Assembly (NCBI GenBank): GCA_019326865.1
Contig: GCA_019326865.1_4101.1
Reading direction: 5' to 3' (one strand)
Source of the DNA: a phage
DNA: 64,000 nucleotides
Shown: positions 1 through 64,000 of the stretch, piece after piece
How the letters are laid out: each line of letters begins with the position of its first letter
Position numbering within the stretch: the first letter of the stretch is position 1
Translations under genes and position numbers: made by a program
Notes under the pieces: model-generated
Database searches by the model: none
The model's input: only the letters and a program-made list of their open reading frames with translations
Told to the model about the DNA's origin: nothing

Positions 1-1
1 A

Positions 2-772
2 CAGGCTAAATTCTTTGCTATAGCAGCACATGATCCAGAATTTGCAAAGAAAGCGGGAATTTCACAAAGTACGGCTAAAGAATGGAATGCTTCTGATGAA
101 AAGAAAGGATATCTTAAAAAAAATTCTGAACTTCCTGATAAAGTAAAAGAATCAAGTATGCGTAGTTTAGTAGATATTGTACAAGATGCAGAATTGGCTG
201 ATACAAAAAACAGAACTTGTGATATAATTGATTCTTGTGATGAAGACAAAGATACATTGGAAGAAATGCCACAACGTTTTGATAGTTTCCAAGGTCAAGA
301 CCGAGATGAGTTTGTTGACAAAACTGCTAAAATGACTGGTAGACATAACATGGTTAAGTTCTCTGAACATAAAGACTATGATGTGTATATGCACAAAAAC
401 GGAACTGGATTTATTGCTTACGATAAGTCTGGTAAACAGCTTGCCATTGTTAGTGGGCATTTTTCTAATAATGCAGTTCTTGGTGTTCAAAATGTATTTC
501 AGATTGCTGCAACCGCTTCTAAAACTGGAACTAAAGGGATAATTTATACTATCTTCATGGATATGGTATCACGTGGTATGAAAGTTCTGAGTGATAATTT
601 ACATACTGATGATGCAATTAAATTTTGGACCCGTTTAATTGGTTCCCACCAAGTTTATATTGTTGGTGGTGGTGAAGTACTTGCAAAGGCGAGTCCAGAT
701 AAGGTTCATAAGTACTGGAGTGATGACGAATCGAGTCCAAGTGCTGAACTACAACTTATGTTAGTAAAATAA
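2..772 (+). CDS. hypothetical protein, probably 5'-truncated by window edge (frame open from nt 2 with no stop; alternative start ATG at 158)
   Basis: Frame 2 is open from nt 2 through ORF 158..772; no recognisable motif. Confidence 0.5.
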   Translation, partial: QAKFFAIAAHDPEFAKKAGISQSTAKEWNASDEKKGYLKKNSELPDKVKESSMRSLVDIVQDAELADTKNRTCDIIDSCDEDKDTLEEMPQRFDSFQGQDRDEFVDKTAKMTGRHNMVKFSEHKDYDVYMHKNGTGFIAYDKSGKQLAIVSGHFSNNAVLGVQNVFQIAATASKTGTKGIIYTIFMDMVSRGMKVLSDNLHTDDAIKFWTRLIGSHQVYIVGGGEVLAKASPDKVHKYWSDDESSPSAELQLMLVK

Positions 773-779
773 TAAAAAT

Positions 780-809
780 ATCGGGACATCTGGTCCCGAT
801 ATTTTTTTT
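780..809 (+). terminator. rho-independent terminator
   Basis: Hairpin ATCGGGAC/GTCCCGAT followed by T9 run. Confidence 0.6.
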
Positions 810-871
810 GAGACAGAAATAACATTGGTGATACAATGTTTTATGACAAAGAGACATGATAAGGAATTCAA

Positions 872-2836
872 ATGGCTAAGAAAGAAAGTGCTGTTCTACA
901 GGAACATGATGTTCAACGACTCAACGATTATCAACATGCTCGTTTGCGTACAGAGATGTACCTTGGCTCACGTTCTGTGCATGAAAGTCAAGTATTGATT
1001 TTTGGTGAATCTGGATATGAGGTCAAGAACGTAGAATGGGTTCCTGCAATTCTTACTGCTACACGTGAAATTATTGATAACAGCTTAGATGAATTTAAAA
1101 AAGCTGGAACTAAAGAACCCGTTTTGAAAGTTGATTTCAATGAAGAAGAACTATCATTTGAAATTAGTGATAATGGTCGTGGTATCCCAATCGATTACGT
1201 TCCAGAATATCAAAAAAACTTATGTACTATGGTAATGACCGAAACTAAAACTGGTCGTAACTTTGATGATTCAAAACGTGATGAAACTATTGGTCAGAAT
1301 GGTTTGGGTGGTTCTGTTGCGATGATTGTAAGTTCTAAGGCAGAATTGGAAATTCATCGTCAAGGTCGTCCATATAAAACACAAAGTAGCAATGATGGTT
1401 ATGACGGCTTTTATAAGTTCAATCAGAAGTTTGAGGAAGGGACCATCATGTTCCCTGAACTTTATGTACATGAACCTACTATTAGAAAGGTACAAACAGA
1501 TAAAACTGGAACAACAATTCGTTTCACATTGAGTAAAGAAGTTTTTCCAAATAGAAAACTGCCTACTGAATTACTTTATAGTATTCTTAAAGAAATGGCT
1601 GCCGCTAACCCAACTTATAAAATATTTTTAAATGGTAAACGTATTTCTATTAAAGGAAACACTGAAAAAGCATTATTCAACTCACCTAAATTGATGCAGT
1701 TAAATGTTAAAGATGAATCTTTCAATTTTAACAGTACTTTTTATATTGTTCCTAATGCTGTATCTGGTATGAACACTAACTTTCATATGCATGGATTAGT
1801 TAACAATGCACCTGCTTTTGATGGTGGTACACATCTTGACACATTTAAAAAATTCTTTTCTTTAGGTGTTGGAGCAGCACTAGAGAAAGAATCCAAGAAA
1901 CGTAGAATGAAACCAAACCGTTCTGACATTGAAGAAGGATTGTTGATTTATAACGTCACGACGATGAAAGCACCTTCGTTCAATTCACAGATTAAATCTA
2001 AACTAACAAATGAAAATGTAATTCGTCCTATTCAACAAGCAATGAGTTCTGAGTGGTTTGATGAATTGGTTAAGAAGAATAAAGAGTGGGTTGATGAAAT
2101 TTTTGAACGCTGTGCGGCCCGTACTAATAAGAAAGATGCTGAAGAAGATCGCCGTTTGGCTAAAAAGCTTCTAAAAGGTAAGGTTGCAAAATTACTTGAT
2201 AGTACTGGTACTGATAGATCACAGTGTATTTTGTTGATTGCAGAAGGTGACTCAGCAATTTCTAACATGGCAAGTGCTCGTATACCAAGTATTCATGGGA
2301 TTCTACCATTGCGTGGTAAGATTATGAACGTCAGTGGTTCTGAAAAGACCAAAGAATTAATGGATTCGATGGCATTGCATGACATAATGGCTAGTATCAA
2401 TTTAGTGCCAGGGGTCAAAGCTGACCGAGCAGACCTGAACTATGGTAAACTTTATATTTGTGCAGATGAAGATGAAGACGGTAAAAATATCGGAGCATTA
2501 GTATGTAACTTCCTGTTCAAATTCTGGCCTGAGTTGTTCCAAGATCCAGAAAATCCATTTGTGTACATATTCAAAACTCCATTTATCATTCTAGAGAAAG
2601 GTAAGGAAACAAAATACTACTATGGTCATGATGTACATGAATACAATCCTGACGATTGGAAAGGTTGGAAAGCAACTCGTGCAAAAGGGCTTGGTACGTT
2701 AGAAAAATCAAATTTCCGCGACGCATTCACACATAGTGTTGCAGTAGCAATCACAGATGATGGACGTCTTGGTGAAACTCTTGATTTGATTTTCAACAAG
2801 AAACGTGCAGATGATCGTAAGAACTGGATGGAATAA
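872..2836 (+). CDS. 39: DNA topoisomerase II large subunit (gp39, GyrB-like GHKL ATPase + Toprim) fused with gp60-like C-terminal region
   Basis: 654 aa; GHKL motifs EIIDNSLDE, DNGRGIP, GLGGS; Toprim EGDSA...DEDEDG; length about gp39+gp60 of T4. Confidence 0.85.
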   Translation: MAKKESAVLQEHDVQRLNDYQHARLRTEMYLGSRSVHESQVLIFGESGYEVKNVEWVPAILTATREIIDNSLDEFKKAGTKEPVLKVDFNEEELSFEISDNGRGIPIDYVPEYQKNLCTMVMTETKTGRNFDDSKRDETIGQNGLGGSVAMIVSSKAELEIHRQGRPYKTQSSNDGYDGFYKFNQKFEEGTIMFPELYVHEPTIRKVQTDKTGTTIRFTLSKEVFPNRKLPTELLYSILKEMAAANPTYKIFLNGKRISIKGNTEKALFNSPKLMQLNVKDESFNFNSTFYIVPNAVSGMNTNFHMHGLVNNAPAFDGGTHLDTFKKFFSLGVGAALEKESKKRRMKPNRSDIEEGLLIYNVTTMKAPSFNSQIKSKLTNENVIRPIQQAMSSEWFDELVKKNKEWVDEIFERCAARTNKKDAEEDRRLAKKLLKGKVAKLLDSTGTDRSQCILLIAEGDSAISNMASARIPSIHGILPLRGKIMNVSGSEKTKELMDSMALHDIMASINLVPGVKADRADLNYGKLYICADEDEDGKNIGALVCNFLFKFWPELFQDPENPFVYIFKTPFIILEKGKETKYYYGHDVHEYNPDDWKGWKATRAKGLGTLEKSNFRDAFTHSVAVAITDDGRLGETLDLIFNKKRADDRKNWME

Positions 2837-2845
2837 TATAGGCTA

Positions 2846-2870
2846 ATGGGGGACATAGTGTTCCCCTTTT
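2846..2870 (+). terminator. putative terminator
   Basis: GGGGGAC..GTTCCCC hairpin followed by TTTTAT. Confidence 0.45.
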
Positions 2871-2886
2871 ATAAAGAGACAATGGA

Positions 2887-4299
2887 ATGGCTAAAAGTAA
2901 AAAAACAGAAAATCATAACATCGATAACCAAACGCTAACTCTACTAGATTATAACAGTTCTGATTATGTGAATACCACATCATTAGAGTATTCAATGTAC
3001 ACACTAGACCGTGCAATTCCTGGTATTGATGGTCTAAAGAGTTCACAACGAAAAGCAATTTTCACATTATCTAAAATCAGTGGCGAAATTAAAACAGTAT
3101 CATGTGCTGGTAAAATGATCAGTGATGGTATCTATCTTCATGGGGATACATCTGCATCAGGAACACTTCAGAACTTAGCATCACCAGTAGCCAATAATTA
3201 TCCACTAATAGGTAAACGTGGTGGATTTGGTACACAAGTAAATAGCACACCAGCTTCTGCTCGTTATACGTATGTAAAGAAGAATAAAAGTACTGAAATG
3301 CTCGTGTTACGTGATGCTGATATTATTCCAATGAAAGAGAACTATGATGGGACAACATACGAGCCTGTTCACTTCTTGCCTATTATTCCATTATCATTAT
3401 TTGGTAATGATAGTATGTCAGTTGGGTATAAAAGTACAATCCTACCACATAAAATTGAAGATATTATTGACAATTGTATTCGTGCTATTGATAAAAAACC
3501 ACTAAAAGAAATGACACCATACTATGTGTCATGTGGTGCAAGTGATGTAGTAACAAAGCTTGATGAAAATAAGTACGAGTTTTATGGTAAAGCACAAGTT
3601 ATTGATGCCAGCACTGTTAAAGTGACAGGCTTACCACCAAATTATAGTATTGAGAAGTTCATTGAGAAGCTCATTAAAATGTGCGATGATGGAGAGATAC
3701 GTGACTATGATAATAACAGTACTGATGTAATTGATATTACCATTAAACTACCACGTGGAACATCAGCTAAATGGACAGAGAAAGATGTTATTGATTATTT
3801 TGGAATTAACAAAAAGATCACACAACATTTAACTGTCTTAGGTGAAAATGGTAAAGTGAAAGTTTACGATACAACAATGGATTTGATTAAAGACTTCGTG
3901 AATTTCCGTTTCAAATATTACATCAAGCGTTATGAAAAGAAACTTGATGATTGTGCTGCTGAAGTTCGTTATAAAGTTCTAATTAAAGAATGTTTCGATA
4001 ATGATATGATTGCTAAGGTAAAAGGATTTGCCAACCGTGCGGAGATGGTTGAATTCGTTAAATCATTAAATGTCGAAATTCAAGCAACTGAAGATAATAT
4101 TCAAAGTATTGTAAACTTCCCTTCATATCGCTGGACACAAGATAATTATCAATCAGTTCTACAAGATATCCAGGACAATCTTGATTTGATGGATAAGTAC
4201 AATGAACTACTATCTAATCATGACTTAATTTGGGATATCTACAAATCTGAACTCAAAGAACTAAAAAAAACTGACTTTACTCCTAAATCAGACAATTGA
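2887..4299 (+). CDS. 52: DNA topoisomerase II medium subunit (gp52, GyrA-like)
   Basis: 470 aa; GyrA-like N-terminus with SSQRKAIF and RYTYV (active-site Tyr region). Confidence 0.85.
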   Translation: MAKSKKTENHNIDNQTLTLLDYNSSDYVNTTSLEYSMYTLDRAIPGIDGLKSSQRKAIFTLSKISGEIKTVSCAGKMISDGIYLHGDTSASGTLQNLASPVANNYPLIGKRGGFGTQVNSTPASARYTYVKKNKSTEMLVLRDADIIPMKENYDGTTYEPVHFLPIIPLSLFGNDSMSVGYKSTILPHKIEDIIDNCIRAIDKKPLKEMTPYYVSCGASDVVTKLDENKYEFYGKAQVIDASTVKVTGLPPNYSIEKFIEKLIKMCDDGEIRDYDNNSTDVIDITIKLPRGTSAKWTEKDVIDYFGINKKITQHLTVLGENGKVKVYDTTMDLIKDFVNFRFKYYIKRYEKKLDDCAAEVRYKVLIKECFDNDMIAKVKGFANRAEMVEFVKSLNVEIQATEDNIQSIVNFPSYRWTQDNYQSVLQDIQDNLDLMDKYNELLSNHDLIWDIYKSELKELKKTDFTPKSDN

Positions 4300-4308
4300 T
4301 ATATTAAT

Positions 4309-4341
4309 GGAAGACCTTACTGGTCTTCCTTGTCCTTTATA
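4309..4341 (+). terminator. rho-independent terminator
   Basis: GGAAGACC ttac TGGTCTTCC hairpin then T-rich tract. Confidence 0.55.
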
Positions 4342-4385
4342 TAAATAATCTATAGATAATGGTAGCTTGGCTATGGAGAATTACA

Positions 4386-6779
4386 ATGACAACTTTTACC
4401 CCACGCTGGGACATAAAAGCCGATGCTCGATATATACAAGAAGGACAAGACATTCTTGTGCGTTTGAGTATCAATAAAAAAAGCACAACGGATGATAGAT
4501 ATGTATTAAATGAAGAAGAATACTTAGAGATGATTCTTAATATACAATGCTTGGATAGTTCAGGTGCTGTATTTGATCCAGAACCACATTATACTTTTTA
4601 TGTTGGTAATGATGAAAATAGTTTTGTTCCGATTTCTGATGGAACTACTGGTAATAAATTGGTAAATGGTAAGCATAAATGTAAAATTAGCAAAAAAGAA
4701 TTTAACTTATCAGCAAACACTAATAGTGAAGATGTATATTTTATAAAAATCCACTGCAAAAATGATGGAACCTATAACAATACAGAAGTTATTAATTTTT
4801 ATTTGCAAGCAGTAAATGTTATGTATTATGGTAATATCTCACCAAGTGGTGTATTAGGTTCAACCGATGTTACATTAACATATGATAGTCAGGAAGTTTG
4901 GGTTACGCCTGGAGTTGAAATTGGTGATGATAATAAGCTTTATTGTATTGGTGATGTTGAATACGGTTCAAACAGCACACTATTTGTACAAGGATTTGGT
5001 AGAAGACGACCTTTTATATTAGGTACTGACATTACGGATGATATTACACCCCGCGTATTTTTCCCAGCTTATAGATTGCTTGATATGGATATATCAGAAG
5101 TCCCCCAGAAGCATATAACAAAGAATTATGCTGTATTCAAACCAGCACATTCAACATGGCCGATTTCTGGTATAAACAAAGAAGTAAAAGTTAACATTCA
5201 AAATAAGAATGGAAGTCTTATTGATACAGGTATGATTTTTAACCCCAATGGACAATTACTTCAATCATTTTTGTATGACTCTGATGCATGTGATGCATAT
5301 TTTAAAGTTGAGATCGTTGATATATTAAGCACATATTTAGAGGAAAGTGAAAGGTTTGCAATCAATCAACGATATAAAGCATATCAAATGTGGGTATGTC
5401 CTGAAGATATAGATACTATCTATTCTGTTTCAGACAAGCCATTACCCAATCATTTATATCAATTAAAAGATAATGTTGTGTATCCATATGTAATTAGTGG
5501 TGAATATGACAACGGATCACTTAAACCTGTATATGATAGTAGTGATTGGATCGATTTGGGATATTATGACCCTTCTCTTGGTGAGAATATTATTGGTATG
5601 CAAAAAATATTCAGAGTATTGGTTAACGCCGAAGAAGGAAATAATATAAACTTCATCACTGATAGTGACTTAGGGATTATTCATGTCGGTGAATATTTTG
5701 GTAATAGTACTTATCCTAAACTAGAAACTGATAGTACAAGTCAGGTTTCTTATATGTTAGATGGTGGTGATGATATCAGAAAATATGGAATTGACTTGAC
5801 ACCGGATGGGTATCTTATTGGAACAGCATATGCCAAAAGTATTGATTTTAGTCAAAATGATGATATTAAATTATCATTTTATGTTAAAGTATTCAGTACT
5901 GAAGGTGGTGAAGCAAGGAAATTATTCAACCTTAAAATTGTGAGAGGATTTGGACAGAATTATTTGAGTGCACATGTATTACCTTCTGTTGCATTTGAGA
6001 GAGAGTGGTTTAAATGTATTAGTACTTCATCATTCACAAACCAACTTTTTTTCCGTCAATCTGACAACAGATATGGACTTCAAAAAGTACCGAAGATGTT
6101 ATTAAAAGAAAACTTCCTAAGTCAAAATTATCCATATACAAATATTACTGATATTAAAAAAGTATTACGAAAGATTATAGTTAATCCAAATGGAACTACG
6201 ATTCCTAATGGAAAATTTAAAATGGTTATAGGTAATTATAAATTATTATCAGTACTTGACAATCAAGGCAATTTGCAATATGATTTATTATATAGAGAAG
6301 TTTTGCCCGAAGGTTCACTGGTATCAGTATCAAAAAATCCTCGTCAGTATACACAAATAGACAACGGACAACTTGGTGAATTGTTTGGCCTCCGACAAAA
6401 CATATTTCAAGTTATTGGCGAAGATACAACGAACTTGGTCAAAGATCCAACCGATTTACAAAACCGTGGTTTATATGTTGATGCAATACCAAGTGTAAGT
6501 GAAGAAATGCTCGATACTGTTCCTAGGTTCATGAATCATCCATATATTGAAAATGGATTACAGAAAAAATTCATGCCTATAATTCCAGTTGCTTTTTGTC
6601 AACCAGGAAAAGGTGAAGCGTTTTTCAACACTTTACTCCAGAATAATGAACATGGTACAATGGTAGGTCTAGAATTTGAAATCACATCTGTTGAATTCGG
6701 ATACTTTTCACATGAATCAGTTAATTATGTGCCTGATACATTTGTGATTACACTACCAAATAATAACATAGGAGGTTGA
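4386..6779 (+). CDS. large hypothetical protein (about 797 aa)
   Basis: Long ORF; start chosen at ATG 4386 preceded by GGAGA; no recognisable motif. Confidence 0.6.
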   Translation: MTTFTPRWDIKADARYIQEGQDILVRLSINKKSTTDDRYVLNEEEYLEMILNIQCLDSSGAVFDPEPHYTFYVGNDENSFVPISDGTTGNKLVNGKHKCKISKKEFNLSANTNSEDVYFIKIHCKNDGTYNNTEVINFYLQAVNVMYYGNISPSGVLGSTDVTLTYDSQEVWVTPGVEIGDDNKLYCIGDVEYGSNSTLFVQGFGRRRPFILGTDITDDITPRVFFPAYRLLDMDISEVPQKHITKNYAVFKPAHSTWPISGINKEVKVNIQNKNGSLIDTGMIFNPNGQLLQSFLYDSDACDAYFKVEIVDILSTYLEESERFAINQRYKAYQMWVCPEDIDTIYSVSDKPLPNHLYQLKDNVVYPYVISGEYDNGSLKPVYDSSDWIDLGYYDPSLGENIIGMQKIFRVLVNAEEGNNINFITDSDLGIIHVGEYFGNSTYPKLETDSTSQVSYMLDGGDDIRKYGIDLTPDGYLIGTAYAKSIDFSQNDDIKLSFYVKVFSTEGGEARKLFNLKIVRGFGQNYLSAHVLPSVAFEREWFKCISTSSFTNQLFFRQSDNRYGLQKVPKMLLKENFLSQNYPYTNITDIKKVLRKIIVNPNGTTIPNGKFKMVIGNYKLLSVLDNQGNLQYDLLYREVLPEGSLVSVSKNPRQYTQIDNGQLGELFGLRQNIFQVIGEDTTNLVKDPTDLQNRGLYVDAIPSVSEEMLDTVPRFMNHPYIENGLQKKFMPIIPVAFCQPGKGEAFFNTLLQNNEHGTMVGLEFEITSVEFGYFSHESVNYVPDTFVITLPNNNIGG

Positions 6780-6780
6780 C

Positions 6781-7092
6781 ATGTTTAATCCTTTCTTTGA
6801 CCCGTCAGGGATGACCGAAAAGGAACTACAGTTGAAAATTAATGAACAATCAATGCGTTTAACAGCAGCACGTGCTGCTGGGATGAGCAATATGATTATT
6901 GGTAATATGCAAACTGTGTTAAATCAATGTTATGCTGAACTAGAACTTCGTCAAGGACAAAAAGAGAAAAATGTTTATGATGATGAAGGTCCATGTATAT
7001 TTGACATGGATTCCTATCTAACAGATAATGAAGAGGCCCAAAAGAAGAAAAATGAAAGTACAAGGAAACAGATTTATAAGTCCCAATGGTGA
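6781..7092 (+). CDS. hypothetical protein
   Basis: ORF 103 aa immediately after upstream stop. Confidence 0.45.
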   Translation: MFNPFFDPSGMTEKELQLKINEQSMRLTAARAAGMSNMIIGNMQTVLNQCYAELELRQGQKEKNVYDDEGPCIFDMDSYLTDNEEAQKKKNESTRKQIYKSQW

Positions 7093-7570
7093 TGTGAAAT
7101 GTAATCTTAATGCAGTTGTTTATGCAATCAACTGTGGTGTAGATATCCAGTACTTGCAATTACAGGAAATTGATGAACCTGAAAGGTTAAAATTCAATGA
7201 TAACTGTAAAAAATTTGGCTTAGAACAACGTATGCTAGATTATACAATAGAACATGATAAAAATCATGAACTTTGGCGTTATGATCCTGTATACGATAAT
7301 ATAAATCTTCGTGATTATTTTTTAGAAAAGTGTACGTCAGATGAAGCACGAAAACGTGTTGAGTATGAACTTGATTTATATGAATATTATAATATGACTA
7401 AGCTATTGAGATGTATGATATGGCTAGTCGATTATATGGAAGAAAATAAGATCTTTTGGGGTCTTGGGCGTGGAAGCTCTGTTGCATCGTATTGTCTGTT
7501 TTTGATTGGTCTACATATGGTAGATTCATTGAAATATGATCTTGATGTTAATGAATTTTTGAAATGGTAG
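7028..7570 (+). CDS. hypothetical protein with DnaE-like GRGS segment at C-terminus
   Basis: 180 aa; C-terminal LGRGSSVASYCLFLIGL..DSLKYDLDVNEFL resembles the conserved GPGRGSAAGSLVAY..DPL..LLFERFL segment of Pol III alpha; start uncertain (overlaps upstream ORF). Confidence 0.4.
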   Translation: MKRPKRRKMKVQGNRFISPNGDVKCNLNAVVYAINCGVDIQYLQLQEIDEPERLKFNDNCKKFGLEQRMLDYTIEHDKNHELWRYDPVYDNINLRDYFLEKCTSDEARKRVEYELDLYEYYNMTKLLRCMIWLVDYMEENKIFWGLGRGSSVASYCLFLIGLHMVDSLKYDLDVNEFLKW

Positions 7571-7577
7571 AAAAACA

Positions 7578-7588
7578 TGTGATATAAT
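7578..7588 (+). promoter_or_regulatory. extended -10 promoter element TGTGATATAAT
   Basis: TGn-TATAAT followed by GTTTGTT, same element recurs at 32521 and 37068. Confidence 0.4.
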
Positions 7589-7636
7589 GTTTGTTACAGA
7601 AGCATTATATCACACATACAATAAAAGGATTTTTAT

Positions 7637-7981
7637 ATGTCTAAACACACAACTTATCGTGGTACAACTATTGATATGGATATGCTCAAGTACCAAAACC
7701 AATACCAAGTTGCATTAGGTAATGCAAACCTAAATGCTCGCGGTGATAAAATTGGTTCCGGTGGTACAATTGTTAAAACTCGTGAAGAGTTACTTCAAGA
7801 AAAAGAACGAGAAATGCAAATTCCTGATTATATTCCTGAGCATCAACTTCATAGCACTGAGCATAGTACTGACGATGTATGGGACGATGAAAGTTTTGAG
7901 GTTAAGCCCGAAGAACAAGAAGTTAAAGTTTCTGAAGAAAAGAAAGCACCACGCCGAGCTAGAATCAAAGATCAGGAGTAA
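7637..7981 (+). CDS. hypothetical protein
   Basis: ORF 114 aa, acidic C-terminal half. Confidence 0.5.
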   Translation: MSKHTTYRGTTIDMDMLKYQNQYQVALGNANLNARGDKIGSGGTIVKTREELLQEKEREMQIPDYIPEHQLHSTEHSTDDVWDDESFEVKPEEQEVKVSEEKKAPRRARIKDQE

Positions 7982-7989
7982 TATATTAA

Positions 7990-8316
7990 ATGACTAAAAA
8001 AGTAATGACAGCATGTAAAGGTAAAGTTTTAGTAACTGAACTTGAACATGGTGAACGTAAAACAGCAGGTGGTATTGTTTTAACAAACGATGATGGTAAA
8101 ATTCGAGGTATTCGCTCCCGCTGGGCTAGAGTTTATTCTGTCGGTGAGGACATTACCGATATCAAAGAAGGACAATGGATTTTAATCGATCATGGACGAT
8201 GGTCCAGAACGATTGAAGTTGATGGTATCGAATTGAACTTAGTTGATTACCCTGCTGCTGTTAGTTTGGTGTCAGATGAAGACCCCCGAACTAAAATGCT
8301 GACATTTGGACGTTAA
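7990..8316 (+). CDS. GroES-like co-chaperonin (functional analogue of T4 gp31)
   Basis: 108 aa; GroES-like pattern KVLV...KTAGGIVL...G..V.VGEDI..G..IL. Confidence 0.65.
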   Translation: MTKKVMTACKGKVLVTELEHGERKTAGGIVLTNDDGKIRGIRSRWARVYSVGEDITDIKEGQWILIDHGRWSRTIEVDGIELNLVDYPAAVSLVSDEDPRTKMLTFGR

Positions 8317-8329
8317 TATAATATAATTA

Positions 8330-8360
8330 AAGCTCGGAATAATTTCTGGGCTTTTTATTT
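8330..8360 (+). terminator. putative terminator
   Basis: GCTCGGAA..TTCTGGGC hairpin followed by TTTTTATTTT. Confidence 0.45.
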
Positions 8361-8641
8361 TGGACACTTTTATGATAACGGATGATGGAAAATTTAGTTT
8401 TAAAGATGTAACATTGATATCAAAAAACGGAAGATTCATGTTTGAAGATAGAAAAAATACCAAATATGTGTATGAAGTTTCCCATGATATGTTTAAAGTT
8501 TTATTAGTTGCTGCTGCCCAAGCTGAAAGTTCTGGGATTAAAAATAAAGCAAACTCTTTTAATTTTTTATTTAATCAACTAGAAATGACAGAAGAACTTT
8601 TTACGGCTTTATTGTATAATTCAGCCGATTGGATTCTATAA
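8360..8641 (+). CDS. hypothetical small protein (possible weak member of EExFFQ family)
   Basis: ORF 93 aa; C-terminal TEELFTALLYNSADW loosely resembles family motif. Confidence 0.4.
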   Translation: MDTFMITDDGKFSFKDVTLISKNGRFMFEDRKNTKYVYEVSHDMFKVLLVAAAQAESSGIKNKANSFNFLFNQLEMTEELFTALLYNSADWIL

Positions 8642-8665
8642 CACGTACACAGAAGGAAATATAAA

Positions 8666-9619
8666 ATGACCACACTTTGGACTGAAAAATATCGCCCACA
8701 ATCAATGGAAGATTATGTATCAAAAAATGATGCCCTACGCCAGAAAATGGAAGAATGGATTAAAACTGGTGATATTCCACATATTGGTTTTTTTGGCCCA
8801 GCCGGAACTGGTAAAACATCTGCAATTAAAGTTCTTATTAATGGGTTAGTTCAAAATGGACACTTAGACCCAAGTGATGTAACAACACTTAATATGTCAG
8901 ATGAAGGTATTGATGCTGTACGTGATAAAATCGATGCAGCAGCTAAACTATCATGTTTTGGTAGATATCGTATTTTTGTTCTTGAAGAAATGGAGCAGAT
9001 GAATCATAAAGCACAAGGTAGCTTGAAACGTGTAATGGAGGATTATCATGAAAATGCTCGCTTTATTTTAACAAGTAATGAACCACATAAAATTCAAAAG
9101 CCTATCATTTCCCGTGTTCAAGTCATCACTATTGAAAAGCATGACATGGAACAGTTCATGACTAGAATTTACAATATCCTTCTCGCCGAAGGTGTTGACC
9201 TGAGTAGTGATGATAGTGTTGAACAAGTTCAAAAGTACATTAATGCTTCTTATCCTGATTTTCGTAAAACGTTAAACGTATTGCAAAGCTCTGTAGTTGA
9301 TGGTAAACTAGTAAAACTAGAAGATAGTATTGAAAATTCAGCGGGATACCGCACTGCAATCATTGATGCATTGAAGGCGGGAAATATTCGTCAAATGCGA
9401 GAACAGATTGTTCAATCTATTCCTGATGATGAAATGGATGCATTTTTCTCTTACTTATACAGAAATGCTGAAATGTTCAGTACTGATGAAATTACTCTTA
9501 TGAAAATCAAGGTTAAGATTCGTGATGCTGTTGTAAAACAAGCAACTGTATCTGACCGTGAAATGAATCTCAGTGCATTACTGTGTGAAATTGACCTAAT
9601 TTGTTCGGGGAACATGTAA
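8666..9619 (+). CDS. 44: clamp loader large subunit (gp44, RFC-like AAA+ ATPase)
   Basis: 317 aa; RFC box EKYRP, Walker A GPAGTGKT, length matches T4 gp44. Confidence 0.85.
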   Translation: MTTLWTEKYRPQSMEDYVSKNDALRQKMEEWIKTGDIPHIGFFGPAGTGKTSAIKVLINGLVQNGHLDPSDVTTLNMSDEGIDAVRDKIDAAAKLSCFGRYRIFVLEEMEQMNHKAQGSLKRVMEDYHENARFILTSNEPHKIQKPIISRVQVITIEKHDMEQFMTRIYNILLAEGVDLSSDDSVEQVQKYINASYPDFRKTLNVLQSSVVDGKLVKLEDSIENSAGYRTAIIDALKAGNIRQMREQIVQSIPDDEMDAFFSYLYRNAEMFSTDEITLMKIKVKIRDAVVKQATVSDREMNLSALLCEIDLICSGNM

Positions 9620-10245
9620 TGAAAGACCGTTGTATTGTATTCGACTGCGACGAAGTACTGCTAGATCACATTGGCTCATTGGAAGAATATGCAAAACTTC
9701 AGTATGATATCAACCCAACAACACCATACCCACTTGCCTATGATTTATCAGAATGGTTTGGTGTTTCAAAAGAGAAAGTGCAAGAGATCATAACCGAATT
9801 CAATCAACGCTCGTATATGTTTGGTTTACTAAAACCATTGGAACCAAACACTGTAAGTATTATGCATGAAATTCGTGATCGCTTTTACAAGGAAAAATTC
9901 ATCGTACTTACCAAGTGTGGCAAGAAAGGCTATAGTGAAGTTCTTCGCAATACCAATCTTATGCACGTGTTCGGTGAATCATGTTTTGATGAAATCATCA
10001 TTATTGAAATGAATGAATCTAAACGCAAAGCACTAGAAGAATTAAAAGAACGTTATGACGTAAAACTTATGATTGATGATTATATCAATAATATTGAAAC
10101 ATCAATGGAATTGGGTATTCCATCAGTTATGATGCGTGCTTCCCATAATCACATGTATAAGAACGGTTCTGGATATGACTATGTGAATAACTGGGATGAG
10201 CTACGTTTGAAAATCTACTCAGTACTATCAAAATACTACCAATAA
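9619..10245 (+). CDS. putative HAD-family phosphatase / 5'-nucleotidase-like protein
   Basis: ATGA overlap with gp44 stop; HAD motif I IVFDCDEVLL (DxDxV). Confidence 0.5.
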   Translation: MKDRCIVFDCDEVLLDHIGSLEEYAKLQYDINPTTPYPLAYDLSEWFGVSKEKVQEIITEFNQRSYMFGLLKPLEPNTVSIMHEIRDRFYKEKFIVLTKCGKKGYSEVLRNTNLMHVFGESCFDEIIIIEMNESKRKALEELKERYDVKLMIDDYINNIETSMELGIPSVMMRASHNHMYKNGSGYDYVNNWDELRLKIYSVLSKYYQ

Positions 10246-10258
10246 TAAAGTAAAATAT

Positions 10259-10283
10259 AGGGGATTATTTAATCCCCTTTTGA
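10259..10283 (+). terminator. rho-independent terminator
   Basis: AGGGGATTA..TAATCCCCT hairpin followed by TTTT. Confidence 0.55.
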
Positions 10284-10342
10284 TGTTTTTTAAAAGTAGT
10301 AAATAGTATTATATGTGCTAGTTTTTAAGGATAATATAAAAT

Positions 10343-10906
10343 ATGGACGATTTAGATTATACAGATAATGCTATTCAGCAATTGTATGATAACAGTGGTA
10401 TGTTAGATATACTTCTTGCTGTAGAGAAATATTTCGATGATAATGATTTATATGCGTATAAAGGAATTATTGAGGGTGAGTTGGTAGAGGGACCAATCGT
10501 AAGTAAGTATTGGTGTACTGTAACATTTAAATACTATCGTGAAAATTTCCCCGATCCTACAGCATTCTCCATTTTGGAGAAACATGGCACGAAAGTATAT
10601 GTCAAAGCTGATTATGAAATAACACCAATCCAAGAACCAAATCGCCAAGCTGATATGAAAAGCATTGCGACACAATCTGGTTCTGTGCGTATTCCAAAAA
10701 ATGAAAGAATTCCAGTTCTGTTGGTTAGAGTTCAAATTCCAAGAAACTTAATTAATCCAGAAAGTTTTGATGAATATAAACTTATGGCATCTGAATTTAA
10801 TAGTAATCCTATGAATTCTCCCGAAAATACAGAGGAACCAGTTACAGGTGGTGATGTTGATTTGGACGTCGATGTAAATGATGATATGCAAGAAGGTGGA
10901 ATGTAA
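10343..10906 (+). CDS. hypothetical protein with acidic C-terminus
   Basis: ORF 187 aa; C-terminal D/E-rich tail. Confidence 0.5.
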   Translation: MDDLDYTDNAIQQLYDNSGMLDILLAVEKYFDDNDLYAYKGIIEGELVEGPIVSKYWCTVTFKYYRENFPDPTAFSILEKHGTKVYVKADYEITPIQEPNRQADMKSIATQSGSVRIPKNERIPVLLVRVQIPRNLINPESFDEYKLMASEFNSNPMNSPENTEEPVTGGDVDLDVDVNDDMQEGGM

Positions 10907-11586
10907 TGAAAAAGAAATTAAATGAACAGGGATTACGCCCACAGGTTCTTAAAGATTTGATTCATCCTATTATTAGTGTTGACGAATATACTCCTAAAAT
11001 TGAAGATAGTAATATCGTTATTATGTTCCAGGTTCTAAATAATTTTGATGCCGCATATGATTTATCTTCTTTTATTGAAAAATCACCAATTGATGCAATC
11101 GACACAGAGGCAGCAGAAACCCCTAATTTGGATGGTCGATATCAAGTTTATGTTGAAATGGAACGCAATGCGGAGTTCCCTGAAAAACTATTACGTTTAA
11201 TCAAAACAATTGAAAACATTTGCCCAGATCCCGGCTGGAAAATTCAACTATATGGTGTTAATGATCCTATTGATGTTGATTTTGAAGAAATACAGCAGAG
11301 AATTGATTTAGGTATTCCAAGTTCAATTAGTGAGTTTCTTGACTATGCAGGTGTTTCTGCAATTAAAGAAGGTAATATGTTGACACTAAAAACTGCATAT
11401 GGTAAATTACATTATAGCACTGGAAGCGGTTTTGTTTCAGAAACATATGTGAAAAAGTTATTAAAGAATGATACACAATTAGACACTTCGCGTCTTAGTT
11501 CCATACTAGGGGAAAGCTATACAGTACTACGAAGTGGTGATCAATATGTAATTGGAAGGAATGGGAAATATTTGGTGTTGCGATGA
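10906..11586 (+). CDS. hypothetical protein
   Basis: ORF 226 aa, ATGA-coupled to upstream ORF. Confidence 0.5.
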   Translation: MKKKLNEQGLRPQVLKDLIHPIISVDEYTPKIEDSNIVIMFQVLNNFDAAYDLSSFIEKSPIDAIDTEAAETPNLDGRYQVYVEMERNAEFPEKLLRLIKTIENICPDPGWKIQLYGVNDPIDVDFEEIQQRIDLGIPSSISEFLDYAGVSAIKEGNMLTLKTAYGKLHYSTGSGFVSETYVKKLLKNDTQLDTSRLSSILGESYTVLRSGDQYVIGRNGKYLVLR

Positions 11587-12401
11587 GAATTTTAAATATG
11601 CTTAAATCTCTTCACGAAACAACCAAATTACATCAGGATGAAAAGTATCGTCGCAGTCTTACTAAAGATTTAGCATGTCGTATGTATATGCGTAGATTTG
11701 AAATTTCAAGAATTGGTAAAGGATGGGACGATGTAAATCGCGAAGACATTGATCCAGATGCAATTTTTAAAGCATACATGGCTAGAAAAGTTTTCATAAA
11801 TGAAAAAACTTTTTATATTGATAGTGATAGAGAATTAGAAAATAAATTTACAAAAGGTTTATGGAAGATATGGTGTGTTGAAGTATTCGGTGAAGTATTA
11901 CCTGAGCCACCTGTCCCAGAAACTTATAAAGACTTAAAAAGTATTTTTGATAATGAACATATACATTCAAATTTCTCGTTATATGATACTGTGTCAGAAG
12001 CTGTATTTTATGGTGAGTTACATGGTCATAACAAATACTTTGATAGTATGGTTAGTTTTGATTTGTTTTGTCACTTGCCTGGTGTATCAAGTTGGACATG
12101 TGACCAACACAGAGCAAGTAAGATTGATAAGCGAAAATTCTCGGCCCAAAGATTTATGCAAGTTGCTATGAGTATGTATAAACTTGATTATCTTGGTTGT
12201 CCAGAACCATATAAACATTTTTGGAAAGAAAGAGCACAAAAATGTTTAAACTATTGTATAATCCGTTTAATGAACACATACATTCTTAAGTTTAGAAATG
12301 CAACTGTATACGACATGCCTGAACCACCAAAGAATGAAAAATATCCACCTGTCAAGACATTTGTATGGTACAAGGATAAAAGTAACAAAAGGATGCACTA
12401 A
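11583..12401 (+). CDS. hypothetical protein
   Basis: ORF 272 aa, overlaps upstream stop. Confidence 0.5.
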   Translation: MRILNMLKSLHETTKLHQDEKYRRSLTKDLACRMYMRRFEISRIGKGWDDVNREDIDPDAIFKAYMARKVFINEKTFYIDSDRELENKFTKGLWKIWCVEVFGEVLPEPPVPETYKDLKSIFDNEHIHSNFSLYDTVSEAVFYGELHGHNKYFDSMVSFDLFCHLPGVSSWTCDQHRASKIDKRKFSAQRFMQVAMSMYKLDYLGCPEPYKHFWKERAQKCLNYCIIRLMNTYILKFRNATVYDMPEPPKNEKYPPVKTFVWYKDKSNKRMH

Positions 12402-12497
12402 GGTGTGTCCTTTTTTCTTTTCAGGTGTTGACATGCATAGACGAAGTCTGTACAATAACTACATCGCGTGAATTTTAATTGATTATGAGGTTTTATA

Positions 12498-13625
12498 ATG
12501 AAAGGTAAATATTTTTTCATTGAAAATGGGAAAGAAGTTGAGATTCAAGAATTTAACTATAATTATGTACTGAATTCTTTATTGAAACAATATGACCGTT
12601 CATCAAACAAAAAATACATTTACAATGTGATAGTACGTCGTACATATGATTCATTGGGTAATCCGATATTTGATGTAAAAACATTGGCATTAGATGAAAT
12701 CTATTTTGATAATAAACGATTGAAAGTTCTTGATTTAATGAAGGATAAAATTCATTTTAGTAATGTTAAAATTGATCCGAACATGCCAGTTCCACCACTA
12801 GAGCGTGAATATCGTGAATGGAAAGAAGGTCGTTCTAAACCACGTTTAGATATGGTACAAACATCACCAAATGTACCTGCACCTATTGTTCTGAAGAAAA
12901 AATCAATTGACCCAGATGACAACAGAATTGCTGATATTGAACGTTGGGTTGAATTCCCTAGTACTATTGAAAAGAATTCAGTAAAAGTTCTAGACTGGTT
13001 TGTAAACTTACCTGTTTGTGCACAAGAAATTGGAACTAAGATTCAACAAATTTCAGAACGTCAATTGGATCTTAATTCAGCATTACAACAGCATAGTGAT
13101 TATATTAGAATGCTTATGAATAACCTTACTGTTGCGTTGGAAACGTTGTTCCCATTGAAGCCGACCTTTACGCAGAAATTATTTGGTAAAACTGATATAA
13201 AAGTGCAACCATCAGATTTGCCAAAAGTGATGAAAGCACTAAATGAAGCAGTTAAGTATGACACCAATAAGTTTAGTGGTCTTAGTACTATGTTTTCAGA
13301 ACTCCGAAAGGAAGTTCATGAAATCAAAAATGAACTTGAATATGGAAAGTTGGGATGTGAATACGCACTACGTTGTGTGGATGATGCGTTTGAATATGAA
13401 TTAACATTAGAACGTATTATGAAAATGGGAATTACAACATCCATGACTGAAACGAGCATTATTGCAACAAGTAAGCAATATCAAGTTGATATGAATCGTA
13501 TGGTAGATATTCAAACTATTACTATCCCTTTGATTATCAATCGTTTACAATCACAGACAGGTAAAGCTGTAGATGAGGATACAGTAAAAATTATTCGTAA
13601 TCTGGCATATGGTAACAAAGAGTAA
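12498..13625 (+). CDS. hypothetical protein
   Basis: ORF 375 aa. Confidence 0.55.
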   Translation: MKGKYFFIENGKEVEIQEFNYNYVLNSLLKQYDRSSNKKYIYNVIVRRTYDSLGNPIFDVKTLALDEIYFDNKRLKVLDLMKDKIHFSNVKIDPNMPVPPLEREYREWKEGRSKPRLDMVQTSPNVPAPIVLKKKSIDPDDNRIADIERWVEFPSTIEKNSVKVLDWFVNLPVCAQEIGTKIQQISERQLDLNSALQQHSDYIRMLMNNLTVALETLFPLKPTFTQKLFGKTDIKVQPSDLPKVMKALNEAVKYDTNKFSGLSTMFSELRKEVHEIKNELEYGKLGCEYALRCVDDAFEYELTLERIMKMGITTSMTETSIIATSKQYQVDMNRMVDIQTITIPLIINRLQSQTGKAVDEDTVKIIRNLAYGNKE

Positions 13626-13632
13626 AAAATAC

Positions 13633-13661
13633 TTGACTAGCATCTGTGTTGCACGTATAAT
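13633..13661 (+). promoter_or_regulatory. sigma70-like promoter (TTGACT-17-TATAAT)
   Basis: -35 TTGACT, 17-bp spacer, -10 TATAAT upstream of ORF 13710. Confidence 0.5.
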
Positions 13662-13709
13662 GTTTATCACAAAGCAGCACATCATATTAAATTAAACGAG
13701 GAATACTAA

Positions 13710-14858
13710 ATGTCCGAGAAAGAAATCAATCCTAAAAAAACAACTACCGCAGCTAAAACTACAAAACGTTCTACAAAACGTTCTACCAAAACCGCATCCA
13801 AAGGTCATACCATTGATGCAAGTGATATTTTTAACCAAACTACAAAATCACTCCCCGTACTGAAAGATGTTAAGGGAAATACTATGTCTCTAACAGTTCA
13901 AAACATCAACACTGTTGGTACAACTGCTGGTGCTGCTGTTGGGCGATTAGCTGATGAAATCATGTCTAAAGTTAATGTAACTGATGACAATACAGAGTTT
14001 GGAAAATCAATCACCACAATTCTCACATTGACTCGTGCAGTTGATATTGACAGTCTTCAAGAAGATAAATCAATTGTGGGGCGTATTAAGAAATTTTTTG
14101 TTAATGCTCAACAAAAAGTTGGTGATCAGTACAAAAATAGCAAAGAGCAAATTGACGAAATCATGAAAACTCTTCAAACTGGTATTAATCGCCAGCACGG
14201 AGAATGTGAATGGCTTGATAAAGCATATAATGAAAACAAAGAATATTTGTTTGAATTACGTGATACATTAGTTGGTTTGGAAGAAGTAACTAAATCACAA
14301 GATGCATTGTTAGAAGAAATGCAAAAAGACAAAAATGTAGACTCTTTTGCTATTCAAGAGCAGAAGATGATTTGTGAAGCACTTTCTAAACAGGAAGATA
14401 AGATTCGTCGTCTTATTATGATGTGCGAACTAAGTGGTCCACGTCTGATGAGTATGAAAAAAGTAAACTTGAACACTGTTTCTAAGTTTGAAGATTTAAA
14501 ATCTGTTGTTATTCCAGCATGGAAGTCTCAATTGGCTGAACAATTAATTTCCGAGCGTCAACGTAAGGATAATGAACTAGGCAATCTAATTGATAATGAG
14601 ACAAACCGTCTTTTGGAAACTAACTCTAAGATGGTTGCAGCAAATATGTTGGACGCAGCAAAGGCAAACAACCGTGGTATTGTGGATATTAAAACCTTGC
14701 GTAATGTACATAAAACGATGATTGACAGTATTGAAGCAGTTATTGAAGAAGAGAAAAAAGGCAAATTGGAACGTGAACGTGCTAAACAGGAAATTGCACA
14801 ACTTTCCTATGAACTGGAAGACACTCTTCGTGAAATTGCCGAAAAAGCTAACAAGTAA
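13710..14858 (+). CDS. hypothetical protein, basic N-terminus and coiled-coil-rich
   Basis: ORF 382 aa; KTTKRSTKRSTK N-terminus, heptad-like E/K/Q-rich segments. Confidence 0.55.
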   Translation: MSEKEINPKKTTTAAKTTKRSTKRSTKTASKGHTIDASDIFNQTTKSLPVLKDVKGNTMSLTVQNINTVGTTAGAAVGRLADEIMSKVNVTDDNTEFGKSITTILTLTRAVDIDSLQEDKSIVGRIKKFFVNAQQKVGDQYKNSKEQIDEIMKTLQTGINRQHGECEWLDKAYNENKEYLFELRDTLVGLEEVTKSQDALLEEMQKDKNVDSFAIQEQKMICEALSKQEDKIRRLIMMCELSGPRLMSMKKVNLNTVSKFEDLKSVVIPAWKSQLAEQLISERQRKDNELGNLIDNETNRLLETNSKMVAANMLDAAKANNRGIVDIKTLRNVHKTMIDSIEAVIEEEKKGKLERERAKQEIAQLSYELEDTLREIAEKANK

Positions 14859-14861
14859 TAG

Positions 14862-14890
14862 TTGACATATGAGTGCGTTTTTAATATAAT
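14862..14890 (+). promoter_or_regulatory. sigma70-like promoter (TTGACA-17-TATAAT) embedded in a hairpin
   Basis: -35 TTGACA, -10 TATAAT; the -10 lies in the loop of inverted repeat GAGTGCGTTTT / AAAACGCACTC. Confidence 0.45.
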
Positions 14891-14914
14891 CTTATTGAAA
14901 ACGCACTCTTTTTA
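14871..14914 (+). terminator. hairpin plus T-run (terminator-like, overlapping promoter)
   Basis: 11-bp inverted repeat with 16-nt loop followed by TTTTT. Confidence 0.4.
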
Positions 14915-14937
14915 ATGTACAGATAAGGAACTAATTT

Positions 14938-15627
14938 ATGAAACGTCGTCATATTAGTGTTGATATTGAAACTCTTGGAACACCTGAACTTTCCGGTTAT
15001 GATATTATTATCCCAAATTATGCAGCAGTTGTAGTTCCAAGTAAACCTGAAAATGACATTCATCAGTTCTTATATGTTAAATTACCATACCAAGATCAAG
15101 TTGCTGCTGGATTAAAATCAGACGCAGGTGCAATGGATTTTTGGATGAATACATGCCAGAAAGAATATCCAAATGCATATACTGAAGTTGCTAGTACTAT
15201 GAAAATCAAAGCACCTGAATTATATGGACCTAATGAACAATCACGACGTTTTTTTGCATACAGTAGTATTGTTGATTTTTGGAAAGAATTACGTTACAAT
15301 GAACATGGCGAAGAAGTTCCTCATTCTGTATGGGGTAATGGATGCAACTTCGATTGTAGTATTTTACAAGCAAACCATTTAAAATTAATGAACGCGGGTG
15401 AATTGTGGAAGTATGATGCACCTGAAAATGCACGCACATTGAAACGTTTATTGAATGAAGAAGCTCGTATTGAAATGGATGAAATCGTCTCGGTACAATT
15501 GGCTAAATTTGTTACATATGCAAACAAGTGTGGGATCAATGGGTTGGAGTTGCACCACCCACTGTTTGATGCGGCACGTGAAGCAATCCAGATTTCATTT
15601 TGTCTAAACAAGCTTAAAATGGATTAA
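14938..15627 (+). CDS. dexA: exonuclease A (DexA-like, DnaQ-type 3'-5' exonuclease)
   Basis: 229 aa; motifs ISVDIETLG, WGNGCNFDCSIL, HHPLFDAAREA parallel T4 DexA DFETMG / FDFPIL / H..D. Confidence 0.75.
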   Translation: MKRRHISVDIETLGTPELSGYDIIIPNYAAVVVPSKPENDIHQFLYVKLPYQDQVAAGLKSDAGAMDFWMNTCQKEYPNAYTEVASTMKIKAPELYGPNEQSRRFFAYSSIVDFWKELRYNEHGEEVPHSVWGNGCNFDCSILQANHLKLMNAGELWKYDAPENARTLKRLLNEEARIEMDEIVSVQLAKFVTYANKCGINGLELHHPLFDAAREAIQISFCLNKLKMD

Positions 15628-15630
15628 TAC

Positions 15631-16725
15631 ATGAATTTTATTATTCTGTTAATACCTTCTCTAATTGTAGTATTCGTTATGAAATACATGTACGATAAGC
15701 ACATCAGTACTAAAGAATTGATGATTCATATTGGTTGTTGTGTATTAGGTGCTGCTCTTGTACTTGGGATTTCATATGCAATTAATTACAGCCAACTATA
15801 TGATGTAGAGATTTTAAATGGACAAGTAACATCAAAATACAATCATAAAGAAATTTGTACACAATCAAGTTCATGTAAGCACTATACATGGCATGAGAAG
15901 TGTCACACACGATATGATAGCAAAGGTAAATCACATCGTGAGTGTGAATCATATAAAGTATTTGATTACTCATATGAAGTTGATTGGTATGTGAAAAGTA
16001 CAGTAGGTGTGTTTGTGATTGAACGTGTAAACCGTCAAGGCACAATGACACCACCACGTTGGCAACAAGTTATGATTGGTGACTATGCAGCAGCAGAAAG
16101 TTCATATATCAACTATCTATTTGCTGATAAGAACTCATTGTTTAGTCCAGCAGAAATACACAACATGTATGATGAAAAGTATCTTAGTACTATTCCAGAA
16201 TACCCAAGTGTAGTTGATTATTATAAAACCCATCATGTAATTAACACTACAAATTACAACGTTGATGGTTACGATGAATACCTTCGTAATGAGCTAAAAA
16301 CTATGGGTACACGTAAGCAGGTAAACATCCAAGTTCTGGTGTATAATTACAAAGATAGTGATTTTGTTGCTGCAACTCTTGCAAAGTGGCGTGGTGGTAA
16401 GAAGAATGATGTTATTATGTTCTTTGGTATTGATAATGATGGTAATGTTGTTAAATTCAACAGTACCTCATTTGCACAAGGTATGAAGAATGAAGAGTTA
16501 CATGCAAAGATGCGTATTGATGCATTAAATGAAAAATTAACTCTTGACTTACTATCCAAAGAAGTGCATAATATTGATACACAGTTCGAGAGACTCTCTA
16601 ATAAAGAGTTTGAGTACCTATCAGTAAAAATGGAACCTAGAAAAGATGTTCTTATTGGTGCTTCCATTGTATTGTTGATTCTGTCTATTTTCATTGGCCT
16701 TTATATGAGGGATAACAAATTATGA
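15631..16725 (+). CDS. membrane protein (N- and C-terminal TM helices)
   Basis: 364 aa; hydrophobic segments at both ends. Confidence 0.55.
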   Translation: MNFIILLIPSLIVVFVMKYMYDKHISTKELMIHIGCCVLGAALVLGISYAINYSQLYDVEILNGQVTSKYNHKEICTQSSSCKHYTWHEKCHTRYDSKGKSHRECESYKVFDYSYEVDWYVKSTVGVFVIERVNRQGTMTPPRWQQVMIGDYAAAESSYINYLFADKNSLFSPAEIHNMYDEKYLSTIPEYPSVVDYYKTHHVINTTNYNVDGYDEYLRNELKTMGTRKQVNIQVLVYNYKDSDFVAATLAKWRGGKKNDVIMFFGIDNDGNVVKFNSTSFAQGMKNEELHAKMRIDALNEKLTLDLLSKEVHNIDTQFERLSNKEFEYLSVKMEPRKDVLIGASIVLLILSIFIGLYMRDNKL

Positions 16726-17276
16726 ATGGTAAAATTTTTGCGTTGATTGGTATTGTAGTTGTTGTAGGTCTGATGATGATTGGTGCTGTCAGTATGTATG
16801 TTGATACACATGACCGTGCAGTTGAATTCGAAGGTAACATTAAAAAGTACAATGACGCGTCCGAAAGCCAACTGAGTACCTACACTCTTACAATTCAAGA
16901 AAAGGTACAAGTTTCTGATAAGTACAAAGATGCATTGAAAGAAACAATTGAATCATACTTTAAAGGACGTGAAGGTGTTGACCAAAAATTCGTAATGTCA
17001 CAAATCCAACAACAGGTTCCAAATCTCGATCCTAAGATTTATCAGGAACTAATGGCTACAATTGAATCAGGACGTAATAAGTTCAACAATCTTCAGAAAA
17101 TGAAAATTGATCAGTGTACTGATTATGCAAAGTTCCGTAAAGGTTTTTGGAATTCCAGAGTTCTTGATAAAGATATTTTCCCAGGTAAAGAAATTGAACA
17201 TCTATGTACTGTAGTTTCTGATATACGTACTAAGAAAGCAATGGATACTGGTATTCAAGAAGTAATTAAACTATAA
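16722..17276 (+). CDS. membrane-anchored protein (N-terminal TM)
   Basis: 184 aa; N-terminal hydrophobic helix IFALIGIVVVVGLMMIGAV. Confidence 0.55.
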   Translation: MNGKIFALIGIVVVVGLMMIGAVSMYVDTHDRAVEFEGNIKKYNDASESQLSTYTLTIQEKVQVSDKYKDALKETIESYFKGREGVDQKFVMSQIQQQVPNLDPKIYQELMATIESGRNKFNNLQKMKIDQCTDYAKFRKGFWNSRVLDKDIFPGKEIEHLCTVVSDIRTKKAMDTGIQEVIKL

Positions 17277-17285
17277 TTAAATGTT

Positions 17286-17310
17286 GGGGGTACTTTGTAC
17301 CCCCTTTTCT
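17286..17310 (+). terminator. rho-independent terminator
   Basis: GGGGGTAC tttg TACCCCC followed by TTTTCT. Confidence 0.6.
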
Positions 17311-17910
17311 ATGGGATGTACTATGTTTTTAAAAAATACTTATGAATTGATTAAAATGCTTCATCAAATGAAGAAAGGTAGTTTATTTCCCTATTACTCT
17401 GAGGATGAAACACATCGTTTAGTCCTTAAATTGGATGAAACTGGACGTATTATATCATTAAGAACACCAGTTCCGAGTGTGGAAACAGTAATTACACAAT
17501 CAACTCAAAATTCAGGAACTGCTATTAAAACGCCACAAGCATACAACTCTAATTACCAACAACCACAAATGTACACGATTAGCACTCCACCTATTAGACG
17601 AGTTGCTTGTATTGTGAATATAAAAGTATCTAAGGACTTTGATGATTTAATATCAGTTGAATGGTCAGAACTAACATCATCATTAACAAACAACGGGCTT
17701 GTAGTGACAAATGCAGGTATAATGCACAACAACAAAGAAGGACAGCAGATAATGAGTGCGTTATATCTTAGTAATGGTTATGTTATCATCAACGGTAAGT
17801 TGTATAGCGATACTGATCCTATTGCATTCACTGAAGATTTGGTTGGTGACAAAGAATACAGCATTCTTGAAATTATGAATTTAAAAAAGGTGTATGAAAA
17901 CCGTGATTAG
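17311..17910 (+). CDS. hypothetical protein
   Basis: ORF; start moved to ATG 17311 downstream of terminator hairpin. Confidence 0.5.
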   Translation: MGCTMFLKNTYELIKMLHQMKKGSLFPYYSEDETHRLVLKLDETGRIISLRTPVPSVETVITQSTQNSGTAIKTPQAYNSNYQQPQMYTISTPPIRRVACIVNIKVSKDFDDLISVEWSELTSSLTNNGLVVTNAGIMHNNKEGQQIMSALYLSNGYVIINGKLYSDTDPIAFTEDLVGDKEYSILEIMNLKKVYENRD

Positions 17911-18475
17911 ATTTCAACAAGATGATTTGCCATTTATTCAAGAACTAGAAGAACAGGTAATAAGTATTATGGATGAAATTAGTACTTGGGATATAACAGT
18001 GTTTCGAAATGTATATGATAATGTGGTAAATTTTAAAAATGTTAATATTGAAGTAAAACATAATAATTTTTACTTAACAAAACGATTCATTTTGACTCGT
18101 CCTGGTACAAAGCCAGAGAAACGTAATTTGTCATTTGGACGCCTAGTTGGTACAGAACAGGTACATGAAGACTGGATTGACTCCATCTATTCGTATACAA
18201 AAGAGCTTATTCCTGATATTGAGAAAAGATATTATCTTAGTATCACATTAGATGAAAACGGAAATCTTAATGCGTATTCGATAAATTCTTCTTCAAATGT
18301 TCCATTACATTCAATGACGATTGGTGACAAAAAATTACTAATAAATTCTGAAACATGGTACAATAGAGAAAATTTCGCAGCAGAATCATTTCAGTACTCT
18401 GTATCTGAACCTAAGTCACCTTTTGATATAGTGTTTGTAAGTAATATTCTTTTACGTTTTGGTGTAGGAGTGTAA
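17894..18475 (+). CDS. hypothetical protein
   Basis: ORF 193 aa. Confidence 0.5.
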   Translation: MKTVIRFQQDDLPFIQELEEQVISIMDEISTWDITVFRNVYDNVVNFKNVNIEVKHNNFYLTKRFILTRPGTKPEKRNLSFGRLVGTEQVHEDWIDSIYSYTKELIPDIEKRYYLSITLDENGNLNAYSINSSSNVPLHSMTIGDKKLLINSETWYNRENFAAESFQYSVSEPKSPFDIVFVSNILLRFGVGV

Positions 18476-18478
18476 TTT

Positions 18479-18832
18479 ATGCTAATTTATTTAAGTGTTA
18501 TTGTGATTTCATTACTGGTATCATTCGCTGTTCTTAAAATTGTTGCTATTTGTAGAAGTAAGATTGATAGTTTTGAAACTAGATCAGTACTTGACTTGAT
18601 TATGGACCATCCTAAAATCTGTGGTATTATTGTATTATTCGTTGTACTGATTAATACATATATTGTCAGGGAACATTTATATAATATGTATGATTGTAGT
18701 GTGCGTTCTATTTCACAAGGTGTTGAAACAGACTATAGTTGGTACTATGAGAAATGTCGATTTAAAAACCAGCATGGTATTTGGGTTGATTTTGATAAAC
18801 TACGTGGAACACCTTCAGGAGAAGAAGAATAA
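18479..18832 (+). CDS. small membrane protein
   Basis: 117 aa; two hydrophobic segments. Confidence 0.5.
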   Translation: MLIYLSVIVISLLVSFAVLKIVAICRSKIDSFETRSVLDLIMDHPKICGIIVLFVVLINTYIVREHLYNMYDCSVRSISQGVETDYSWYYEKCRFKNQHGIWVDFDKLRGTPSGEEE

Positions 18833-18834
18833 TT

Positions 18835-19326
18835 ATGTTTGAATTCCCAGAAGAGTCATTTAACTTCATTGACCCTACTGATGATGGATACCGACATATT
18901 AACATTTATAGTAAAGCCAGAACGAAGTTGGGTAGAGATCTATCTAACTTTTCTTCGCATAGCTTCACACTTGAACCATATGGTTGGTTCCCTTCAGTTG
19001 AAACATTTTACTTTTGGTTTTTAACTGGGCAAAAACATGATGACCTTAGAAAAGTATCTGGTGCAGCAGCAAAAGCAGCCGCTAACAAATATATGCATGA
19101 TCGAATTGAAATGACGGATGATTGTATTTCTATTATTCAAGATGCTATTTGTGCTAAGATAATTCAAAATCCAGAGTTAGCCGAAAGATTAAGAAAAAGC
19201 AAGTTGCCTTTTTACCATTACTATGTATATGGTGGTAAAGTTGTAGATGTATCCAACGAACATGATTGGTTTGTTAAAACATTCGAATATATAAGAACTG
19301 TGTTAAAGGAAAACTATGATGGGTAA
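18835..19326 (+). CDS. NADAR (YbiA/DUF1768)-like protein
   Basis: 163 aa; LSNF..SVETFYF and AKIIQNPELAERL segments match NADAR pattern (SNF..SEHYFQ / KF.QNP.L). Confidence 0.45.
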   Translation: MFEFPEESFNFIDPTDDGYRHINIYSKARTKLGRDLSNFSSHSFTLEPYGWFPSVETFYFWFLTGQKHDDLRKVSGAAAKAAANKYMHDRIEMTDDCISIIQDAICAKIIQNPELAERLRKSKLPFYHYYVYGGKVVDVSNEHDWFVKTFEYIRTVLKENYDG

Positions 19327-19597
19327 ATGTTGGGTATGCTTCAAGGTGTTTGATGAAGAATATGAAATAATATTAGATGTATTGCCACAGCAGTACATGG
19401 TATGTAATGAAAAATACAAATTGGACACCTACCCGACCCCCAAGTACATGGGAATATGTCCTTTGTGTGATGCAAATGGCGTGTCCAATAGTGAGATTTC
19501 ATTCACTAACCAAGCCACAACTAACTGTGTATCTGGGTATATAAGAGAGAATCGAGAATATTTTATTAGGAGATTATATGAACGACAAAATCTTTGA
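19316..19597 (+). CDS. small Cys-rich (zinc-ribbon-like) protein
   Basis: 93 aa; CWVC...CPLC pairs. Confidence 0.45.
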   Translation: MMGKCWVCFKVFDEEYEIILDVLPQQYMVCNEKYKLDTYPTPKYMGICPLCDANGVSNSEISFTNQATTNCVSGYIRENREYFIRRLYERQNL

Positions 19598-19808
19598 TAC
19601 ATATAACATCGATACTTTACTAACACCATCTGATAACAGTACTGTTAAAATGGACATGTACTGGATTGTCGTTGATAAAAAAGTATTTAGACATAAAATT
19701 ACTAAAGTTTGGCAATGTAATAAAAACAAATCTATTGTTGAAGGATTGGCACAATGCATTCCTAATGCAGAGGTTTTATTTTTACCATATGCATATACAA
19801 AGGAATAA
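19578..19808 (+). CDS. hypothetical protein
   Basis: ORF 76 aa. Confidence 0.4.
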   Translation: MNDKIFDTYNIDTLLTPSDNSTVKMDMYWIVVDKKVFRHKITKVWQCNKNKSIVEGLAQCIPNAEVLFLPYAYTKE

Positions 19809-19809
19809 A

Positions 19810-19971
19810 ATGAAAAAAACTTGGAAAATATTCACAATACCTGCTATAATGTTGTTATTGACACTTTTCACACCACAGAGTCATGTATTATCTCTTAATA
19901 TTGTGGAAATAATTCTTCTTGTAATTCACTGTGTCGTGTGTTATAATTATGTAAAAGGTGATAAAGAATGA
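19810..19971 (+). CDS. small membrane protein
   Basis: 53 aa; ATG preceded by AAGGAA; hydrophobic core. Confidence 0.4.
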   Translation: MKKTWKIFTIPAIMLLLTLFTPQSHVLSLNIVEIILLVIHCVVCYNYVKGDKE

Positions 19972-20390
19972 AGTTCTTTAAAATTCGAATTGGTGTAAGT
20001 TCTGGTTTATCTCATTGGGTATTTTATGATTTACCTGATAGTTATACTATTGATGATGTAATTGATTTATATACCGAAGATCAACAATGGGTGTTAGATA
20101 CCGAAACATATAGAATTGATTGTCAAGAGATTAGTGAAGAAGATTACAAGCACGGAAAGCAAGCCATGAAGTATTTTGAAACAAATATCAAAATGCTGTC
20201 TGAAAACGTATTTCCGGTAAAAGAATGGGCAATTTTACTTGCTAATCCTAAAAAACCTGTTAGAATTGGTTATCCAAATTTTCATATGGTATATCGAATG
20301 AATGATAAACGAGAGCTTAATTATCAATACGATTATGACTCATCTAAGTTTGGGGTTCTTAAACAATTTTTGAAGGCTTATCCAGTATGA
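19968..20390 (+). CDS. hypothetical protein
   Basis: ORF 140 aa, ATGA overlap. Confidence 0.5.
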   Translation: MKFFKIRIGVSSGLSHWVFYDLPDSYTIDDVIDLYTEDQQWVLDTETYRIDCQEISEEDYKHGKQAMKYFETNIKMLSENVFPVKEWAILLANPKKPVRIGYPNFHMVYRMNDKRELNYQYDYDSSKFGVLKQFLKAYPV

Positions 20391-20722
20391 GTGAAGATAG
20401 TAAAGAGTATATTTTACGTTGTTCTTGTGGCGATAAAATGGAGCATTGTGTTCACATTGCACAATTTGACTTGACAGAAGAATATGGAGATGGTAAACTT
20501 GGTCAATGTCTTATTAGTATGCGTTTAAATCCTTTTTTAAAATGGTATAAACGCGTATGGGTGGCAGTAAAGTACATTTTTGGCGTAAACGACTATCAAT
20601 ATGTAGAAGCAACAATTGATGTTGACATTCTAAAAGATGTTGTTTTACAATTAGAAGATACTCGTTCAGATGAGGTTAAGAATGAAGAAAGAAAAAAACG
20701 TACTGATGTGAAGGTTTTATGA
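20387..20722 (+). CDS. hypothetical protein
   Basis: ORF 111 aa. Confidence 0.5.
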   Translation: MSEDSKEYILRCSCGDKMEHCVHIAQFDLTEEYGDGKLGQCLISMRLNPFLKWYKRVWVAVKYIFGVNDYQYVEATIDVDILKDVVLQLEDTRSDEVKNEERKKRTDVKVL

Positions 20723-20913
20723 ATACTGAACTTTATGAAAAAAAGTACTGTACAAATTGTTCAACTGAGTATACAATACAAGGTATGTTAATTTGTACAA
20801 TATGTCAGTCAAAGAAATCAGCCACGTTTATCGTTGATGATAGATTTGGTGACTTAAAACAGTTTAAAGCAAACCGCAATCTTCGTATTTTTAGCAATCT
20901 AAATAAGGAATAA
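20719..20913 (+). CDS. small zinc-ribbon-like protein
   Basis: 64 aa; CTNC...CTIC. Confidence 0.4.
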   Translation: MNTELYEKKYCTNCSTEYTIQGMLICTICQSKKSATFIVDDRFGDLKQFKANRNLRIFSNLNKE

Positions 20914-20916
20914 TAT

Positions 20917-21345
20917 ATGAATATCGAACAAACTATCCGTAATCATTCTTTCTTCGCACCAGAAACTGGACGTGTTATCGAGAATATCAAAATCGAAGAA
21001 CTCATGATTAATGTTAAATACAAAGAACTAAATGATGAGATTAGCAGCACCATTTGTGCTTTACGTGCACCATTTCGTGACGAAAAAGCCAAAAAACCAG
21101 CATATGTTCTTGCAATTGCACTAGGGTGTGTCGTTAAACTGGCAGTTGATGAAAATATTATCAACATCAAAGTCGCCCCATCTAATGACGAAGAGAACAT
21201 TGATTTGAACTTCGATGGTAATCTTGATGAAGATGTATTTTTCCAACAATCACTTGTTTATGATTTCCGCACAGTTACACATTCTCATATCAACTTCGTC
21301 AATGAAATGGTTGATATTGTAGCAAAATATGAAGAATCACTATAA
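20917..21345 (+). CDS. EExFFQ-motif family protein
   Basis: 142 aa; C-terminal DEDVFFQQSLVYDF. Confidence 0.55.
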   Translation: MNIEQTIRNHSFFAPETGRVIENIKIEELMINVKYKELNDEISSTICALRAPFRDEKAKKPAYVLAIALGCVVKLAVDENIINIKVAPSNDEENIDLNFDGNLDEDVFFQQSLVYDFRTVTHSHINFVNEMVDIVAKYEESL

Positions 21346-21354
21346 GTAAATACA

Positions 21355-21380
21355 AAAGCCTCCACTATGGGGGCTTTTCT
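21355..21380 (+). terminator. rho-independent terminator
   Basis: AGCCTCC actat GGGGGCT followed by TTTTCT. Confidence 0.55.
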
Positions 21381-21399
21381 CACATAAGGTAATGAAGAC

Positions 21400-21951
21400 A
21401 TGATTGAACAAATTAAAATTCTCACAAAGCAAATTACCGATTTTCTTTCAGATAAAGATGGTTTTAAAACAGAAGTAAAAATGCACGGTGTTAGTCTTGA
21501 TGTTATTTCTCCTGATTCTAATGTGACAAATTATGATATGTATGAATTATTCCTTTACACGTTAGCAGTACGTAAGTTAGGAAGTGATATTGAACTTAAT
21601 ATTAATACTAATAGCGAAGGAAATAAAATTTTTGCAATCAACACGAGTGCCAAATTTGATATTAATGCAGAAATTAAAAAAATCAATGAAAGTTTTGTTG
21701 GCTTTAAACATAATTCTATTCAAGGTGTTTTTGTAGGAAAACAAACTTCCTCAAGTCAATACCCATACTGCATTATGACTTTATACAAAAATGGCGATTG
21801 GATGCGACAAGATTTAGTTTATGCTGAATTGTTGTATGCGTTTACACATGATCTTGTAATTGAATTGGACGACAGTGCTTTTTGCTTTAAGAAAATCAAA
21901 AAATTAACCAATGACATTCAAACACAACTTAAAGATTTAAATGATAAATAA
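21400..21951 (+). CDS. hypothetical protein
   Basis: ORF 183 aa. Confidence 0.5.
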   Translation: MIEQIKILTKQITDFLSDKDGFKTEVKMHGVSLDVISPDSNVTNYDMYELFLYTLAVRKLGSDIELNINTNSEGNKIFAINTSAKFDINAEIKKINESFVGFKHNSIQGVFVGKQTSSSQYPYCIMTLYKNGDWMRQDLVYAELLYAFTHDLVIELDDSAFCFKKIKKLTNDIQTQLKDLNDK

Positions 21952-22010
21952 ATATACCAGAAATGGTTAACATATCATGTTACTTTCATCCCTTACATAA
22001 TAATTATGCG

Positions 22011-22050
22011 TTATTATATTTTTCATTATTATATTTTTCATTATATTATT
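22011..22050. repeat. 15-bp tandem direct repeat (TTATTATATTTTTCA x2.6) in AT-rich intergenic region
   Basis: Two perfect adjacent units plus partial third. Confidence 0.6.
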
Positions 22051-22084
22051 ATTTTCTTTTTATTGTACATAATCATATTAGTAC

Positions 22085-22110
22085 TGCCCCGTTTTTCGGG
22101 GCATTTTTAT
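22085..22110 (+). terminator. hairpin plus T-run
   Basis: GCCCCG ttttt CGGGGC followed by ATTTTTATT. Confidence 0.5.
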
Positions 22111-22129
22111 TATCTAAAATTGAGGATAT

Positions 22130-22525
22130 ATGAATAATAACATTGGAACTTCAATAATTAACCCACTTTCTTATTACCTTGAGAAATTTAGAAGTACAAA
22201 TGGTAAGAAATTTAATAATATATTTCAGTTTTCTCATAAAGAATATATTACTATTGATCATTTTTCAAAGAAACTAATGTATGTAAATGATAATAATCAT
22301 ATTATTAAATTATCATTTGATATTGAATTAGATAAATTGACATTTACTGAATATATTAATAATAAAACTTCGTTTTTAAGCACATACAATAGAAAAGTAT
22401 ATAGGAACATTTCAATGTACCTAAATGACGAATATTACTTTCAACAATCTACCATAGAAGATGTATTATTCAGTACAGAAGAATTAAAAGAATTATATTA
22501 TTGGTATGAGCAATTTATCTATTGA
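22130..22525 (+). CDS. EExFFQ-motif family protein
   Basis: 131 aa; NDEYYFQQSTIEDV. Confidence 0.55.
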   Translation: MNNNIGTSIINPLSYYLEKFRSTNGKKFNNIFQFSHKEYITIDHFSKKLMYVNDNNHIIKLSFDIELDKLTFTEYINNKTSFLSTYNRKVYRNISMYLNDEYYFQQSTIEDVLFSTEELKELYYWYEQFIY

Positions 22526-22577
22526 CATTGTGGTTCGATTCTTCTACAATACAAGATAATACGTTGAGGAAAAATGA

Positions 22578-22988
22578 ATGAGTTTAGATTTACACAATGA
22601 ACTAAAATATTTTTTAGATTTGGATATATCCAATTTGAGCCAACACGTCAATTATATAACTAGTACTGTGTGGTGGTCTAATGAACAAGATGACCCAATT
22701 ATACAACTAAGTGATAATTCATCAGTTATGCGATTTTATAAGATTAATTATAAAAATAACATCAAGATCACATATATACCATACAAAAACATACTAATAG
22801 CCGAAACACTTAATCCAAGCTCTTTATTAAAAATCACCGATATAGATACATTACAAACAAATGAATCATTATTTCAACGTTCATTGGTTGATGATCTTGG
22901 TGGTATTACTTTTGAAGATATATTACAATTGAAGAATATGTATAGCGAATTGTTAGAGATTAAAAACACTTTAGTAATGGGGGATTGA
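22578..22988 (+). CDS. EExFFQ-motif family protein
   Basis: 136 aa; NESLFQRSLVDDLGGITFEDI. Confidence 0.55.
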   Translation: MSLDLHNELKYFLDLDISNLSQHVNYITSTVWWSNEQDDPIIQLSDNSSVMRFYKINYKNNIKITYIPYKNILIAETLNPSSLLKITDIDTLQTNESLFQRSLVDDLGGITFEDILQLKNMYSELLEIKNTLVMGD

Positions 22989-22989
22989 T

Positions 22990-23388
22990 ATGGTAAGTTT
23001 ACTAGATATTGATAATACCAGTTTAGTGTTGGTGAAAAAAGGTTTAATCCCCAATTCTACAAAAATTGATTATGCTGTTATTGAAACAAATATGGGAAAT
23101 ATTTGGTATGATTCCGAAAGGGATATTGTGATTAGCTGCGTAGACAGTGACCGTGCTGAGTGTTGTAGAGTCGGTCATGACGGACAATTTGTTTTTGAAT
23201 TTCGTTATTGGAAGGACGCAAAATTTCACCAAGAACTTGTTGCTTTGTCAAATGAACTATATACAGAAGAAACTTTCTTTATGGAAAGTACTATTAATGA
23301 TCTTGGTTCAGTAACGTATGAGCACTATAAAAAAGTATACACACTATCCAGAGAAGTTATGAAAATTATCAGAACTGCTGAAAGTTGA
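22990..23388 (+). CDS. EExFFQ-motif family protein
   Basis: 132 aa; EETFFMESTINDLGSVTYE. Confidence 0.55.
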   Translation: MVSLLDIDNTSLVLVKKGLIPNSTKIDYAVIETNMGNIWYDSERDIVISCVDSDRAECCRVGHDGQFVFEFRYWKDAKFHQELVALSNELYTEETFFMESTINDLGSVTYEHYKKVYTLSREVMKIIRTAES

Positions 23389-23395
23389 GAATAAC

Positions 23396-23785
23396 ATGAC
23401 TACTATATATGATATTTTAGATAACTTGAATAAAAATATTGATAAAAATTTAGTTATCGTCGCTAATACTAGATGTATAATTCATCTTCCAGATATAAAT
23501 TATATTCCAACGGATACAACTGATAGATTAATTATTAATACATATTTACAATCATTAACATATCTCTATAATGGGATGGTGATATGGGTTTTTGATATAA
23601 AAGAAAATACAATACGATATGTATATGACTTTAACGATTATTGGTCAAGAACCCATAACATTGATATTGAGGAAGATGAACTGTTTCAATTGTCGTTAAT
23701 CGAGAAAAATGTAATAGGAGTTACCGAAATTGGCATTGTTAAAAAAGCATTGGAATATGCAAATAGTAAATTAAATGGTGAATAA
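23396..23785 (+). CDS. EExFFQ-motif family protein
   Basis: 129 aa; EDELFQLSLIEKNVIGVTEI. Confidence 0.55.
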   Translation: MTTIYDILDNLNKNIDKNLVIVANTRCIIHLPDINYIPTDTTDRLIINTYLQSLTYLYNGMVIWVFDIKENTIRYVYDFNDYWSRTHNIDIEEDELFQLSLIEKNVIGVTEIGIVKKALEYANSKLNGE

Positions 23786-23787
23786 AC

Positions 23788-24234
23788 ATGGATGTTGATA
23801 AAATAGCAAATCATTTTGAAATTGCATTATCTTGTAATTTTGATACCAAAAGCGTAGAATCACCTAAAGAGTATATACATATTAGCTGTTCTTATTCACA
23901 TTCATGTATAGTCCATATTGAAAAGACCTATGACCGTACTGAGTTATCGTTTTACAACCCACTCATCAGAACAACATCAGTTATGTTAATATATAATACA
24001 ATATCTGACATTATTGAAATTATTTCAAATTATACTGATGTAACTTGTACAACTATATATAATGCAAGTACATGCATAACAGAAGAAGGATATTTCCAGG
24101 AGTCACTTATTCAAAATTTTAATTATGATTATAAAGATTTATGTTATATAGTCTTAAGTTTTGAAAAAATAAACGAAATGGTTTTGTCATTATTTGACAT
24201 AATCGAACAAAATCCAAAGGTAATCAAATGCTAA
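23788..24234 (+). CDS. EExFFQ-motif family protein
   Basis: 148 aa; EEGYFQESLIQNF. Confidence 0.55.
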   Translation: MDVDKIANHFEIALSCNFDTKSVESPKEYIHISCSYSHSCIVHIEKTYDRTELSFYNPLIRTTSVMLIYNTISDIIEIISNYTDVTCTTIYNASTCITEEGYFQESLIQNFNYDYKDLCYIVLSFEKINEMVLSLFDIIEQNPKVIKC

Positions 24235-24668
24235 ATCCAATAAAGTTTTTTAATTTATTAGGTATTACATCTATACCGGATTTAACAAGTGAAACAAACG
24301 TATATCGTGATGTTGGAAATGTATCATTGGAATATGATACATTTGACTTTAAATGTTACATAACATATAACATTGAATCCTATACTAAAAAATCATCATA
24401 CATTTTTGTGTTCATATATAATGATTATAGTGGTAATACACTGAATGATGTTCATATTGACACATTTGAAATATGTGGTAATATTATATCAGATGAATCA
24501 TCATCTACATTTGATTTGGAATTAAACAGTACTGAAGAGTCACTTTTTCAGTTGAGTACTATAAGTGACACTATATTAACACCAGATGACATTGAGAAAT
24601 TTAAAGAACATCTTGACGCAGTTCGTGAGATGTTCTATAATCATTATCCAGAAGTGGAGTTCAAATAA
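24228..24668 (+). CDS. EExFFQ-motif family protein
   Basis: 146 aa; TEESLFQLSTISDT. Confidence 0.55.
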   Translation: MLNPIKFFNLLGITSIPDLTSETNVYRDVGNVSLEYDTFDFKCYITYNIESYTKKSSYIFVFIYNDYSGNTLNDVHIDTFEICGNIISDESSSTFDLELNSTEESLFQLSTISDTILTPDDIEKFKEHLDAVREMFYNHYPEVEFK

Positions 24669-24682
24669 CTAAAGGTAATAAG

Positions 24683-24943
24683 ATGACTAAAGTAGTTCGT
24701 AGACGCCATATGATGAACATGGATGAATTTCGCACATTTGACAAATATCGTACTATGTTTCGTATGCTTTCACAGGGCCGCCCAATTGTCATTGTAACAG
24801 AGAATTACATGTCACCTGAGATTATGTTTGGTAATTATGAAAAGGTCTTCATGCTGTACGTGAAGCGTGGATTACTTACAATCAAGACATTAGCTGAAGC
24901 AACTGATGAAGATATGGATGGTGATAATACCTTTACCATGTGA
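24683..24943 (+). CDS. hypothetical protein
   Basis: ORF 86 aa. Confidence 0.45.
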   Translation: MTKVVRRRHMMNMDEFRTFDKYRTMFRMLSQGRPIVIVTENYMSPEIMFGNYEKVFMLYVKRGLLTIKTLAEATDEDMDGDNTFTM

Positions 24944-24982
24944 GGAAATATATGTCTGAAAAACCAAAAGAACCTTTAGATC

Positions 24983-25273
24983 GTGATGATGATTTTTATG
25001 ACGAACGATATGGAGATGATAATGAGTGAACATAGTGCGGTGCTTAAAAAGATTTTAAAGGAAATTGATGGTGAGTTTAATGTCACAGAAGAAGAATATC
25101 AGCATTGGAAGAAAGATTTCGAACAACTAACCGAGTATGATAAAGTGTTCAATATGATTGGTGTAATTAGCCAGTACTTACTTGGTGGAGGACGTGCAAG
25201 TGCTTCAATTCTGGCATCTGCAATCATCTGCACATCACGATGGTGTGATGAAAAAAGTTTGGAAGATTTCTAA
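24983..25273 (+). CDS. hypothetical protein (start uncertain; alternative ATG near 25017)
   Basis: ORF 96 aa. Confidence 0.4.
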   Translation: MMMIFMTNDMEMIMSEHSAVLKKILKEIDGEFNVTEEEYQHWKKDFEQLTEYDKVFNMIGVISQYLLGGGRASASILASAIICTSRWCDEKSLEDF

Positions 25274-25325
25274 ATAAGATGCTATAATATATTATAGTAC
25301 CTTAACAATATAAAAAGGATTTTAT

Positions 25326-27221
25326 ATGAAACCTATCCGAGTACTATCTCTTTTTAATGGGATGAGTGTAGGATACATGGCATTAAAAGATGCTGGTATC
25401 CCTGTTGAAAAATATTATTCATCCGAAATTGACAAATTTGCTATAGCTGAATCCCAAGCTAACTTCCCCGATATCATCCAATTGGGTGATGTAACTAGAT
25501 GGAAAGAATGGGATATCGAATGGGACAAGATAGATCTACTGATGGGTGGTTTTCCATGCTTCCCAGCAGGAACTATGATAATGACAAATAAAGGTCATAA
25601 AGATATAAAAGATATAAAAATTGGTGATATGGTTCTTACACACACTGGACAGTACCAAAAAGTATTGAGTACTTGTGTAAAACAAGCACCAACTAGAATT
25701 ATATCAGGTCAGGGCCATTTACCTATTGAATGTACCGATAATCACCCATTTTATTCGAGAGTTTTGGGTAAAAAATGGAATAATGCCAAACGTCAATATG
25801 ATAGAATAGCAAGCGATGCAGAATGGGTATATGCATCAGAATTAACACCAAATCATTTACTATGTAATGTAAAATCATCGTATGTTCGTGAATCATCATT
25901 GAGAGATGAAAAATTTTGGTATTTTATGGGTAGATTTGCAGGAGATGGGTGGGTATCAAAAGTTAAACGTCAAAAAAGAAAAAATAGTTATGTATATAAA
26001 GTGTTAATGTGTTGTGCACATGATGAATTTGATGAATTGGTTGAATGTTTTGATGGTTTAAAAATGAATTATAATTATACCAAAGAACGCACTTCATATA
26101 AATTTTATATTACATCAAAAACTTTACTTGAATTCTGTGAAAAGATGGGGAAAGGTGCTTCTAATAAAATTGTTCATCCTGAATTATGGTCCGAATGTGT
26201 AGAAAATAAAAAAGCTTTTCTTGAAGGGTACATATCGGCTGACGGTCATTACTATGATGGTAAATGGCACATTACATCAACATCATCAAACATGATATTG
26301 GGTATACAGCAATTAGTCATGGACATTTATGGAAGGCATGTGAATATACATAAAGTCACACCGTCACCCACTAAGATTATTGAGGGACGTATAGTAAATC
26401 AAAAACCGTGGTACAGAATAGAATTCACTGAAAATCCACTAAAACATGAAAATGCTTTTTATGATGATGATACGTATGCTTGGGTAAACGGTGTCAAAAA
26501 AAGTATACCTACAAATGAAATAAAAGACGTATATTCATTTGAAGTTGCAGTAGATAACACATATACGGCGAACAATATTGTAGTTCATAACTGTCAAGCG
26601 TGGTCAGTTGCTGGGAAACAAGGCGGTGTGAATGACCCTCGTGGTATGTTATTCCATACAATGGTTGATATTTACCAGCACATAAAAAGTCTCAATCCAG
26701 ACTTGAAAGTACTGTTCGAGAATGTTAAAATGAAAGAAGATTTCAAGCAATACATTAATAGTGTTCTTGAGATGACACCAGTACTGATAAATTCCCAGCA
26801 TTATACGCCTCACTTCAGGCAGAGATATTACTGGTACAGTACTGATAAACTTTTTATACCACCTGCATTATCCAATGCACCTAAACTTCAAGATATTATT
26901 GAAGATGGTTGGTACACTGACAGAACCGCTTCGTACTGTATAGATGCTAACTATTTTAAGGGTGGTGATTGTAACCAGTACTTTAATAAATCAAGAAGAC
27001 AAATTGTTTTCAAAGAACCTGATATCGATAGGGATTTCCTTCTTGAACATGGTAAGCGAAATGTGGACTATCGTCATTTAACAGTACAAGAGTGTTGCAT
27101 GTTGCAAGGAATTGATGTAAACTACTTCAAAGTTAGTAGTTCAACACAAGCATACAAAATGCTTGGGAATGGATGGACTATGCCAGTTATATCACACTTA
27201 CTACGAGATATATTCTTTTGA
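25326..27221 (+). CDS. DNA (cytosine-5)-methyltransferase precursor interrupted by an intein
   Basis: Extein motifs: I LFNGMSVG, IV GGFP|CQAWSVAGK (split by insert), VI FENV, VIII QRYYW, IX RHLTVQECCMLQGI, X LGNGWTMPV; extein about 286 aa. Confidence 0.8.
   Translation: MKPIRVLSLFNGMSVGYMALKDAGIPVEKYYSSEIDKFAIAESQANFPDIIQLGDVTRWKEWDIEWDKIDLLMGGFPCFPAGTMIMTNKGHKDIKDIKIGDMVLTHTGQYQKVLSTCVKQAPTRIISGQGHLPIECTDNHPFYSRVLGKKWNNAKRQYDRIASDAEWVYASELTPNHLLCNVKSSYVRESSLRDEKFWYFMGRFAGDGWVSKVKRQKRKNSYVYKVLMCCAHDEFDELVECFDGLKMNYNYTKERTSYKFYITSKTLLEFCEKMGKGASNKIVHPELWSECVENKKAFLEGYISADGHYYDGKWHITSTSSNMILGIQQLVMDIYGRHVNIHKVTPSPTKIIEGRIVNQKPWYRIEFTENPLKHENAFYDDDTYAWVNGVKKSIPTNEIKDVYSFEVAVDNTYTANNIVVHNCQAWSVAGKQGGVNDPRGMLFHTMVDIYQHIKSLNPDLKVLFENVKMKEDFKQYINSVLEMTPVLINSQHYTPHFRQRYYWYSTDKLFIPPALSNAPKLQDIIEDGWYTDRTASYCIDANYFKGGDCNQYFNKSRRQIVFKEPDIDRDFLLEHGKRNVDYRHLTVQECCMLQGIDVNYFKVSSSTQAYKMLGNGWTMPVISHLLRDIFF
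25557..26591 (+). mobile_element. intein (about 345 aa) with LAGLIDADG homing-endonuclease motifs, inserted before catalytic Cys of PCQ motif
   Basis: Begins CFPAGTMIMT..IGDMVLTHTG (block A), ..TDNHPFY (block B), LAGLIDADG-like FMGRFAGDGWV and FLEGYISADGHYY, ends NNIVVHN followed by C (+1 Cys of CQAW). Confidence 0.75.
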
Positions 27222-27703
27222 ACATAAACAAACACCAAACTTATATAAAACGTGCAGAAAGTTTCAAACGGCTGGCTGTAAAATCTGAATTAGAATTTAA
27301 TTTGTATTATCCTAATATTGGTGATGAGGTATTTTATTGCTCTCATTCAAAGAATGGAACTTTACTTAAATCGGGTAAAGGAACTATTGTTGATATGACC
27401 GCAAATTTCAGAGGTAAACTTAATGTAATGTACAAAGTACAAGATTCAAGAACTGAGTGTATTCATGAAGTGATGCATAACATACCTGCATATCCAAAAG
27501 ATTTTGTTCAGCTAATATCTCGAAGGGAGAAACCTATGTTCTATTGTGGTTACGACAAATTAACCAAACAAATTATTCCTAATACTATGGGAAAATTTAA
27601 AAGTGATGTAAAATCTGAACTAGAAAAGAAATTTGGTACATCATGGGAAACTGAAAACGAGTTTATCGAAATTCGTTTAATTGAAGTTACTATTCTTGAT
27701 TAA
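27173..27703 (+). CDS. hypothetical protein (start uncertain, overlaps MTase 3' end)
   Basis: ORF 176 aa. Confidence 0.45.
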   Translation: MDYASYITLTTRYILLNINKHQTYIKRAESFKRLAVKSELEFNLYYPNIGDEVFYCSHSKNGTLLKSGKGTIVDMTANFRGKLNVMYKVQDSRTECIHEVMHNIPAYPKDFVQLISRREKPMFYCGYDKLTKQIIPNTMGKFKSDVKSELEKKFGTSWETENEFIEIRLIEVTILD

Positions 27704-27707
27704 TTAT

Positions 27708-27733
27708 AAATCCACGCAATGCGTGGATTTTTC
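27708..27733 (+). terminator. rho-independent terminator
   Basis: AAATCCACGC aat GCGTGGATTT followed by TTC. Confidence 0.55.
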
Positions 27734-27745
27734 ATAGGTGTATAT

Positions 27746-28261
27746 ATGTCAATTCCTTATGTTAAAATTATTAACAATATTCTTGATTCTTGGGAAGATG
27801 TCATTATTGGCAAAAAGAAACCTTTTCCTGTTCATGCACTAACTGGAAGACTACAATTCAGAATGTCAAACAAAACTGAAACGTTTAATAATCATGATAT
27901 TTGTATTACATTAAAAACACCTGTTAGTATTGTAATTAAAAAAAATAAAGATGATGAATTGTCATTATCTATTGGTCGTGATAAAATCATTTTAAGTAAT
28001 TTGTCTGAAGAAGAATTCTTTCAAAGAAGTACTATCATCGACATGAAAGATTTCACATATGAATCATTAGTAGAACTCAATACACGTTTTGATGATATTC
28101 AGGAACGATTGCGACCAATCCTCCGTAGAGAAGAAGAAGCCTGGATTGAAAGTATGAAGAAGATGCAAGAAATGTTAAAAGAAACTATTAACAATATGGG
28201 TCAATCTATTTTGGACATTGGTAAAACTTTTAAACTCAACTTTTCAAAGGAACGTAAATGA
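27746..28261 (+). CDS. EExFFQ-motif family protein
   Basis: Start moved to ATG 27746 past terminator hairpin; SEEEFFQRSTIIDM. Confidence 0.55.
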   Translation: MSIPYVKIINNILDSWEDVIIGKKKPFPVHALTGRLQFRMSNKTETFNNHDICITLKTPVSIVIKKNKDDELSLSIGRDKIILSNLSEEEFFQRSTIIDMKDFTYESLVELNTRFDDIQERLRPILRREEEAWIESMKKMQEMLKETINNMGQSILDIGKTFKLNFSKERK

Positions 28262-28710
28262 AAATCGATGAACTGATTTATATTTTAGGTAACTTGCATA
28301 AAATATTGTTACATCTCCAAGAGATAAAGAACCTTGGGTATAGCATGTCCAATACTAATAAAACCGCATTTGAATACAACCCAACCACGGGTGGAAATTA
28401 TAATATTGTGTATTGTTATGAAACTGACCCAGACTGCTATCAACTTACGTTATACTTTTATCCAACAAACCCTACCATTGTTCAAGACATATCATCAATA
28501 TCACTTGACCCAGATGGTGAAATGAGTATAGAATATAGCTATGATTCTAAAAAAGAATGTTACGTTGAAGATATGAAAAATATGTTTAACGACGAATATG
28601 TGTTCCAGCTAAGTACTGTACATGATGTTGGAAGTACTAATGGACAATTTTGGAATACATGTTATTATCATATGATTGAAATTTGTAAATTACTAAAAGG
28701 CGATGATTAA
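28258..28710 (+). CDS. EExFFQ-motif family protein
   Basis: 150 aa; NDEYVFQLSTVHDV. Confidence 0.55.
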   Translation: MKIDELIYILGNLHKILLHLQEIKNLGYSMSNTNKTAFEYNPTTGGNYNIVYCYETDPDCYQLTLYFYPTNPTIVQDISSISLDPDGEMSIEYSYDSKKECYVEDMKNMFNDEYVFQLSTVHDVGSTNGQFWNTCYYHMIEICKLLKGDD

Positions 28711-29093
28711 TGAAATACAGCATTGAAGTACATTACACTACTGGTGATACTGAAAATCAATATAACATAGTTAAGACCATTGATGTTCAATGGGATACTA
28801 AAGAGGAAGCAGTTGCTGCTTTACAGTGCCTAAAAGAGCATTGGGTGTTTTATATGAAGCAAGATAATTGCTATACAAAAGAACACGAAACTATCGTTAA
28901 AAATGCTAAACAAAAAGAGTGGTTTGACCCAATTTCACCAGAATATTCATTTTTGGTTAAAGTTGGCGGTGTGACAGTTCCCTTACGTACACCGTGGAAC
29001 GGCTACTTTGAAACTCTTCATAATGCACGAGTTGTCGCTGTTGATAATCCTGAACAAATCGATTTCGATTCATTGGACTGGAAAAAACTATGA
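28710..29093 (+). CDS. hypothetical protein
   Basis: ORF 127 aa. Confidence 0.5.
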   Translation: MKYSIEVHYTTGDTENQYNIVKTIDVQWDTKEEAVAALQCLKEHWVFYMKQDNCYTKEHETIVKNAKQKEWFDPISPEYSFLVKVGGVTVPLRTPWNGYFETLHNARVVAVDNPEQIDFDSLDWKKL

Positions 29094-29533
29094 CAGTACT
29101 GCACCAATTGAAGAAGGTTAAGCATCCAGTTGTATATGAGGACTGGAAACGTCAGAAGCTGATGGGTGACTTTTATTACCCAAAATCTAAAGTTCTGGCA
29201 ACGTCAAAAGCTATATACTTGAAATATAAGGATGAAGATTGTTTGTGTATTCAAATGGGATTCCATCCTAAAGTTGGTTTGTTTAAATCAAATCAAACAT
29301 TTTATAAATTTAGAATTCAAAAAGATACATTTAGTATTCATATCGAAAAGCCTGATGTACAAGATACAATTTATCGTGTGGAAAGTCAGCCTTTGAATCT
29401 TGTTGAGATTCCGTACAATAATTTAGAAGAAATGTACTTTCAGCAGTTGACAATACAAGAAGACTTTGGTATGATAGGACTTCAAGAGTTAGAGATGATT
29501 AAACAAATTCGTGATATCTACTTTAAGGAGTAA
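29090..29533 (+). CDS. EExFFQ-motif family protein
   Basis: 147 aa; LEEMYFQQLTIQED. Confidence 0.55.
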   Translation: MTVLHQLKKVKHPVVYEDWKRQKLMGDFYYPKSKVLATSKAIYLKYKDEDCLCIQMGFHPKVGLFKSNQTFYKFRIQKDTFSIHIEKPDVQDTIYRVESQPLNLVEIPYNNLEEMYFQQLTIQEDFGMIGLQELEMIKQIRDIYFKE

Positions 29534-29666
29534 CTATGCCAGTACGTAACAGTACTTCACGCTTTACGCTTCAACAGAAAGCAGATCTTTTGAATATGGC
29601 AAACAAAGATTCTAATTTTCACTATCTAGTGCTCGGTGGGTCAGTAGAAAAGATTGACCTACGTGA

Positions 29667-29864
29667 GTGTATGAAATAACAAAAGGGGCTAAAATGAGTC
29701 TACGTGAATCATGGGAACAATTTAAAGAAGAGATTGGTTATCGTGGTGTTAAGATTGAAAAAATCAATCGTTCTGAAAGCATCAAAGCCAGTTCTAATGG
29801 CACTACTTATGATCGTTATGATGAAAAGTATGGTTTGCATTCTAACCCGAAGGATAGTGAATAA
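29667..29864 (+). CDS. hypothetical small protein
   Basis: ORF 65 aa. Confidence 0.4.
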   Translation: MYEITKGAKMSLRESWEQFKEEIGYRGVKIEKINRSESIKASSNGTTYDRYDEKYGLHSNPKDSE

Positions 29865-30003
29865 TGGTATACACTAACATTTTTACTGGTATTATGCGTA
29901 AATTTATTAATGGTACTGGATACGTATCCAATGACAACGGTAGTACATGGGTAAAAAATAATACATCTGAATCTTTAGTAAAAAGTCTTCCGTATTATAA
30001 AGC

Positions 30004-30032
30004 TTGACACATGAAAATGGAGTATGTATAAT
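30004..30032 (+). promoter_or_regulatory. sigma70-like promoter (TTGACA-17-TATAAT)
   Basis: Consensus hexamers upstream of ORF 30065. Confidence 0.5.
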
Positions 30033-30064
30033 ACTCCTATATTAATTAAACGAGGATATACGAA

Positions 30065-30637
30065 ATGGCGGGTGTTGATAAAATTTGTGAATTCAGTTCA
30101 GATTATGAAGGGTACGAAATGTATAAGTCCAAGCGTAATCACATTCAAGTACTGTCAAAATACCGAAAACATTTTAGAGGGCACAAAGCAACCCTGTATA
30201 TTTTTGAAAACGGATTGAAAGAGGTATGGAAGTCGGGTGCGTTATCTGATGCAACGATGGAATGTGTAAATCCAAACCCAACTGAAGAGAACTGGAATAA
30301 CCACGAATATTTCCGTGTTGCCACACGTACACCTTGGGGTAAAAAGGAATGCTTTGGTGTATTCTTTGATAACATTAATGAATACAAAGCTGCATTAAAA
30401 CAATATCACCAGCGTTTACTAATGAATTATGATTACATTCTTCATGTACCAACTGTTCCAGGACAGGTTAATGGTATCTATACGAACAGTACGCATGATT
30501 TAACTGCGGTGAAACGTCGCCTCAAACGTATGTTGGGTAGTGGTAATTTAACAATCAAGGTTATGCGTAATGAATCAATGTATAACTTTTTAAATATCCT
30601 ACACTACACATTAAAGGATAATAATGGAAACGATTAA
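30065..30637 (+). CDS. hypothetical protein
   Basis: ORF 190 aa. Confidence 0.5.
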   Translation: MAGVDKICEFSSDYEGYEMYKSKRNHIQVLSKYRKHFRGHKATLYIFENGLKEVWKSGALSDATMECVNPNPTEENWNNHEYFRVATRTPWGKKECFGVFFDNINEYKAALKQYHQRLLMNYDYILHVPTVPGQVNGIYTNSTHDLTAVKRRLKRMLGSGNLTIKVMRNESMYNFLNILHYTLKDNNGND

Positions 30638-30821
30638 GTTTATTTTTGAGGTGTTTGTTGCATTCATCTTATGTATTGTATCTATTACTATTTCTTTAAT
30701 CCCAGTCATCGTGTACCAAATTAATGGCGGCACTGATCCAACAGTTGATATGTTTCTTCGTTGCTTTGGATTTTGTATATGGTTAGCGATGTTTATGTTC
30801 TATATGCATCGTGAGGAATAA
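30624..30821 (+). CDS. small membrane protein
   Basis: 65 aa; two hydrophobic helices. Confidence 0.45.
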   Translation: METIKFIFEVFVAFILCIVSITISLIPVIVYQINGGTDPTVDMFLRCFGFCIWLAMFMFYMHREE

Positions 30822-30823
30822 TT

Positions 30824-31654
30824 ATGTCATTGGAAAAAGTAATCATTTCTGAATTCCGAAAGTATATCATGGATTGTGATAGAGATGTGCAACGTAAATT
30901 CAATGAGTATCTTGACAAATATCCGTATTTGATGTTTAATCCGTTTGAAGTTGATAATGATTTATATCTTGGATTTTACATAGGATTTACTTACCGAATT
31001 CTACATAAAGATGAGATGAAACAATCTGAGATTTGGGTAGAAACTGACTCAGCCGAGTCTAATGTTTTTTATCTTTATACATATTATGCCGAAATTGTTA
31101 GAGATATGACACCTGACGGTTGTCTATTTGTACAGTCGTCTGATATTGAAAGAATATATGTAGAACCTGTATCTTTGGACATGGTTGCACAACTTCCAAC
31201 TATCCAACAGTTAGGTGCGGAAGAATTAACTTATTCTGTATTTGAATATTTAAATAGAGATGATTTGACTCAAGAAATTGATAAAATGGTTTCTAAATAT
31301 ACTTCATCCCTTATTTCGGATGGTAAACTCAGATTGGAATTAATTTTTGAAGATACGAGTATTAATCCAGTAAGAGGGGTTACAATTGGAAACGTTACCA
31401 TACGTGTTGTTTACGATAATGAAGTTCTAGGATATATCTCAAAACGTGGTCATGATTTATGTATAATTAGTACATTCGTTATTTCTCGTAAAAAATGGAA
31501 TGATTTAATGCAGAAAATTGTTGACGGTAGTAAAATTCGTGATATAATATGTAATGATATGGTAATAATGAATCCCGATATTGACTGTGATGTATATTTT
31601 CCAGTTCCTGGGTTTACACGAGAAAACTTTAGTAAATTGAAGGATACGAAATGA
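30824..31654 (+). CDS. hypothetical protein
   Basis: ORF 276 aa. Confidence 0.55.
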   Translation: MSLEKVIISEFRKYIMDCDRDVQRKFNEYLDKYPYLMFNPFEVDNDLYLGFYIGFTYRILHKDEMKQSEIWVETDSAESNVFYLYTYYAEIVRDMTPDGCLFVQSSDIERIYVEPVSLDMVAQLPTIQQLGAEELTYSVFEYLNRDDLTQEIDKMVSKYTSSLISDGKLRLELIFEDTSINPVRGVTIGNVTIRVVYDNEVLGYISKRGHDLCIISTFVISRKKWNDLMQKIVDGSKIRDIICNDMVIMNPDIDCDVYFPVPGFTRENFSKLKDTK

Positions 31655-31941
31655 AAATTTTAGAAGTCTTGCTAGAAAAAGATGCATCTGGCACACTTTA
31701 TGTTGGTAATGAGTTCAGTCCAGATCCAATTGATATGTTACAGAGAATCCAAATACTGACACAAAACATCTCGGTTAAAAAACCGTTTCAGAAAGAATTG
31801 GAAATCTTTTGCAATAAAGATATTGAACAGCATGATAATGTGATTGCTGATATTAAAAGTCTATTGACAAAAAATGGTTATGTAGAGTATAATCCTCCTA
31901 TTGTAATCGTTATTCCAGACTTCATGAAAGGAACAATCTAA
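31651..31941 (+). CDS. hypothetical protein
   Basis: ORF 96 aa, ATGA overlap. Confidence 0.5.
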   Translation: MKILEVLLEKDASGTLYVGNEFSPDPIDMLQRIQILTQNISVKKPFQKELEIFCNKDIEQHDNVIADIKSLLTKNGYVEYNPPIVIVIPDFMKGTI

Positions 31942-32210
31942 TGACTAAAGACGAAATGAAATCTCGCTTAAGAAAACTGAAGAACGAACGTAAACTAGTA
32001 CGTTTAGACTGGGATATCCTTAACAGAAAAGATGAGCAATCATATGCAAACTGGAGTTCAGATAAAGTACGCAATGAACGCACTAAAGAAGATACTAAAC
32101 AGTTTATGGCACTAAGCAAACGATTATCATCACTGAATAGTGAAATTACAGGTCTTCAGAAAGAAATCATTTCGATTCTTCAGGATGAGATTAAGTCACT
32201 ATATGAATAA
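31941..32210 (+). CDS. hypothetical protein
   Basis: ORF 89 aa. Confidence 0.5.
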   Translation: MTKDEMKSRLRKLKNERKLVRLDWDILNRKDEQSYANWSSDKVRNERTKEDTKQFMALSKRLSSLNSEITGLQKEIISILQDEIKSLYE

Positions 32211-32499
32211 ACATGAAGTGATTCATTTTGAAGATAAGATCTATGTACCAAATAGTGATAGTACTGAAACATATTACCTAATCAATAAGATCATGGCTGG
32301 AACAAATACTTGTTGTCGCCAACAGCCAGGAAAATATGAGTTCAGTCAGACTATTGGTTTTTACCGATGTGATATGTTAGAATCATTTACTATTGATAAG
32401 TCTAAAGTTATTGACATTCTTGTACAGAATGGATATAATGAAGAACGCGTAAATGATACAGATTTACCAGTTTCAAAAATTGTTCTTTCTAATAATTAA
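32203..32499 (+). CDS. hypothetical Cys-containing protein
   Basis: Start at ATG 32203 overlapping upstream stop; 98 aa. Confidence 0.45.
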   Translation: MNKHEVIHFEDKIYVPNSDSTETYYLINKIMAGTNTCCRQQPGKYEFSQTIGFYRCDMLESFTIDKSKVIDILVQNGYNEERVNDTDLPVSKIVLSNN

Positions 32500-32520
32500 A
32501 CATTGGACAAGAACAAATAT

Positions 32521-32531
32521 TGTGATATAAT
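32521..32531 (+). promoter_or_regulatory. extended -10 promoter element TGTGATATAAT
   Basis: Identical to elements at 7578 and 37068; followed by GTTTGTT. Confidence 0.4.
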
Positions 32532-32566
32532 GTTTGTTATCGGCAGATATTAAAATGCAAACCATT

Positions 32567-32588
32567 CCTCAATGATGAGGGTTTTTTC
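32567..32588 (+). terminator. small hairpin plus T-run about 40 nt downstream of promoter element
   Basis: CCTCA atga TGAGG followed by GTTTTTTC. Confidence 0.35.
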
Positions 32589-32616
32589 ATAAAAAAGAAA
32601 TAAAAAGGGTATTAAA

Positions 32617-32826
32617 ATGGCTAAAGAAATTACCGCACAAGTACTAGATATCACCGACTTTGATCGCACTGTGAACTACATTCAATTCCAGATTCATCAA
32701 GCAGAAGAAGCTCTAGCAGTATTCCACGGTACTGGTGCAAGGCCAATCCGTTTTGCTCACTTAATTGCATGGAAGAAAAGTCTTCAAGAAGAGCTATCTG
32801 AACTGCGTAAAGCAAATCGTAAGTAA
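32617..32826 (+). CDS. hypothetical small protein
   Basis: ORF 69 aa. Confidence 0.45.
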   Translation: MAKEITAQVLDITDFDRTVNYIQFQIHQAEEALAVFHGTGARPIRFAHLIAWKKSLQEELSELRKANRK

Positions 32827-32837
32827 TTTATCTTATC

Positions 32838-32867
32838 GCCTCATCATTTTTTGATGGGGCATTTTAA
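32838..32867 (+). terminator. putative terminator
   Basis: GCCTCATCA tttttt TGATGGGGC hairpin. Confidence 0.45.
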
Positions 32868-32892
32868 TCATATAAAGTAAGAGGATTTATAA

Positions 32893-33399
32893 ATGAGTGT
32901 TGAATATTGGTTTTTGTTTGTGTGTATTGGTACACTTGTATTAATCACAATTGGATTGATTTTCAATACCATGATTAGTGGAAGTAAGTACTTTAAGACA
33001 TTTCAACTTTTAATGTCTGCCATGCCATATAGTTCTGATGCAGAAAAAACAATTTCTCTAATTTTAGATAAGTTCGATGCAAATCTTTTAGTTGCTAAAA
33101 TTTCAGCATGTGATACAAATATTTCATTCTACTCTGTAGACACTGAACTAGATGGAATTGATACACAATACAAAAATCCAGCAGTTGCTGAAATTTTCAT
33201 TGGTTCAAAATATTATGCTTATGGTTATGTAAGAAAATATTATTCAGAAGCAAAAGCTGAGTTGACGAAGAAGCGACCATCAATAAAAACGTTAAAACGC
33301 ATCATTGCGTTGGAAGAATCACTTCGTGGTCAAACAAGCGTTAATGAGCCACCATCAGTGATCAAATCCAAAAAAAGTAATGTTGTGGAGTTGGAGTAA
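32893..33399 (+). CDS. membrane-anchored protein
   Basis: 168 aa; N-terminal TM helix. Confidence 0.5.
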   Translation: MSVEYWFLFVCIGTLVLITIGLIFNTMISGSKYFKTFQLLMSAMPYSSDAEKTISLILDKFDANLLVAKISACDTNISFYSVDTELDGIDTQYKNPAVAEIFIGSKYYAYGYVRKYYSEAKAELTKKRPSIKTLKRIIALEESLRGQTSVNEPPSVIKSKKSNVVELE

Positions 33400-33689
33400 T
33401 GGAACCAGAAAAGTCAAGAAAAATTCTTATTGATGTTCAAACTAAATTATTAGATATTATGGAAATTATCAATGAGCTACCACAGGGTTATAAGTACAAA
33501 GTTCGTGAGATGTTATCTTGTGCCGAAACCGTTGTTTCTATGTACGATGATATTCAACATGGTATTATCCCTGATATTCTCAAAGATGACGTAAATATTA
33601 ACACTGAGGTTAAAGAAACTAAATTAGAATCAGAAACAGTATCTAATAAAAAAATTCTTGACCTTAGTGGTATAAAAATTAATATCTAA
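33399..33689 (+). CDS. hypothetical protein
   Basis: ORF 96 aa. Confidence 0.45.
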   Translation: MEPEKSRKILIDVQTKLLDIMEIINELPQGYKYKVREMLSCAETVVSMYDDIQHGIIPDILKDDVNINTEVKETKLESETVSNKKILDLSGIKINI

Positions 33690-33711
33690 AAAACATCCAA
33701 TAGGAGAAGTA

Positions 33712-33861
33712 ATGAATAATCAAAAAATCGACTTAGTAGTAAAACTTCAAGAGATTCAAGCACTGGCTAAAGAACTTGATAACACACGTGCATCAGTAGT
33801 TGATTCACTATGTGCAACAATCCTGACTGTTTTTACAGATTACGAAAAGAAATCTGATTAA
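33712..33861 (+). CDS. hypothetical small protein (49 aa)
   Basis: ATG preceded by AGGAG; below ORF-track size cutoff. Confidence 0.35.
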   Translation: MNNQKIDLVVKLQEIQALAKELDNTRASVVDSLCATILTVFTDYEKKSD

Positions 33862-33873
33862 ACGTTACTTTGT

Positions 33874-33904
33874 AAATACCCAGTTCTTGACTGGGTATTT
33901 TTTT
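33874..33904 (+). terminator. rho-independent terminator
   Basis: AAATACCCAGT tcttg ACTGGGTATTT followed by TTTT. Confidence 0.65.
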
Positions 33905-33915
33905 AAGGAAATAAA

Positions 33916-34308
33916 ATGACTGAATCTGAACTACATGAAATAATAGATTTCATTTATGAAATGGTACAAGATAAAAATAACATCAATACAATTGCATCAG
34001 GCCCAAGACAAATTGGTAACCAAATAACATATTCTTTGTCCTTATGGTTACACCCGTGCATCAAGGTTGATTGTTTGTATTTCCGTCCTGATATTAATGC
34101 ATATTATTTTGTAAATCATGATGCATTAATGAAACCACATAATCGTCCTGTTGATGATAACTTTGTGACGCACCCATTTTACCTGGCTGATTCTGAAGAA
34201 GATGAGTTTCAAAAGAACACAACGTTAAGCCCAGGTGAAATTTGCATCCCTTATGAACTAAAAGATAAAATGATTTACATCACAGAAGTTATGAAAACAT
34301 GCTGGTAA
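33916..34308 (+). CDS. hypothetical protein
   Basis: ORF 130 aa. Confidence 0.5.
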   Translation: MTESELHEIIDFIYEMVQDKNNINTIASGPRQIGNQITYSLSLWLHPCIKVDCLYFRPDINAYYFVNHDALMKPHNRPVDDNFVTHPFYLADSEEDEFQKNTTLSPGEICIPYELKDKMIYITEVMKTCW

Positions 34309-34355
34309 GTGCAATGAAACTCTGATATAATACTATGACTTACTAAGGAGAACAT

Positions 34356-34925
34356 ATGAACTTTATTAAATTCAACTCATCTGAGTTAGAAGCATACTTT
34401 AATACAAATAATAAATTTAATATTATTCTTAAAGACGGAACGGTTGTTATCGGAGTATCATTGCTTTCATTTGATGGCGAAAAACTCAAAACTGTTTATA
34501 AATTCACCAATCTTGATGGTGATTACTGGGATACGTCAGATGTATCTAAAATTTGCACACATTATGTATTTGAATCTATTGAAGTTGGTGATGGCTGGGC
34601 ATTGACCTGTAATGGTAATAAAGTATTTTCTGGTAACATATTTGGGGTAATTTCCAGTAAAGAAATCGTAGACCATCATCTTCATGTTCTCAATAATAAC
34701 GCCAACACTTATACACCTGATAATATCAAAATTCACGATATTGTAACATATACTGATTATAATGGTTTCAGACATAAAGCAATTGTAACTGAAGTTAAAA
34801 AACCAAAAAATTATTTCGACCACGGTTTAATTGAAGTATATATGGTAGGTGGCGAAAAACAATACTTTGATCATTTCACTTATACTGGTTGGGATAGATT
34901 CCTAACCGTTGTTGAGGAATACTAA
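34356..34925 (+). CDS. hypothetical protein
   Basis: ORF 189 aa. Confidence 0.5.
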   Translation: MNFIKFNSSELEAYFNTNNKFNIILKDGTVVIGVSLLSFDGEKLKTVYKFTNLDGDYWDTSDVSKICTHYVFESIEVGDGWALTCNGNKVFSGNIFGVISSKEIVDHHLHVLNNNANTYTPDNIKIHDIVTYTDYNGFRHKAIVTEVKKPKNYFDHGLIEVYMVGGEKQYFDHFTYTGWDRFLTVVEEY

Positions 34926-34926
34926 C

Positions 34927-35415
34927 ATGCCGATTCGTGGTGTCCCAGAACAATTAAGAGACGTATTAAAGCATATTGAAATTGGGACAAGAGAAGTGAA
35001 TTTTCGCCGCCATAACATATATTATTTGAAAATTTCTGAAATGAGTTCTATACAAATTATCATTGGTACATCCATTAAGATCGTCCGAGTACTTGATGGT
35101 AGTACTGATTTTGTTGAATATAATGTACTTACTAACAAAGTAATACACACATATAAATGGAGTGGGTATAAAACTATTAAGTATGAGTTTGATGTTGCTA
35201 GAACTGAAGAAGAACGATTTATGTTAAGTACTATCAATCCAGCAAACTACCCTGAACTTGATACATTTTTGCTAATTTTAAAACTGTATAATGAAGCAAA
35301 TGGGAAAGCTAAGGAGTATGATAGAATTATGTATGAACGTAAAAAAGAACGTGCTAAGAAAAGTTATGATCTTTATGATAGCCCATATGTAAAATATAAT
35401 AAGGGGAGAAAATGA
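34927..35415 (+). CDS. EExFFQ-motif family protein (divergent)
   Basis: Start ATG 34927 after GAGGAA; TEEERFMLSTINP. Confidence 0.5.
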   Translation: MPIRGVPEQLRDVLKHIEIGTREVNFRRHNIYYLKISEMSSIQIIIGTSIKIVRVLDGSTDFVEYNVLTNKVIHTYKWSGYKTIKYEFDVARTEEERFMLSTINPANYPELDTFLLILKLYNEANGKAKEYDRIMYERKKERAKKSYDLYDSPYVKYNKGRK

Positions 35416-35816
35416 ATAACGAAGTTCAAATTATCATAACTCCACCTATACAAAGTCTTGATGTATCTATTAGTGATTTTTTAGAAAAATATTATGAATG
35501 GTTTAATAATGATTCTACCATTTATGAACATTCATTACCAGATGGTTACGTTGAGCTTATAGAATTAAATTCAAAAACACTATACTTCTGTGTTGAATAC
35601 AATGATTATATGACAGATGAAGCATATCGCTTTCGTTGTACATTGTATCCGAATTATTTTTCAATAGGTTATAAAGACTACCAGTACTGCACCACTAACT
35701 ATAGTGTAGAGGAAGAATTTCAGTACAATTTACTTTATCCAGATTTAGATTATACTATTGCAGTACTGTTATCTAAAATTATGGATTTTTATAAAGGTAA
35801 ATACAGTGCAGCCTAA
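35412..35816 (+). CDS. EExFFQ-motif family protein (divergent)
   Basis: 134 aa; VEEEFQYNLLYPD. Confidence 0.45.
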   Translation: MNNEVQIIITPPIQSLDVSISDFLEKYYEWFNNDSTIYEHSLPDGYVELIELNSKTLYFCVEYNDYMTDEAYRFRCTLYPNYFSIGYKDYQYCTTNYSVEEEFQYNLLYPDLDYTIAVLLSKIMDFYKGKYSAA

Positions 35817-35987
35817 AACATTTGACGAATGGTATCAAATGCATTACAATATAAATGCAGGTGATGTATACTTCTTTAAGTTGGAGTTGTTTTTATTGTT
35901 AAATGAACCCGAATCGTACTATAACAATATCATTCACTGTGATGATTTTAGTACATATTTTAGTATAGCCGTTATGGATATTAAGAG

Positions 35988-36507
<520 letters not shown>

Positions 36508-36508
36508 A

Positions 36509-36688
36509 ATGACACACAAAGAATGGATGTCCAAACAACATAAAGAACATGATTTCTTTGGGAATGGTATTCGTCAGGTACACTATGACATCTTAAGAGA
36601 TGAAAATCTTTTCAGGTCATATGTTTTGGATACCAGAAAACCCTGGTTTATATGCGAACTGGCATTTAGAAAAACAATCAAACAATGA
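36509..36688 (+). CDS. MTH-EW mini-protein family member (59 aa)
   Basis: MTHKEWMSKQHKEHDFF..HYDILRDE.. parallels 35988 copy. Confidence 0.5.
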   Translation: MTHKEWMSKQHKEHDFFGNGIRQVHYDILRDENLFRSYVLDTRKPWFICELAFRKTIKQ

Positions 36689-36758
36689 ATATAGAAAATT
36701 GCGTTAGTGTATCTAAAGCACTTGCATAAATGATTAATTCATTATATAATGATTATCA

Positions 36759-37055
36759 TTGGTTCTAAATGAGGATAATATTATGCATTTTGAAAAATTC
36801 AACACAAGTCGTGACACACGCATTGATGTTCTTTATGAAACACAAGACTCAATTAGTATTCGTACACGTAGTGGTGATGTATATCATGACTGCACTATTG
36901 GTTGGAAACAGGGAAGAACACGTAGTGCAGAATTCGATAATTATCGCTTCTTCCAAGATGACACCACAATCTGGCCTGAAGATGTAGAAGATATTGCAAT
37001 CGAAGATGAACATAAAGATGAATTTATCAAATTTAATCCCCAAACCGAATCATAA
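36759..37055 (+). CDS. hypothetical protein
   Basis: ORF 98 aa. Confidence 0.45.
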   Translation: MVLNEDNIMHFEKFNTSRDTRIDVLYETQDSISIRTRSGDVYHDCTIGWKQGRTRSAEFDNYRFFQDDTTIWPEDVEDIAIEDEHKDEFIKFNPQTES

Positions 37056-37067
37056 ATAATGGGACAG

Positions 37068-37078
37068 CACAAAAAGAT
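37068..37078 (+). promoter_or_regulatory. extended -10 promoter element TGTGATATAAT immediately upstream of tRNA-Arg
   Basis: TGn-TATAAT about 20 nt upstream of tRNA 5' end. Confidence 0.4.
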
Positions 37079-37098
37079 GTGATATAATTATTAGTACT

Positions 37099-37170
37099 GA
37101 GGGGCTAGTTTAACGGATAAAACAGATTCCTTCTAAGAATCCAATCGGAGTTCGATTCTCCGGCCCTTTA
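37099..37170 (+). tRNA. tRNA-Arg (anticodon UCU)
   Basis: Cloverleaf: D stem GTTT/AAAC, anticodon stem GATTC/GAATC loop CTTCTAA, T arm CGGAG-TTCGATT-CTCCG. Confidence 0.7.
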
Positions 37171-37184
37171 TAAAATATAATATT

Positions 37185-37727
<543 letters not shown>

Positions 37728-37761
37728 TACAATTATATTCCATTAATTAAAAGGGAAAACC

Positions 37762-37926
37762 ATGACCCATGAAGAATGGTTAAGTGAACTAAAGTTCAGA
37801 TACTCCGGCATAGGTAATTGGCGAAAATATCATTGGGAGATTATATCAGACCCAGCAGAATACGATAAACTTATAAATCATGAAGTGTATCCGTGGTTCT
37901 TTATTGAAATAATGGTACGAATATGA
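37762..37926 (+). CDS. MTH-EW mini-protein family member (54 aa)
   Basis: MTHEEWLSELKFRYSGIGNW.KYHWE; tandem array member. Confidence 0.5.
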   Translation: MTHEEWLSELKFRYSGIGNWRKYHWEIISDPAEYDKLINHEVYPWFFIEIMVRI

Positions 37927-38083
37927 CGCATGAAGAATGGATGAATGATATTAATTTTAGATATGCAGGTATTGGTAAATGGCTAAAGTATCATTGGGAA
38001 TTCATTTCAAAGTTGCATCTGTATGATAAACTTATCAACGACCCAGAATATAAAAAGTACTTAATTGAACTAATGGTAAGAAT

Positions 38084-38087
<4 letters not shown>
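37923..38087 (+). CDS. MTH-EW mini-protein family member (54 aa)
   Basis: MTHEEWMNDINFRYAGIGKWLKYHWE; ATGA-coupled. Confidence 0.5.
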
Positions 38088-38248
<161 letters not shown>

Positions 38249-38261
38249 TTAAAAAAAAAGC

Positions 38262-38699
<438 letters not shown>

Positions 38700-38708
38700 G
38701 TATTCAAT

Positions 38709-38782
<74 letters not shown>

Positions 38783-38840
38783 AAATTTAATAGGAGATGA
38801 TATGTTTAACGATGAACATCCAGATTTCTAAAAAAAGTTC

Positions 38841-38869
38841 TTGACCAAATAATTCAGAACTGATATCAT
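38841..38869 (+). promoter_or_regulatory. sigma70-like promoter variant (TTGACC-17-TATCAT)
   Basis: Conserved promoter repeat with substitutions. Confidence 0.45.
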
Positions 38870-38901
38870 GTTTGTATATCAACAACAGAGGGTATATCGA
38901 A

Positions 38902-39141
38902 ATGGGTAAATATTTTGTGAGTTATAGTTATAATGTATCACGAAAAATTCCACGTGGTGACGGAATGGGATGGTCTTATGATGCATATACTTTAAATGAG
39001 TCATGTATCATCGAATTAAAAGAAAAAGACCTTGACATTCTAAAAATCAAACAATATATTCTTGATGTTGAATTGGCACATCGTACTGATATCTATCCAG
39101 ATGTAAATAACATCAGCATCTTAGTACTAACCAAAGTATAA
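38902..39141 (+). CDS. hypothetical small protein
   Basis: Start moved to ATG 38902 downstream of predicted transcription start; 79 aa. Confidence 0.45.
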   Translation: MGKYFVSYSYNVSRKIPRGDGMGWSYDAYTLNESCIIELKEKDLDILKIKQYILDVELAHRTDIYPDVNNISILVLTKV

Positions 39142-39152
39142 GATAAAAGCAC

Positions 39153-39443
<291 letters not shown>

Positions 39444-39444
39444 T

Positions 39445-39537
<93 letters not shown>

Positions 39538-39554
39538 TTCACATGATATAGGGA

Positions 39555-39816
<262 letters not shown>

Positions 39817-39824
39817 GAATTTAA

Positions 39825-40226
39825 ATGAAAAAGAATGACTTGATCAAAATGCTTCAAGAAATTGACGGCAATCCAGAGATTGTTATTTGGAATGGATACG
39901 TCGATGATTATATGAACATCGAAAAAGGCTTGACTAAAATCACTCTAGTCAAAGAAACCGAACAGTTTCTTCAGGGTGCATTAGAGCACGAATGGTGTGA
40001 ACGTAACAATACATTCGACATTCCAGAAGACCAACGAACCAAGATTGCAGAACGTGCTAAAGAACTGCATAAGAAACGCGAATACGATTTCCAGAACCCA
40101 TATGTCACTGAAGACGAATTCAATCGCTGGTACGGTAAAAAGAAATTGACAAAGTATGTCCTTTCACCTAAACTACGTGGTAAGACTTCACTTGGTGTAT
40201 TCAACGCCGCAGACTTAAACTACTAG
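39825..40226 (+). CDS. hypothetical protein
   Basis: ORF 133 aa. Confidence 0.5.
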   Translation: MKKNDLIKMLQEIDGNPEIVIWNGYVDDYMNIEKGLTKITLVKETEQFLQGALEHEWCERNNTFDIPEDQRTKIAERAKELHKKREYDFQNPYVTEDEFNRWYGKKKLTKYVLSPKLRGKTSLGVFNAADLNY

Positions 40227-40238
40227 CGGGTATTATAA

Positions 40239-40503
<265 letters not shown>

Positions 40504-40547
40504 GATTCCCGATTCAGTAGTTTTAAAGCTGACCCGTATGTGCCTAT

Positions 40548-40589
<42 letters not shown>

Positions 40590-40590
40590 G

Positions 40591-40647
<57 letters not shown>

Positions 40648-40649
40648 TT

Positions 40650-40730
<81 letters not shown>

Positions 40731-40731
40731 G

Positions 40732-40782
<51 letters not shown>

Positions 40783-40799
40783 TACAACCGACAATGACT

Positions 40800-40874
<75 letters not shown>

Positions 40875-40926
40875 TGCCAAACAGCTTGAAGTACTTTGTA
40901 GTGCTGCACCTATGCCGACACTTGGC

Positions 40927-41027
<101 letters not shown>

Positions 41028-41039
41028 TATCTTACTTCT

Positions 41040-41129
<90 letters not shown>

Positions 41130-41135
41130 TACACT

Positions 41136-41561
41136 ATGACATACAACATTGTTAAAATGGTGAACTATGTATTAAAAAACAACGCATGGTCACTGCATGA
41201 TGTACAATTAGAAGATATTGGTGAAGTTAGAGTATTTTGCTATGATCCAGATTTGAATCAAACCACAGATTTGAGTAAATGTTTTAATATTTTTCTTGGT
41301 TATGAATTCAATAATCATTTTTATTCATTTGATGTGTATTTTGAAAAAGTTATATTCAGAAGTTATAAATGTGATAATGAAGATTATGATTATGATGATG
41401 AATCAATTGAATTGAATGTTAACGATATTGATACTGAAGAAAAATTCTTCCAGTACTGCCTCCTTAACGACACATTAGGATTAACATTTGAGGACATTAA
41501 AGCTATACTTAAAGTTCAAACGTTGATTCCAGAAGAGGTTCTAAATCCATTAAATGACTAG
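41136..41561 (+). CDS. EExFFQ-motif family protein
   Basis: 141 aa; TEEKFFQYCLLNDTLGLTFEDI. Confidence 0.55.
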   Translation: MTYNIVKMVNYVLKNNAWSLHDVQLEDIGEVRVFCYDPDLNQTTDLSKCFNIFLGYEFNNHFYSFDVYFEKVIFRSYKCDNEDYDYDDESIELNVNDIDTEEKFFQYCLLNDTLGLTFEDIKAILKVQTLIPEEVLNPLND

Positions 41562-41919
41562 TCTAATAGTACGTATAATGCAAGATGTTTGTAATAACCT
41601 TTATACAGGCAATTTTGACGATCCGAACATAAAAATATTATGTTATGATGGTTTTACAATGGTACATCCATCCTATTCAAATAATATCTACGTAGCATAT
41701 ACAGGTGAAAATCTATTATATCAATTTGATATATATAGTACAATGACAAAGATAATTTTGGATGCATCTAAACCAGCAATCTTTATTGCTTCTCATGATT
41801 ACAATTACACTGAAGAATCACTATTTCAGTACTCAATGATTAATGACATTGGTGGGTTGACATTGGATGAGGTTAATGCTATACTAGCTGTCTCACGTTT
41901 GGTTAAAACCCACAATTAG
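41554..41919 (+). CDS. EExFFQ-motif family protein
   Basis: 121 aa; TEESLFQYSMINDIGGLTLDEV. Confidence 0.55.
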   Translation: MTSLIVRIMQDVCNNLYTGNFDDPNIKILCYDGFTMVHPSYSNNIYVAYTGENLLYQFDIYSTMTKIILDASKPAIFIASHDYNYTEESLFQYSMINDIGGLTLDEVNAILAVSRLVKTHN

Positions 41920-41928
41920 GAGATTCAT

Positions 41929-42120
41929 ATGTTCTGGAATTTATTATGCTTGTTTGGTCGTACATTGGTTCTTGCTATTATTCATACACCTGGTATTCGT
42001 AATTATGTTTCTTATGAATTTAAGAAAAATTATCACAACAATACTGAAGTTCGTACAACTAAGATGTGCAAAGACTTCAATGTAGATGTTCCACCATTCA
42101 AGAAGTACGAGGATGAATAA
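41929..42120 (+). CDS. hypothetical small protein
   Basis: ORF 63 aa. Confidence 0.4.
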   Translation: MFWNLLCLFGRTLVLAIIHTPGIRNYVSYEFKKNYHNNTEVRTTKMCKDFNVDVPPFKKYEDE

Positions 42121-42404
42121 TGGAATTCATTGTTGCACCTGATGAACTAAAAACATTCACGTTCCGAGACAATAACAATTATCCTTATACAAATCATTCA
42201 TTGAGTTCATTACATGTTATTTCAATCATTGCATCTGAATACAGGGATAATCCATGTATTGATTTTAAAACCACTGATGGCGAATATACATGGGTGATCC
42301 CAAAAGATAAATATAGTTATCAAGGGGCAGTAGAAATTCGTGACTCGATTCTAAAACAAATCGAAGATGGAAATACTCATCCTAAACTAAACACTCAGTA
42401 CTGA
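42120..42404 (+). CDS. hypothetical protein
   Basis: ORF 94 aa. Confidence 0.45.
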   Translation: MEFIVAPDELKTFTFRDNNNYPYTNHSLSSLHVISIIASEYRDNPCIDFKTTDGEYTWVIPKDKYSYQGAVEIRDSILKQIEDGNTHPKLNTQY

Positions 42405-42589
42405 AAATTTACCCTCTGATAGCTTTCAATCAGTACTGATTTTCTCCTTATGTATAGAAGCTATCACAATTACAATGATATTATTATCAATTCATTATAT
42501 TCTTTACCCTCCTAATAGTATCTAATATAAATTTATATAGATACTGTGATTTAGAAGTTGCATTTTAACTTCTTTCCTGTTATACTTAA

Positions 42590-42618
42590 GGCTGATTCGA
42601 TGAATCGGCCTTTTTTTC
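42590..42618 (+). terminator. rho-independent terminator
   Basis: GGCTGATTC gatg AATCGGCC followed by T7. Confidence 0.6.
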
Positions 42619-42635
42619 TTATATAGGGGAATATA

Positions 42636-43052
42636 ATGAATGATTTGTTTACTTTAATGGATAAGTATGTTGACATTGTATACCATCAAGTTTGTAATAA
42701 TACGTTTGAAACAAAAAACTCAATCAGAGATGGTAATTTTGTTGTTATAGTTGGATCATTTTTGAATGGATACACCGAGACATTATACAATAGTAATAAT
42801 ATTTTTATTTCAGTTCAGTCCAGACATACATCAGACTATTCTGTTAGCATTGATATTTGGGAAAATAATATAGAAATAGATATAACTGAATCTACTAATA
42901 TTTGTGTTGATGATTCATTTAATCAATTAACGGAAGAAATGTATTTGCAGTTGAATTTTTTATATAATCTTACCAATATCAGTTATGATACGTTAAGGAA
43001 AATATGTTTTCTTAGTGGGATGATACGTAATAATATGAATAAGGATGATTAG
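42636..43052 (+). CDS. EExFFQ-motif family protein (divergent)
   Basis: 138 aa; LTEEMYLQLNFLYNLTNISYDTL. Confidence 0.45.
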   Translation: MNDLFTLMDKYVDIVYHQVCNNTFETKNSIRDGNFVVIVGSFLNGYTETLYNSNNIFISVQSRHTSDYSVSIDIWENNIEIDITESTNICVDDSFNQLTEEMYLQLNFLYNLTNISYDTLRKICFLSGMIRNNMNKDD

Positions 43053-43473
43053 AATAATGATAAACATTCCACCTACTTCGCTAACATATCTAATTGAATG
43101 TGGTATAAAATTTTCCGAAGGAGATATCTCATCTTATACATCGGTTGATGGTTCTTACAAATTTTTATACCAATCTTATAAAAATAATTCTAAAGTTTCT
43201 TGTAGAGAGGCTGACAACATATTAATAGATGTTTCGTTACATAATGTTCCGAAATTTTATATTGATATCTTTGGTGATTCTTTAACAATTCGAACATATG
43301 ATTATTTTATTAATAAAGACCTCTTGAATCTTTCAATCGATCATGATACAATAGATTCAGAACTTTTCTTTCAACTTTCAACGGTTTCTGATTTACAGGG
43401 TTTAACTGTTGAGCAATTGAATGGTCTGTTTAAGATTTCAAGAAACATACGAAGCAGGAATAAAAATGTCTAA
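43045..43473 (+). CDS. EExFFQ-motif family protein
   Basis: 142 aa; DSELFFQLSTVSDLQGLTVEQL. Confidence 0.55.
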   Translation: MIRIMINIPPTSLTYLIECGIKFSEGDISSYTSVDGSYKFLYQSYKNNSKVSCREADNILIDVSLHNVPKFYIDIFGDSLTIRTYDYFINKDLLNLSIDHDTIDSELFFQLSTVSDLQGLTVEQLNGLFKISRNIRSRNKNV

Positions 43474-43879
43474 TATTTTAAATGAAAAAACAGTTGATAT
43501 TGTCATTGATGTACTAGAGAACAGTAATACATTTGAGAAGAAATATAGAACAGTGTACTTTGGTGAATATTGCTGGATACACTATATTTCAGAAAATTTA
43601 TTTATAATTCGTGTTGAAACGGATGATATTGGATTAACTATAAATGCATCTAATAAAAGTGGTAAGAAAATAACTATTATTTCCGATAAATCAAGTACAT
43701 CTTCTTTCTATGATAGAATTGATGATTGTGATCACTTCACGTCATCATTTTATGAGACAGAAGAAGAACATTTTATGGCTAGTACTGTTAAAGAATTACC
43801 TATTCCATTCAAATTGATGAAAGCGACAAGGGATTTTATCTTAAAATATAAAAAATCAGGAGTTTATAATGACATTTAA
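43466..43879 (+). CDS. EExFFQ-motif family protein (divergent)
   Basis: Start ATG 43466 after AGGAA; TEEEHFMASTVKEL. Confidence 0.5.
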   Translation: MSNILNEKTVDIVIDVLENSNTFEKKYRTVYFGEYCWIHYISENLFIIRVETDDIGLTINASNKSGKKITIISDKSSTSSFYDRIDDCDHFTSSFYETEEEHFMASTVKELPIPFKLMKATRDFILKYKKSGVYNDI

Positions 43880-44318
43880 TGGTAATGTTTCTAAAGTGGG
43901 TTTAGTTTTTGAAAACTGTGAATTTGTTGAGATTGATGTAAATAATGTTTTATGGATGCATATTGCTGATGAAAAGACTCTTTGTAGCCGTTTTTCAAAT
44001 GGACTGACAATTAGTACTGGTATCGGTGAGTTTGGCATTGCATTACGTAGCAATACACCATCTGATTTCTTGGACAACTCCACATTGTTAGAACGTTTGA
44101 AAATGCGTGACGTGACACACGTTTATCTATATGATACTAACGGTGTTATTCAACGTTATGTAGTTGAATGGGCTGATTACAACCTTAATTGTCAATATTC
44201 CATAAACCAGCGTGTACAACTGACACCTGGTGGTAATATTGTGTTTGTTAGTTCAACTGGTAAATTAATCAGTGTAGATGATAAAAATATTGATTTGTTC
44301 ACTTTATATAATCAATAA
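43869..44318 (+). CDS. hypothetical protein
   Basis: ORF 149 aa. Confidence 0.5.
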   Translation: MTFNGNVSKVGLVFENCEFVEIDVNNVLWMHIADEKTLCSRFSNGLTISTGIGEFGIALRSNTPSDFLDNSTLLERLKMRDVTHVYLYDTNGVIQRYVVEWADYNLNCQYSINQRVQLTPGGNIVFVSSTGKLISVDDKNIDLFTLYNQ

Positions 44319-44351
44319 GATGATATTCTACATTTAGGTTGAGGGTAAAAA

Positions 44352-44717
44352 ATGATGAGCTTTATAACATTTACAATTATTTGTTGTATCACTATTATAA
44401 TTTGTCGTCTAATTCATGTATACTCATATCACAAAGCGTTGAGAATTGAGCAAGAGATTTATATTGAAAATCAACCAAAGAAAAAACCACCATCGCCTTA
44501 TGGATTGAAGCGTGAGATGCACTCTAAAAGTAAAGAGTGGGGGTATGCAATCACAAAACATGGTTACATTTATACAGCGAGTAATGGTTATTTTCAAATT
44601 CACCACAATTTAGATGTAGCTGTTAAGATTTTGTGGGAGATGGAGGATATTGGTGGTTATGAGCGTACTGAGTTTGAATTCATATCAAATGATACAGGAA
44701 CTTCACCAGAAGCATGA
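44352..44717 (+). CDS. membrane-anchored protein
   Basis: 121 aa; N-terminal TM helix. Confidence 0.5.
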   Translation: MMSFITFTIICCITIIICRLIHVYSYHKALRIEQEIYIENQPKKKPPSPYGLKREMHSKSKEWGYAITKHGYIYTASNGYFQIHHNLDVAVKILWEMEDIGGYERTEFEFISNDTGTSPEA

Positions 44718-44833
44718 TATAATTATTGAAGGAAGTATACCGTATGTTAGAAGACTTCCAATTAAAAGCATTTATAATGAAGTTCTGTACAGATGAACAT
44801 CTTACTGGACGAGTAATACGTAAGGAGTTGTAA

Positions 44834-45175
44834 ATGAACTTAAGTTCGACAATTCAGTTCTTGAGTAATAATTTCGAGAAAATAATTTCTCGCGGTGGAA
44901 TGATTGTACATCCAGACACAGATGAAATGTACATCATTGGGTTTGATAAAAATTCTTATGATCAAGTACTTGTAATTTCAAAGTTAGAACGTTATAATGA
45001 AGTGGTTCAGTTTTGTTGTACCGAATTTGGTATATACATCAAAGATGCTGAAACCAACACTATTTCACATTATTTTTACCATACGCTGATGGGTACTAAA
45101 GATTTTGGCTTGAAGTTTGATGATTTAGTACAATGTCATTATATGTTTAAAACCTTTCCTGCTAGTGGATACTAA
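44834..45175 (+). CDS. hypothetical protein
   Basis: ORF 113 aa. Confidence 0.5.
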   Translation: MNLSSTIQFLSNNFEKIISRGGMIVHPDTDEMYIIGFDKNSYDQVLVISKLERYNEVVQFCCTEFGIYIKDAETNTISHYFYHTLMGTKDFGLKFDDLVQCHYMFKTFPASGY

Positions 45176-45974
45176 GGAGTATTTCAATATGAACAACATT
45201 TTCTTCAAAACTATTTCTTTCAAAAAATCATCTTATTCTTACGCATATGTTGATGGCAAAGTACTCAATATTGTTCTTGATGGCGTTGATGTACCAGTTC
45301 AATTCAACTCATACGAAGAAGCAATTGATGGAGCAAAAGAATTGAATTCAATTCTTAATGGGGAAGTAAGTCTAAAACAAAATGTAAAATCCGATTTAGA
45401 TGTACTTTTGAAAAAAATTAAAAGTGGGGAAGTTCTGGAAATTTTAGAAAATTGCAATGAAAAACTATCTAATGTAGTAAATGATGTCCGTGAACATATT
45501 CAAGAAAAAGCACTAGACCAAGCATTTAAACATGTATCAAAAAAAGCTGAATCTCGAATCGATGGGATGGTTAAAAATATTGATGATGTTCTATCCCATC
45601 TCTTTACTAAAGAATACGAACAGGCCGCAGAAGAGCCAAAAGAAGAAGCAAAAAAAGAAAAACGTAGTTTTGGGTCCGGTGATGATGTGTTTGGTTTCAC
45701 TAATGTACGAACAAGTTCAGATGAACCAAAGGAAATCAGTGAAATGCTTATTGGTGATATGACAACTACACAGCTTCGTAAAGAAATTGATAAGTTTGTT
45801 ACTACATCAGTACAATCAGAACGTGCACAAAATATGTTTAAAAGCATTAGTGATAATTTTGGACCAGAAGCAACTGAACAAGCACTAACTGCATTTAAAG
45901 AATTGATTTATAATGTAGCTATTCGCAATCCAGAAAAAACGCTTGAAGAAGTTCTGCGTGATAATTTCAAATAA
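45165..45974 (+). CDS. hypothetical protein
   Basis: ORF 269 aa. Confidence 0.55.
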   Translation: MDTKEYFNMNNIFFKTISFKKSSYSYAYVDGKVLNIVLDGVDVPVQFNSYEEAIDGAKELNSILNGEVSLKQNVKSDLDVLLKKIKSGEVLEILENCNEKLSNVVNDVREHIQEKALDQAFKHVSKKAESRIDGMVKNIDDVLSHLFTKEYEQAAEEPKEEAKKEKRSFGSGDDVFGFTNVRTSSDEPKEISEMLIGDMTTTQLRKEIDKFVTTSVQSERAQNMFKSISDNFGPEATEQALTAFKELIYNVAIRNPEKTLEEVLRDNFK

Positions 45975-45987
45975 TTAGATAAAATTA

Positions 45988-46018
45988 AAGCCACTACAGT
46001 GTAGTGGCTTTTTTATTA
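45988..46018 (+). terminator. rho-independent terminator
   Basis: AAGCCACTAC agtg TAGTGGCTT followed by TTTTATT. Confidence 0.65.
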
Positions 46019-46240
46019 TTCGTTGTAACCAACAAATACAGGAGAAATAATATTATCTATATCACAAACGATAATACTAGATCCACTAAACTTATATCTT
46101 CCCCCGATATAATTGTTCTTGACATTTATTACACAATTGGTATAATTATTATAACATATTTATTAGGTATAACAAAAAAATGCTTGACTAGTGCATGACA
46201 AAATGCTACTATATAGCGAATGAATAAATGAGGTGTTTTT

Positions 46241-46825
46241 ATGAATGTTATTGACGATAGATTAGTGCTGAAAAATGGAAAAATGACAGTTAAGTTATAC
46301 AAAGATGAAGCTGATTCATTTATGGCAAAAGCTATTGAGAAATCAGAGAGATATAAACTACTAGCACCTGCAAGTAGATCTCCCTACGGTTTTAATCATG
46401 CACATAGTCATTTTGTTGGTATGGTGTGTGAACATGCATCTTTAGTTCTTTTTAATGAAATTGAAAATAATACCGGTATTAAACTTAACATCGATGCTGC
46501 ATTTCAGAATGAAGCACGTGATGGTGAATGTGATATTAAAGTAAACAATCTTCGCATAGAAGTTAAAGGTATTAAGTATAAATCTTGGACGGACTTTGGT
46601 CCATGTGTTAGTACTCGACAACTAAAAAATATTCAGAAAAAAGCTGACGTGATCCTATGGGTGTTGTATAATGAGAAAAAACAAGAGTTCACGTTTGAGG
46701 GATTTAACTATGTAAAAGATATTAGTTCTATCCCAGTTATTCTAACTGGTGTTCCTGGGCGACCTATGATTGAAAATCACCCAGTGCTAAGTATTATGAA
46801 ACCACTACAGGAGTTACCGTTATGA
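46241..46825 (+). CDS. hypothetical protein, possible PD-(D/E)xK-like nuclease
   Basis: 194 aa; segment NIDAAF..DGECDIKVNNLRIEVKG compatible with D...(D/E)xK core. Confidence 0.35.
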   Translation: MNVIDDRLVLKNGKMTVKLYKDEADSFMAKAIEKSERYKLLAPASRSPYGFNHAHSHFVGMVCEHASLVLFNEIENNTGIKLNIDAAFQNEARDGECDIKVNNLRIEVKGIKYKSWTDFGPCVSTRQLKNIQKKADVILWVLYNEKKQEFTFEGFNYVKDISSIPVILTGVPGRPMIENHPVLSIMKPLQELPL

Positions 46826-47049
46826 TTAATGCAAATGTATATCAAGATATTAATGAAGAATTTAATTCTAAAATTGCTTTTTTGTCATTTCCAGTACTAC
46901 CCGAAATTGGTTCATCTTTAAATTTAAAAATTTGTGGGTTTGAAAAATATTATGAAGTAATAGATATTGAGTACTGTGCTGATGTTTATTCATGTAATAG
47001 TGAATTTGCCATTCCGGTATCAATCGATATTATCGTAAAAGAGGTTTAA
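46822..47049 (+). CDS. hypothetical small protein
   Basis: ORF 75 aa, ATGA overlap. Confidence 0.45.
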   Translation: MINANVYQDINEEFNSKIAFLSFPVLPEIGSSLNLKICGFEKYYEVIDIEYCADVYSCNSEFAIPVSIDIIVKEV

Positions 47050-47052
47050 AAT

Positions 47053-47508
47053 ATGTTTAAAAATTTTATTGTTATTGTAGCAGTACTGTTTGGTGCATCA
47101 TGTTTTATTTCCCCTGTACATGCAGAAGAACAACGACAAACAATTAAAACAATCGGTACTGGTAAAACTCCACCTAAACGTACTGCTGAAGAATATATGC
47201 CTGAGATGCGTGAACGTTATCGCCAGACATATAGGGAAAAACATGCAAATGATAAACCAATCAAGAAACACAAATGGGAAGTCGTTAAATCACCTTCATT
47301 TTGTGCTGGATATGCTAAAGTAAAAGTTGAGCAACACAAAAACCAGTACTACAAAGATATGTATTATTTCTATAACTCCAGAATCTCAGACACTGATATG
47401 ATGGCAGGGAAAGTTAACAAAGAAGAGTTTCTTCAAGGTTATGATATGATGGATGATGATAAGATTATGGAATGTGTGGAAGTATATGAGAAATACAGAG
47501 GGTTCTAA
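47053..47508 (+). CDS. secreted protein (N-terminal signal peptide)
   Basis: 151 aa; signal-like MFKNFIVIVAVLFGASCFISPVHA then charged mature region. Confidence 0.5.
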   Translation: MFKNFIVIVAVLFGASCFISPVHAEEQRQTIKTIGTGKTPPKRTAEEYMPEMRERYRQTYREKHANDKPIKKHKWEVVKSPSFCAGYAKVKVEQHKNQYYKDMYYFYNSRISDTDMMAGKVNKEEFLQGYDMMDDDKIMECVEVYEKYRGF

Positions 47509-47978
47509 TGCTAACAATGGTATTATTATCAAGCCCGTTTGCTTATTTTATTCTGTATAATATTTTTAGTAATGCTCATCATTTTAAATACGCACAAACA
47601 ATTGCAAAACATGAAGGATTTTGGAATTTTTTTCCAGCGTTATTATGTTCCTATCAATATCATGAACGCTATTTTATATTTCCAGAATATCAAAACTATG
47701 CATATGATTCTAAAGTAAATGCATTGATTGAGTACTGCATAAGAAACTATTTGAATAATAGTAATGATAATGTTCAGATACTAATAGGAAATGGTAGGAT
47801 TCCAAGAATAGTTTTTATATCTGATATACAAGACCCGATTTACTTATATCTATATGAATATAGTATCAAGGCTGGTGGTCCTATGCACGGAAGTAGATCC
47901 ATGTATGATTACTTCATATTGCCACCAACGCATATCAGGCTAATAGAAAAATACTTAAAAAATATTGACAAAAAATGA
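47508..47978 (+). CDS. hypothetical protein
   Basis: ORF 156 aa. Confidence 0.5.
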   Translation: MLTMVLLSSPFAYFILYNIFSNAHHFKYAQTIAKHEGFWNFFPALLCSYQYHERYFIFPEYQNYAYDSKVNALIEYCIRNYLNNSNDNVQILIGNGRIPRIVFISDIQDPIYLYLYEYSIKAGGPMHGSRSMYDYFILPPTHIRLIEKYLKNIDKK

Positions 47979-47994
47979 TTAGTAGTATTATAAT
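47965..47994 (+). promoter_or_regulatory. sigma70-like promoter (TTGACA-18-TATAAT)
   Basis: Consensus hexamers upstream of ORF 48027. Confidence 0.45.
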
Positions 47995-48026
47995 CATAAT
48001 ACCATCTAACCAAAGAGGAATGGAAA

Positions 48027-48485
48027 ATGGACGTATTAGCTACCAACTTCAAACGTAATACTGAAGAACGTGAAGGATATCTTAGTATTAATGATGTAGT
48101 TGCCGACAATTTTAAACAATACATTTTTAATAGTGCAATTAAATTAAAATGCACAAAAGATGCACCTGACCGTAGTTTTACTAAATGGATTGCATACTGG
48201 GAAGATTCCCCTATTGCAATTGAAATGACAGTCATTACTACTGTTCTTGAAACTGGTTACATTAAAGCAATTGTAGTTGATAAAAAAGTTCACACACTAG
48301 ATGAAATTAATCCATATCCAGCACGAAACTCTAAAGTTTTTGGTGTATTAGTTGATGGTAAATTTATGATAGAAAAAGATGCAAAGGAATATGTAATTAA
48401 CAAACTTCAATCTACGGCAGAAAAAAAAGAAGTGGTGGACCAAAACTCAGTTGATGCAATTAAAAAAGCATGGGGATTGAACTAA
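48027..48485 (+). CDS. hypothetical protein
   Basis: ORF 152 aa. Confidence 0.5.
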   Translation: MDVLATNFKRNTEEREGYLSINDVVADNFKQYIFNSAIKLKCTKDAPDRSFTKWIAYWEDSPIAIEMTVITTVLETGYIKAIVVDKKVHTLDEINPYPARNSKVFGVLVDGKFMIEKDAKEYVINKLQSTAEKKEVVDQNSVDAIKKAWGLN

Positions 48486-48486
48486 T

Positions 48487-48906
48487 ATGTTCACACTAAG
48501 TAATACAAAATATCTTTTTCTTATTAGTATTATTGGTTGGGTTATGGCTCCAGTGCTAAATGCACTGGGGTTTCCAGATGAACACAAACTTGTCATCGTT
48601 TCAGGCGTAATTCAGGGTATTTCATGGTATACATTGATTATATTTTCAGTGTGCATCAATACATTTGCCCGTGATTATCGACGTTTTTTATATCTGAAAG
48701 TATTTGGAACTACACGATACAGTTTTGTTTATACTTTTATTTTAGTACCGTGCATGTTATATGCATTTGTATTTGATTACTATACATACCTATGGGTATG
48801 TGGAACTATGTTTGTCATGTTGGAATATATCAGAACAGTGCAAAATTCATATGCTGACGAGTATTATGATTTAGAAGTTAAACGACAATTAACGGAGATA
48901 AACTAA
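48487..48906 (+). CDS. integral membrane protein
   Basis: 139 aa; about 4 hydrophobic helices. Confidence 0.5.
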   Translation: MFTLSNTKYLFLISIIGWVMAPVLNALGFPDEHKLVIVSGVIQGISWYTLIIFSVCINTFARDYRRFLYLKVFGTTRYSFVYTFILVPCMLYAFVFDYYTYLWVCGTMFVMLEYIRTVQNSYADEYYDLEVKRQLTEIN

Positions 48907-49331
48907 TGAGAGCGTATAATAAGATTTGTATTTTTGTATTTTTAGTTTGTGCATTCAATTCATTTGGATACTACTGCATCGAAAACAACATTTCATATGG
49001 TTTAAATCCGTTATGGTTTTCAATTGCCAATGTAGTACAAATAAGTATTGCTGTTTTAGCCGCACTTATGTTCTGTCCAATTGTCACAATAGATAGTGAA
49101 TATGAAAAGCTTGGATTTCTACGTGATACGGGAGATGAACCTTACAATAAATGGTTAGTATTGTATCCATTTTTAATGATGCTAGGTATTAATATTCAAT
49201 TAGGTGCAACAACCAATAGTATTACATCAGCAGCCATTGCTGTATTTGCATTCACATTTTTAACGATTCACCGCTCAATATGTCATTGGCACATTACAAA
49301 AATGGCAGAGGAAGGTACTCAAAATACTTGA
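48906..49331 (+). CDS. integral membrane protein
   Basis: 141 aa; about 4 hydrophobic helices. Confidence 0.5.
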   Translation: MRAYNKICIFVFLVCAFNSFGYYCIENNISYGLNPLWFSIANVVQISIAVLAALMFCPIVTIDSEYEKLGFLRDTGDEPYNKWLVLYPFLMMLGINIQLGATTNSITSAAIAVFAFTFLTIHRSICHWHITKMAEEGTQNT

Positions 49332-49355
49332 CATAATTTAGTATTTTATATATAA
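49327..49355 (+). promoter_or_regulatory. sigma70-like promoter (TTGACA-17-TATAAT)
   Basis: Consensus hexamers upstream of ORF 49390. Confidence 0.5.
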
Positions 49356-49389
49356 TTATTTCATAAAAAGAAATTTGAGTGAGGAACTT

Positions 49390-49641
49390 ATGAACATTGA
49401 TAAGGTCAAAGAAATTAGTGCAGCACTAATTAAAAATGAAGAAGTTTGTGAAGAACTTCGCAGTACTATCAAAGTTGAGTACGCGAGATTGCAAGGTATG
49501 CTTCAAGAATCTGAATGGGTAGTAACTAAATCTATCGAAGCAATCTATAAGGATATCGAATCCCTTTTCAACAAGAAAAGTAAGATTGAATCTGATTCAT
49601 ACAATAAGCGTAAAGAATTAAATTCAGCACTCGGTATTTAA
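49390..49641 (+). CDS. hypothetical small protein
   Basis: Start ATG 49390 after GAGGAA; 83 aa. Confidence 0.45.
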   Translation: MNIDKVKEISAALIKNEEVCEELRSTIKVEYARLQGMLQESEWVVTKSIEAIYKDIESLFNKKSKIESDSYNKRKELNSALGI

Positions 49642-49648
49642 AATTCAT

Positions 49649-49676
49649 TTGACATAATAAAAACATGGAGTACAAT
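49649..49676 (+). promoter_or_regulatory. sigma70-like promoter (TTGACA-16-TACAAT)
   Basis: Upstream of ORF 49715. Confidence 0.4.
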
Positions 49677-49714
49677 GTACTCCTAATTTAATTATAAGAT
49701 AAAAGGAAATCATT

Positions 49715-49975
49715 GTGAAATCTATTCTTGTAGCAGTTAATCTTATTGCTTCCCCATCTTTTAACTTCAAAAAAGTTGTTGCTGATAATCTGAAGAAGAT
49801 CTGTCCAAACGCTGAATTGACTTTTTGTGTGTTTGATTCAGAAAAAGTAACTAAAGTTGATTTGAACTATATTTTGAACGATGTACAAGGTATTTCCGGT
49901 GAAAACAACTTAAAAGTTCTTCGTGAGATTGCAGACGATTATGATGACACTTTAGTAATTTCGGAGAAAATCTAA
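49715..49975 (+). CDS. hypothetical small protein (GTG start)
   Basis: ORF 86 aa; AAGGAA upstream. Confidence 0.4.
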   Translation: MKSILVAVNLIASPSFNFKKVVADNLKKICPNAELTFCVFDSEKVTKVDLNYILNDVQGISGENNLKVLREIADDYDDTLVISEKI

Positions 49976-49980
49976 ATCAA

Positions 49981-50400
49981 ATGATTAGATTCATTCAGTA
50001 CTTAATCATTAATTTTTTTGGCTATCATACGATTGAAGGAAAAGCTACACTTGCACATAAAATTTTTGTAGCATTATGTACAGGTGATTATGACGTATTG
50101 AATAAGTACTGTAAATCTCAAGCATGTATTGATATAATGGCACTTCGTATCTATGAGTGCCAGTTCTTTAGATACAATTTTTACCAGTACAGATTTGATA
50201 AACAAGAATTTGATAGTTTTGAAATGTTAAAAAATTTATGCAACAATAAAAAGAATATGCATATATCAGAATTTGTTGCTTTGTATTTTTATTTAAAAAG
50301 TTCATTGTTTATGAATACGAGTCAACTTTTTGATACTAGATTTAATGTATTCAAAGGTAAAGAATTTGACATATATGATAAATTCTTAGATAAGGTGTAA
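49981..50400 (+). CDS. hypothetical protein
   Basis: ORF 139 aa. Confidence 0.5.
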   Translation: MIRFIQYLIINFFGYHTIEGKATLAHKIFVALCTGDYDVLNKYCKSQACIDIMALRIYECQFFRYNFYQYRFDKQEFDSFEMLKNLCNNKKNMHISEFVALYFYLKSSLFMNTSQLFDTRFNVFKGKEFDIYDKFLDKV

Positions 50401-50401
50401 T

Positions 50402-50899
50402 ATGACAACTGTTTATATTGATAAACGATTAAATTTGTTGATTACCGATTCTAGAGTTACATTAACTATACCACGAAACTTATTTGGTCTTTTCCCACTA
50501 AGACCAAAATATCAATATGGAATTGTTAATCAAAAAACTTTGTATGTACATGATCGTTTATTCAGTGCTAGTGGTTCGGTAAGTGAAATTGATAAAGTAC
50601 TTAATTGGTTGATTAACAAAGTACCAATTATCCCTGACAGAAAATTAAGTTGTCATTGTATTCTACTTTCCAAAGATTATATCATTCATTTGATTTTATC
50701 TAATGGTGAGTTTACAAAAAAACTTGAGTATCTACATAAAGACTACACATTCTTTATGGGAAGTGGTGGGGAATACATGGTAGATGCAGCTATTCATGAA
50801 GAGTATACAACTTTATATGATAAAGTACTTAGAACTTTTATGGATGTGCATAATCATGATTGTTTCACCGATGATAATATTAATGTATATCGTTTTTGA
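50402..50899 (+). CDS. hypothetical protein
   Basis: ORF 165 aa. Confidence 0.5.
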   Translation: MTTVYIDKRLNLLITDSRVTLTIPRNLFGLFPLRPKYQYGIVNQKTLYVHDRLFSASGSVSEIDKVLNWLINKVPIIPDRKLSCHCILLSKDYIIHLILSNGEFTKKLEYLHKDYTFFMGSGGEYMVDAAIHEEYTTLYDKVLRTFMDVHNHDCFTDDNINVYRF

Positions 50900-50920
50900 T
50901 TTTTTCATTAGGAGACGTAA

Positions 50921-51874
50921 TTGAAAAAACTAGATTTGAATGCAATTGCAGATGAAGTACTGGATGAATGTTTTTCTAGTGAAGAAGTCAATACACTTGA
51001 TGCATTAGATTCAGTTCAAGATGAAGATAAAGTTCAAAGTAATTTCAAGTTTAATATTAGTCTTAAGCGTCCACATAATGTAACAAATGAAGATCTAATT
51101 CGTGATATTCAAGCTGGAATCAATGTAAAGAAAAACACTGAACTATTAGTTCGTTATAATTATGGACTAATTGTTGATGTTGCAAGTAAATGCACATGTT
51201 ATATCCCATTTGAAGATAAGATATCATATGGTATTGAGGGATTCATGCGAGCACTAAAAACATTTGATCTTAGTAAGAATGTCAAGTTCGTTACATACGC
51301 ATCTTCCAGCATTTATATGACAGTATACAATGAAAGTTCAGATGCCAATCATCTGGTACATTTTCCCCGCTATATGAGTGTTAATAAGATCCAAGTTAAA
51401 CGCTTTTGTCATGAATACGAGCGTAAGCACGGTTGTCGTCCAACACCTGAACAAATTTCAGAGGGAACGGGAATTGAAATTCAACATGTAAAGAATTGTT
51501 TGTTATTCCAAAGTGAATATACGGCATTGGATGCACCATTGGATGGTGTTTCGGATGGTACGTTAAGTGATATTCTTCATACATCTGCTTGCGATTATAA
51601 TCTTAGTGTTGATAGTATTCGTGCACCGTTGCGTTATGTCATTAATGATCTAACACATGAATTGAGTACAAAAGAACGTGAAATTATCCAGCGTGTTCAT
51701 GGTTTAGGTGAATTTAATCCTGAATCACTACGTGAAATTGCTGATAGTGGGTTTGTTGATGACAATGGTAAATGTGTTAAATCAAGATCATCTGTGCACC
51801 GTAAATATAGTGAAGCTATAAAAAAGCTTAAGAAATTAGTACTTGAAAAAGGGTACGAATACGAAGATTTCTAA
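50921..51874 (+). CDS. sigma70-family RNA polymerase sigma factor-like protein (TTG start)
   Basis: 317 aa; region 2.2-like GIEGFMRALKTFDLSKNVKFVTYASSSI, region 2.3/2.4-like HLVHFPRYMSVNKIQ..GCRPTPEQISE, region 4-like EREIIQRVHGLGE..SLREIAD...KSRSSVHRKYSEAIKKLKK; AGGAG before TTG. Confidence 0.6.
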   Translation: MKKLDLNAIADEVLDECFSSEEVNTLDALDSVQDEDKVQSNFKFNISLKRPHNVTNEDLIRDIQAGINVKKNTELLVRYNYGLIVDVASKCTCYIPFEDKISYGIEGFMRALKTFDLSKNVKFVTYASSSIYMTVYNESSDANHLVHFPRYMSVNKIQVKRFCHEYERKHGCRPTPEQISEGTGIEIQHVKNCLLFQSEYTALDAPLDGVSDGTLSDILHTSACDYNLSVDSIRAPLRYVINDLTHELSTKEREIIQRVHGLGEFNPESLREIADSGFVDDNGKCVKSRSSVHRKYSEAIKKLKKLVLEKGYEYEDF

Positions 51875-51881
51875 AGAACAA

Positions 51882-51910
51882 GGGTTGACTTAGGTCAGCC
51901 CTTTTTTTAT
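51882..51910 (+). terminator. rho-independent terminator (GGGTTGAC ttag GTCAGCCC + T7)
   Basis: Member of 3-copy terminator family (also 60001, 62796). Confidence 0.7.
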
Positions 51911-51959
51911 GGGACAAATTATAAAGTTATGATATACTTATTGTGTACAATTTTGTTGA

Positions 51960-52440
51960 ATGCAGAAATGCATATAAATTAGAACCTGATCCTATCGAAA
52001 ATGTAGATGGCAGATGAGCAGTTCAACAATGCGATGAGCAAAAGAAACCCGTTAGATGTGGGCATAGTTTGAACCCCTCACGGCAATGCGGCTCAATAAA
52101 GAACCATGTTAGGATAGATAATGGTTCCTTGATAGACATATAAGGATAACACCTTACGAATTATCTAAGGGAGAGTTATCAAATTTTGTACAGGAAAGTT
52201 GCGTCCAAAATTTGAGTACTCACATTAAGTATTTGATTGCATAGATACTTAATGAAGATACACTATGTTTAAAAGTGTAGACCGTCATATGAAACTGAAG
52301 TAGAGAGAAACAGGATGACCCGCTTTCGCACTCACTATGAGTAATCTTCAATGCAATAGCACTGATACCATCAGCGTCAAATTTCCCTCCGCAGTGGGGG
52401 GAAGAAAAATCACCTCCTCAAATCCCGTCAATATTAAAAG
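51960..52440 (+). other. ORF-free, hairpin-rich region: candidate structured non-coding RNA or cis-regulatory element
   Basis: No ORF >=60 aa on either strand; several nested/serial inverted repeats (AACCAT..ATGGTT; GATAAC[CCTTA..TAAGG]GTTATC; CATTAAGT..ACTTAATG; ACACT..AGTGT; CTGAT..ATCAG). Confidence 0.3.
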
Positions 52441-52443
52441 TCC

Positions 52444-52472
52444 TTGACAGTTATTAATCATTCGCGTAGAAT
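52444..52472 (+). promoter_or_regulatory. sigma70-like promoter (TTGACA-17-TAGAAT)
   Basis: Upstream of ORF 52537. Confidence 0.5.
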
Positions 52473-52536
52473 ACGTAGTATTAGAAGCGAACAGACATCT
52501 CGAAGAGATGGATGATTAACTATTGAGGAATATCCA

Positions 52537-52746
52537 ATGAATTCAGTAATCTTTTTAGTAGTCGCTCTTTCAATTCAATCCGGTGTACAAATTACCCCAA
52601 TGAACTCAATGAACCAATGTTTTTCAGTGCGTGACAGTACTTATGAACAAGTAAACCACATGTCACTTATGACAGTTAGTAAAGAAAGTATGTGGTGTTA
52701 CAATAGTAATACTAACACAAAGCTTATTGTAGGACAAAATCAATGA
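52537..52746 (+). CDS. small protein with signal-peptide-like N-terminus
   Basis: 69 aa; MNSVIFLVVALSIQSGVQ. Confidence 0.45.
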   Translation: MNSVIFLVVALSIQSGVQITPMNSMNQCFSVRDSTYEQVNHMSLMTVSKESMWCYNSNTNTKLIVGQNQ

Positions 52747-52973
52747 GTTATGGTGTTCGTTTTGAGATTCGTTCTATTATTATCAATGACGAGAAACAAG
52801 CATCGTTGGATGGAGATATACGAGAAAAATATCTATCATGTATCCGTGCAAAATCTGAAGCAGATGCATTAGCACAAATGTATAGTTTTAACTTTTTTCA
52901 TGGATACCATTTGGTACGAGTTATCGAAGTTACAAAAATAATTATAGATTGTAGCATGGAAGGATTAATGTAA
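52743..52973 (+). CDS. hypothetical small protein
   Basis: ORF 76 aa, ATGA overlap. Confidence 0.45.
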   Translation: MSYGVRFEIRSIIINDEKQASLDGDIREKYLSCIRAKSEADALAQMYSFNFFHGYHLVRVIEVTKIIIDCSMEGLM

Positions 52974-52974
52974 A

Positions 52975-53763
52975 ATGAGCACTATAGATGAACTGATTCG
53001 ACGGAATTCAAAATACTACAAACCATCAGAAATTGTAGGTAACATTACCAAATCAGAGTTTGGTCCAAATACTCGAAAACTAATTCATGTAATGTCACGT
53101 GATGGCTTTAAATGTGATTGTTGTGGTGCATCCAATGTGGTATTCACTTTGCATAAGCACAGTTCTAAAGACCGTTATAAATTCAGACCTTATGTACTTA
53201 AAGGGAAACGCCTTGTACGCATGACGTTAGACCATAATGTACTGGACTGTCTTCAGGGTGGTAATGATAAAGAGAACATGACTGCATTATGTGAAGATTG
53301 TAACGCATTACGCCAACATAAGTTTGCTGAGTACAGTGAGTTTAAACACTGGTATCATAATGCGGATCGTTCAATCGAGCCGAACGTTAACTACTGCTTC
53401 ATTGAGTACATTAAGAATGCTAAAGATACACATATTCTTAAATCTATGGAACCAATTACCGTGTTTCCAATGAACCTATTCACTACATTAAAGAATAGTT
53501 TTATGGTAGGTGATATTGATGCATTCAAGTATTTTGACAAAGGTGCAAAACATTTTGAAGTTCAATGTCTTAGTACTGCACTATGTGAACTTATTAAAAT
53601 TTACATAAAAGATTATTTGGGTATTGACAATGTACGCGTACCAGAGTATACTTTTTCTATTGATTTCGATTGTGAATCAATCAAAGAGTTTGGGATTCTT
53701 TTCAATAAACAAATAGAACTTGCAATTCAAAACGAAATCAAGTACTATAATACTAACATTTAA
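52975..53763 (+). CDS. HNH endonuclease
   Basis: 262 aa; CDCCG..(H)..TLDHNVLDCLQGGNDKENMTALCEDCNALRQH (HNH core with Cys pairs). Confidence 0.7.
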   Translation: MSTIDELIRRNSKYYKPSEIVGNITKSEFGPNTRKLIHVMSRDGFKCDCCGASNVVFTLHKHSSKDRYKFRPYVLKGKRLVRMTLDHNVLDCLQGGNDKENMTALCEDCNALRQHKFAEYSEFKHWYHNADRSIEPNVNYCFIEYIKNAKDTHILKSMEPITVFPMNLFTTLKNSFMVGDIDAFKYFDKGAKHFEVQCLSTALCELIKIYIKDYLGIDNVRVPEYTFSIDFDCESIKEFGILFNKQIELAIQNEIKYYNTNI

Positions 53764-53778
53764 TCAGAGGAAATTATT

Positions 53779-53961
53779 ATGCAAATCATCATTCTTATCG
53801 TAGGTATCATTCTTGGTGTATATGGTCACTCCTGGATGAACGAGAAGTTCCCTAATACCCGTCCTGAGTATTGCAGCACTAATGTATTTCAGAATGGTGA
53901 GAAACCAAAGGAAAGTATTGGTAAAAAGCTGGACAAAGTACTTGACGTAATCAATGAATAA
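53779..53961 (+). CDS. small membrane protein
   Basis: 60 aa; N-terminal hydrophobic helix. Confidence 0.4.
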   Translation: MQIIILIVGIILGVYGHSWMNEKFPNTRPEYCSTNVFQNGEKPKESIGKKLDKVLDVINE

Positions 53962-53970
53962 GGGTAAAGT

Positions 53971-54171
53971 ATGTTTAAATCAAATACCAATGTTGGTAAG
54001 AAGGTTCAATTACTTGAGGATGTATCCACCTTGAGTGGAATTTTCCCAAGAGGTCACATCATGACTATTATTGCCGAAACATACCGTGGGTGGGATTTGG
54101 AAGATGCTGATGGTAATCGCATCCTTGAGGCTGGATTCTATGGTCATCGTGAATATAAAATCATTGATTGA
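53971..54171 (+). CDS. hypothetical small protein
   Basis: ORF 66 aa. Confidence 0.45.
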   Translation: MFKSNTNVGKKVQLLEDVSTLSGIFPRGHIMTIIAETYRGWDLEDADGNRILEAGFYGHREYKIID

Positions 54172-54265
54172 GGATGCAAACGTGACTTTAGAGATTGTCT
54201 TTGGTATTGTTAGCTTAGTCGTCTGTGTGGGTTGGTTTGGATATATGATGATATTTGGTGACTAA
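54140..54265 (+). CDS. possible small hydrophobic peptide (41 aa)
   Basis: Internal ATG of ORF 54071..54265; hydrophobic C-terminus. Confidence 0.25.
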   Translation: MVIVNIKSLIEDANVTLEIVFGIVSLVVCVGWFGYMMIFGD

Positions 54266-54268
54266 TAC

Positions 54269-54296
54269 TTGACATAAGATATCAGTACTGTATAAT
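54269..54296 (+). promoter_or_regulatory. sigma70-like promoter (TTGACA-16-TATAAT) with ATCAGTACTG in spacer
   Basis: Same family as tRNA-region promoters. Confidence 0.5.
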
Positions 54297-54389
54297 GTTT
54301 ATATCAAAGGGAATGCAGTGAAAGGAAAGACAACATAATCGTACTCGTCACTGCGTTCCCACTCTTTTAAATTAATTAAGGAATTAACT

Positions 54390-54698
54390 ATGTTTCAAAC
54401 TAACACTCAAGGTTTTGTAATCATTGATTTGAATCAAAACAGCGGTAATTGGATGAAACCTACTGACGCATGTATGCAGTTTGATTTCTTAGGTTACAGA
54501 ATTAGTGTAAGTACTGGTGCTTCTGTACTGAGGGGTGGTTGTATCGTTGAACATCTGGTAACTGATCCAGAAGGTCGTGAGTATGAAATCGCAGGTTCAG
54601 TACAAGATGCCATTATGTTTGTATGTCAGCGTGAAATGAATGGTTCGAATTCAAATGCACTGACTCATGCTCTTTCTCAAGAAGTGGAGGTTCGTTAA
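54390..54698 (+). CDS. hypothetical protein
   Basis: ORF 102 aa. Confidence 0.5.
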   Translation: MFQTNTQGFVIIDLNQNSGNWMKPTDACMQFDFLGYRISVSTGASVLRGGCIVEHLVTDPEGREYEIAGSVQDAIMFVCQREMNGSNSNALTHALSQEVEVR

Positions 54699-54949
54699 TG
54701 AAATACATTGTAGCAGTACTCGTCGCATTTTTACTCACTGCATGTGATGCTTCAACCAAAGAACGCACAAGTGATTTTGAACTCCCTACTGAATTAAAAG
54801 AAGCAGGATGTAAGATTTATCGTATGCAACAGGAAGGTGCTGGTGCAACGTTGTATACAGTTTATTGTCCTAATGCAAACACCAGTACTGGATACACTAG
54901 CGGAAAAACACGAATCAACACTTCAGTGATTAATGGAGTACAACAATGA
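54698..54949 (+). CDS. putative lipoprotein
   Basis: 83 aa; signal + lipobox LLTAC. Confidence 0.5.
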   Translation: MKYIVAVLVAFLLTACDASTKERTSDFELPTELKEAGCKIYRMQQEGAGATLYTVYCPNANTSTGYTSGKTRINTSVINGVQQ

Positions 54950-55314
54950 GCCTTGATACAACCCGTGCAACAGATTTATTCACTCGTCTGAATGATGAAG
55001 AATATCTTGCTGAAATAAAGTACAAGCTTGAAAAACTGGCTCGAAGTGCTGAAGTAATTGAAGTTAAAGGTCATTTACCAATGGATCAATTCCATACGTT
55101 CAAAGAAGATATGGTTTATTATCCAAATGAAATTTGGATTGAGTGGGAACATTGGACTAACAAAACTCTACGCATTGAAGGTTATTGTGTGAATTATGAA
55201 TCTGAACCTGGTGATGTTACAAAAACTCTCTCCATTTGGTGTACAAAAACACATGAACTAGTTGAGGTGAATTTGAATTATATGAAAGGTTTCCGTTGGG
55301 GTGATATTCAATGA
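54946..55314 (+). CDS. hypothetical protein
   Basis: ORF 122 aa. Confidence 0.5.
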   Translation: MSLDTTRATDLFTRLNDEEYLAEIKYKLEKLARSAEVIEVKGHLPMDQFHTFKEDMVYYPNEIWIEWEHWTNKTLRIEGYCVNYESEPGDVTKTLSIWCTKTHELVEVNLNYMKGFRWGDIQ

Positions 55315-55586
55315 TTAAAAAACTATTGACAGTTGTCTTTGTATTCTGTACAATGTTTCTTACAGCATGTAATGATGACGGCAGGTTTAGTGCAAAAGAC
55401 TTAGTTCGTCAGGATTGTACATTCACAGGTAAGTCTTTTATTAACGAGTATGAGGTATGTACACAACCAGGCCGTATCTGTGGTGCTTGGGAAAAACGAC
55501 AGGAGCGATTGTATGTATATGAATGCCCTGGACATCTCAACAAAGTAATAAGTACTCACAAACTTGTTTATGATAAGGTTGAATAA
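55311..55586 (+). CDS. putative lipoprotein
   Basis: 91 aa; signal + lipobox FLTAC. Confidence 0.5.
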   Translation: MIKKLLTVVFVFCTMFLTACNDDGRFSAKDLVRQDCTFTGKSFINEYEVCTQPGRICGAWEKRQERLYVYECPGHLNKVISTHKLVYDKVE

Positions 55587-55801
55587 TGACTACAAATGAA
55601 ATGATGCAGGTTATTTGGGATAAAGGTTGTGATATTAAAATCACTAGTACTGATGTTCGTGTGTTCAAAACTGAATACCTAGAGTACTTGGACCTTGATA
55701 CTTATAATAATATTGTAGCAATTGAACACAAAGGTGCAGTACTTGAAACTATTGATGTAGTTCTGAAGAAAGCAACAGACCTATTAGGTTCGTCAGTGTG
55801 A
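55586..55801 (+). CDS. hypothetical small protein
   Basis: ORF 71 aa. Confidence 0.45.
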   Translation: MTTNEMMQVIWDKGCDIKITSTDVRVFKTEYLEYLDLDTYNNIVAIEHKGAVLETIDVVLKKATDLLGSSV

Positions 55802-55941
55802 ATAATAAAGAGTGGGAAGAATACCGAAAAAAATGCCGAGAGTTTGATAAAGAACTCACAGGTACAGTGAACGCGGTAATGTGGGTATCTGCAATTATTG
55901 CAGTACTTGGTTTGGGTGCTATTATTAATAAATTATTCTAA
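55798..55941 (+). CDS. possible small membrane protein (47 aa, GTG start)
   Basis: C-terminal hydrophobic helix; below ORF-track cutoff. Confidence 0.3.
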   Translation: MNNKEWEEYRKKCREFDKELTGTVNAVMWVSAIIAVLGLGAIINKLF

Positions 55942-55949
55942 GGACTAAT

Positions 55950-56150
55950 ATGTTTACTTTATATCTTGCAGTAGCACTAACTAATGGTGAAATCACTCGC
56001 ACCGTTGGTGAAGGTGTATATAATACACCTGAGCAGTGTTACTCTGCGACTCATTGGCCTAGTGATGCTGGTGATAACACTCGCACTGAATACAAATGTA
56101 TGAAGGTTAAAGGTGACTTTGTAAATCTAAAGATTATTGAGACTAAGTAA
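55950..56150 (+). CDS. hypothetical small protein
   Basis: ORF 66 aa. Confidence 0.45.
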   Translation: MFTLYLAVALTNGEITRTVGEGVYNTPEQCYSATHWPSDAGDNTRTEYKCMKVKGDFVNLKIIETK

Positions 56151-56668
56151 TGGATATTAATGAGTTGTTGAACTTATTGTTTAATCGTGAACTCCGCGAT
56201 ACAAGAACAATTGAATATCAAGATGTGATACGTATTGAAACTGATTTTTGTTATGGTAAAACAACTCATGATCTTTTGAATCCATCTGGAAAACGCTATG
56301 CTGATGTTTGTTTTTCTGAAAGAAGTGATGGTTCAGAAATAACAAGTACTGAAATTGTGTTTTATGATAGATCCTCGGCTGGTTCGTATGAAATAGAACT
56401 TATATATTGTCCTTGTTCAGAAACACACAATAAACGTCAGATATTATATGATGTTTATTCACCTCCAGGTATTGCTGAATATTTTGTTATTGATTACAGT
56501 ACTGAAGAAAGTGTGTTTCAACAGAGCTTGATTTATAACTTCCAGTTGAATGATCCATTAGTACCGAAGATTTTCAAACTACTTGACACAATCGATGTTG
56601 AATTTGAATTTGTTATGTGCATTAGAACTTCCTTATTCAATGAATTTGTGGAACTTTTTAATATATGA
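56150..56668 (+). CDS. EExFFQ-motif family protein
   Basis: 172 aa; TEESVFQQSLIYNF. Confidence 0.55.
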   Translation: MDINELLNLLFNRELRDTRTIEYQDVIRIETDFCYGKTTHDLLNPSGKRYADVCFSERSDGSEITSTEIVFYDRSSAGSYEIELIYCPCSETHNKRQILYDVYSPPGIAEYFVIDYSTEESVFQQSLIYNFQLNDPLVPKIFKLLDTIDVEFEFVMCIRTSLFNEFVELFNI

Positions 56669-56886
56669 ATAGATACTATGTTGTGTATGAACACGTTTCT
56701 GAATTTAATAACATACGAGGTTATTCCAGAGTTGTCACAAAGATGGATGTATTCATACGTGCTCTTAGTGAAGTAGAGGCACTGTTTAAATTGTTTGATG
56801 AAATTACAAAGTATAACACACTCAAAACACACCGCTATGTGGAAACTGTACATAGCATTATGCTAACTGAAAGTGAGGAGGAATGA
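56665..56886 (+). CDS. hypothetical small protein
   Basis: ORF 73 aa. Confidence 0.45.
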   Translation: MNRYYVVYEHVSEFNNIRGYSRVVTKMDVFIRALSEVEALFKLFDEITKYNTLKTHRYVETVHSIMLTESEEE

Positions 56887-56889
56887 TAA

Positions 56890-57108
56890 ATGAATTTATA
56901 TCTTGTTGAAGGATTGGTACAAGTCTATAAACCTGAAGGTGAAGGGCAACGTTTTTTGTATGTAGAAGATTTTAAGTATGTTGTAAAGGCATCTTGTCAA
57001 AGCGATGTTGAAATTCAAGTTCGAGAATCATTTCGTAATAAGAATGCAATTGGAAAATTCAAATATCAGCACTTACAATTCAAAGTATGGCCTAGCTTAA
57101 ATGACTAA
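56890..57108 (+). CDS. hypothetical small protein
   Basis: ORF 72 aa. Confidence 0.45.
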   Translation: MNLYLVEGLVQVYKPEGEGQRFLYVEDFKYVVKASCQSDVEIQVRESFRNKNAIGKFKYQHLQFKVWPSLND

Positions 57109-57316
57109 GATGTGGTGGTGTCATGGTGTCTATAACGTGTATGTAAATGGTCAATATAAAATGTCTAGTACCTATGCTAGACGTGTCCATGCGAACAATA
57201 AAGTTGATGCTGCATGTGAGATTATTGAGTGGTATGCTGAGTTCAATACATTTGATTATATGTACGAAATAGTTACAATAAATGTTGTACAAATTGACAC
57301 GTCTCTGATACAATAA
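57101..57316 (+). CDS. hypothetical small protein
   Basis: ORF 71 aa. Confidence 0.45.
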   Translation: MTKMWWCHGVYNVYVNGQYKMSSTYARRVHANNKVDAACEIIEWYAEFNTFDYMYEIVTINVVQIDTSLIQ

Positions 57317-57347
57317 CTACATCAAAAAAACTGCAACTGAGGATACT

Positions 57348-58010
57348 ATGTTAGTAAATCTTAATTTCATCACTTCTCCTGATTGGGCATTACGTGGTGT
57401 TTCTTTGAACTTTAAAGAAACTAATTTCGACTACATTGGGGATTGTACTTTAGTTAATGCTACATTTGATCCTCATCATCCTTTTTGGGCTAAGATTCAT
57501 GATCCTAATGTAAACAATAGTGTATCTGTTATGACTATTGTACAGACGAAATATCCTGGCATTCTCGCAGGTGACCATCCTAAAGTTGCAATTAATCATT
57601 TCACTGATTATGATGTAGTAGATGAGTATCCAATGATTCATGAAGATGGAAGTTTATACACATCTGAAGACGTTCGTGCTATCTTTAATAGTACTGATGA
57701 TATTCTACCAAGTGGACGAGCACGTCCTAAGTCTTATCTTATGCATTCATCTTATGGTGTAGCAGATACGCTTGAGCAGATTATGAAGAAGTACAAGAAC
57801 CTAATTGAAGGTCCAGAAGAAGTTGTCATGTGCTATCATCCAGTACTGAAGTCTGAGCAACCAAAGGATGGTGGTTGGCGTTGGCATAAGAATGGTGATT
57901 ATATCGGTACGAAACGAAGTAAAGAACGTTTTGAGTACTTGTATGATGAGCCAGATGTTGATGTGGTTTTGTGTTATAATTTTATTAAGGTGAAAAAGAA
58001 ATGTATCTAG
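57348..58010 (+). CDS. hypothetical protein
   Basis: ORF 220 aa. Confidence 0.55.
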   Translation: MLVNLNFITSPDWALRGVSLNFKETNFDYIGDCTLVNATFDPHHPFWAKIHDPNVNNSVSVMTIVQTKYPGILAGDHPKVAINHFTDYDVVDEYPMIHEDGSLYTSEDVRAIFNSTDDILPSGRARPKSYLMHSSYGVADTLEQIMKKYKNLIEGPEEVVMCYHPVLKSEQPKDGGWRWHKNGDYIGTKRSKERFEYLYDEPDVDVVLCYNFIKVKKKCI

Positions 58011-58243
58011 TACTAAGTTTTGTTGTTGCACTATTGTTTATGTTTTACCCTACACTGGTAGCACTAGCTACAAGACGAACAGTTGGCGATATCACAACAG
58101 TATTCTTGTTAAACGTGGTTCTGGCACTAGTGTCTATTATAATCCCAGTAAACCCCAATGTTATTGACATGGTAACAGTATTTCTCTTTGTATTCAGTTA
58201 TCTTATTCTTATCGATGAAAAACCTGTTGACAAACAATCTTAG
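58001..58243 (+). CDS. small membrane protein
   Basis: 80 aa; two hydrophobic helices. Confidence 0.45.
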   Translation: MYLVLSFVVALLFMFYPTLVALATRRTVGDITTVFLLNVVLALVSIIIPVNPNVIDMVTVFLFVFSYLILIDEKPVDKQS

Positions 58244-58254
58244 TGCTGTATAAT
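58227..58254 (+). promoter_or_regulatory. sigma70-like promoter (TTGACA-16-TATAAT)
   Basis: Spacer contains TAGTGCTG; overlaps 3' end of ORF 58001. Confidence 0.45.
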
Positions 58255-58295
58255 AGTTCTTGAAATGTAAAAACTTAAATATGAGGGTATAAAAT

Positions 58296-58616
58296 ATGTT
58301 ATCAGTATTGTTTTCAATTCCATCTTTAATTCTAATTTGGATTATTGTGTATGAATGTTTTATTGTAGATGATACGGAGAAAAAAGAATTCAATGAGTTA
58401 TTCATGCTTGATACGCCAGTTGTCCGCATTTTCTATTCTGTAGTTATCGTTTCAGTACTTGCATGGATTGTAAGTTTTATCTTTCCAATGGGTATGATCA
58501 TTAATGTGTTGAATTTGGTTGAAAACACTATTGCTATTCTATGGCTAATTAAAGCGTGGTATTCAGGAAATGTTAATATTTGGATTGATATTATTAAATC
58601 TAAATTTACAAAATAA
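58296..58616 (+). CDS. integral membrane protein
   Basis: 106 aa; 3 hydrophobic helices. Confidence 0.5.
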   Translation: MLSVLFSIPSLILIWIIVYECFIVDDTEKKEFNELFMLDTPVVRIFYSVVIVSVLAWIVSFIFPMGMIINVLNLVENTIAILWLIKAWYSGNVNIWIDIIKSKFTK

Positions 58617-58656
58617 GATGTAACAAGTAATAGTGAAACAACCTAGTTATTATTAA

Positions 58657-58694
58657 ATACTTCTGTACATACATATAGTACAGAAGTATTTCTT
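58657..58694 (+). terminator. hairpin plus T-rich tract
   Basis: ATACTTCTGTAC (9-nt loop) GTACAGAAGTAT followed by TTCTT. Confidence 0.5.
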
Positions 58695-58708
58695 AGTAGA
58701 GGTTTGTT

Positions 58709-59068
58709 ATGAATACTTATATAAAATTAATAGCACTTACTTGCTTGTTATTGTCTTTTTTTAGTTACGGTTCGTCATCTGAAACACAATGTCGTAGTAC
58801 TAATGGAACGATGTATTCATTAACTAACGATCCCGGAAATGGTAAAAATATTGTTATCAATGGTGAAACTTATCGTTTTAAAGTGCAAAGCATTATTGGT
58901 AATAAAAAGATAACGACTTATATTAATGATTCTGGGACACTTGCAAATGTTATATTAATTGTTAATCCAAAAACAGGTAGTGGTGATATCTATATAGTAA
59001 TTTATTTAGATTCAGCACAACAACGAGAATTAGATATAGATGAATTAAATCTTCATTGCAAAATATAG
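58709..59068 (+). CDS. secreted protein (signal peptide)
   Basis: 119 aa; N-terminal hydrophobic signal-like segment. Confidence 0.5.
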   Translation: MNTYIKLIALTCLLLSFFSYGSSSETQCRSTNGTMYSLTNDPGNGKNIVINGETYRFKVQSIIGNKKITTYINDSGTLANVILIVNPKTGSGDIYIVIYLDSAQQRELDIDELNLHCKI

Positions 59069-59078
59069 GGTATAAAAT

Positions 59079-59456
59079 ATGATAGATTCTATGGTAATTG
59101 GGTTGATAAGTATTCCATTTATTTTGTCTTTTATAATTTCCATATGCATGATTGTGTATTTTATATTTGCTGGAATGTATTTTGTTTTAACAAACAAGTA
59201 TATTTTCATTTCTAAGCTTGATTCAATATTTGCATGTGAAACTTTAGCTTACAACTTATGGATAATCTGCTCTAGTATTATGGGATTGACTTACCTTTTA
59301 TATAAATTTGATTTTATTAATGCAAATATTGTATATATTAGTGCTGGATTAGCATTATATCCTGCTACATGGTACTTGATTTATGTTGTGGACATATGGT
59401 ATAGTACTTACAAAGAATACCAGTGTAAAAAATCATCAAAAGTTGAGGGGAAATGA
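59079..59456 (+). CDS. integral membrane protein
   Basis: 125 aa; multiple hydrophobic helices. Confidence 0.5.
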   Translation: MIDSMVIGLISIPFILSFIISICMIVYFIFAGMYFVLTNKYIFISKLDSIFACETLAYNLWIICSSIMGLTYLLYKFDFINANIVYISAGLALYPATWYLIYVVDIWYSTYKEYQCKKSSKVEGK

Positions 59457-59809
59457 TTATGAAAATTATCTTGTTTTTTGTATCTATGTTATTATGCGGA
59501 TTTGTATATGCTGAACCACTCGAAGGCTTAGTTTGCACTGACGGACAAATCAAACATATCTATCAAGGTGATAGTTATGATCATGATATTGTTTATATTG
59601 ATGGTCAACAATATAACTTTGTTAAAGAGCATACTATTGGCGACATTAGCTTCAATGAGTTTTCAAACGATGAAGACCCTAACGCATTGGCATTTATGGA
59701 AGTTGATTTGTATGAAGATAGTAATGGTACACAATATGCTAAACTTGTTATGATGCGTCGTGGTGCTAAAGAAACAAGTTTCGGTGGTTTATGTAAATAT
59801 AAGGATTAA
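59453..59809 (+). CDS. secreted protein (signal peptide)
   Basis: 118 aa; MIMKIILFFVSMLLCGFVYA signal-like. Confidence 0.5.
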   Translation: MIMKIILFFVSMLLCGFVYAEPLEGLVCTDGQIKHIYQGDSYDHDIVYIDGQQYNFVKEHTIGDISFNEFSNDEDPNALAFMEVDLYEDSNGTQYAKLVMMRRGAKETSFGGLCKYKD

Positions 59810-59814
59810 TTATT

Positions 59815-60006
59815 ATGCTGATTTATCAATGTGATAATATTCGTGTTCTACAACATCCTTATCTTCAAATCTTTCATGTTCAGATGTTTATGGAAGGTGA
59901 TAATCCGAGAACTTATGAACGCACATATGATTATTTCACGGTCAAAGAGTGCGACAACATCGATGAAGTACGACGATTAGTACATGAACTCCAAAACAAA
60001 GGTTGA
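59815..60006 (+). CDS. hypothetical small protein
   Basis: ORF 63 aa. Confidence 0.45.
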   Translation: MLIYQCDNIRVLQHPYLQIFHVQMFMEGDNPRTYERTYDYFTVKECDNIDEVRRLVHELQNKG

Positions 60007-60025
60007 CTTCGGTCAGCCTTTTTTG
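60001..60025 (+). terminator. rho-independent terminator (GGTTGAC ttcg GTCAGCC + T6)
   Basis: Member of 3-copy UUCG-loop terminator family. Confidence 0.7.
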
Positions 60026-60060
60026 TTATAATTATTTTATATTCTAATGGAGTTTAAATT

Positions 60061-60501
60061 ATGTTAGTATATCGTTTTGAACTTAAATTTAGTTACATTG
60101 AACCTTATTTGAAACCAGCAACAAATGTTGGTCCATTTGCACGGTATTCTTCAAAATACAGTACTAAAAATGGTTTTGACCGTTTGTATATGTCTACGCC
60201 TACTCAGTTCCAACCTGAACCAACTGATGATGGAATCTATTCAATCAAATATGGATGGGCATTTGGCTGTCAAAGTTTGAATGATTTGTTTCGGTTCTTT
60301 ACTATGGACTTGGGTAAATTACATCGTGCTGGGTTTGCTATTTCCGTATATGACGTACCTGATAATCATGTGGATATTGGTCGTAATCAGGTTCAGTACT
60401 ATTGCGGTAGTGCAATATTGGTTCGTATCATGTCAGTTAAGGATGCAAAGGTGGAGTACCGTCAAAGTAAAAGAGTAATACATGAGGTTCTATATGGATA
60501 A
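60061..60501 (+). CDS. hypothetical protein
   Basis: ORF 146 aa. Confidence 0.5.
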   Translation: MLVYRFELKFSYIEPYLKPATNVGPFARYSSKYSTKNGFDRLYMSTPTQFQPEPTDDGIYSIKYGWAFGCQSLNDLFRFFTMDLGKLHRAGFAISVYDVPDNHVDIGRNQVQYYCGSAILVRIMSVKDAKVEYRQSKRVIHEVLYG

Positions 60502-60838
60502 GACACAAATAGAATTGAAAAAATTTGTATCATTCTATCTACCAAATGATCCACGTAATTCACAAAAAGATTTTGAATATTATAATATCCTAAGTAAACA
60601 GTTAATGAGAAAGTTTCAACAGTGTTTAAGTATATTCAATACCGATGGTAGACGTAGATACCGAATCATTTCAATGAATGATGAAAACGCAAACTACTTT
60701 GATTATGATGTTGTTTTTAGAGCATATAATGATGACCGAATTAAATTAAATTATGAACAAATAATATTTGATCTAAGTGCTATATCTGTTATAATTACTC
60801 ACATCGCCGAGATTAATGGTTTTAAAGAGTGGTATTGA
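60482..60838 (+). CDS. hypothetical protein
   Basis: ORF 118 aa. Confidence 0.5.
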   Translation: MRFYMDKTQIELKKFVSFYLPNDPRNSQKDFEYYNILSKQLMRKFQQCLSIFNTDGRRRYRIISMNDENANYFDYDVVFRAYNDDRIKLNYEQIIFDLSAISVIITHIAEINGFKEWY

Positions 60839-60852
60839 ATAGAGGACAATAT

Positions 60853-61119
60853 ATGAAGCTTAAATTGCAATATAATGGATTTACTTTACGTAATGATACT
60901 GAGTTTGTCAATCGTTCACCTGGTGCTGAACTTTTTTTGCGAGAGATGAACATTCCTTTCATTATCACTACTGTAGGGGATCGTGAAGTTTTACAATACG
61001 CAGAGCATCCTATTATTGATGTTCCTTGGTACTCTGAACATATGTACATGGATATGGCACGTCGCTACAACTGTAAGTTCATAGTAGAAGGTGATAAAAT
61101 TACAGTACAATTTAAATGA
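60853..61119 (+). CDS. hypothetical small protein
   Basis: Start ATG 60853 after AGAGGA; 88 aa. Confidence 0.45.
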   Translation: MKLKLQYNGFTLRNDTEFVNRSPGAELFLREMNIPFIITTVGDREVLQYAEHPIIDVPWYSEHMYMDMARRYNCKFIVEGDKITVQFK

Positions 61120-61260
61120 TGTGAATTGAAATGAACATTTAATCATCATTGCAAATGTAGAAATGGTGTACATGAAGTATAATATAAAAAGGGAAATCAT
61201 ATATGGCTTCCCCTTTTTCTTATTACGTACAATTAAGTACATATATTAATTGAGGAAATT

Positions 61261-61833
61261 ATGAATCGTAAAGGTCGTTTTAAGGTATCAAAGAAGAATA
61301 AGAGTTCTAGGTTTAAACCTATAGTGTTAACAGTTAAAGCTAAAGAAAAATTAACTGCACTTAGTAAAAAGATCATTTCATCTAAGATCAAAATATCATA
61401 TATAAATTCAGTAAAATATCAAAATGTCAAACCACGAGATCAACTTATTTCACTTATATTTAAACGTAATGATTTTGAGATATCAGTAGATGATTATAGA
61501 GCCTATAATGCTAGTTTCATTAATGTTACTTGTACTACAGAACTAACTGAATTAGAACATTTGTCATGTATAGTAAATCTCGATAAAGGTGTAGTGAAAT
61601 ACCACTTTGTACATTTTACTAATATTAATGATGGAACGGGTGTACAATCCAGAACTATAGTACCTACATGCGATGTGACTAAATTATCAAAGCTCAATGA
61701 TGAAGAATACTTTCAAGAAAGCATCGTAACTGAACATTTAGATAATATAATAGCTACTTACAAAGAATGTATATGGGTTTTGAATGCTATCAAGCCTAAA
61801 TTGTGTTTAATGAATATTGTTCGTGATTTATGA
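61261..61833 (+). CDS. EExFFQ-motif family protein
   Basis: 190 aa; NDEEYFQESIVTEHLDNI. Confidence 0.55.
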   Translation: MNRKGRFKVSKKNKSSRFKPIVLTVKAKEKLTALSKKIISSKIKISYINSVKYQNVKPRDQLISLIFKRNDFEISVDDYRAYNASFINVTCTTELTELEHLSCIVNLDKGVVKYHFVHFTNINDGTGVQSRTIVPTCDVTKLSKLNDEEYFQESIVTEHLDNIIATYKECIWVLNAIKPKLCLMNIVRDL

Positions 61834-61846
61834 ATGGGGAATTAAA

Positions 61847-62290
61847 ATGGGTTGGGTAAATGTAAATGCTATTGAACTTAACGAACAAGATATTTTTGCA
61901 TTTGTGAATTTGACCAATAATACAGTACTGAAAGGGCGTTTGTTCAGTGCGAGTGATGGATATAAATGGATCTCGTTGATGGATGATTGTGGTGTGATTT
62001 ATAATGTAATGCAATTGCCACAATGGGTATATAGTAATACTTCTGACGATGTTCTTGCCGCTGTTATGCGTGAGTTTGAAAAACTACCAGGTGGTGATAT
62101 GAAAAACAAAATTTTTAATGCAGAACGTCATAATTATACAGCACAGCAATTGGAATCACTTGCCATTGCTGCATATCAAGCTGCTATTAAGAAGCCAGAG
62201 TGTGTTATTCTTAAGTACGTCCCAGACTTAAAACTCACGTTGGAAGATATGGACGCATTCATTTTTACATCTGAACTGGACCAGTACTGA
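61847..62290 (+). CDS. hypothetical protein
   Basis: Start ATG 61847 after GGGGA; 147 aa. Confidence 0.5.
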   Translation: MGWVNVNAIELNEQDIFAFVNLTNNTVLKGRLFSASDGYKWISLMDDCGVIYNVMQLPQWVYSNTSDDVLAAVMREFEKLPGGDMKNKIFNAERHNYTAQQLESLAIAAYQAAIKKPECVILKYVPDLKLTLEDMDAFIFTSELDQY

Positions 62291-62404
62291 TTTAACTTTG
62301 GGACAAACTTTTCTATAATGATATAATTTCCTTGTCAGATTATTTAAATGACATGTTGAAGTATAAATATTATTGTAACGTTATCTCTTATAGGAGTTAT
62401 AAAA

Positions 62405-62788
62405 ATGGTTGATAAATGGAATAAGAAAGATCCATCCCATGATGTTGATATTTCTGGTCTAGATGATGCACATAAGCATAAGTATCTAGATTCACTAGGT
62501 CTTCTCAAACCGGACCAAAGTCTTGCACACGAACGCCCATCACGTGAAAAAGCATTCAGTCTAGAATCACTTGGTCATGAGCTAAATCGTGTGTTTGAAG
62601 AACACCCAATTTATGTACGTGATATTATTGAGAAACTTAAAGTAACTCCTAAAGAGCACTTTAAAGCAACTGTACATTCTGCATTCCGTGCATTGCATGA
62701 TTCTCTCAAGAAAACTCATAATCTTCGTAAAATTCATGATGAAATTGTGAATGCAATCGAAAGTGAAAAGCATAAGTTTAAGAAGTAA
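62405..62788 (+). CDS. hypothetical protein
   Basis: ORF 127 aa. Confidence 0.5.
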   Translation: MVDKWNKKDPSHDVDISGLDDAHKHKYLDSLGLLKPDQSLAHERPSREKAFSLESLGHELNRVFEEHPIYVRDIIEKLKVTPKEHFKATVHSAFRALHDSLKKTHNLRKIHDEIVNAIESEKHKFKK

Positions 62789-62795
62789 TAGAAAT

Positions 62796-62822
62796 GGGGT
62801 TGACTTCGGTCGGCCTTTTTTT
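62796..62822 (+). terminator. rho-independent terminator (GGGGTTGAC ttcg GTCGGCC + T7)
   Basis: Third copy of UUCG-loop terminator family. Confidence 0.7.
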
Positions 62823-62867
62823 ATATAGTAAATATATGAAATAACAAAGATTCAGGGATTATATTTC

Positions 62868-64000
62868 ATGGCTAGTGGGATACGATTAACACAAGAAGAA
62901 GCTGAAAAATTAGTAGCGAATAGATGTTTAGAACAAAATTATACATATAAACCTTTCACTTATATTAACACTAAAACAATATTAGAACTTAAATGTGATA
63001 ACTTTGAACATGAAGAATGGAAATGTAAATTTAGTAAATTCATTTACAAAAGAACTGGGTGTCCAGAATGTAAAGGAAGAAATTCTTTAAAAGAAAAAAC
63101 AGCAAGAACTAAAGTTCATGAAATATGTGAATTAAAAGGATATACTTATGAACCATTTGATTTTAACGGTGCTATAGGAACAAAAATAATAATTCATTGT
63201 GGAGTTGACTCCCATAAACCACATGAAACTAATTATAATTCTTTAGTTAATAAGAAAAATGGATGTATTGAGTGTGGTGGAAAGTTAAAATTAACCCAAC
63301 AACAAGCAGAATTAAATGTAATTAACATATGTAATACTACTGGATATACTTATAAACCTTTTGAATATAAAAATAATAGAACTAAAATTACATTAAAATG
63401 TTGCAATCCAGACCATGATGAATTTAGTTTAAGTTATGATAAATTTGTATATCAAGGTAATGGGTGTGTAAAATGTGGAAATCAATCCACAGCTAGAAAA
63501 CTTTGTCTTTCACAAGATGAATCAATTAAAAGGCTTAATGAAATTTGTACATCTAAAGGATATACTTATAAACCATTTATATATAAAAATGTACATACAT
63601 TAATTACATTAAAATGTTCAGAATGTGAACATCCTGAATGGACAACTCGATATCAAAATATTGTTCAAAAGCAAAGAGGTTGTCCAAGTTGTAGTCGAGG
63701 TGGATATGACCCAAGTAAACCTGGTTATTTTTATATACATCGAGTTCTAGGTAATGGTAGGATATATTATAAATTTGGTATAACAAACAATTATATATAC
63801 AGATTTGAACAATATAATAAGAACTTATTTAGAACTGAAAAATATAAAACATATTACAGTACTGATGGTATTTTAATCAAAGAACTTGAATATTTTATTA
63901 AACATATGAGTGGCATAAAAAGAAAAGTTATTGATAAAATAAATTATTTGGACGGGTATACTGAAACAATCAATGAATCAGAATATGAAAAATTAATAAA
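62868..64000 (+). CDS. protein with four tandem Cys-rich (zinc-ribbon-like) repeats and C-terminal GIY-YIG-like (T5orf172-like) segment; 3'-truncated by window edge
   Basis: ORF open to window end (not in ORF track); repeats each contain GYTY(K/E)PF ... C..(C/H) ... GC.(E/K/S)C; followed by GYFYIHRVLGNGRIYYKFGIT. Confidence 0.6.
   Translation, partial: MASGIRLTQEEAEKLVANRCLEQNYTYKPFTYINTKTILELKCDNFEHEEWKCKFSKFIYKRTGCPECKGRNSLKEKTARTKVHEICELKGYTYEPFDFNGAIGTKIIIHCGVDSHKPHETNYNSLVNKKNGCIECGGKLKLTQQQAELNVINICNTTGYTYKPFEYKNNRTKITLKCCNPDHDEFSLSYDKFVYQGNGCVKCGNQSTARKLCLSQDESIKRLNEICTSKGYTYKPFIYKNVHTLITLKCSECEHPEWTTRYQNIVQKQRGCPSCSRGGYDPSKPGYFYIHRVLGNGRIYYKFGITNNYIYRFEQYNKNLFRTEKYKTYYSTDGILIKELEYFIKHMSGIKRKVIDKINYLDGYTETINESEYEKLI
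62925..63750 (+). repeat. four tandem about 200-215 bp coding repeats inside ORF 62868-end
   Basis: GGATATACTTATAAACC(A/T)TTT recurs at about 63141, 63345, 63561 with similar downstream Cys codon spacing. Confidence 0.6.

Follow-up and report, generated by a model that had tools for sequence, protein, structure and literature searches.

What lies in the gap behind the sigma-factor gene of this phage, where a series of inverted repeats is found? In the window (the whole stretch of 64,000 nt that was analysed), neither strand has an ORF of 60 aa or more between the stop of the sigma gene (51874) and the next ATG (52537). This agrees with the original prediction of an ORF-free region at 51960-52440, in which the largest ORFs are of 38, 43, 36 and 37 aa. 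The region had also been described as less AT-rich than its surroundings: G+C is 0.37-0.43 over 51900-52500, compared with 0.22-0.34 over most of 49000-51300 and with 0.32-0.36 on the downstream side. As the 3' half of the sigma gene likewise has a G+C of 0.34-0.40, the contrast is real but modest. The upstream neighbour is a sigma factor by Pfam (Sigma70_r2/r3), as predicted, but the expected HNH endonuclease downstream was not recovered, the 262-aa ORF there having no HNH match and no Pfam match at all. The inverted repeats are all present where they were noted, among them AAAGAACCAT/ATGGTTCCTT (52098-52130), GATAAC/GTTATC (52145-52180), CATTAAGTAT/ATACTTAATG (52223-52254) and TACACT/AGTGTA (52259-52279); CTGAT/ATCAG and CCTCC/GGGGG can be read off the sequence itself.

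The terminator (51882-51910) and promoter (52444-52472) between which the region had been placed were both confirmed. The limits were shifted: the conserved sequence begins about 13 nt earlier than predicted, at about 51947, and ends at about 52431, and a promoter in front of it (51911-51938) had been missed. The unit is delimited as follows.

51880 to 51910, + strand: intrinsic terminator of the sigma-factor gene (stem and T-run), outside the RNA, 5' boundary of the unit
51911 to 51938, + strand: predicted promoter of the RNA, GGGACA-16-TATACT with a TG extended -10 (TGATATACT), by consensus match
51947 to 52431, + strand: full-length conserved RNA element (about 485 nt), by nhmmer, covariance models, blastn and the conserved leader
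52444 to 52472, + strand: sigma-70-type promoter TTGACA-17-TAGAAT of the downstream small genes, by motif, 3' boundary

The terminator consists of a 10-bp stem (51880-51903) followed by the T-run, and the downstream promoter matches the consensus at 11 of 12 positions. From its own promoter, transcription of the element would start at about 51945-51947. A -10 element is found upstream of all 26 copies inspected, in the extended form TGnTATAAT or TGnTATACT in 25 of them, the exception being the XaC1 copy with a weaker -10 match. A promoter of the same type, GGGACA-N-TGATATAAT, lies 10 nt before the tRNA at 37099 in the window. In CBB-type phages the promoters of the element would belong to the class named 'TGAAACG', which is linked there to DNA-synthesis genes (PMC5259590). 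A terminator was sought between the RNA and the 52444-52472 promoter in the window copy, and none is present. Many other clades carry a terminator-like insert, a hairpin plus U-run, directly after R1, the first of two direct repeats in the element, and such an intrinsic terminator probably ends the transcript in about half of the clades.

Homologues were found by blastn in 62-63 phage records, at 3-5 places per genome; identity is 90-97% for Asteriusvirus, against 67-76% for the other genera. They belong to one clade of jumbo myoviruses with hosts in Enterobacterales and Xanthomonas. Pattern scans found jumbo-phage contigs only; no copy was found in the bacterial genome contigs scanned, and two matches in Hyphomicrobiales are G+C-rich coding sequence that has only a 29-nt pattern in common with the element. 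The RNA family, of about 450-550 nt, is confined to Rak2-like jumbo phages, every sampled member of which keeps about four paralogues, and it makes up about 2 kb of ORF-free sequence per 350-kb genome. For the window copy, which is itself in the seed alignment, the nhmmer match spans 51966-52457, and covariance models R2 and R1 score 162.7 bits over 51979-52131 and 146 bits over 52264-52436. Outside the seed, the complete Asteriusvirus genome OR844650.1 carries exactly four copies on one strand by both models (95-167 bits), and RaK2 has a divergent copy directly after its sigma gene (nhmmer E = 1.4e-36; 107.7 and 51.3 bits with the covariance models). The window copy matches both domain models and carries the blocks CGGCAAUGCGGC, GAUAGAC, AAGGGAG, GACCGU, ACCCGC and, twice, CGUCA. 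No further copies were found within the window by blastn, nhmmer or either covariance model.

The paralogues are 57-77% identical and lie 53-110 kb apart, each at a fixed syntenic position across genera; the sigma-proximal copy is known from RaK2 to Asteriusvirus. They are anciently diverged, without homogenisation, and this level of identity, with a fold held in common since before the genera split, argues against a recently spreading repeat. Each is followed by a second conserved module, AAAAUYCUUGAC-hairpin-GGCRA. All are co-oriented with a following gene cluster, but in the L005, L012 type the genes that come next are read in the opposite direction, and the downstream genes belong to unrelated families in different paralogue types. 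A constant protein partner gene, for example the 262-aa HNH-like ORF, was considered and rejected, as the neighbours vary by paralogue type and that ORF has no Pfam match. Part of the element is annotated 'repeat_region' in the UE-S1 record, and 'hypothetical protein' CDSs overlie it in GenBank (RaK2 ORF245; 3-5 small ORFs in several Escherichia and Salmonella phage records). No published description of the RNA family was found in the literature searched.

The leading option of the original prediction, a structured non-coding RNA, is supported by these comparative data and by the element's own promoter. The main alignment, of 26 copies less than 96% identical, was made with MAFFT using no structural information. 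The conserved structure is present in the homologues, with 87.0% of cells paired compared with 38-43% (about 41%) in slid controls. Compensatory (double) changes occur in 69 of 108 pairs (22-32 in the slid controls), the covariation score is 0.403 (0.07-0.09), and none of 500 shuffles comes up to the real alignment in paired fraction, in number of double changes or in covariation score. In the 3' core, aligned for 37 copies with a covariance model from which pseudoknot PK3 was absent, 93.4% of cells are paired (48-55% in controls). G·U pairs outnumber A·C mismatches by 3 to 1 (177 versus 62), and the fold is therefore assigned to the + strand. Taken alone, the sequence folds in a way that is only mildly unusual (z = -2.5 for the + strand and -3.6 for the - strand); the covariation in homologues is the decisive evidence that the structure is beyond chance. 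Five of the six inverted repeats originally noted correspond to helices with compensatory changes, in at least six phage lineages, while CTGAT/ATCAG, within R1, is not conserved.

The architecture on the + strand comprises about 17 helices and divides into a 5' domain (P1-P5) and a 3' portion that includes pseudoknots PK1-PK3. The helices covary, while little or no variation is seen in loops and junctions such as CGGCAAUGCGGC, GAUAGAC, AAGGGAG, GACCGU and GAAACAG..ACCCGC. The features up to P8 are the following.

51947 to 51973, + strand: conserved 5' leader ACAAUUUUGUUGA, then hairpin P0 (comparison of copies)
51986 to 52013, + strand: P1, interrupted helix with conserved loop GAAAAUGUA (7 of 8 pairs changed on both sides)
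52018 to 52032, + strand: P2, hairpin GCA/UGC, loop with UUCAA (100% paired)
52035 to 52095, + strand: P3 (52035-39/52091-95), enclosing P4 and the invariant 12-mer (covariation, invariant columns)
52101 to 52127, + strand: P5, 7-bp hairpin GAACCAU/AUGGUUC (7 of 7 pairs changed on both sides)
52141 to 52179, + strand: P6 (52141-45/52152-56) and pseudoknot PK1 (read directly from sequences)
52181 to 52213, + strand: P8 hairpin module AAAUUUUG/CAAAAUUU plus AC/GU, with conserved loop (helices 11-12)

The leader motif ACAAYYCUGWUUGA is kept in every paralogue type. P0 (51960-64/51969-73, GAAA loop) forms a hairpin throughout the copies, although its sequence differs from one to the next. The strands of P1 pair at 51986-88/52011-13, 51991-92/52009-10 and 51994-96/52006-08, and the middle pair of P2 is UA in 15 copies, AU in 7 and CG in 4. 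Inside P3 lie P4 (52055-62/52074-79), with its 11-nt loop CAUAGUUUGAA, and the invariant 12-mer at 52081-52092; pairing in helices 4-6 of this region is 100%, 100% and 98.7%, and helices 4 and 6 each have three pairs with compensatory changes. A contact of the P2 loop with the P4 loop (UUCAA/UUGAA) was rejected, as other copies do not keep it. P6 takes the forms AAGG/CCUU, AGG/CCU, GAG/CUC, UGAG/CUCA and AUGG/CCAU among the copies. Its loop (52146-50) pairs with downstream 52175-79 to form PK1, for which at least eight different complementary sequence pairs are seen, and AAGGGAG at 52167-73 is invariant and single-stranded. The hairpin ACCTTA...TAAGG, originally nested within GATAAC/GTTATC, is without support: CCUUA pairs with the upstream UAAGG, so GATAAC/GTTATC is a pseudoknot, and the 3' hairpin CCUUA/UAAGG breaks wherever the middle strand changes in other copies. 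The position of the P8 module differs in the L020/L028 clade, where it is inside helix Pd, and the module is missing from L012 and L022. The remaining features are these.

52223 to 52254, + strand: P9, 10-bp hairpin with loop UUGAUUGCAUAG (10 of 10 pairs changed on both sides)
52236 to 52242, + strand: 5' strand of PK2, AUUGCAU, within the P9 loop (covariation)
52259 to 52279, + strand: P10, hairpin UACACU/AGUGUA, abutting invariant GACCGU (helix 15)
52280 to 52350, + strand: 3' core with invariant GACCGU, PK3, Pb, Pc, Pd and conserved GAAACAG...ACCCGC (37 copies)
52351 to 52357, + strand: 3' strand of PK2, AUGCAAU (covariation)
52355 to 52380, + strand: R1, first of two direct repeats ending CGUCAA (comparison of copies)
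52382 to 52404, + strand: P13, hairpin UUUCCCUCC/GGGGGGAAG with invariant G-run (helix 20)
52406 to 52431, + strand: R2, second direct repeat ending CGUCAA, where conservation ends (comparison of copies)

PK2 is 92.9% paired, with five of seven pairs changed on both sides, and is extended to 9 bp in RaK2 (UUGAAUUGC/GCAAUUCAA). In the 3' core, PK3 (52284-88/52315-19) crosses both Pb (52296-300/52346-50) and Pc (52303-07/52323-27), with Pd at 52330-33/52339-42. Across the 37 copies, pairing is 100% for PK3, 99.5% for Pb, 100% for Pc and 91.9% for Pd, and 15 of the 19 pairs of these helices are changed on both sides. Changes in P13 are mostly one-sided (C to U opposite G). R1 and R2 vary in parallel between copies and can pair with the 5' leader, forming 12 bp in L069/L067 and, in the L028 clade, 9-11 bp; despite such strong pairing in some clades, no single register of a putative 5'-3' closing helix was found that fits all copies. 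P13 and R2 are conserved even behind a terminator-like hairpin, which a model of action in trans leaves unexplained.

The element does not appear to encode a protein. In the window copy, frames run from stop to stop over 65 aa at most, which equals the mean for shuffled sequences (65 +/- 15), and in 36 homologues the longest frames are scattered over strands, frames and positions, with no conserved ORF. A mini-ORF, MH(Q/R)(F/I)CTI, following the Shine-Dalgarno-like AAGGGAG is seen only in the type C copies L002, L004 and L013 and not in the window, and was put down to a by-product of the PK1 sequence. Among the checks proposed in the original prediction, the search for covariation in homologues gave the strong signal described above and the Rfam scan no family match. 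With Rfam 15 (covering, among others, RNase P, group I/II introns, tmRNA, 6S, GOLLD, ROOL, HEARO, OLE and raiA), the gathering scan of the window found six tRNAs and nothing else, nothing overlapped the element body at E up to 10, and seven other copies, including those of RaK2 and XaC1, had no match at E up to 0.5. The element matches no catalogued RNA family.

Several known RNAs resemble the element in part. Bacterial RNase P RNA and group I introns, large pseudoknotted ribozymes that are common in phage and tRNA settings, share its size class, a pseudoknotted core and invariant junction nucleotides. The stretch ACAGGAUGACCCGCUU loosely resembles CR-V of RNase P (ACAGAACCCGGCUU), as does ACAG..ACCCGCUU, but there is no P4 partner strand and no model match, and four copies per genome would be unexpected for RNase P. 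The strand order of the 3' core, a-b-a'-hairpin-b', recalls P3-P7-P3'-P8-P7' of group I introns, but there is no P4-P6 domain between strands a and b, a' lies inside the Pc loop, and the helix order is unlike P3-P9. All paralogue types are intergenic, outside any gene; with a terminator on one side and a promoter on the other, the element has no exons that splicing could restore. A nested pseudoknot of the HDV type was likewise rejected, the order being a-b-c-a'-c'-d-d'-b' rather than a-b-c-c'-a'-d-d'-b'.

A further parallel is seen with ROOL and GOLLD, large 'ornate' RNAs of phages and prophages with cryo-EM structures (PMC12286853). Like the element, they are phage-borne, exceed 400 nt, have covarying helices, pseudoknots and highly conserved unpaired blocks, lack an ORF and share their genomes with tRNA genes. 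The element differs in having no sequence or covariance-model similarity to them, and in its restriction to one jumbo-phage clade, whose genomes each have 3-5 diverged paralogues in fixed syntenic places. ROOL and GOLLD are defined by oligomerisation. In PA5oct, a jumbo phage related by its authors to Rak2-like phages, the lncRNAs ncRNA001-004 were defined by RNA-seq (236-619 nt), and two of them account for about 1-5% of phage reads each, showing that such phages express abundant long non-coding RNAs (PMC7318152). These are ORF-free, long and on the + strand, as is the element. A search for transcriptomes turned up RNA-seq data for PA5oct only, and none for a phage that carries the element. 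No homology to ncRNA001, 002 or 004 was found with nhmmer --max or with models R1 and R2 (best E = 52 and 1.5); by eye only, ncRNA004 was seen to have in common with the element a terminal hairpin like P13 and two AUAGUUU motifs.

We lean towards reading 51947-52431 (+) as a gene in its own right, encoding a large, stable, structured RNA that would act in trans through its conserved tertiary core. Transcription would begin at its own extended -10 promoter, of a class shared with phage tRNA genes, and the transcript would accumulate as a discrete RNA. It may bind a phage or host partner, as a ribonucleoprotein scaffold or decoy, catalyse a reaction, or self-assemble like ROOL and GOLLD. As the same unpaired blocks are found in all paralogues and variation is limited to the stems, the paralogues most likely make the same contacts, and the several copies may serve dosage or different timing. 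It is possible, though rather doubtful, that the family is a new class of large functional RNA in the service of host takeover, whether a ribozyme or a self-assembling or ribonucleoprotein 'ornate' RNA. Since linkage of one copy to the phage's sigma gene extends from RaK2 to Asteriusvirus, RNA polymerase or sigma can be named as a target, as speculation, and the four paralogues might form a hetero-oligomeric set.

The arrangement of the paralogues, syntenic and unhomogenised, is explained by a position-dependent (cis) role no less well than by simple dosage. The original prediction included a long 5' leader, and the transcript of the window copy, having no terminator between it and the downstream genes, may enter them and act as a leader. 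A cis-acting leader, whose folding during synthesis would alter the polymerase or the downstream message as a processive antiterminator (like HK022 put/EAR), an attenuator (the terminator after R1 against read-through) or a processing or stability element, is an unlikely explanation. It would suit the co-orientation of all paralogues with a following gene cluster, dispersed at 53-110 kb, the synteny kept across genera and the module after each paralogue; moreover, R1 and R2 can pair with the 5' leader, and in some copies have a terminator-like hairpin between them, a layout for alternative conformers. However, a strong sigma-70 promoter intervenes, and polymerases starting there never meet the element. 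Known RNA antiterminators are of 65-120 nt, so 485 nt and three pseudoknots are not required, the downstream genes are unrelated among paralogue types, and those of the L005, L012 type point the other way.

ColE1 RNA II, the T4 origin transcripts and HK022 put and EAR are structured transcripts made close to their promoters, with effects in cis on replication or transcription, and may resemble the element's mode if one of the rival readings is right. None of them has sequence or model similarity to the element or is multi-copy and paralogous; put and EAR are much smaller, and the T4 origins are not conserved as a complex tertiary fold. That the element is an origin transcript, a structured RNA made from a middle-type promoter and forming a persistent R-loop that primes the leading strand (as at T4 oriF/oriG or in ColE1 RNA II), with four dispersed origins serving the 350-kb genome, seems improbable. 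The copies are indeed dispersed and co-oriented, they follow the CBB promoter class concentrated at DNA-synthesis genes, that of the window has no terminator, and the size is near that of ColE1 RNA II (about 550 nt); RNase HI, primase and helicases are encoded, according to the annotation of the close relative UE-S1. However, cumulative GC skew changes sign near only one of the four copies (128 kb, where gene orientation flips too), with no change within the window. T4-type origins work without a conserved RNA fold, while the invariant single-stranded blocks and three pseudoknots suggest that the RNA itself is recognised, and the internal terminator-like hairpins of many clades would stop a primer before any obvious unwinding region.

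A site in the DNA or non-functional conservation (a site of recombination or packaging, protein-binding iterons, a gene in decay or a selfish repeat) is very improbable: the element is multi-copy, R1 and R2 flank the inverted repeat P13 as direct repeats do in protein-binding DNA sites, and UE-S1 has its 'repeat_region', but compensatory changes maintain the helices, G·U is tolerated on the + strand only (3 to 1), there is no conserved reading frame, and target-site-like flanks are lacking at the fixed syntenic position of each copy. The recombination or replication site of the original prediction is disfavoured by this + strand wobble pairing and by a GC skew that does not turn at three of the four copies.

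The large, intricately folded non-coding RNAs of bacteria and phages amount, to our knowledge, to no more than about a dozen classes, and nearly all of those with a solved function are ribozymes or form the core of an essential ribonucleoprotein. For ROOL and GOLLD, the building of RNA-only cages was recently shown. The element adds a further large-RNA class, with strong covariation support, three pseudoknots and an unusual multi-paralogue organisation, and it corrects the annotation of 'hypothetical protein' CDSs placed upon it, such as RaK2 ORF245. As it is present in the cultivable E. coli phages 121Q, PBECO4, phAPEC6 and UE-S1, the family is open to genetics, probing and cryo-EM.

The ORF-free stretch downstream of the sigma-like gene (window 51947-52431, + strand, approximately 485 nt; here called the element) is a conserved, multi-copy, pseudoknotted element of RNA type, folded on the + strand and with promoter-like sites upstream, and it is a new family of large structured RNA. 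The main reading of the original prediction, a structured non-coding RNA, was right, as is seen from compensatory pairing, a + strand fold and the lack of any conserved reading frame among the copies, whose longest frames vary in strand, frame and position; in the window copy the longest open frame is as expected from shuffled sequence. The upstream gene (50921-51874) belongs to the sigma-70 family, as predicted, with Pfam matches to Sigma70_r2 and Sigma70_r3, and no ORF of 60 aa or more is found between its stop codon (51874) and the next start codon (52537). All the inverted repeats listed earlier are present, as are the upstream terminator (stem 51880-51903 plus a T-run) and the downstream promoter (TTGACA-17-TAGAAT, 52444-52472), while the reported contrast in base composition holds in direction, G+C being only somewhat higher than in the surroundings. 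A second promoter, overlooked at first (GGGACA-16-TATACT with TG upstream, 51911-51938), lies between the terminator and the element. For the 262-aa ORF at 52975-53760, previously labelled an HNH endonuclease, Pfam gives nothing at E up to 0.01; a CxxC...DH-N...CxxC pattern makes it HNH-like by eye only. BF, CBB and one metagenomic jumbo-phage contig have shorter relatives of this ORF (approximately 180 aa, family F6), located 3.9 kb 3' of their sigma-proximal RNA copies. One terminator sequence, GGTTGACTTCGGTCAGCC followed by a T-run (family D4), occurs three times in the window (51883, 60001 and 62798), and a 48-nt motif (family D1) occurs three times at 63123-63590 with a spacing of 204-216 nt, which may represent repeated domains or small paralogous genes.

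The window is DNA of a jumbo phage of the genus Asteriusvirus, and Escherichia phage UE-S1 is its closest relative (97.5% identity). With blastn, the element is present in 62-63 phage records, at 3-5 places per phage genome. Asteriusvirus copies are 90-97% identical to it, and matches at 67-76% identity are found in Serratia BF, Erwinia SNUABM phages, Pectobacterium CBB, Cronobacter GAP32, Yersinia fHe-Yen9-03/04, the Salmonella Munch and 7t3 group, Klebsiella fENko-Kae01, and Xanthomonas XbC2 and XaC1; when a longer query was used, its 100-135 nt of flanking sequence found no alignment in distant genera. Klebsiella phage RaK2 has a divergent copy directly 3' of its sigma gene (nhmmer E = 1.4e-36; covariance model scores of 107.7 and 51.3 bits), which overlaps the annotated 'ORF245'. 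The CDS RaK2_00245 lies wholly within this copy (3635-3841 of the RaK2 record L075, = JQ513383.1 191634-191840), and several Escherichia and Salmonella phage records, including Asteriusvirus, have 3-5 'hypothetical protein' CDSs placed on the element; the CDSs annotated there probably result from spurious gene prediction. When IMG/VR and metagenomes were scanned by pattern, matches came only from contigs of jumbo-phage size or their fragments, and a scan of 185,579 bacterial and archaeal genomes gave just two chance matches, both in G+C-rich coding sequence. The complete Asteriusvirus genome OR844650.1 (351,992 bp) carries exactly four copies with both covariance models, all on the same strand (approximately 18.3, 128.3, 208.1 and 261.5 kb); no second copy was found in the 64-kb window with blastn, nhmmer or either covariance model. 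Copies sort into paralogue types that are 57-77% identical to one another and have their own conserved neighbours, and thus the duplications are older than the split of the genera. The sigma-proximal type directly adjoins the sigma gene in Asteriusvirus and RaK2, and lies 2-5 kb downstream of it in other genera.

The proposed fold comprises helices (P0-P13, Pb, Pc and Pd), pseudoknots (PK1-PK3) and two direct repeats (R1 and R2).

Anatomy of the element (window coordinates, all + strand)
From 51947: leader, ACAAUUUUGUUGA
51960-73: P0, 5' domain
51986-52013: P1 with loop GAAAAUGUA, 5' domain
52018-32: P2, 5' domain
52035-39 with 52091-95: P3, 5' domain, enclosing P4 (loop CAUAGUUUGAA) and the invariant CGGCAAUGCGGC
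52101-27: P5, 5' domain
Middle part: conserved GAUAGACAUAU
52141-79: P6 with PK1, middle part, around the invariant AAGGGAG
52181-213: P8, middle part
52223-54: P9, middle part
52259-79: P10, middle part
3' core: invariant GACCGU, then PK3, Pb, Pc and Pd (52284-52350 for PK3-Pd), with conserved GAAACAG..ACCCGC
52351-57: 3' strand of PK2, after the 3' core
52355-80: R1 direct repeat, 3' end
52382-404: P13 hairpin, 3' end
52406-31: R2 direct repeat, 3' end

The P8 module is relocated into helix Pd in one clade and absent from another. The invariant UAAGGGAG (52166-52173) resembles a Shine-Dalgarno sequence.

A single sequence proves little here, since the window copy folds only mildly better than shuffles (z = -2.5 on the + strand, -3.6 on the - strand), with no advantage of the + strand. 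The secondary structure was read from alignments, and then tested on A2, a MAFFT alignment of 26 copies less than 96% identical that was built without structural information, against controls in which partners were slid by 1-3 columns. Over 108 pairs, 87.0% of cells have a standard pair (38-43% in slid controls), 69 pairs are changed on both sides (22-32) and the covariation score is 0.403 (0.07-0.09), values matched by none of 500 column shuffles. The covariation that was to be sought in homologous phages is thus strong. Pairing is 89-100% in P2, P3, P4, P5, P9, Pb, Pc and PK3, each of which shows several pair types; the lower values of P0, PK1 and P13 are due to indels misplaced by MAFFT. 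Direct inspection of 36 copies supports P6 (AAGG/CCUU, AGG/CCU, GAG/CUC, UGAG/CUCA and AUGG/CCAU) and PK1 (at least eight different complementary pairs). In a model-guided alignment of 37 copies including RaK2, the 3' domain is 93.4% paired (48-55% in slid controls) and the figure for PK3 is 100%, three of its five pairs having undergone compensatory changes; PK3 is absent from the model and so could not be favoured by model fit. PK2 joins the P9 loop to the strand after Pb by 7 bp (9 bp in RaK2), with the variants UGC/GCA, UGU/ACA, CAU/AUG and GUCGAAU/AUUCGAC. There are 177 G·U pairs against 62 A·C mismatches, identifying the + strand as the folding strand. This strand-specific compensatory pattern contradicts a purely DNA-level site, the other option of the original prediction, which is very improbable.

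A -10 element lies 6-60 nt upstream of the conserved leader in all 26 copies examined, and is extended (TGnTATAAT or TGnTATACT) in 25 of them, XaC1 having a weaker match. The box before it is GGGACA or GAGACA in Asteriusvirus and TGAAAC in CBB-type phages, the latter being the form in a second promoter class of CBB (-35 'TGAAACG' plus a TATA -10) that is concentrated before DNA-synthesis genes (PMC5259590). The promoter type of the window copy, GGGACA-N13-TGATATAAT, is also found 10 nt before the tRNA gene at 37099, and other tRNA genes of the window also closely follow TGnTATAAT; the element's promoter arrangement is thus that of the stable-RNA genes of the phage. The tRNA cluster (37099-41118) has at least six genes, at least three of them closely after an extended -10 TGnTATAAT (37080, 38691 and 39173), and the GGGACA box of the promoter at 37061-37088 is identical to that of the RNA's promoter. 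Immediately 5' of the cluster's second tRNA gene (38709) are two direct-repeat families with a 161-nt period (ATGACNCATGAAGAATGG...; D2 and D3, 37762-38106), which look like tandemly duplicated small genes.

R1 and R2 are direct repeats of approximately 24 nt that both end in CGUCA(A/G) and flank P13 (in the window and copies L028, L020, L069, L067, L005, L012 and L022, among others). The two repeats of a copy vary together, at their variable 5' parts, at an AUC/ACC position and at the final A/G. Between R1 and the 5' leader, 12 bp can form in L069 and in L067, the two differing by compensatory changes; for R2, most of the L028 clade allows a leader pairing of 7-11 bp. Such pairings could be alternative conformers or a closing helix. 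Many clades, approximately half, have an insertion immediately 3' of R1, before P13 and R2, that consists of a terminator-like hairpin with a U-run. The window R2 contains AUCACCUCCU (52410-52419), the same sequence as the 3' terminus of E. coli 16S rRNA; as neither the 121Q-type orthologue (AUCCCUUCCU) nor other paralogues conserve this anti-SD-like stretch, the match is probably due to chance. Most paralogues are followed by a second conserved module of AAAAUYCUUGAC, a short hairpin and GGCRA (for example copies L018, L004, L035, L022 and L005; window 52444-52536), suggesting that the duplicated unit may have included this regulatory region. In CBB-type phages, the module of the sigma-proximal copies has the form of a sigma-70 promoter (TTGACT-17-TAnnnT). 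In another paralogue type it overlaps the next gene's Shine-Dalgarno sequence and ATG, and in a third (L014, L019, L046 and relatives) it is replaced by two further hairpins and an extended -10 (TTGTATAAT).

A stand-alone trans-acting RNA is the most likely reading, with slightly better than an even chance of being correct. It is preferred because loops and junctions are the same in every paralogue, with variation confined to the stems, because the promoter arrangement matches that of the tRNA genes, and because of the terminator after R1 in many clades. Such a discrete, stable RNA would act through its invariant unpaired blocks, and might serve a partner as scaffold or decoy, act as a ribozyme, or self-assemble like ROOL and GOLLD. 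The main rival, a cis-acting leader or antiterminator-attenuator, would account for the fixed positions of the paralogues, the module downstream of the copies, the parallel change and leader pairing of R1 and R2, and the window copy, where no terminator was found before the next promoter; however, a strong promoter separates the RNA from the downstream genes, which in one paralogue type are on the opposite strand, and this reading is unlikely. More doubtful still is a primer RNA for replication origins, a role in keeping with the dispersal of the four copies and with a promoter class linked to DNA synthesis. A conserved tertiary fold is not required at such origins, however, and GC skew turns near just one copy: in OR844650.1 its sign changes in two blocks (approximately 130-180 kb and 318-350 kb), presumably at flips of gene orientation, and only the 128-kb copy adjoins a boundary.

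The Rfam scan that had been proposed placed the element in no known family: at gathering thresholds, Rfam 15 finds six tRNAs only in the whole window, with nothing over the body of the element in 51800-52600 at E up to 10, and no match in seven other copies at E up to 0.5. RNase P (a loose CR-V resemblance) was rejected on inspection, there being no P4 partner strand, as was a group I intron, the 3' core loosely following the P3-P7-P8 order with no P4-P6 domain and no host gene. No published description was found in the literature searched, though some large list of candidates might include the element under no name. RNA-seq has defined long non-coding RNAs in the related jumbo phage PA5oct, showing that these phages produce such RNAs in abundance (PMC7318152). 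No homology was detected with nhmmer and covariance models for ncRNA001, 002 and 004, the three of four compared (all but ncRNA003), despite a P13-like hairpin (UUUCCUUCCC AAAC GGGGAGGAAAU) at the 3' end of ncRNA004 (L076 1117-1735), where two family-like AUAGUUU motifs are also seen. The element is alike in kind to the ornate phage RNAs ROOL and GOLLD, but is unrelated to them in sequence and fold, and is unusual in being kept as approximately four ancient paralogues per genome. The family occurs in cultivable coliphages and so lends itself to direct testing.

Follow-up and report, generated by a model that had tools for sequence, protein, structure and literature searches.

Ltp of Streptococcus phage TP-J34 and TrbK of plasmid RP4 are exclusion lipoproteins anchored in the cytoplasmic membrane that block the entry of incoming DNA. 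T5 Llp and the Cor proteins of T1, phi80, and HK022 are FhuA-blocking outer-membrane lipoproteins whose genes adjoin those of receptor-binding proteins (PMC11990801). T4 Spackle (gp61.3), an alpha-helical bundle, inhibits gp5 in the periplasm (PMC7677548). A beta1-beta8 disulfide is common to all MliC/PliC/ACP proteins, and ACP is a lysozyme inhibitor although it lacks the motifs of the family (PMC5507604). For PhiA, which shares this fold and disulfide, no inhibition was seen in vitro (PMC8334348).

The locus described here lies in a 64,000-nucleotide stretch of DNA (the window) from a giant coliphage, an Asteriusvirus jumbo phage of about 350 kb resembling 121Q, PBECO4, and UE-S1, rather than from a T4-type phage as the initial annotation had framed it. 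The seven ORFs flagged there as envelope proteins are all present at the coordinates given, and they stand among the following features:

53779-53961, small membrane ORF with an N-terminal TM helix.
54182-54265, plus strand, mini-ORF of 27 codons encoding the 27-aa single-TM peptide VTLEIVFGIVSLVVCVGWFGYMMIFGD; GTG start with GAGGA 7 nt upstream.
54269-54296, plus strand, sigma-70 promoter of perfect consensus (TTGACA-16-TATAAT) upstream of 54390 and the lipoprotein stretch, conserved in relatives.
54698-54949, plus strand, lipoprotein 1, 83 aa; lipobox LLTAC with Asp at +2; PHROG 902 (E = 2.6e-14).
54946-55314, plus strand, soluble protein, 122 aa; 4-nt overlap with each lipoprotein gene.
55311-55586, plus strand, lipoprotein 2, 91 aa; lipobox FLTAC followed by N-D-D; separate family PHROG 31263.
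55798-55941, plus strand, tail-anchored-type protein, 47 aa, with a C-terminal TM helix; GTG start; PHROG 38271 (E = 7.6e-35); dN/dS 0.03-0.05.
57348-58010, plus strand, soluble protein, 220 aa, head of a conserved module; its stop overlaps the 58001 start.
58001-58243, plus strand, inner-membrane protein, 80 aa, ~3 TM helices; homologs in K64-1 (44% identity) and L021.
58227-58254, plus strand, sigma-70 promoter of perfect consensus for the 58296-60006 operon, called from consensus match and conservation.
58296-58616, plus strand, inner-membrane protein, 106 aa, 3 TM helices, basic C-terminus; 56% identity to fEgEco12.
58709-59068, plus strand, secreted paralog A, 119 aa; signal peptide, then a ~98-aa mature domain that includes Cys28 and Cys117.
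59079-59456, plus strand, inner-membrane protein, 125 aa, 3-4 TM helices; conserved aromatic/basic C-terminus WYLIYv.DiWY..Y..Y..KK.
59453-59809, plus strand, secreted paralog B, 118 aa; signal peptide with predicted cleavage between VYA and E, mature part 98 aa.
59815-60006, plus strand, soluble protein, 63 aa, last gene of the operon; PHROG 6957.
59998-60032, plus strand, intrinsic terminator, a 10-bp stem followed by a T-run; conserved element.

Envelope targeting was called with our own hydropathy, lipobox, and -3/-1 rules together with conservation in orthologs. By these rules the two proposed lipoproteins do have a lipobox and an N-terminal hydrophobic segment, a canonical combination found in only these two of the 125 proteins called in the window, and the proposed small multi-helix membrane proteins 58001, 58296, and 59079 have ~3, 3, and 3-4 hydrophobic helices, respectively. 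The signal peptides claimed for 58709 and 59453 were likewise borne out: each has a basic n-region, a 14-16-residue h-region, and small residues at -3/-1 (SYG before SSS in 58709, VYA before EPL in 59453), a pattern kept in orthologs despite differing sequences. Every gene in the flagged region is preceded by a Shine-Dalgarno-like sequence, and pairwise dN/dS against two relatives is 0.03-0.5, and 0.03-0.35 for the seven flagged ORFs, indicating purifying selection; these genes are real and conserved. Their claimed concentration is above chance but modest, as 8 of 16 genes look envelope-targeted in the flagged interval compared with 23 of 125 window-wide (hypergeometric P = 0.002, for an interval chosen post hoc), with five such genes in a row at 58001-59809 (permutation p = 0.015). 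What did not hold is the single cluster, since it consists of two unrelated parts with nine soluble-protein genes and the tail-anchored membrane ORF 55798 between them.

Both parts appear to be transcribed early. The window contains nine perfect TTGACA/TATAAT promoters, all on the plus strand, compared with 0.23 expected. The 58227 promoter matches at 12/12 positions in all five Asteriusvirus relatives despite strong downstream divergence, and at 11/12 in K64-1. At the other end of the operon, the terminator element shows at most one base change in any of the Asteriusvirus relatives, and K64-1 has an identical 24-mer. The promoter that follows (TTGACT-18-TATAAT, extended -10) has its -35 hexamer within the terminator stem. 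The related jumbo phage PA5oct relies on host RNA polymerase (PMC7318152). In phAPEC6, the annotated homologs of the block (gp044c-gp063c) are missing from the 62-protein virion list (PMC7247149). Both gene sets are thus most likely non-structural and transcribed by host RNA polymerase, with promoter sequences that suggest early timing.

In the first part, the start of lipoprotein 1 overlaps the stop of the 54390 gene. Its N-terminus reads MKYIVAVLVAFLLTAC followed by DAS, the lipobox Cys being residue 16, and its mature domain of ~67 aa has two invariant Cys and the motif Y.LP..L..C.iY...l.vv.CPn...GK (dN/dS 0.06-0.19). Its PHROG 902 family comprises 98 clusters, all on virulent-phage-like contigs, found in Felix-O1-like, CR3-like, and T5-like Vibrio phages, jumbo phages, and an Acinetobacter phage. 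The family's genes are always among early genes, close to DNA-metabolism genes. Of 92 members, 87 have exactly two extra Cys, 79 have D/E/N/Q at +2, and 58 have D or E there. Asp at +2 is the LolCDE avoidance signal (PMC5727369), and this residue suggests that lipoprotein 1 is retained at the inner membrane.

Lipoprotein 2 begins with MIKKLLTVVFVFCTMFLTAC followed by NDD, and its lipobox Cys is residue 20. It has four further Cys and a VY.CP motif; Cys20, Cys36, and Cys72-Pro73 are invariant in its family. In the distant homologs of Munch, fENko-Kae01, and JNE01 the lipobox is followed by C-D-E/D, and the window's protein has Asn, not Asp, at +2. No homology was found between the mature domains of the two lipoproteins, which by this comparison are different families. 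The 4-nt overlaps of the intervening 54946 gene with both lipoprotein genes suggest translational coupling, and the three-gene order is also present in the divergent Asteriusvirus JNE01. Like Ltp and TrbK, these are small lipoproteins with a predicted place on the outer face of the cytoplasmic membrane. However, 54698 matches the TrbK model at E = 0.0056 and 16.6 bits, under the curated cutoff of 23 and with coverage mainly of the signal peptide; there is no homology to Ltp, and here the hosts are Gram-negative and the phages virulent.

The second part is headed by the 57348 gene, which has syntenic counterparts in K64-1 (45% identity) and the uncultured phage L021, and whose product found no match in Pfam and PDB searches. 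The succession from secreted A through a 59079-type membrane protein to secreted B (58709-59809) is conserved in Asteriusvirus, RaK2/K64-1, and an uncultured phage, and this synteny across three lineages was counted in favour of a functional linkage. The 59079 gene adjoins secreted paralog A in Asteriusvirus, K64-1, and L021 (as an uncalled ORF in L021), although it is the most divergent gene of the block (40% identity to fEgEco12); a 58296 homolog is missing from the distant lineage L021. Alignments show the hydrophobic pattern of both membrane proteins kept in orthologs down to 20-26% identity. Omega across the operon is 0.13-0.35, and its divergence shows high dS as well as high dN, a pattern that points to allele replacement; positive selection was not detected.

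The secreted proteins 58709 and 59453 are paralogous (hhalign probability 96%, E = 1.8e-9). Mature 59453 was modelled with eight strands (pLDDT 83, pTM 0.76) and with its invariant Cys in strands 1 and 8; both Cys are also in 58709. This predicts a periplasmic eight-stranded antiparallel beta-barrel with the strand 1/8 Cys positioned for a disulfide. The periplasmic or membrane-bound lysozyme inhibitors MliC/PliC, and the structurally related Neisseria ACP and Brucella PhiA, are likewise ~100-residue periplasmic proteins with a signal peptide, such a barrel, and Cys in the first and last strand; the inhibitor motifs are missing from ACP and PhiA too. Compared with MliC/PliC, however, sequence identity is only about 5%, the motifs SxSGAxY and YxxxTKG were not found in the barrel proteins, and Pfam MliC gave no match even at E <= 10; the barrels are also phage-encoded, come as two paralogs, and always lie beside a multi-TM membrane protein. 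Foldseek with the 59453 model ranked none of these known proteins, PliC being absent from its best 50 matches, so an earlier PliC match was not reproduced and the fold is perhaps a generic small up-and-down barrel. The best match was a lipocalin-like barrel (E = 0.02), and top matches included Tp0751 (lipocalin-like), avidins, staphostatin, and the T6SS immunity protein BtaiB.

Our best functional guess for these genes, although a speculative one that we hold only tentatively, is early periplasmic protection or superinfection exclusion. Two independent, non-structural, and most likely early gene sets would send their products to the envelope of the infected bacterium. The transcript beginning at the 54269 promoter would give lipoproteins 54698 and 55311, each a small disulfide-bonded domain that, once lipidated, probably sits on the periplasmic face of the inner membrane. 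The other set would be a self-contained operon, from the 58227 promoter to the 59998 terminator, whose products include the integral inner-membrane proteins 58296 and 59079 and the paralogous secreted proteins. Together they might shield the envelope of the infected cell on its periplasmic side: the barrels would bind and neutralise a peptidoglycan hydrolase, or some other step in the periplasm, on which a second incoming phage relies, as Spackle or MliC/ACP do, and the membrane proteins and inner-membrane lipoproteins would hinder genome entry at the inner membrane, in an Imm-like or Ltp-like way. The promoters, the phAPEC6 proteome, and the retention signal of lipoprotein 1 lend circumstantial support, making superinfection exclusion or envelope modification, as the initial annotation had proposed, plausible.

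The closest T4 parallel is the pair of Spackle and Imm, as here too an early-type promoter precedes a small secreted periplasmic protein, with a predicted disulfide, and small inner-membrane proteins. T4 imm and sp are separate loci, compared with one operon here; Spackle is helical and 59453-type proteins are predicted to be all-beta, and the proteins here have no sequence similarity to any annotated PHROG. As with T4 gp5, a T4-type lysozyme lies beside the baseplate hub in this phage group: in 121Q a GH24 lysozyme gene directly follows that of the 887-aa hub protein, which by analogy makes this lysozyme a plausible target of the barrels. Between the UE-S1 and 121Q lineages the GH24 lysozyme is ~96% identical but the proteins of the operon only 66-86%, so there is no sign that the operon co-varies with it. 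No homology of the seven flagged proteins to experimentally characterised exclusion proteins was found, and PHROG, Pfam, NCBIfam, and PADLOC scans gave no functional family, only weak Cor and TrbK matches mainly on the signal peptide.

Control of lysis is a less likely but live alternative, in which 58001, 58296, and/or 59079 would be a holin or antiholin and the barrels periplasmic regulators of lysis timing, much as RI acts in the periplasm on the T4 holin T. The three membrane proteins have a generic holin profile (80-125 aa, 3-4 TM helices, charged hydrophilic C-termini), the stable adjacency of membrane protein and periplasmic partner fits a holin-regulator pair, and no holin or spanin was found adjoining the GH24 lysozyme in this phage group. 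In T4 and other large phages the lysis genes are dispersed, and rI of T4 has both early and late transcription, which also counts for this role. However, Pfam and PHROGs gave no holin, antiholin, or spanin match, no endolysin or spanin was found within several kb, the perfect sigma-70 consensus of the operon promoter is expected of early rather than late genes, and T4 RI is not a beta-barrel.

Takeover of the host envelope or physiology apart from exclusion seems about as likely as lysis control. In the manner of lipocalins, avidins, or immunity proteins, the barrels would then bind a hydrophobic small molecule or a protein of the host's periplasm or membrane, and the lipoproteins would modulate a host inner-membrane machine, for phage growth or against membrane-based defence. 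The lipocalin, avidin, and immunity-protein matches from Foldseek suit this reading. Phages that carry the PHROG 902 lipoprotein differ greatly in receptor use and tail type, and this spread, with its constant early-gene setting, suggests a general host target rather than lineage-specific exclusion. On the other side, no ligand-binding or enzyme motif and no PADLOC/anti-defence family match was found, and the reading is too unspecific to be preferred over exclusion on present data.

It is very improbable that the lipoproteins are receptor blockers of the Cor/Llp type, as labels on homologs would have it ("lytic conversion lipoprotein" in fEgEco12, "Cor superinfection exclusion protein" in vB_Ec-M-J). 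They share with Llp and Cor a small size (77-91 aa), lipoprotein nature, lytic growth, and disulfide-capable Cys in the mature part, and 54698 matches PHROG 1119 (Cor) weakly (E = 0.0046). However, a 73-member family profile aligns with T5 Llp and HK022 Cor only over the 19-20-residue signal peptide, no similarity of 55311 to either was found, and the low-confidence 54698 model matches no solved structure. The +2 residue is Ser in Llp and Ala in Cor, signals of the outer-membrane type, compared with Asp in 54698. Genes of the 54698 and 55311 types never adjoin receptor-binding-protein genes, unlike cor and llp (HK022 cor lies ~1 kb downstream of a J-like tail gene). Homology leads instead to PHROG 902 and PHROG 31263; Cor/Llp homology is refuted, and this lack of mature-domain homology indicates that the public labels tying these homologs to known exclusion proteins are wrong, being signal-peptide artefacts.

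That the block encodes virion components is less probable still, for although the 59453 homolog CRJP21 gp_527 is annotated "structural protein", the phAPEC6 homolog gp047c (86% identical) and all its annotated neighbours are absent from the ESI-MS/MS virion proteome, 59453 has a predicted cleavable signal peptide and periplasm-type disulfide, and the operon's sigma-70 promoter is of early type.

The initial annotation overlooked three small membrane ORFs, at 53779-53961, 54182-54265, and 55798-55941. The mini-ORF at 54182, annotated in none of UE-S1, fEgEco12, vB_Ec-M-J, and CRJP21, is intact with an ATG start in all four, and its changes are mostly synonymous.

A 6.5-kb stretch around the flagged block matches 36 phage records, all of them 310-386-kb Escherichia/Salmonella jumbo phages of the 121Q/PBECO4/phAPEC6 group (genus Asteriusvirus), with UE-S1 as the top match at 94.7% identity. 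The phage is thus an Asteriusvirus jumbo phage and not, as the initial annotation had it, T4-type in the usual sense. Every gene of the window is on the + strand. The seven open reading frames (ORFs) previously named as small envelope proteins were all found at their claimed places and with the claimed targeting. The proteins starting at 54698 and 55311 have the basic n-region, hydrophobic h-region and lipobox (LLTAC and FLTAC) of lipoproteins, 58709 and 59453 have the 14-16-residue h-regions and small -3/-1 residues of signal-peptide proteins, in a pattern kept in orthologs, and 58001, 58296 and 59079 each have 3-4 hydrophobic helices. Every gene of the block has a dN/dS of 0.03-0.5 against two relatives and a Shine-Dalgarno-like sequence; these genes are real.

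Features of the flagged block and promoters of the window
53779-53961, + strand, small membrane ORF overlooked in the initial annotation
54182-54265, + strand, small membrane ORF, likewise overlooked (unannotated, 27 codons)
54269-54296, + strand, perfect sigma-70 consensus promoter of the lipoprotein part
54698-54949, + strand, lipoprotein
55311-55586, + strand, lipoprotein
55798-55941, + strand, small membrane ORF, likewise overlooked
58001-58243, + strand, small membrane protein
58227-58254, + strand, perfect sigma-70 consensus promoter of the membrane/secreted part
58296, + strand, first operon gene, membrane protein (3 TM)
58709, + strand, second operon gene, secreted protein
59079, + strand, third operon gene, membrane protein (3-4 TM)
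59453, + strand, fourth operon gene, secreted protein
59815, + strand, fifth operon gene, soluble protein
59998-60021, + strand, terminator
14862, 30004, 31864, 32411, 46119, 47965, 49328, 54269 and 58227, + strand, the nine perfect promoters of the window

Genes that look envelope-targeted make up 8 of 16 in the flagged interval compared with 23 of 125 window-wide (P = 0.002, for an interval picked post hoc), and five of them form an unbroken run at 58001-59809 (permutation p = 0.015). The concentration claimed for this interval is therefore present but modest, and the cluster consists of two unrelated parts, the lipoproteins being split from the membrane/secreted block by nine soluble proteins without known function and the small tail-anchored membrane ORF at 55798-55941. 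By the criterion of N-terminal hydrophobic segments or multiple TM helices, other groups occur as four consecutive genes at 47053-49331 and three of six genes in 15631-18832, so the flagged cluster is not the only envelope-protein group of the window.

No part of large phage genomes is less well understood than the small early envelope proteins, and the mechanism of superinfection exclusion is known in no more than a handful of phages. The proposed role of the block in exclusion or envelope modification fits its envelope targeting and probable early expression, but the sequences have no homology to a proven exclusion protein. PADLOC returned nothing relevant for the block, and the fEgEco12, Sharanji, UE-S1 and BASEL papers contain nothing on its genes. 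The block proteins are uncharacterised families within the early envelope-targeted accessory proteins of phages.

A perfect sigma-70 promoter serves each of the two parts. Perfect TTGACA-N16-18-TATAAT promoters number nine in the window, every one on the + strand, where chance would give 0.23; this suggests that the entire 64-kb window is an early region driven by host RNA polymerase. PA5oct, a relative in the same jumbo-phage clade, needs host RNA polymerase (PMC7318152), and from this reliance together with the perfect promoters we infer early expression of both parts. The promoter at 58227 is conserved at 12/12 positions in all five Asteriusvirus relatives and at 11/12 in K64-1, and the terminator at 59998-60021 is identical or one base off in the same six phages.

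The operon between these two signals contains the most divergent genes of the block. Its divergent genes are 56, 51, 40 and 74% identical to those of fEgEco12, compared with 80-98% for most neighbours; among the latter, the small ORFs 56665 and 56890 are also low at ~73%. Positive selection was rejected as the cause, given a saturated dS and an omega of 0.13-0.35, and the operon is, as judged from these comparisons, an old divergent allele swapped by recombination. The order of secreted protein A (58709), a 59079-type membrane protein and secreted protein B (59453) is kept in K64-1/RaK2 and also in an uncultured phage (L021), in which the ORF of the membrane gene, with the end CCWYIIWVIDYNW, was left uncalled and a 58296 homolog is missing. 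This compact, transcriptionally isolated operon, with a conserved order but divergent alleles swapped among jumbo coliphages, offers a testable handle. The identical 15-mer AGGGTATAAAATATG occurs at 58284-58298 and 59067-59081, the translation start regions of 58296 and 59079, and nowhere else in the window; in relatives, both genes follow a related RGGTATAA..ATG motif. A tandem duplication of a membrane-plus-secreted gene pair may have left the 15-mer behind as a relic. Homology of 58296 and 59079 themselves was rejected despite the identical start region (hhalign probability 0.2%).

The two secreted proteins, with -3/-1 sites SYG↓S in 58709 and VYA↓E in 59453, are paralogs (hhalign probability 96%, E = 1.8e-9). 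Only Met1, Cys28, Asp41 and the C-terminal Cys are invariant throughout both paralog groups, which come from two phage genera. The family is small: an indexed search gave 18 clusters, and an exhaustive profile search of 1.84 billion proteins, with 12 representatives, added only a few jumbo-phage members; all members come from jumbo-phage-like contigs. The model of mature 59453 (pLDDT 83.1, pTM 0.76) has eight beta-strands, and the invariant cysteines at mature positions 8 and 94, both kept in every full-length member, lie in the predicted strands that span positions 6-10 and 88-96, which are strands 1 and 8. The MliC/PliC group of lysozyme inhibitors is defined by an eight-stranded barrel, a beta1-beta8 disulfide and the motifs SxSGAxY in loop 4 and YxxxTKG in strand 6 (PMC5507604). 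The 59453 model may have the same fold, and the family has the same cysteine placement; the top 13 fold matches include Brucella PhiA, E. coli MliC/YdhA, Brucella PliC and Neisseria ACP. Foldseek did not reproduce the PliC ranking; its best match to the model was the lipocalin-like Tp0751 (E = 0.02, TM 0.58), followed by avidins and staphostatin. Regex searches of 27 family members found no SxSGAxY and a single YxxxTKG, which one variant has in strand 1, a non-homologous position, and Pfam MliC matched none of 18 members even at E <= 10. Against the PDB, profiles of three protein families matched signal peptides only, and the 220-aa protein at 57348-58010, searched as a single sequence, had no match. 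Neisseria ACP has the fold and disulfide without the motifs and still inhibits lysozyme (PMC5507604), yet PhiA shows that having the fold is no guarantee of being an inhibitor (PMC8334348). Because the motifs and Pfam match are absent, Foldseek disagrees and PhiA sets this precedent, we call the predicted fold only a small disulfide-locked up-and-down barrel of the MliC/calycin kind and hypothesize that 58709 and 59453 may inhibit a hydrolase.

Both lipoproteins have the features of Lgt/LspA substrates, a lipobox [LVI][ASTVI][GAS]C after a basic n-region and hydrophobic h-region, and are the only proteins with this combination among the 125 called in the window. The protein at 54698 (K2, lipobox LLTAC16) falls in PHROG 902 (E = 2.6e-14), and a profile search collects 98 protein clusters of this family, 92 of which have the lipobox Cys. 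Its tblastn homologs occur in 599 phage records, including Felix-O1-like phages, CR3-like phages of Cronobacter, Pantoea and Pectobacterium, Erwinia jumbo phages, ~300 Vibrio phages of ~114 kb, the T5-like Vibrio phage JSF12 and Acinetobacter phage ME3. The family invariants are the lipobox Cys, two more Cys with a Pro after the second, and a Gly-Lys pair; exactly two extra Cys are found in 87 of 92 members. The residue at +2 is D in 31, E in 27, N in 16 and Q in 5 of these 92, with D in enterobacterial phages including the window copy, and +2/+3 is D-A in 54698, a pair found in 23 family members. An Asp that directly follows the lipidated Cys (+2) serves as the LolCDE avoidance signal (PMC5727369), so 54698 is likely retained on the periplasmic face of the inner membrane. 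PHROG 902, a lipoprotein family of hundreds of virulent phages with a sorting signal that points to the inner membrane, is likewise a testable handle. The family lacks a model in current Pfam; a precomputed PF16225 tag could not be reproduced there, only the generic LPAM_1 motif matching. Sequence searches matched no solved structure, a weak AlphaFold model (pLDDT 65) matched nothing, and against TrbK (TIGR04359) 54698 scored 16.6 bits, below the curated cutoff of 23, over residues 4-43, mainly the signal peptide.

Public records label homologs of 54698 as a 'lytic conversion lipoprotein' (fEgEco12) or a 'Cor superinfection exclusion protein' (vB_Ec-M-J). We rejected both identities after comparing a profile of the 73-member 54698 family with T5 Llp and HK022 Cor in hhalign, as the alignments covered only 19 and 20 columns, respectively, all in the signal peptide. 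The match to PHROG 1119 (Cor) is confined to residues 1-48 with E = 0.0046, compared with 2.6e-14 for PHROG 902. The +2 residue is Ser in Llp and Ala in Cor, outer-membrane-type signals, and Asp in 54698; the outer membrane is the destination of Llp (bioRxiv 10.64898/2026.03.26.714494). Gene position differs as well. HK022 cor lies ~1 kb downstream of a J-like tail gene, and exclusion-factor genes have been described at the same receptor-binding/tail locus (PMC11990801). While cor and llp adjoin receptor-binding-protein genes, the 54698 and 55311 genes lie within arrays of small early genes in all lineages examined, and the 54698-type gene is there near DNA-metabolism genes and never beside a receptor-binding-protein or lysis gene. 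From alignments and gene neighborhoods, the Cor/Llp labels on 54698 homologs are artefacts of signal-peptide likeness.

The protein at 55311 (K3, K4, lipobox FLTAC20) belongs to a separate family, PHROG 31263, limited to Asteriusvirus and a few other jumbo phages (Munch, SE_PL, fENko-Kae01 and JNE01). Its invariants are the lipobox Cys, Cys36 and Cys72-Pro73. It has no similarity to HK022 Cor (E = 3.4) and gave no alignment with T5 Llp. Remote homology to 54698, hinted at by a shared VY.CP motif, was rejected because hhalign aligned only the signal peptide. Distant members read C-D-E/D after the lipobox, by sequence the strongest inner-membrane signal, whereas the window copy reads C-N-D-D, without a +2 Asp, so its location is less certain. 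Neither lipoprotein gene is present in the syntenic block of K64-1, and both therefore behave as accessory insertions. The 54698 protein is 100% identical in 121Q and UE-S1, and the adjoining 55311 is 82% identical to UE-S1 and 96% to fEgEco12, which makes 54698-55586 a fine-scale mosaic relative to its relatives.

A possible target of the secreted proteins is encoded by the phage group itself. Its T4-type GH24 lysozyme (LysUE1) lies directly 3′ of an 887-aa hub protein in the baseplate module, with no holin or spanin nearby, and the counterpart in 121Q is annotated 'baseplate hub subunit and tail lysozyme'. T4 gp5 carries a lysozyme that the early protein Spackle inhibits in the periplasm (PMC7677548). 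Since the lysozyme beside the hub resembles T4 gp5, a Spackle-like role for the secreted proteins is conceivable by analogy. Spackle is an alpha-helical bundle (PMC7677548), whereas the 59453 model is all-beta and has no annotated PHROG match. Lineages with 66-86% identity in their operon proteins have a lysozyme that is ~96% conserved between them, and so there is no sign of co-variation.

These observations allow a joint reading that we consider improbable, in which the operon 58296-59809 would be an unrecognised phage counterpart of MliC/PliC/ACP-type inhibitors and PHROG 902 a widespread inner-membrane-anchored exclusion factor, common to Felix-O1-like, CR3-like, T5-like Vibrio and jumbo phages. 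The two periplasmic disulfide-locked beta-barrel paralogs would pair with dedicated inner-membrane partners and together disable the tail lysozyme of superinfecting phages or a different peptidoglycan hydrolase of theirs, making the operon a functional analogue of T4 Spackle and Imm of independent origin. If so, phages would have evolved exclusion by periplasmic lysozyme inhibition at least twice, from unrelated folds. A serious rival is that the 58001, 58296 and 59079-type proteins control lysis, as their size, TM helices and charged C-termini give a generic holin profile; however, they match no holin family, no lysis gene is nearby and the operon promoter is early-type. Should the inhibitor idea fail, the operon would at present be the strongest candidate for the group's lysis-control genes. 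The confident barrel model suits a plausible biochemical assay of the inhibitor idea, inhibition of the phage's own tail-associated GH24 lysozyme.

The phAPEC6 proteins gp044c-gp063c, homologs of the block, are not in the published 62-protein virion list of that phage. This list is blind to both lipoproteins and 58709, whose homologs were left out of the phAPEC6 annotation (L005), so these three could not be identified in phAPEC6 virions. A 'structural protein' label in CRJP21 comes without mass-spectrometry support and is contradicted by the list. The UE-S1 annotation (L003) truncates the starts of the 55311, 58709 and 59079 homologs, removing signal peptides or first TM helices. As a result of these omissions and truncations, the targeting signals are invisible in both records.

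Several smaller features accompany the block. The terminator is part of a joint terminator-promoter cassette at 59998-60032 (+), whose stem AAAGGTTGACTTCGGTCAGCCTTT includes TTGACT as the -35 hexamer of the promoter that follows, one with an extended -10. Another copy with compensatory stem changes lies at 51880-51903 (+), and the same 24-mer as in the 59998 cassette is found in Klebsiella phage K64-1 (L013:8823). The conserved unannotated ORF at 54182-54265 (+) encodes a single-TM peptide, VTLEIVFGIVSLVVCVGWFGYMMIFGD, with GAGGA 7 nt upstream; in relatives it begins with ATG and changes are mostly synonymous, and the phAPEC6 copy has an indel. Around it, 54171-54390 corresponds to L003:672-1238 of UE-S1, where an extra ORF of ~280-295 bp brings its own second perfect or near-perfect promoter; this ORF is shared by UE-S1, vB_Ec-M-J, CRJP21, phAPEC6 and JNE01 and absent from the window and fEgEco12, an indel polymorphism of the intergenic region. 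Upstream of the block, an HNH-endonuclease-like gene (52975-53763) shares only ~47% identity with its positional counterpart, also an HNH gene, in fEgEco12 and vB_Ec-M-J, suggesting different homing-endonuclease alleles at one site. The 66-aa protein at 55950-56150 resembles Pfam DUF1482 at its N-terminus (E = 4e-4, below the curated cutoff), where a mildly hydrophobic segment falls under the TM threshold used, and has a K64-1 homolog at 59% identity. Finally, a DksA/TraR-type zinc-finger gene lies between the 58001 homolog and the next module gene in K64-1 (gp330, L013:4701-4961) and in the uncultured phage (L021:3731-3991), a junction at which the window has no such gene.

Follow-up and report, generated by a model that had tools for sequence, protein, structure and literature searches.

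A zinc-finger array joined to a C-terminal GIY-YIG-fold domain in a jumbo coliphage: a probable homing endonuclease gene, apparently of recent insertion

We analysed a stretch of phage DNA of 64,000 nucleotides (the window), at the right-hand end of which lies a gene encoding four predicted zinc-finger modules and then a C-terminal domain assigned to the GIY-YIG superfamily (T5orf172/MUG113 branch). The gene has apparently been inserted recently between two genes of a jumbo coliphage, and we regard it as probably an active, free-standing homing endonuclease gene (HEG) of the T5orf172 type, carried by an Asteriusvirus. It behaves as a mobile element: it is present in some phages and absent from others at a precise intergenic site, and a sharp mosaic boundary coincides with it.

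Extent and coding features of the gene

The features of the gene as a whole are:

62868..64000, + strand: homing-endonuclease-type ORF, 377 codons within the window, full length 394 aa judged from TH47 and P0001
62854..62858, + strand: Shine-Dalgarno-like AGGGA, 9 nt 5' of the ATG, read from the sequence

The frame is open from the ATG at 62868 through the window end at 64000, and the ORF listing has no competing ORF of more than 60 aa inside these positions on either strand. That the ORF runs off the window and is missing from the ORF track was noted in the original prediction, correctly on both points; the list omits ORFs that run off the window, hence the absence. The prediction had also named a downstream frameshift or pseudogene as a possible objection. 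We recovered the full ORF through the copy in the related genome TH47, which has 394 aa and a normal stop, and looking for a frameshift or pseudogene we found neither; the window copy is therefore short by 17 residues and the stop codon only. The metagenomic protein P0001 is likewise 394 aa long and 96% identical to the TH47 protein. In place of the Shine-Dalgarno-like AGGGA, TH47 and UB have AAGGA at the same stretch.

The gene is under purifying selection, as shown by a dN/dS of 0.17 against TH47 and 0.25 against RaK2 (overall range 0.17-0.26), with values that in these two comparisons are low in the repeats and in the nuclease domain alike. Its GC content (26-29%) is slightly below that of the flanks (29-36%). 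A tblastn search with the protein identifies no paralog elsewhere in the 64-kb window, and an Rfam scan of the region detects no RNA family or intron above threshold. One match, to the sRNA PhrS (window 62692-62824, + strand), scores 22.4 bits (E=0.008) and stays below the gathering score of 37. It covers the end of the upstream 127-aa gene with its terminator hairpin, and in all likelihood the hairpin produced it by chance.

Four zinc-finger modules

The N-terminal part of the protein divides into four modules, for which putative ligands are given from the conserved alignment columns:

62883..63080, + strand: zinc-finger module R1 (aa 6-71), putative ligands C43, H48, C65, C68
63081..63284, + strand: zinc-finger module R2 (aa 72-139), putative ligands C111, H116, C133, C136
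63285..63500, + strand: zinc-finger module R3 (aa 140-211), putative ligands C178, H183, C200, C203
63501..63701, + strand: zinc-finger module R4 (aa 212-278), putative ligands C250, H255, C272, C275

Each module has the motif (G/N)YTY(K/E)PF, then a Cys with a His five residues on, then G-C-x-x-C. The original prediction described four modules of about 67-72 aa, all with GYTY(K/E)PF; the number of modules and the motifs stand, with the corrections that R1 begins with N where the other three begin with G (NYTYKPF, GYTYEPF and GYTYKPF twice) and that the lengths are 66, 68, 72 and 67 aa. The second motif takes the forms GCPEC, GCIEC, GCVKC and GCPSC in the four modules. At the protein level the modules are 31-46% identical in pairs, with alignment scores 13-27 sd over shuffled controls, and a tblastn search of the protein against its own gene gives an offset match with E=1.8e-23. 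The further statement that the repeats are evident in the DNA is true of short conserved patches (48 nt at 71-81% among R2-R4, 38 nt at 74% between R3 and R4) and goes no further than these, as the global DNA identity between modules is 54-59% and Tandem Repeats Finder reports no tandem repeat.

The suggestion that these Cys-rich repeats are of a zinc-finger type is borne out by Pfam. The CapR homology domain (PF21817), with a curated cutoff of 24.2 bits, matches four stretches of the protein and scores 58 bits; DUF4379 ("probable treble clef zinc finger") matches with E=4e-10 (40 bits, cutoff 24.5), and DUF723 matches weakly. Across 72 aligned repeat modules, taken from the protein and its homologs, the C-x2-C pair never varies and the first Cys is kept in at least 90%. 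An AlphaFold model of R4 has a pLDDT of 86. Judged by their sequences, the repeats are CapR-type zinc-finger modules, and they presumably bind zinc and DNA.

Variation in repeat number among related phages, which the original prediction thought worth a look, does occur: the homologs found have from 2 to 7 copies. Two further observations concern the array. Six proteins (P0015, P0017, P0018, P0019, P0020 and P0022) have the same zinc-finger array, in 3-7 copies, fused to another kind of C-terminal domain, which has an EYDG...H-type motif and weak similarity to restriction-endonuclease-like families (MTES_1575 at 3e-4, DUF2726 at 4e-3); this suggests that the DNA-binding array is shuffled between nuclease types. 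P0008, of Klebsiella phage KP13-7, has three repeats that lack the Cys ligands (e.g. IIHPKYGEHW...GSGHP), together with a well conserved C-terminal nuclease-like domain; its repeats may be degenerate modules without zinc.

The C-terminal domain

The array is followed directly by:

63702..64000, + strand: predicted nuclease domain with GIY-YIG fold, T5orf172/MUG113 branch (aa 279-377), with its final 17 aa beyond the window; the complete domain has about 116 aa

A likeness of the C-terminal segment to GIY-YIG nucleases and T5orf172-type domains had been proposed from the sequence. This proposal is upheld by the Pfam matches of homologs, by the conserved residues and by the AlphaFold fold, with the qualification that the window's own domain has no Pfam match. 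Searched as the whole protein or as the isolated domain, it gives no match to GIY-YIG, T5orf172 or MUG113 in Pfam, even at E<=10, or in NCBIfam. The TH47 domain has no Pfam match at E<=10 either, and the domain of UB matches MUG113 at 5e-3 and T5orf172 at 0.046, both under the curated cutoffs. When 17 homologous C-terminal domains are scanned singly, T5orf172 (PF10544) is found in 11 (best 1.6e-10), MUG113 (PF13455) in 8 (best 4.4e-13) and, weakly, GIY-YIG (PF01541) in 5 (best 4e-3). Since the window domain has no direct match, the family assignment is transitive, through these homologs, and structural.

In the conserved layout, strand 1 carries a Tyr, strand 2 the K-x-G-I and helix 1 an Arg, and a Glu stands at a distal position. 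The stretch GYFYIHRVLGNGRIYYKFGIT occupies aa 286-306 of the ORF. The eight conserved columns correspond to Y289, K302, G304, I305, R312, E341, G363 and E366, all of which are present in the window. Six of the eight are invariant in all 17 domains; the other two, K302 and E366, are conserved there in at least 90% and are invariant in a 15-sequence alignment. As far as sequence can tell, this is the pattern expected of the T5orf172/MUG113 branch, and the conserved residues probably match the catalytic residues of characterised enzymes.

The AlphaFold model of the P0001 domain (pLDDT 96, pTM 0.89) has a beta-beta-alpha-beta-alpha topology, so that the C-terminal domain is predicted to have the GIY-YIG fold. 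With this model, the top match of a Foldseek search against the PDB is Slx1, at a non-significant E=0.44. A PDB sequence-profile search with the C-terminal alignment was discarded as returning chance matches only (MAPKAP1, E=0.03). An hhalign comparison of the domain profile with the I-TevI catalytic domain finds no similarity (probability 0.1%). None of these three comparisons lends the assignment support. We also considered the canonical I-TevI/Seg-type (PF01541) class and rejected it: the domain is C-terminal rather than N-terminal, and the window protein has no PF01541 match. We conclude that, within the GIY-YIG superfamily, the domain falls in the T5orf172/MUG113 branch, far from sequences of the I-TevI type.

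The wider family is large. The protein falls in the PHROGs group phrog_681, "endonuclease" (E=1e-63), and its tblastn relatives are spread over 661 phage records. A genome often holds several: there are 5 matching places in TH47 and 7 in KP13-7. Its C-terminal 99 aa within the window are enough by themselves to match phage T5 gene T5.141 ("endonuclease", YP_006969.1), which has two CapR repeats and the same C-terminal domain and is colinear with R3-R4 plus the nuclease domain (E=3e-26). In T5, this gene (L008 1084-1836) lies just 3' of a terminator, between tail genes. Pfam run on T5.141 reports the two CapR domains and neither T5orf172 nor MUG113, despite a C-terminus that is clearly homologous. 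This shows that the Pfam T5orf172 model misses the sub-branch to which the ORF belongs, T5's own T5.141 included.

The insertion site

Three features lie between the upstream gene and the ORF:

62796..62827, + strand: intrinsic terminator of the upstream 127-aa gene, from a terminator scan (hairpin 62796-62817 and T-run)
62800..62829, + strand: sigma-70-like promoter candidate TTGACT-18-TATAGT overlapping the terminator, from a consensus scan (10/12 matches)
62828..62837, no strand: left junction of the inserted gene cassette, where similarity to the gene-less UE-S1 stops

The terminator is annotated as such in UE-S1, is conserved in 4/4 aligned phages, and is the last sequence in common with gene-less relatives. 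With UE-S1, the BLAST match stops at 62837, and the alignment splits after TTTTTTTATATA. In UE-S1, about 50 bp separate the terminator from the next structural gene. The right-hand junction, and any co-conversion tract, fall beyond the window end at 64000. We treat the promoter candidate as a lead rather than a finding, because sigma-70-like sites are no commoner in the region than in shuffled sequence.

Two side observations concern the flanks. First, a 26-nt GC-rich hairpin with a T-run (GGGTTGACTTCGGTCrGCC-T7) occurs at 51882-51907, 60000-60025 and 62797-62822, each time intergenic, with none expected by chance; the mobile gene is directly 3' of one of these copies. The hairpin includes the TTGACT hexamer, and at the 62797 copy TATAGT follows 18 nt on, which makes a combined terminator/promoter element possible; the recurrent hairpin may be such an element of this phage group. 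Second, the 127-aa "structural protein" (62405-62788) resembles part (residues ~55-180) of the larger virion structural protein whose gene, in relatives, comes directly downstream of the insertion site (compared genes: L001 6094-7623, L002 4879-6129, L003 5681-7228 and L004 4756-6453). The common region extends over ~110-125 aa with 22-25% identity (E about 1e-7 to 1e-9), so the two genes that flank the site are partial paralogs.

Distribution among relatives and mosaic identity

Matches to the region are with jumbo coliphages of ~350 kb in the genus Asteriusvirus (PBECO4/121Q group). About 30 Asteriusvirus genomes lack the gene at this locus, and their match stops at 62826-62837, right after the terminator. 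Among the matching Asteriusvirus genomes, only TH47 carries the whole gene. UB has, in exactly the spacer from the terminator to the structural gene, a diverged two-repeat version of 257 aa that is ~40% identical. Its R1 is 61% identical to R1 of the window and its R2 looks hybrid; the UB version may have arisen from the four-repeat form by a simple deletion through R2/R4 recombination, a question that an overall identity of ~40% is too low to decide. Klebsiella phage RaK2, of the genus Alcyoneusvirus, has a four-repeat homolog that is 64% identical; it occupies the syntenic site, with the homologous virion structural gene downstream of it. Among IMG/VR viral contigs, an exact-DNA scan and a protein-seeded scan find no further carriers.

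Identity to TH47 is 97-98% over 62800-64000, as against 69-90% over the backbone from 59000 to 62800; a near-identical gene thus sits in two diverged backbones. Over the same backbone, the gene-less UE-S1 is 94-100% identical to the window, except for one 200-nt bin at 89%. The sharpness of this mosaic boundary indicates recent horizontal transfer, and the mosaic identity pattern is the strongest evidence for mobility.

Proposed mechanism and alternative readings

Under the homing reading, each of the four CapR-type modules would contact a short stretch of DNA, and together they would read a long composite site, close to which the tethered GIY-YIG-fold domain would cut. The likely catalytic residues are Tyr289, Arg312 and Glu366; Lys302 and Glu341 are invariant too. 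Where carrier and gene-less phages infect together, the gene-less allele would be cut within or close to the ~50-bp spacer that runs from the terminator of the 127-aa gene to the downstream virion structural gene. Recombinational repair off the gene-carrying genome would then copy the gene, with adjacent markers, into the genome that was cut. Cleavage and its target site, like homing, are inferred.

The presence of the same domains in proteins with other roles raises an alternative, which we consider unlikely, in which the gene is a domesticated, non-homing derivative of a HEG. It could help the phage against rival phages or satellites by attacking specific sequences in them, like ICP1 Odn, or it could bind DNA as a regulator at the adjacent terminator or promoter, like PLE CapR or in the manner of I-TevI autorepression. 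These domain families have been co-opted in such ways elsewhere (PMC10448857, PMC8096241), the gene stands directly after a hairpin found at three intergenic sites in the window, and purifying selection is as much to be expected of a useful gene as of a selfish one. A useful function sits less well with the ~30 close relatives that manage without the gene, and a 98%-identical copy in a ~80%-identical backbone is what mobility predicts; moreover, the nuclease residues are kept here, whereas CapR lost its nuclease domain.

HEGs commonly degenerate once they are fixed, as part of the HEG life cycle. The low score of the window's nuclease domain, under the Pfam thresholds, could likewise be taken as the mark of a locally fixed and decaying HEG, by now an inactive relic. 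This we find improbable, given that all four copies (window, TH47, P0001 and RaK2) have an intact ORF, that dN/dS stays within the range reported above, that all the family-invariant residues are present, and that the gene is sporadic rather than fixed. It is very improbable that the C-terminal domain is no nuclease at all, with the protein a multi-zinc-finger nucleic-acid-binding protein carrying an unrelated alpha/beta domain, a reading favoured by the lack of a direct Pfam, PDB-sequence or I-TevI profile match for the window domain.

Significance

For the preferred reading, an active T5orf172-type homing endonuclease gene, much is already published: the family, the domain order, the variability of the repeats and the place at boundaries of genetic exchange. 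Homologs, too, already bear the label "endonuclease", as T5.141 and RaK2 ORF274 do in RefSeq and phrog_681 does in PHROGs. What the analysis provides is a clean annotation of a gene that has none in TH47 and is called "hypothetical" in many jumbo phages, and a natural example of a sharp mosaic boundary at a HEG in the Asteriusvirus/Alcyoneusvirus group. A further reading, which we hold to be less likely than not, is that the 97-98% identical copies in backbones of only ~80% identity reflect homing that is under way at present, with a defined 50-bp spacer as its target in jumbo phages of E. coli. If so, it would be a tractable natural system in which both the carrier and the gene-less phages can be cultivated, homing by a T5orf172 endonuclease could be demonstrated directly for the first time, and it would open a route to how 2-7 CapR modules specify a DNA site, possibly by a modular, re-programmable code.

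Comparison with known systems

The closest described systems are T5orf172 HEGs with CapR/DUF723 zinc-finger arrays, such as those of Vibrio phage ICP1. CapR is a zinc-finger repressor of a Vibrio phage satellite (PMC8096241) that has been traced to the N-terminal domain of ICP1 homing endonucleases with a C-terminal T5orf172 domain (Netter 2021, PMC8096241). T5orf172 is a GIY-YIG subfamily, and the nuclease activity of Odn depends on a Glu (PMC10448857). CapR/DUF723/DUF4397 zinc fingers are found in 200/229 T5orf172 HEGs, often several per protein as "beads on a string" (Barth 2023, PMC10448857). The repeat number of these HEGs is altered by recombination between repeats, and they lie near structural genes, at boundaries of genetic exchange (PMC10448857). 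A C-terminal nuclease after a repeat array, which the original prediction called atypical, is therefore the standard architecture of the class: an N-terminal CapR array and a C-terminal T5orf172 domain are the normal published layout of T5orf172 HEGs (PMC8096241, PMC10448857), and T5.141 has it too.

Like ICP1 gp165, gp174 and others (PMC10448857; PMC8096241), the ORF joins an N-terminal CapR-type array to a C-terminal T5orf172-branch domain. It also resembles these T5orf172 HEGs in being free-standing, in adjoining structural genes, in its variable repeat number and in its position at a sequence-exchange boundary between related phages. It differs from them in its carrier, an Asteriusvirus jumbo coliphage, in having four repeats, and in a nuclease domain that has diverged to below the Pfam T5orf172 threshold. 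The putative ligands are arranged here as C-x4-H...C-x2-C, whereas CapR is reported as CxxC...CxC.

T5.141 and RaK2 ORF274 ("endonuclease") are direct sequence homologs of the ORF, for neither of which we found a biochemical characterisation in records and literature. Like the ORF, T5.141 stands just after a terminator and between structural genes; unlike it, T5.141 has two repeats. The structure-specific GIY-YIG (URI) nucleases SLX1/HIGLE share with the C-terminal domain a likeness of fold only, at 13-17% identity; unlike the ORF, they are eukaryotic repair nucleases with other partner domains and have no zinc-finger array of this type. I-TevI and the Seg-type enzymes of T4 resemble the ORF in organisation, with a GIY-YIG domain tethered to a separate DNA-binding region that contains a zinc finger, and they too are encoded by selfish mobile genes of a lytic phage.
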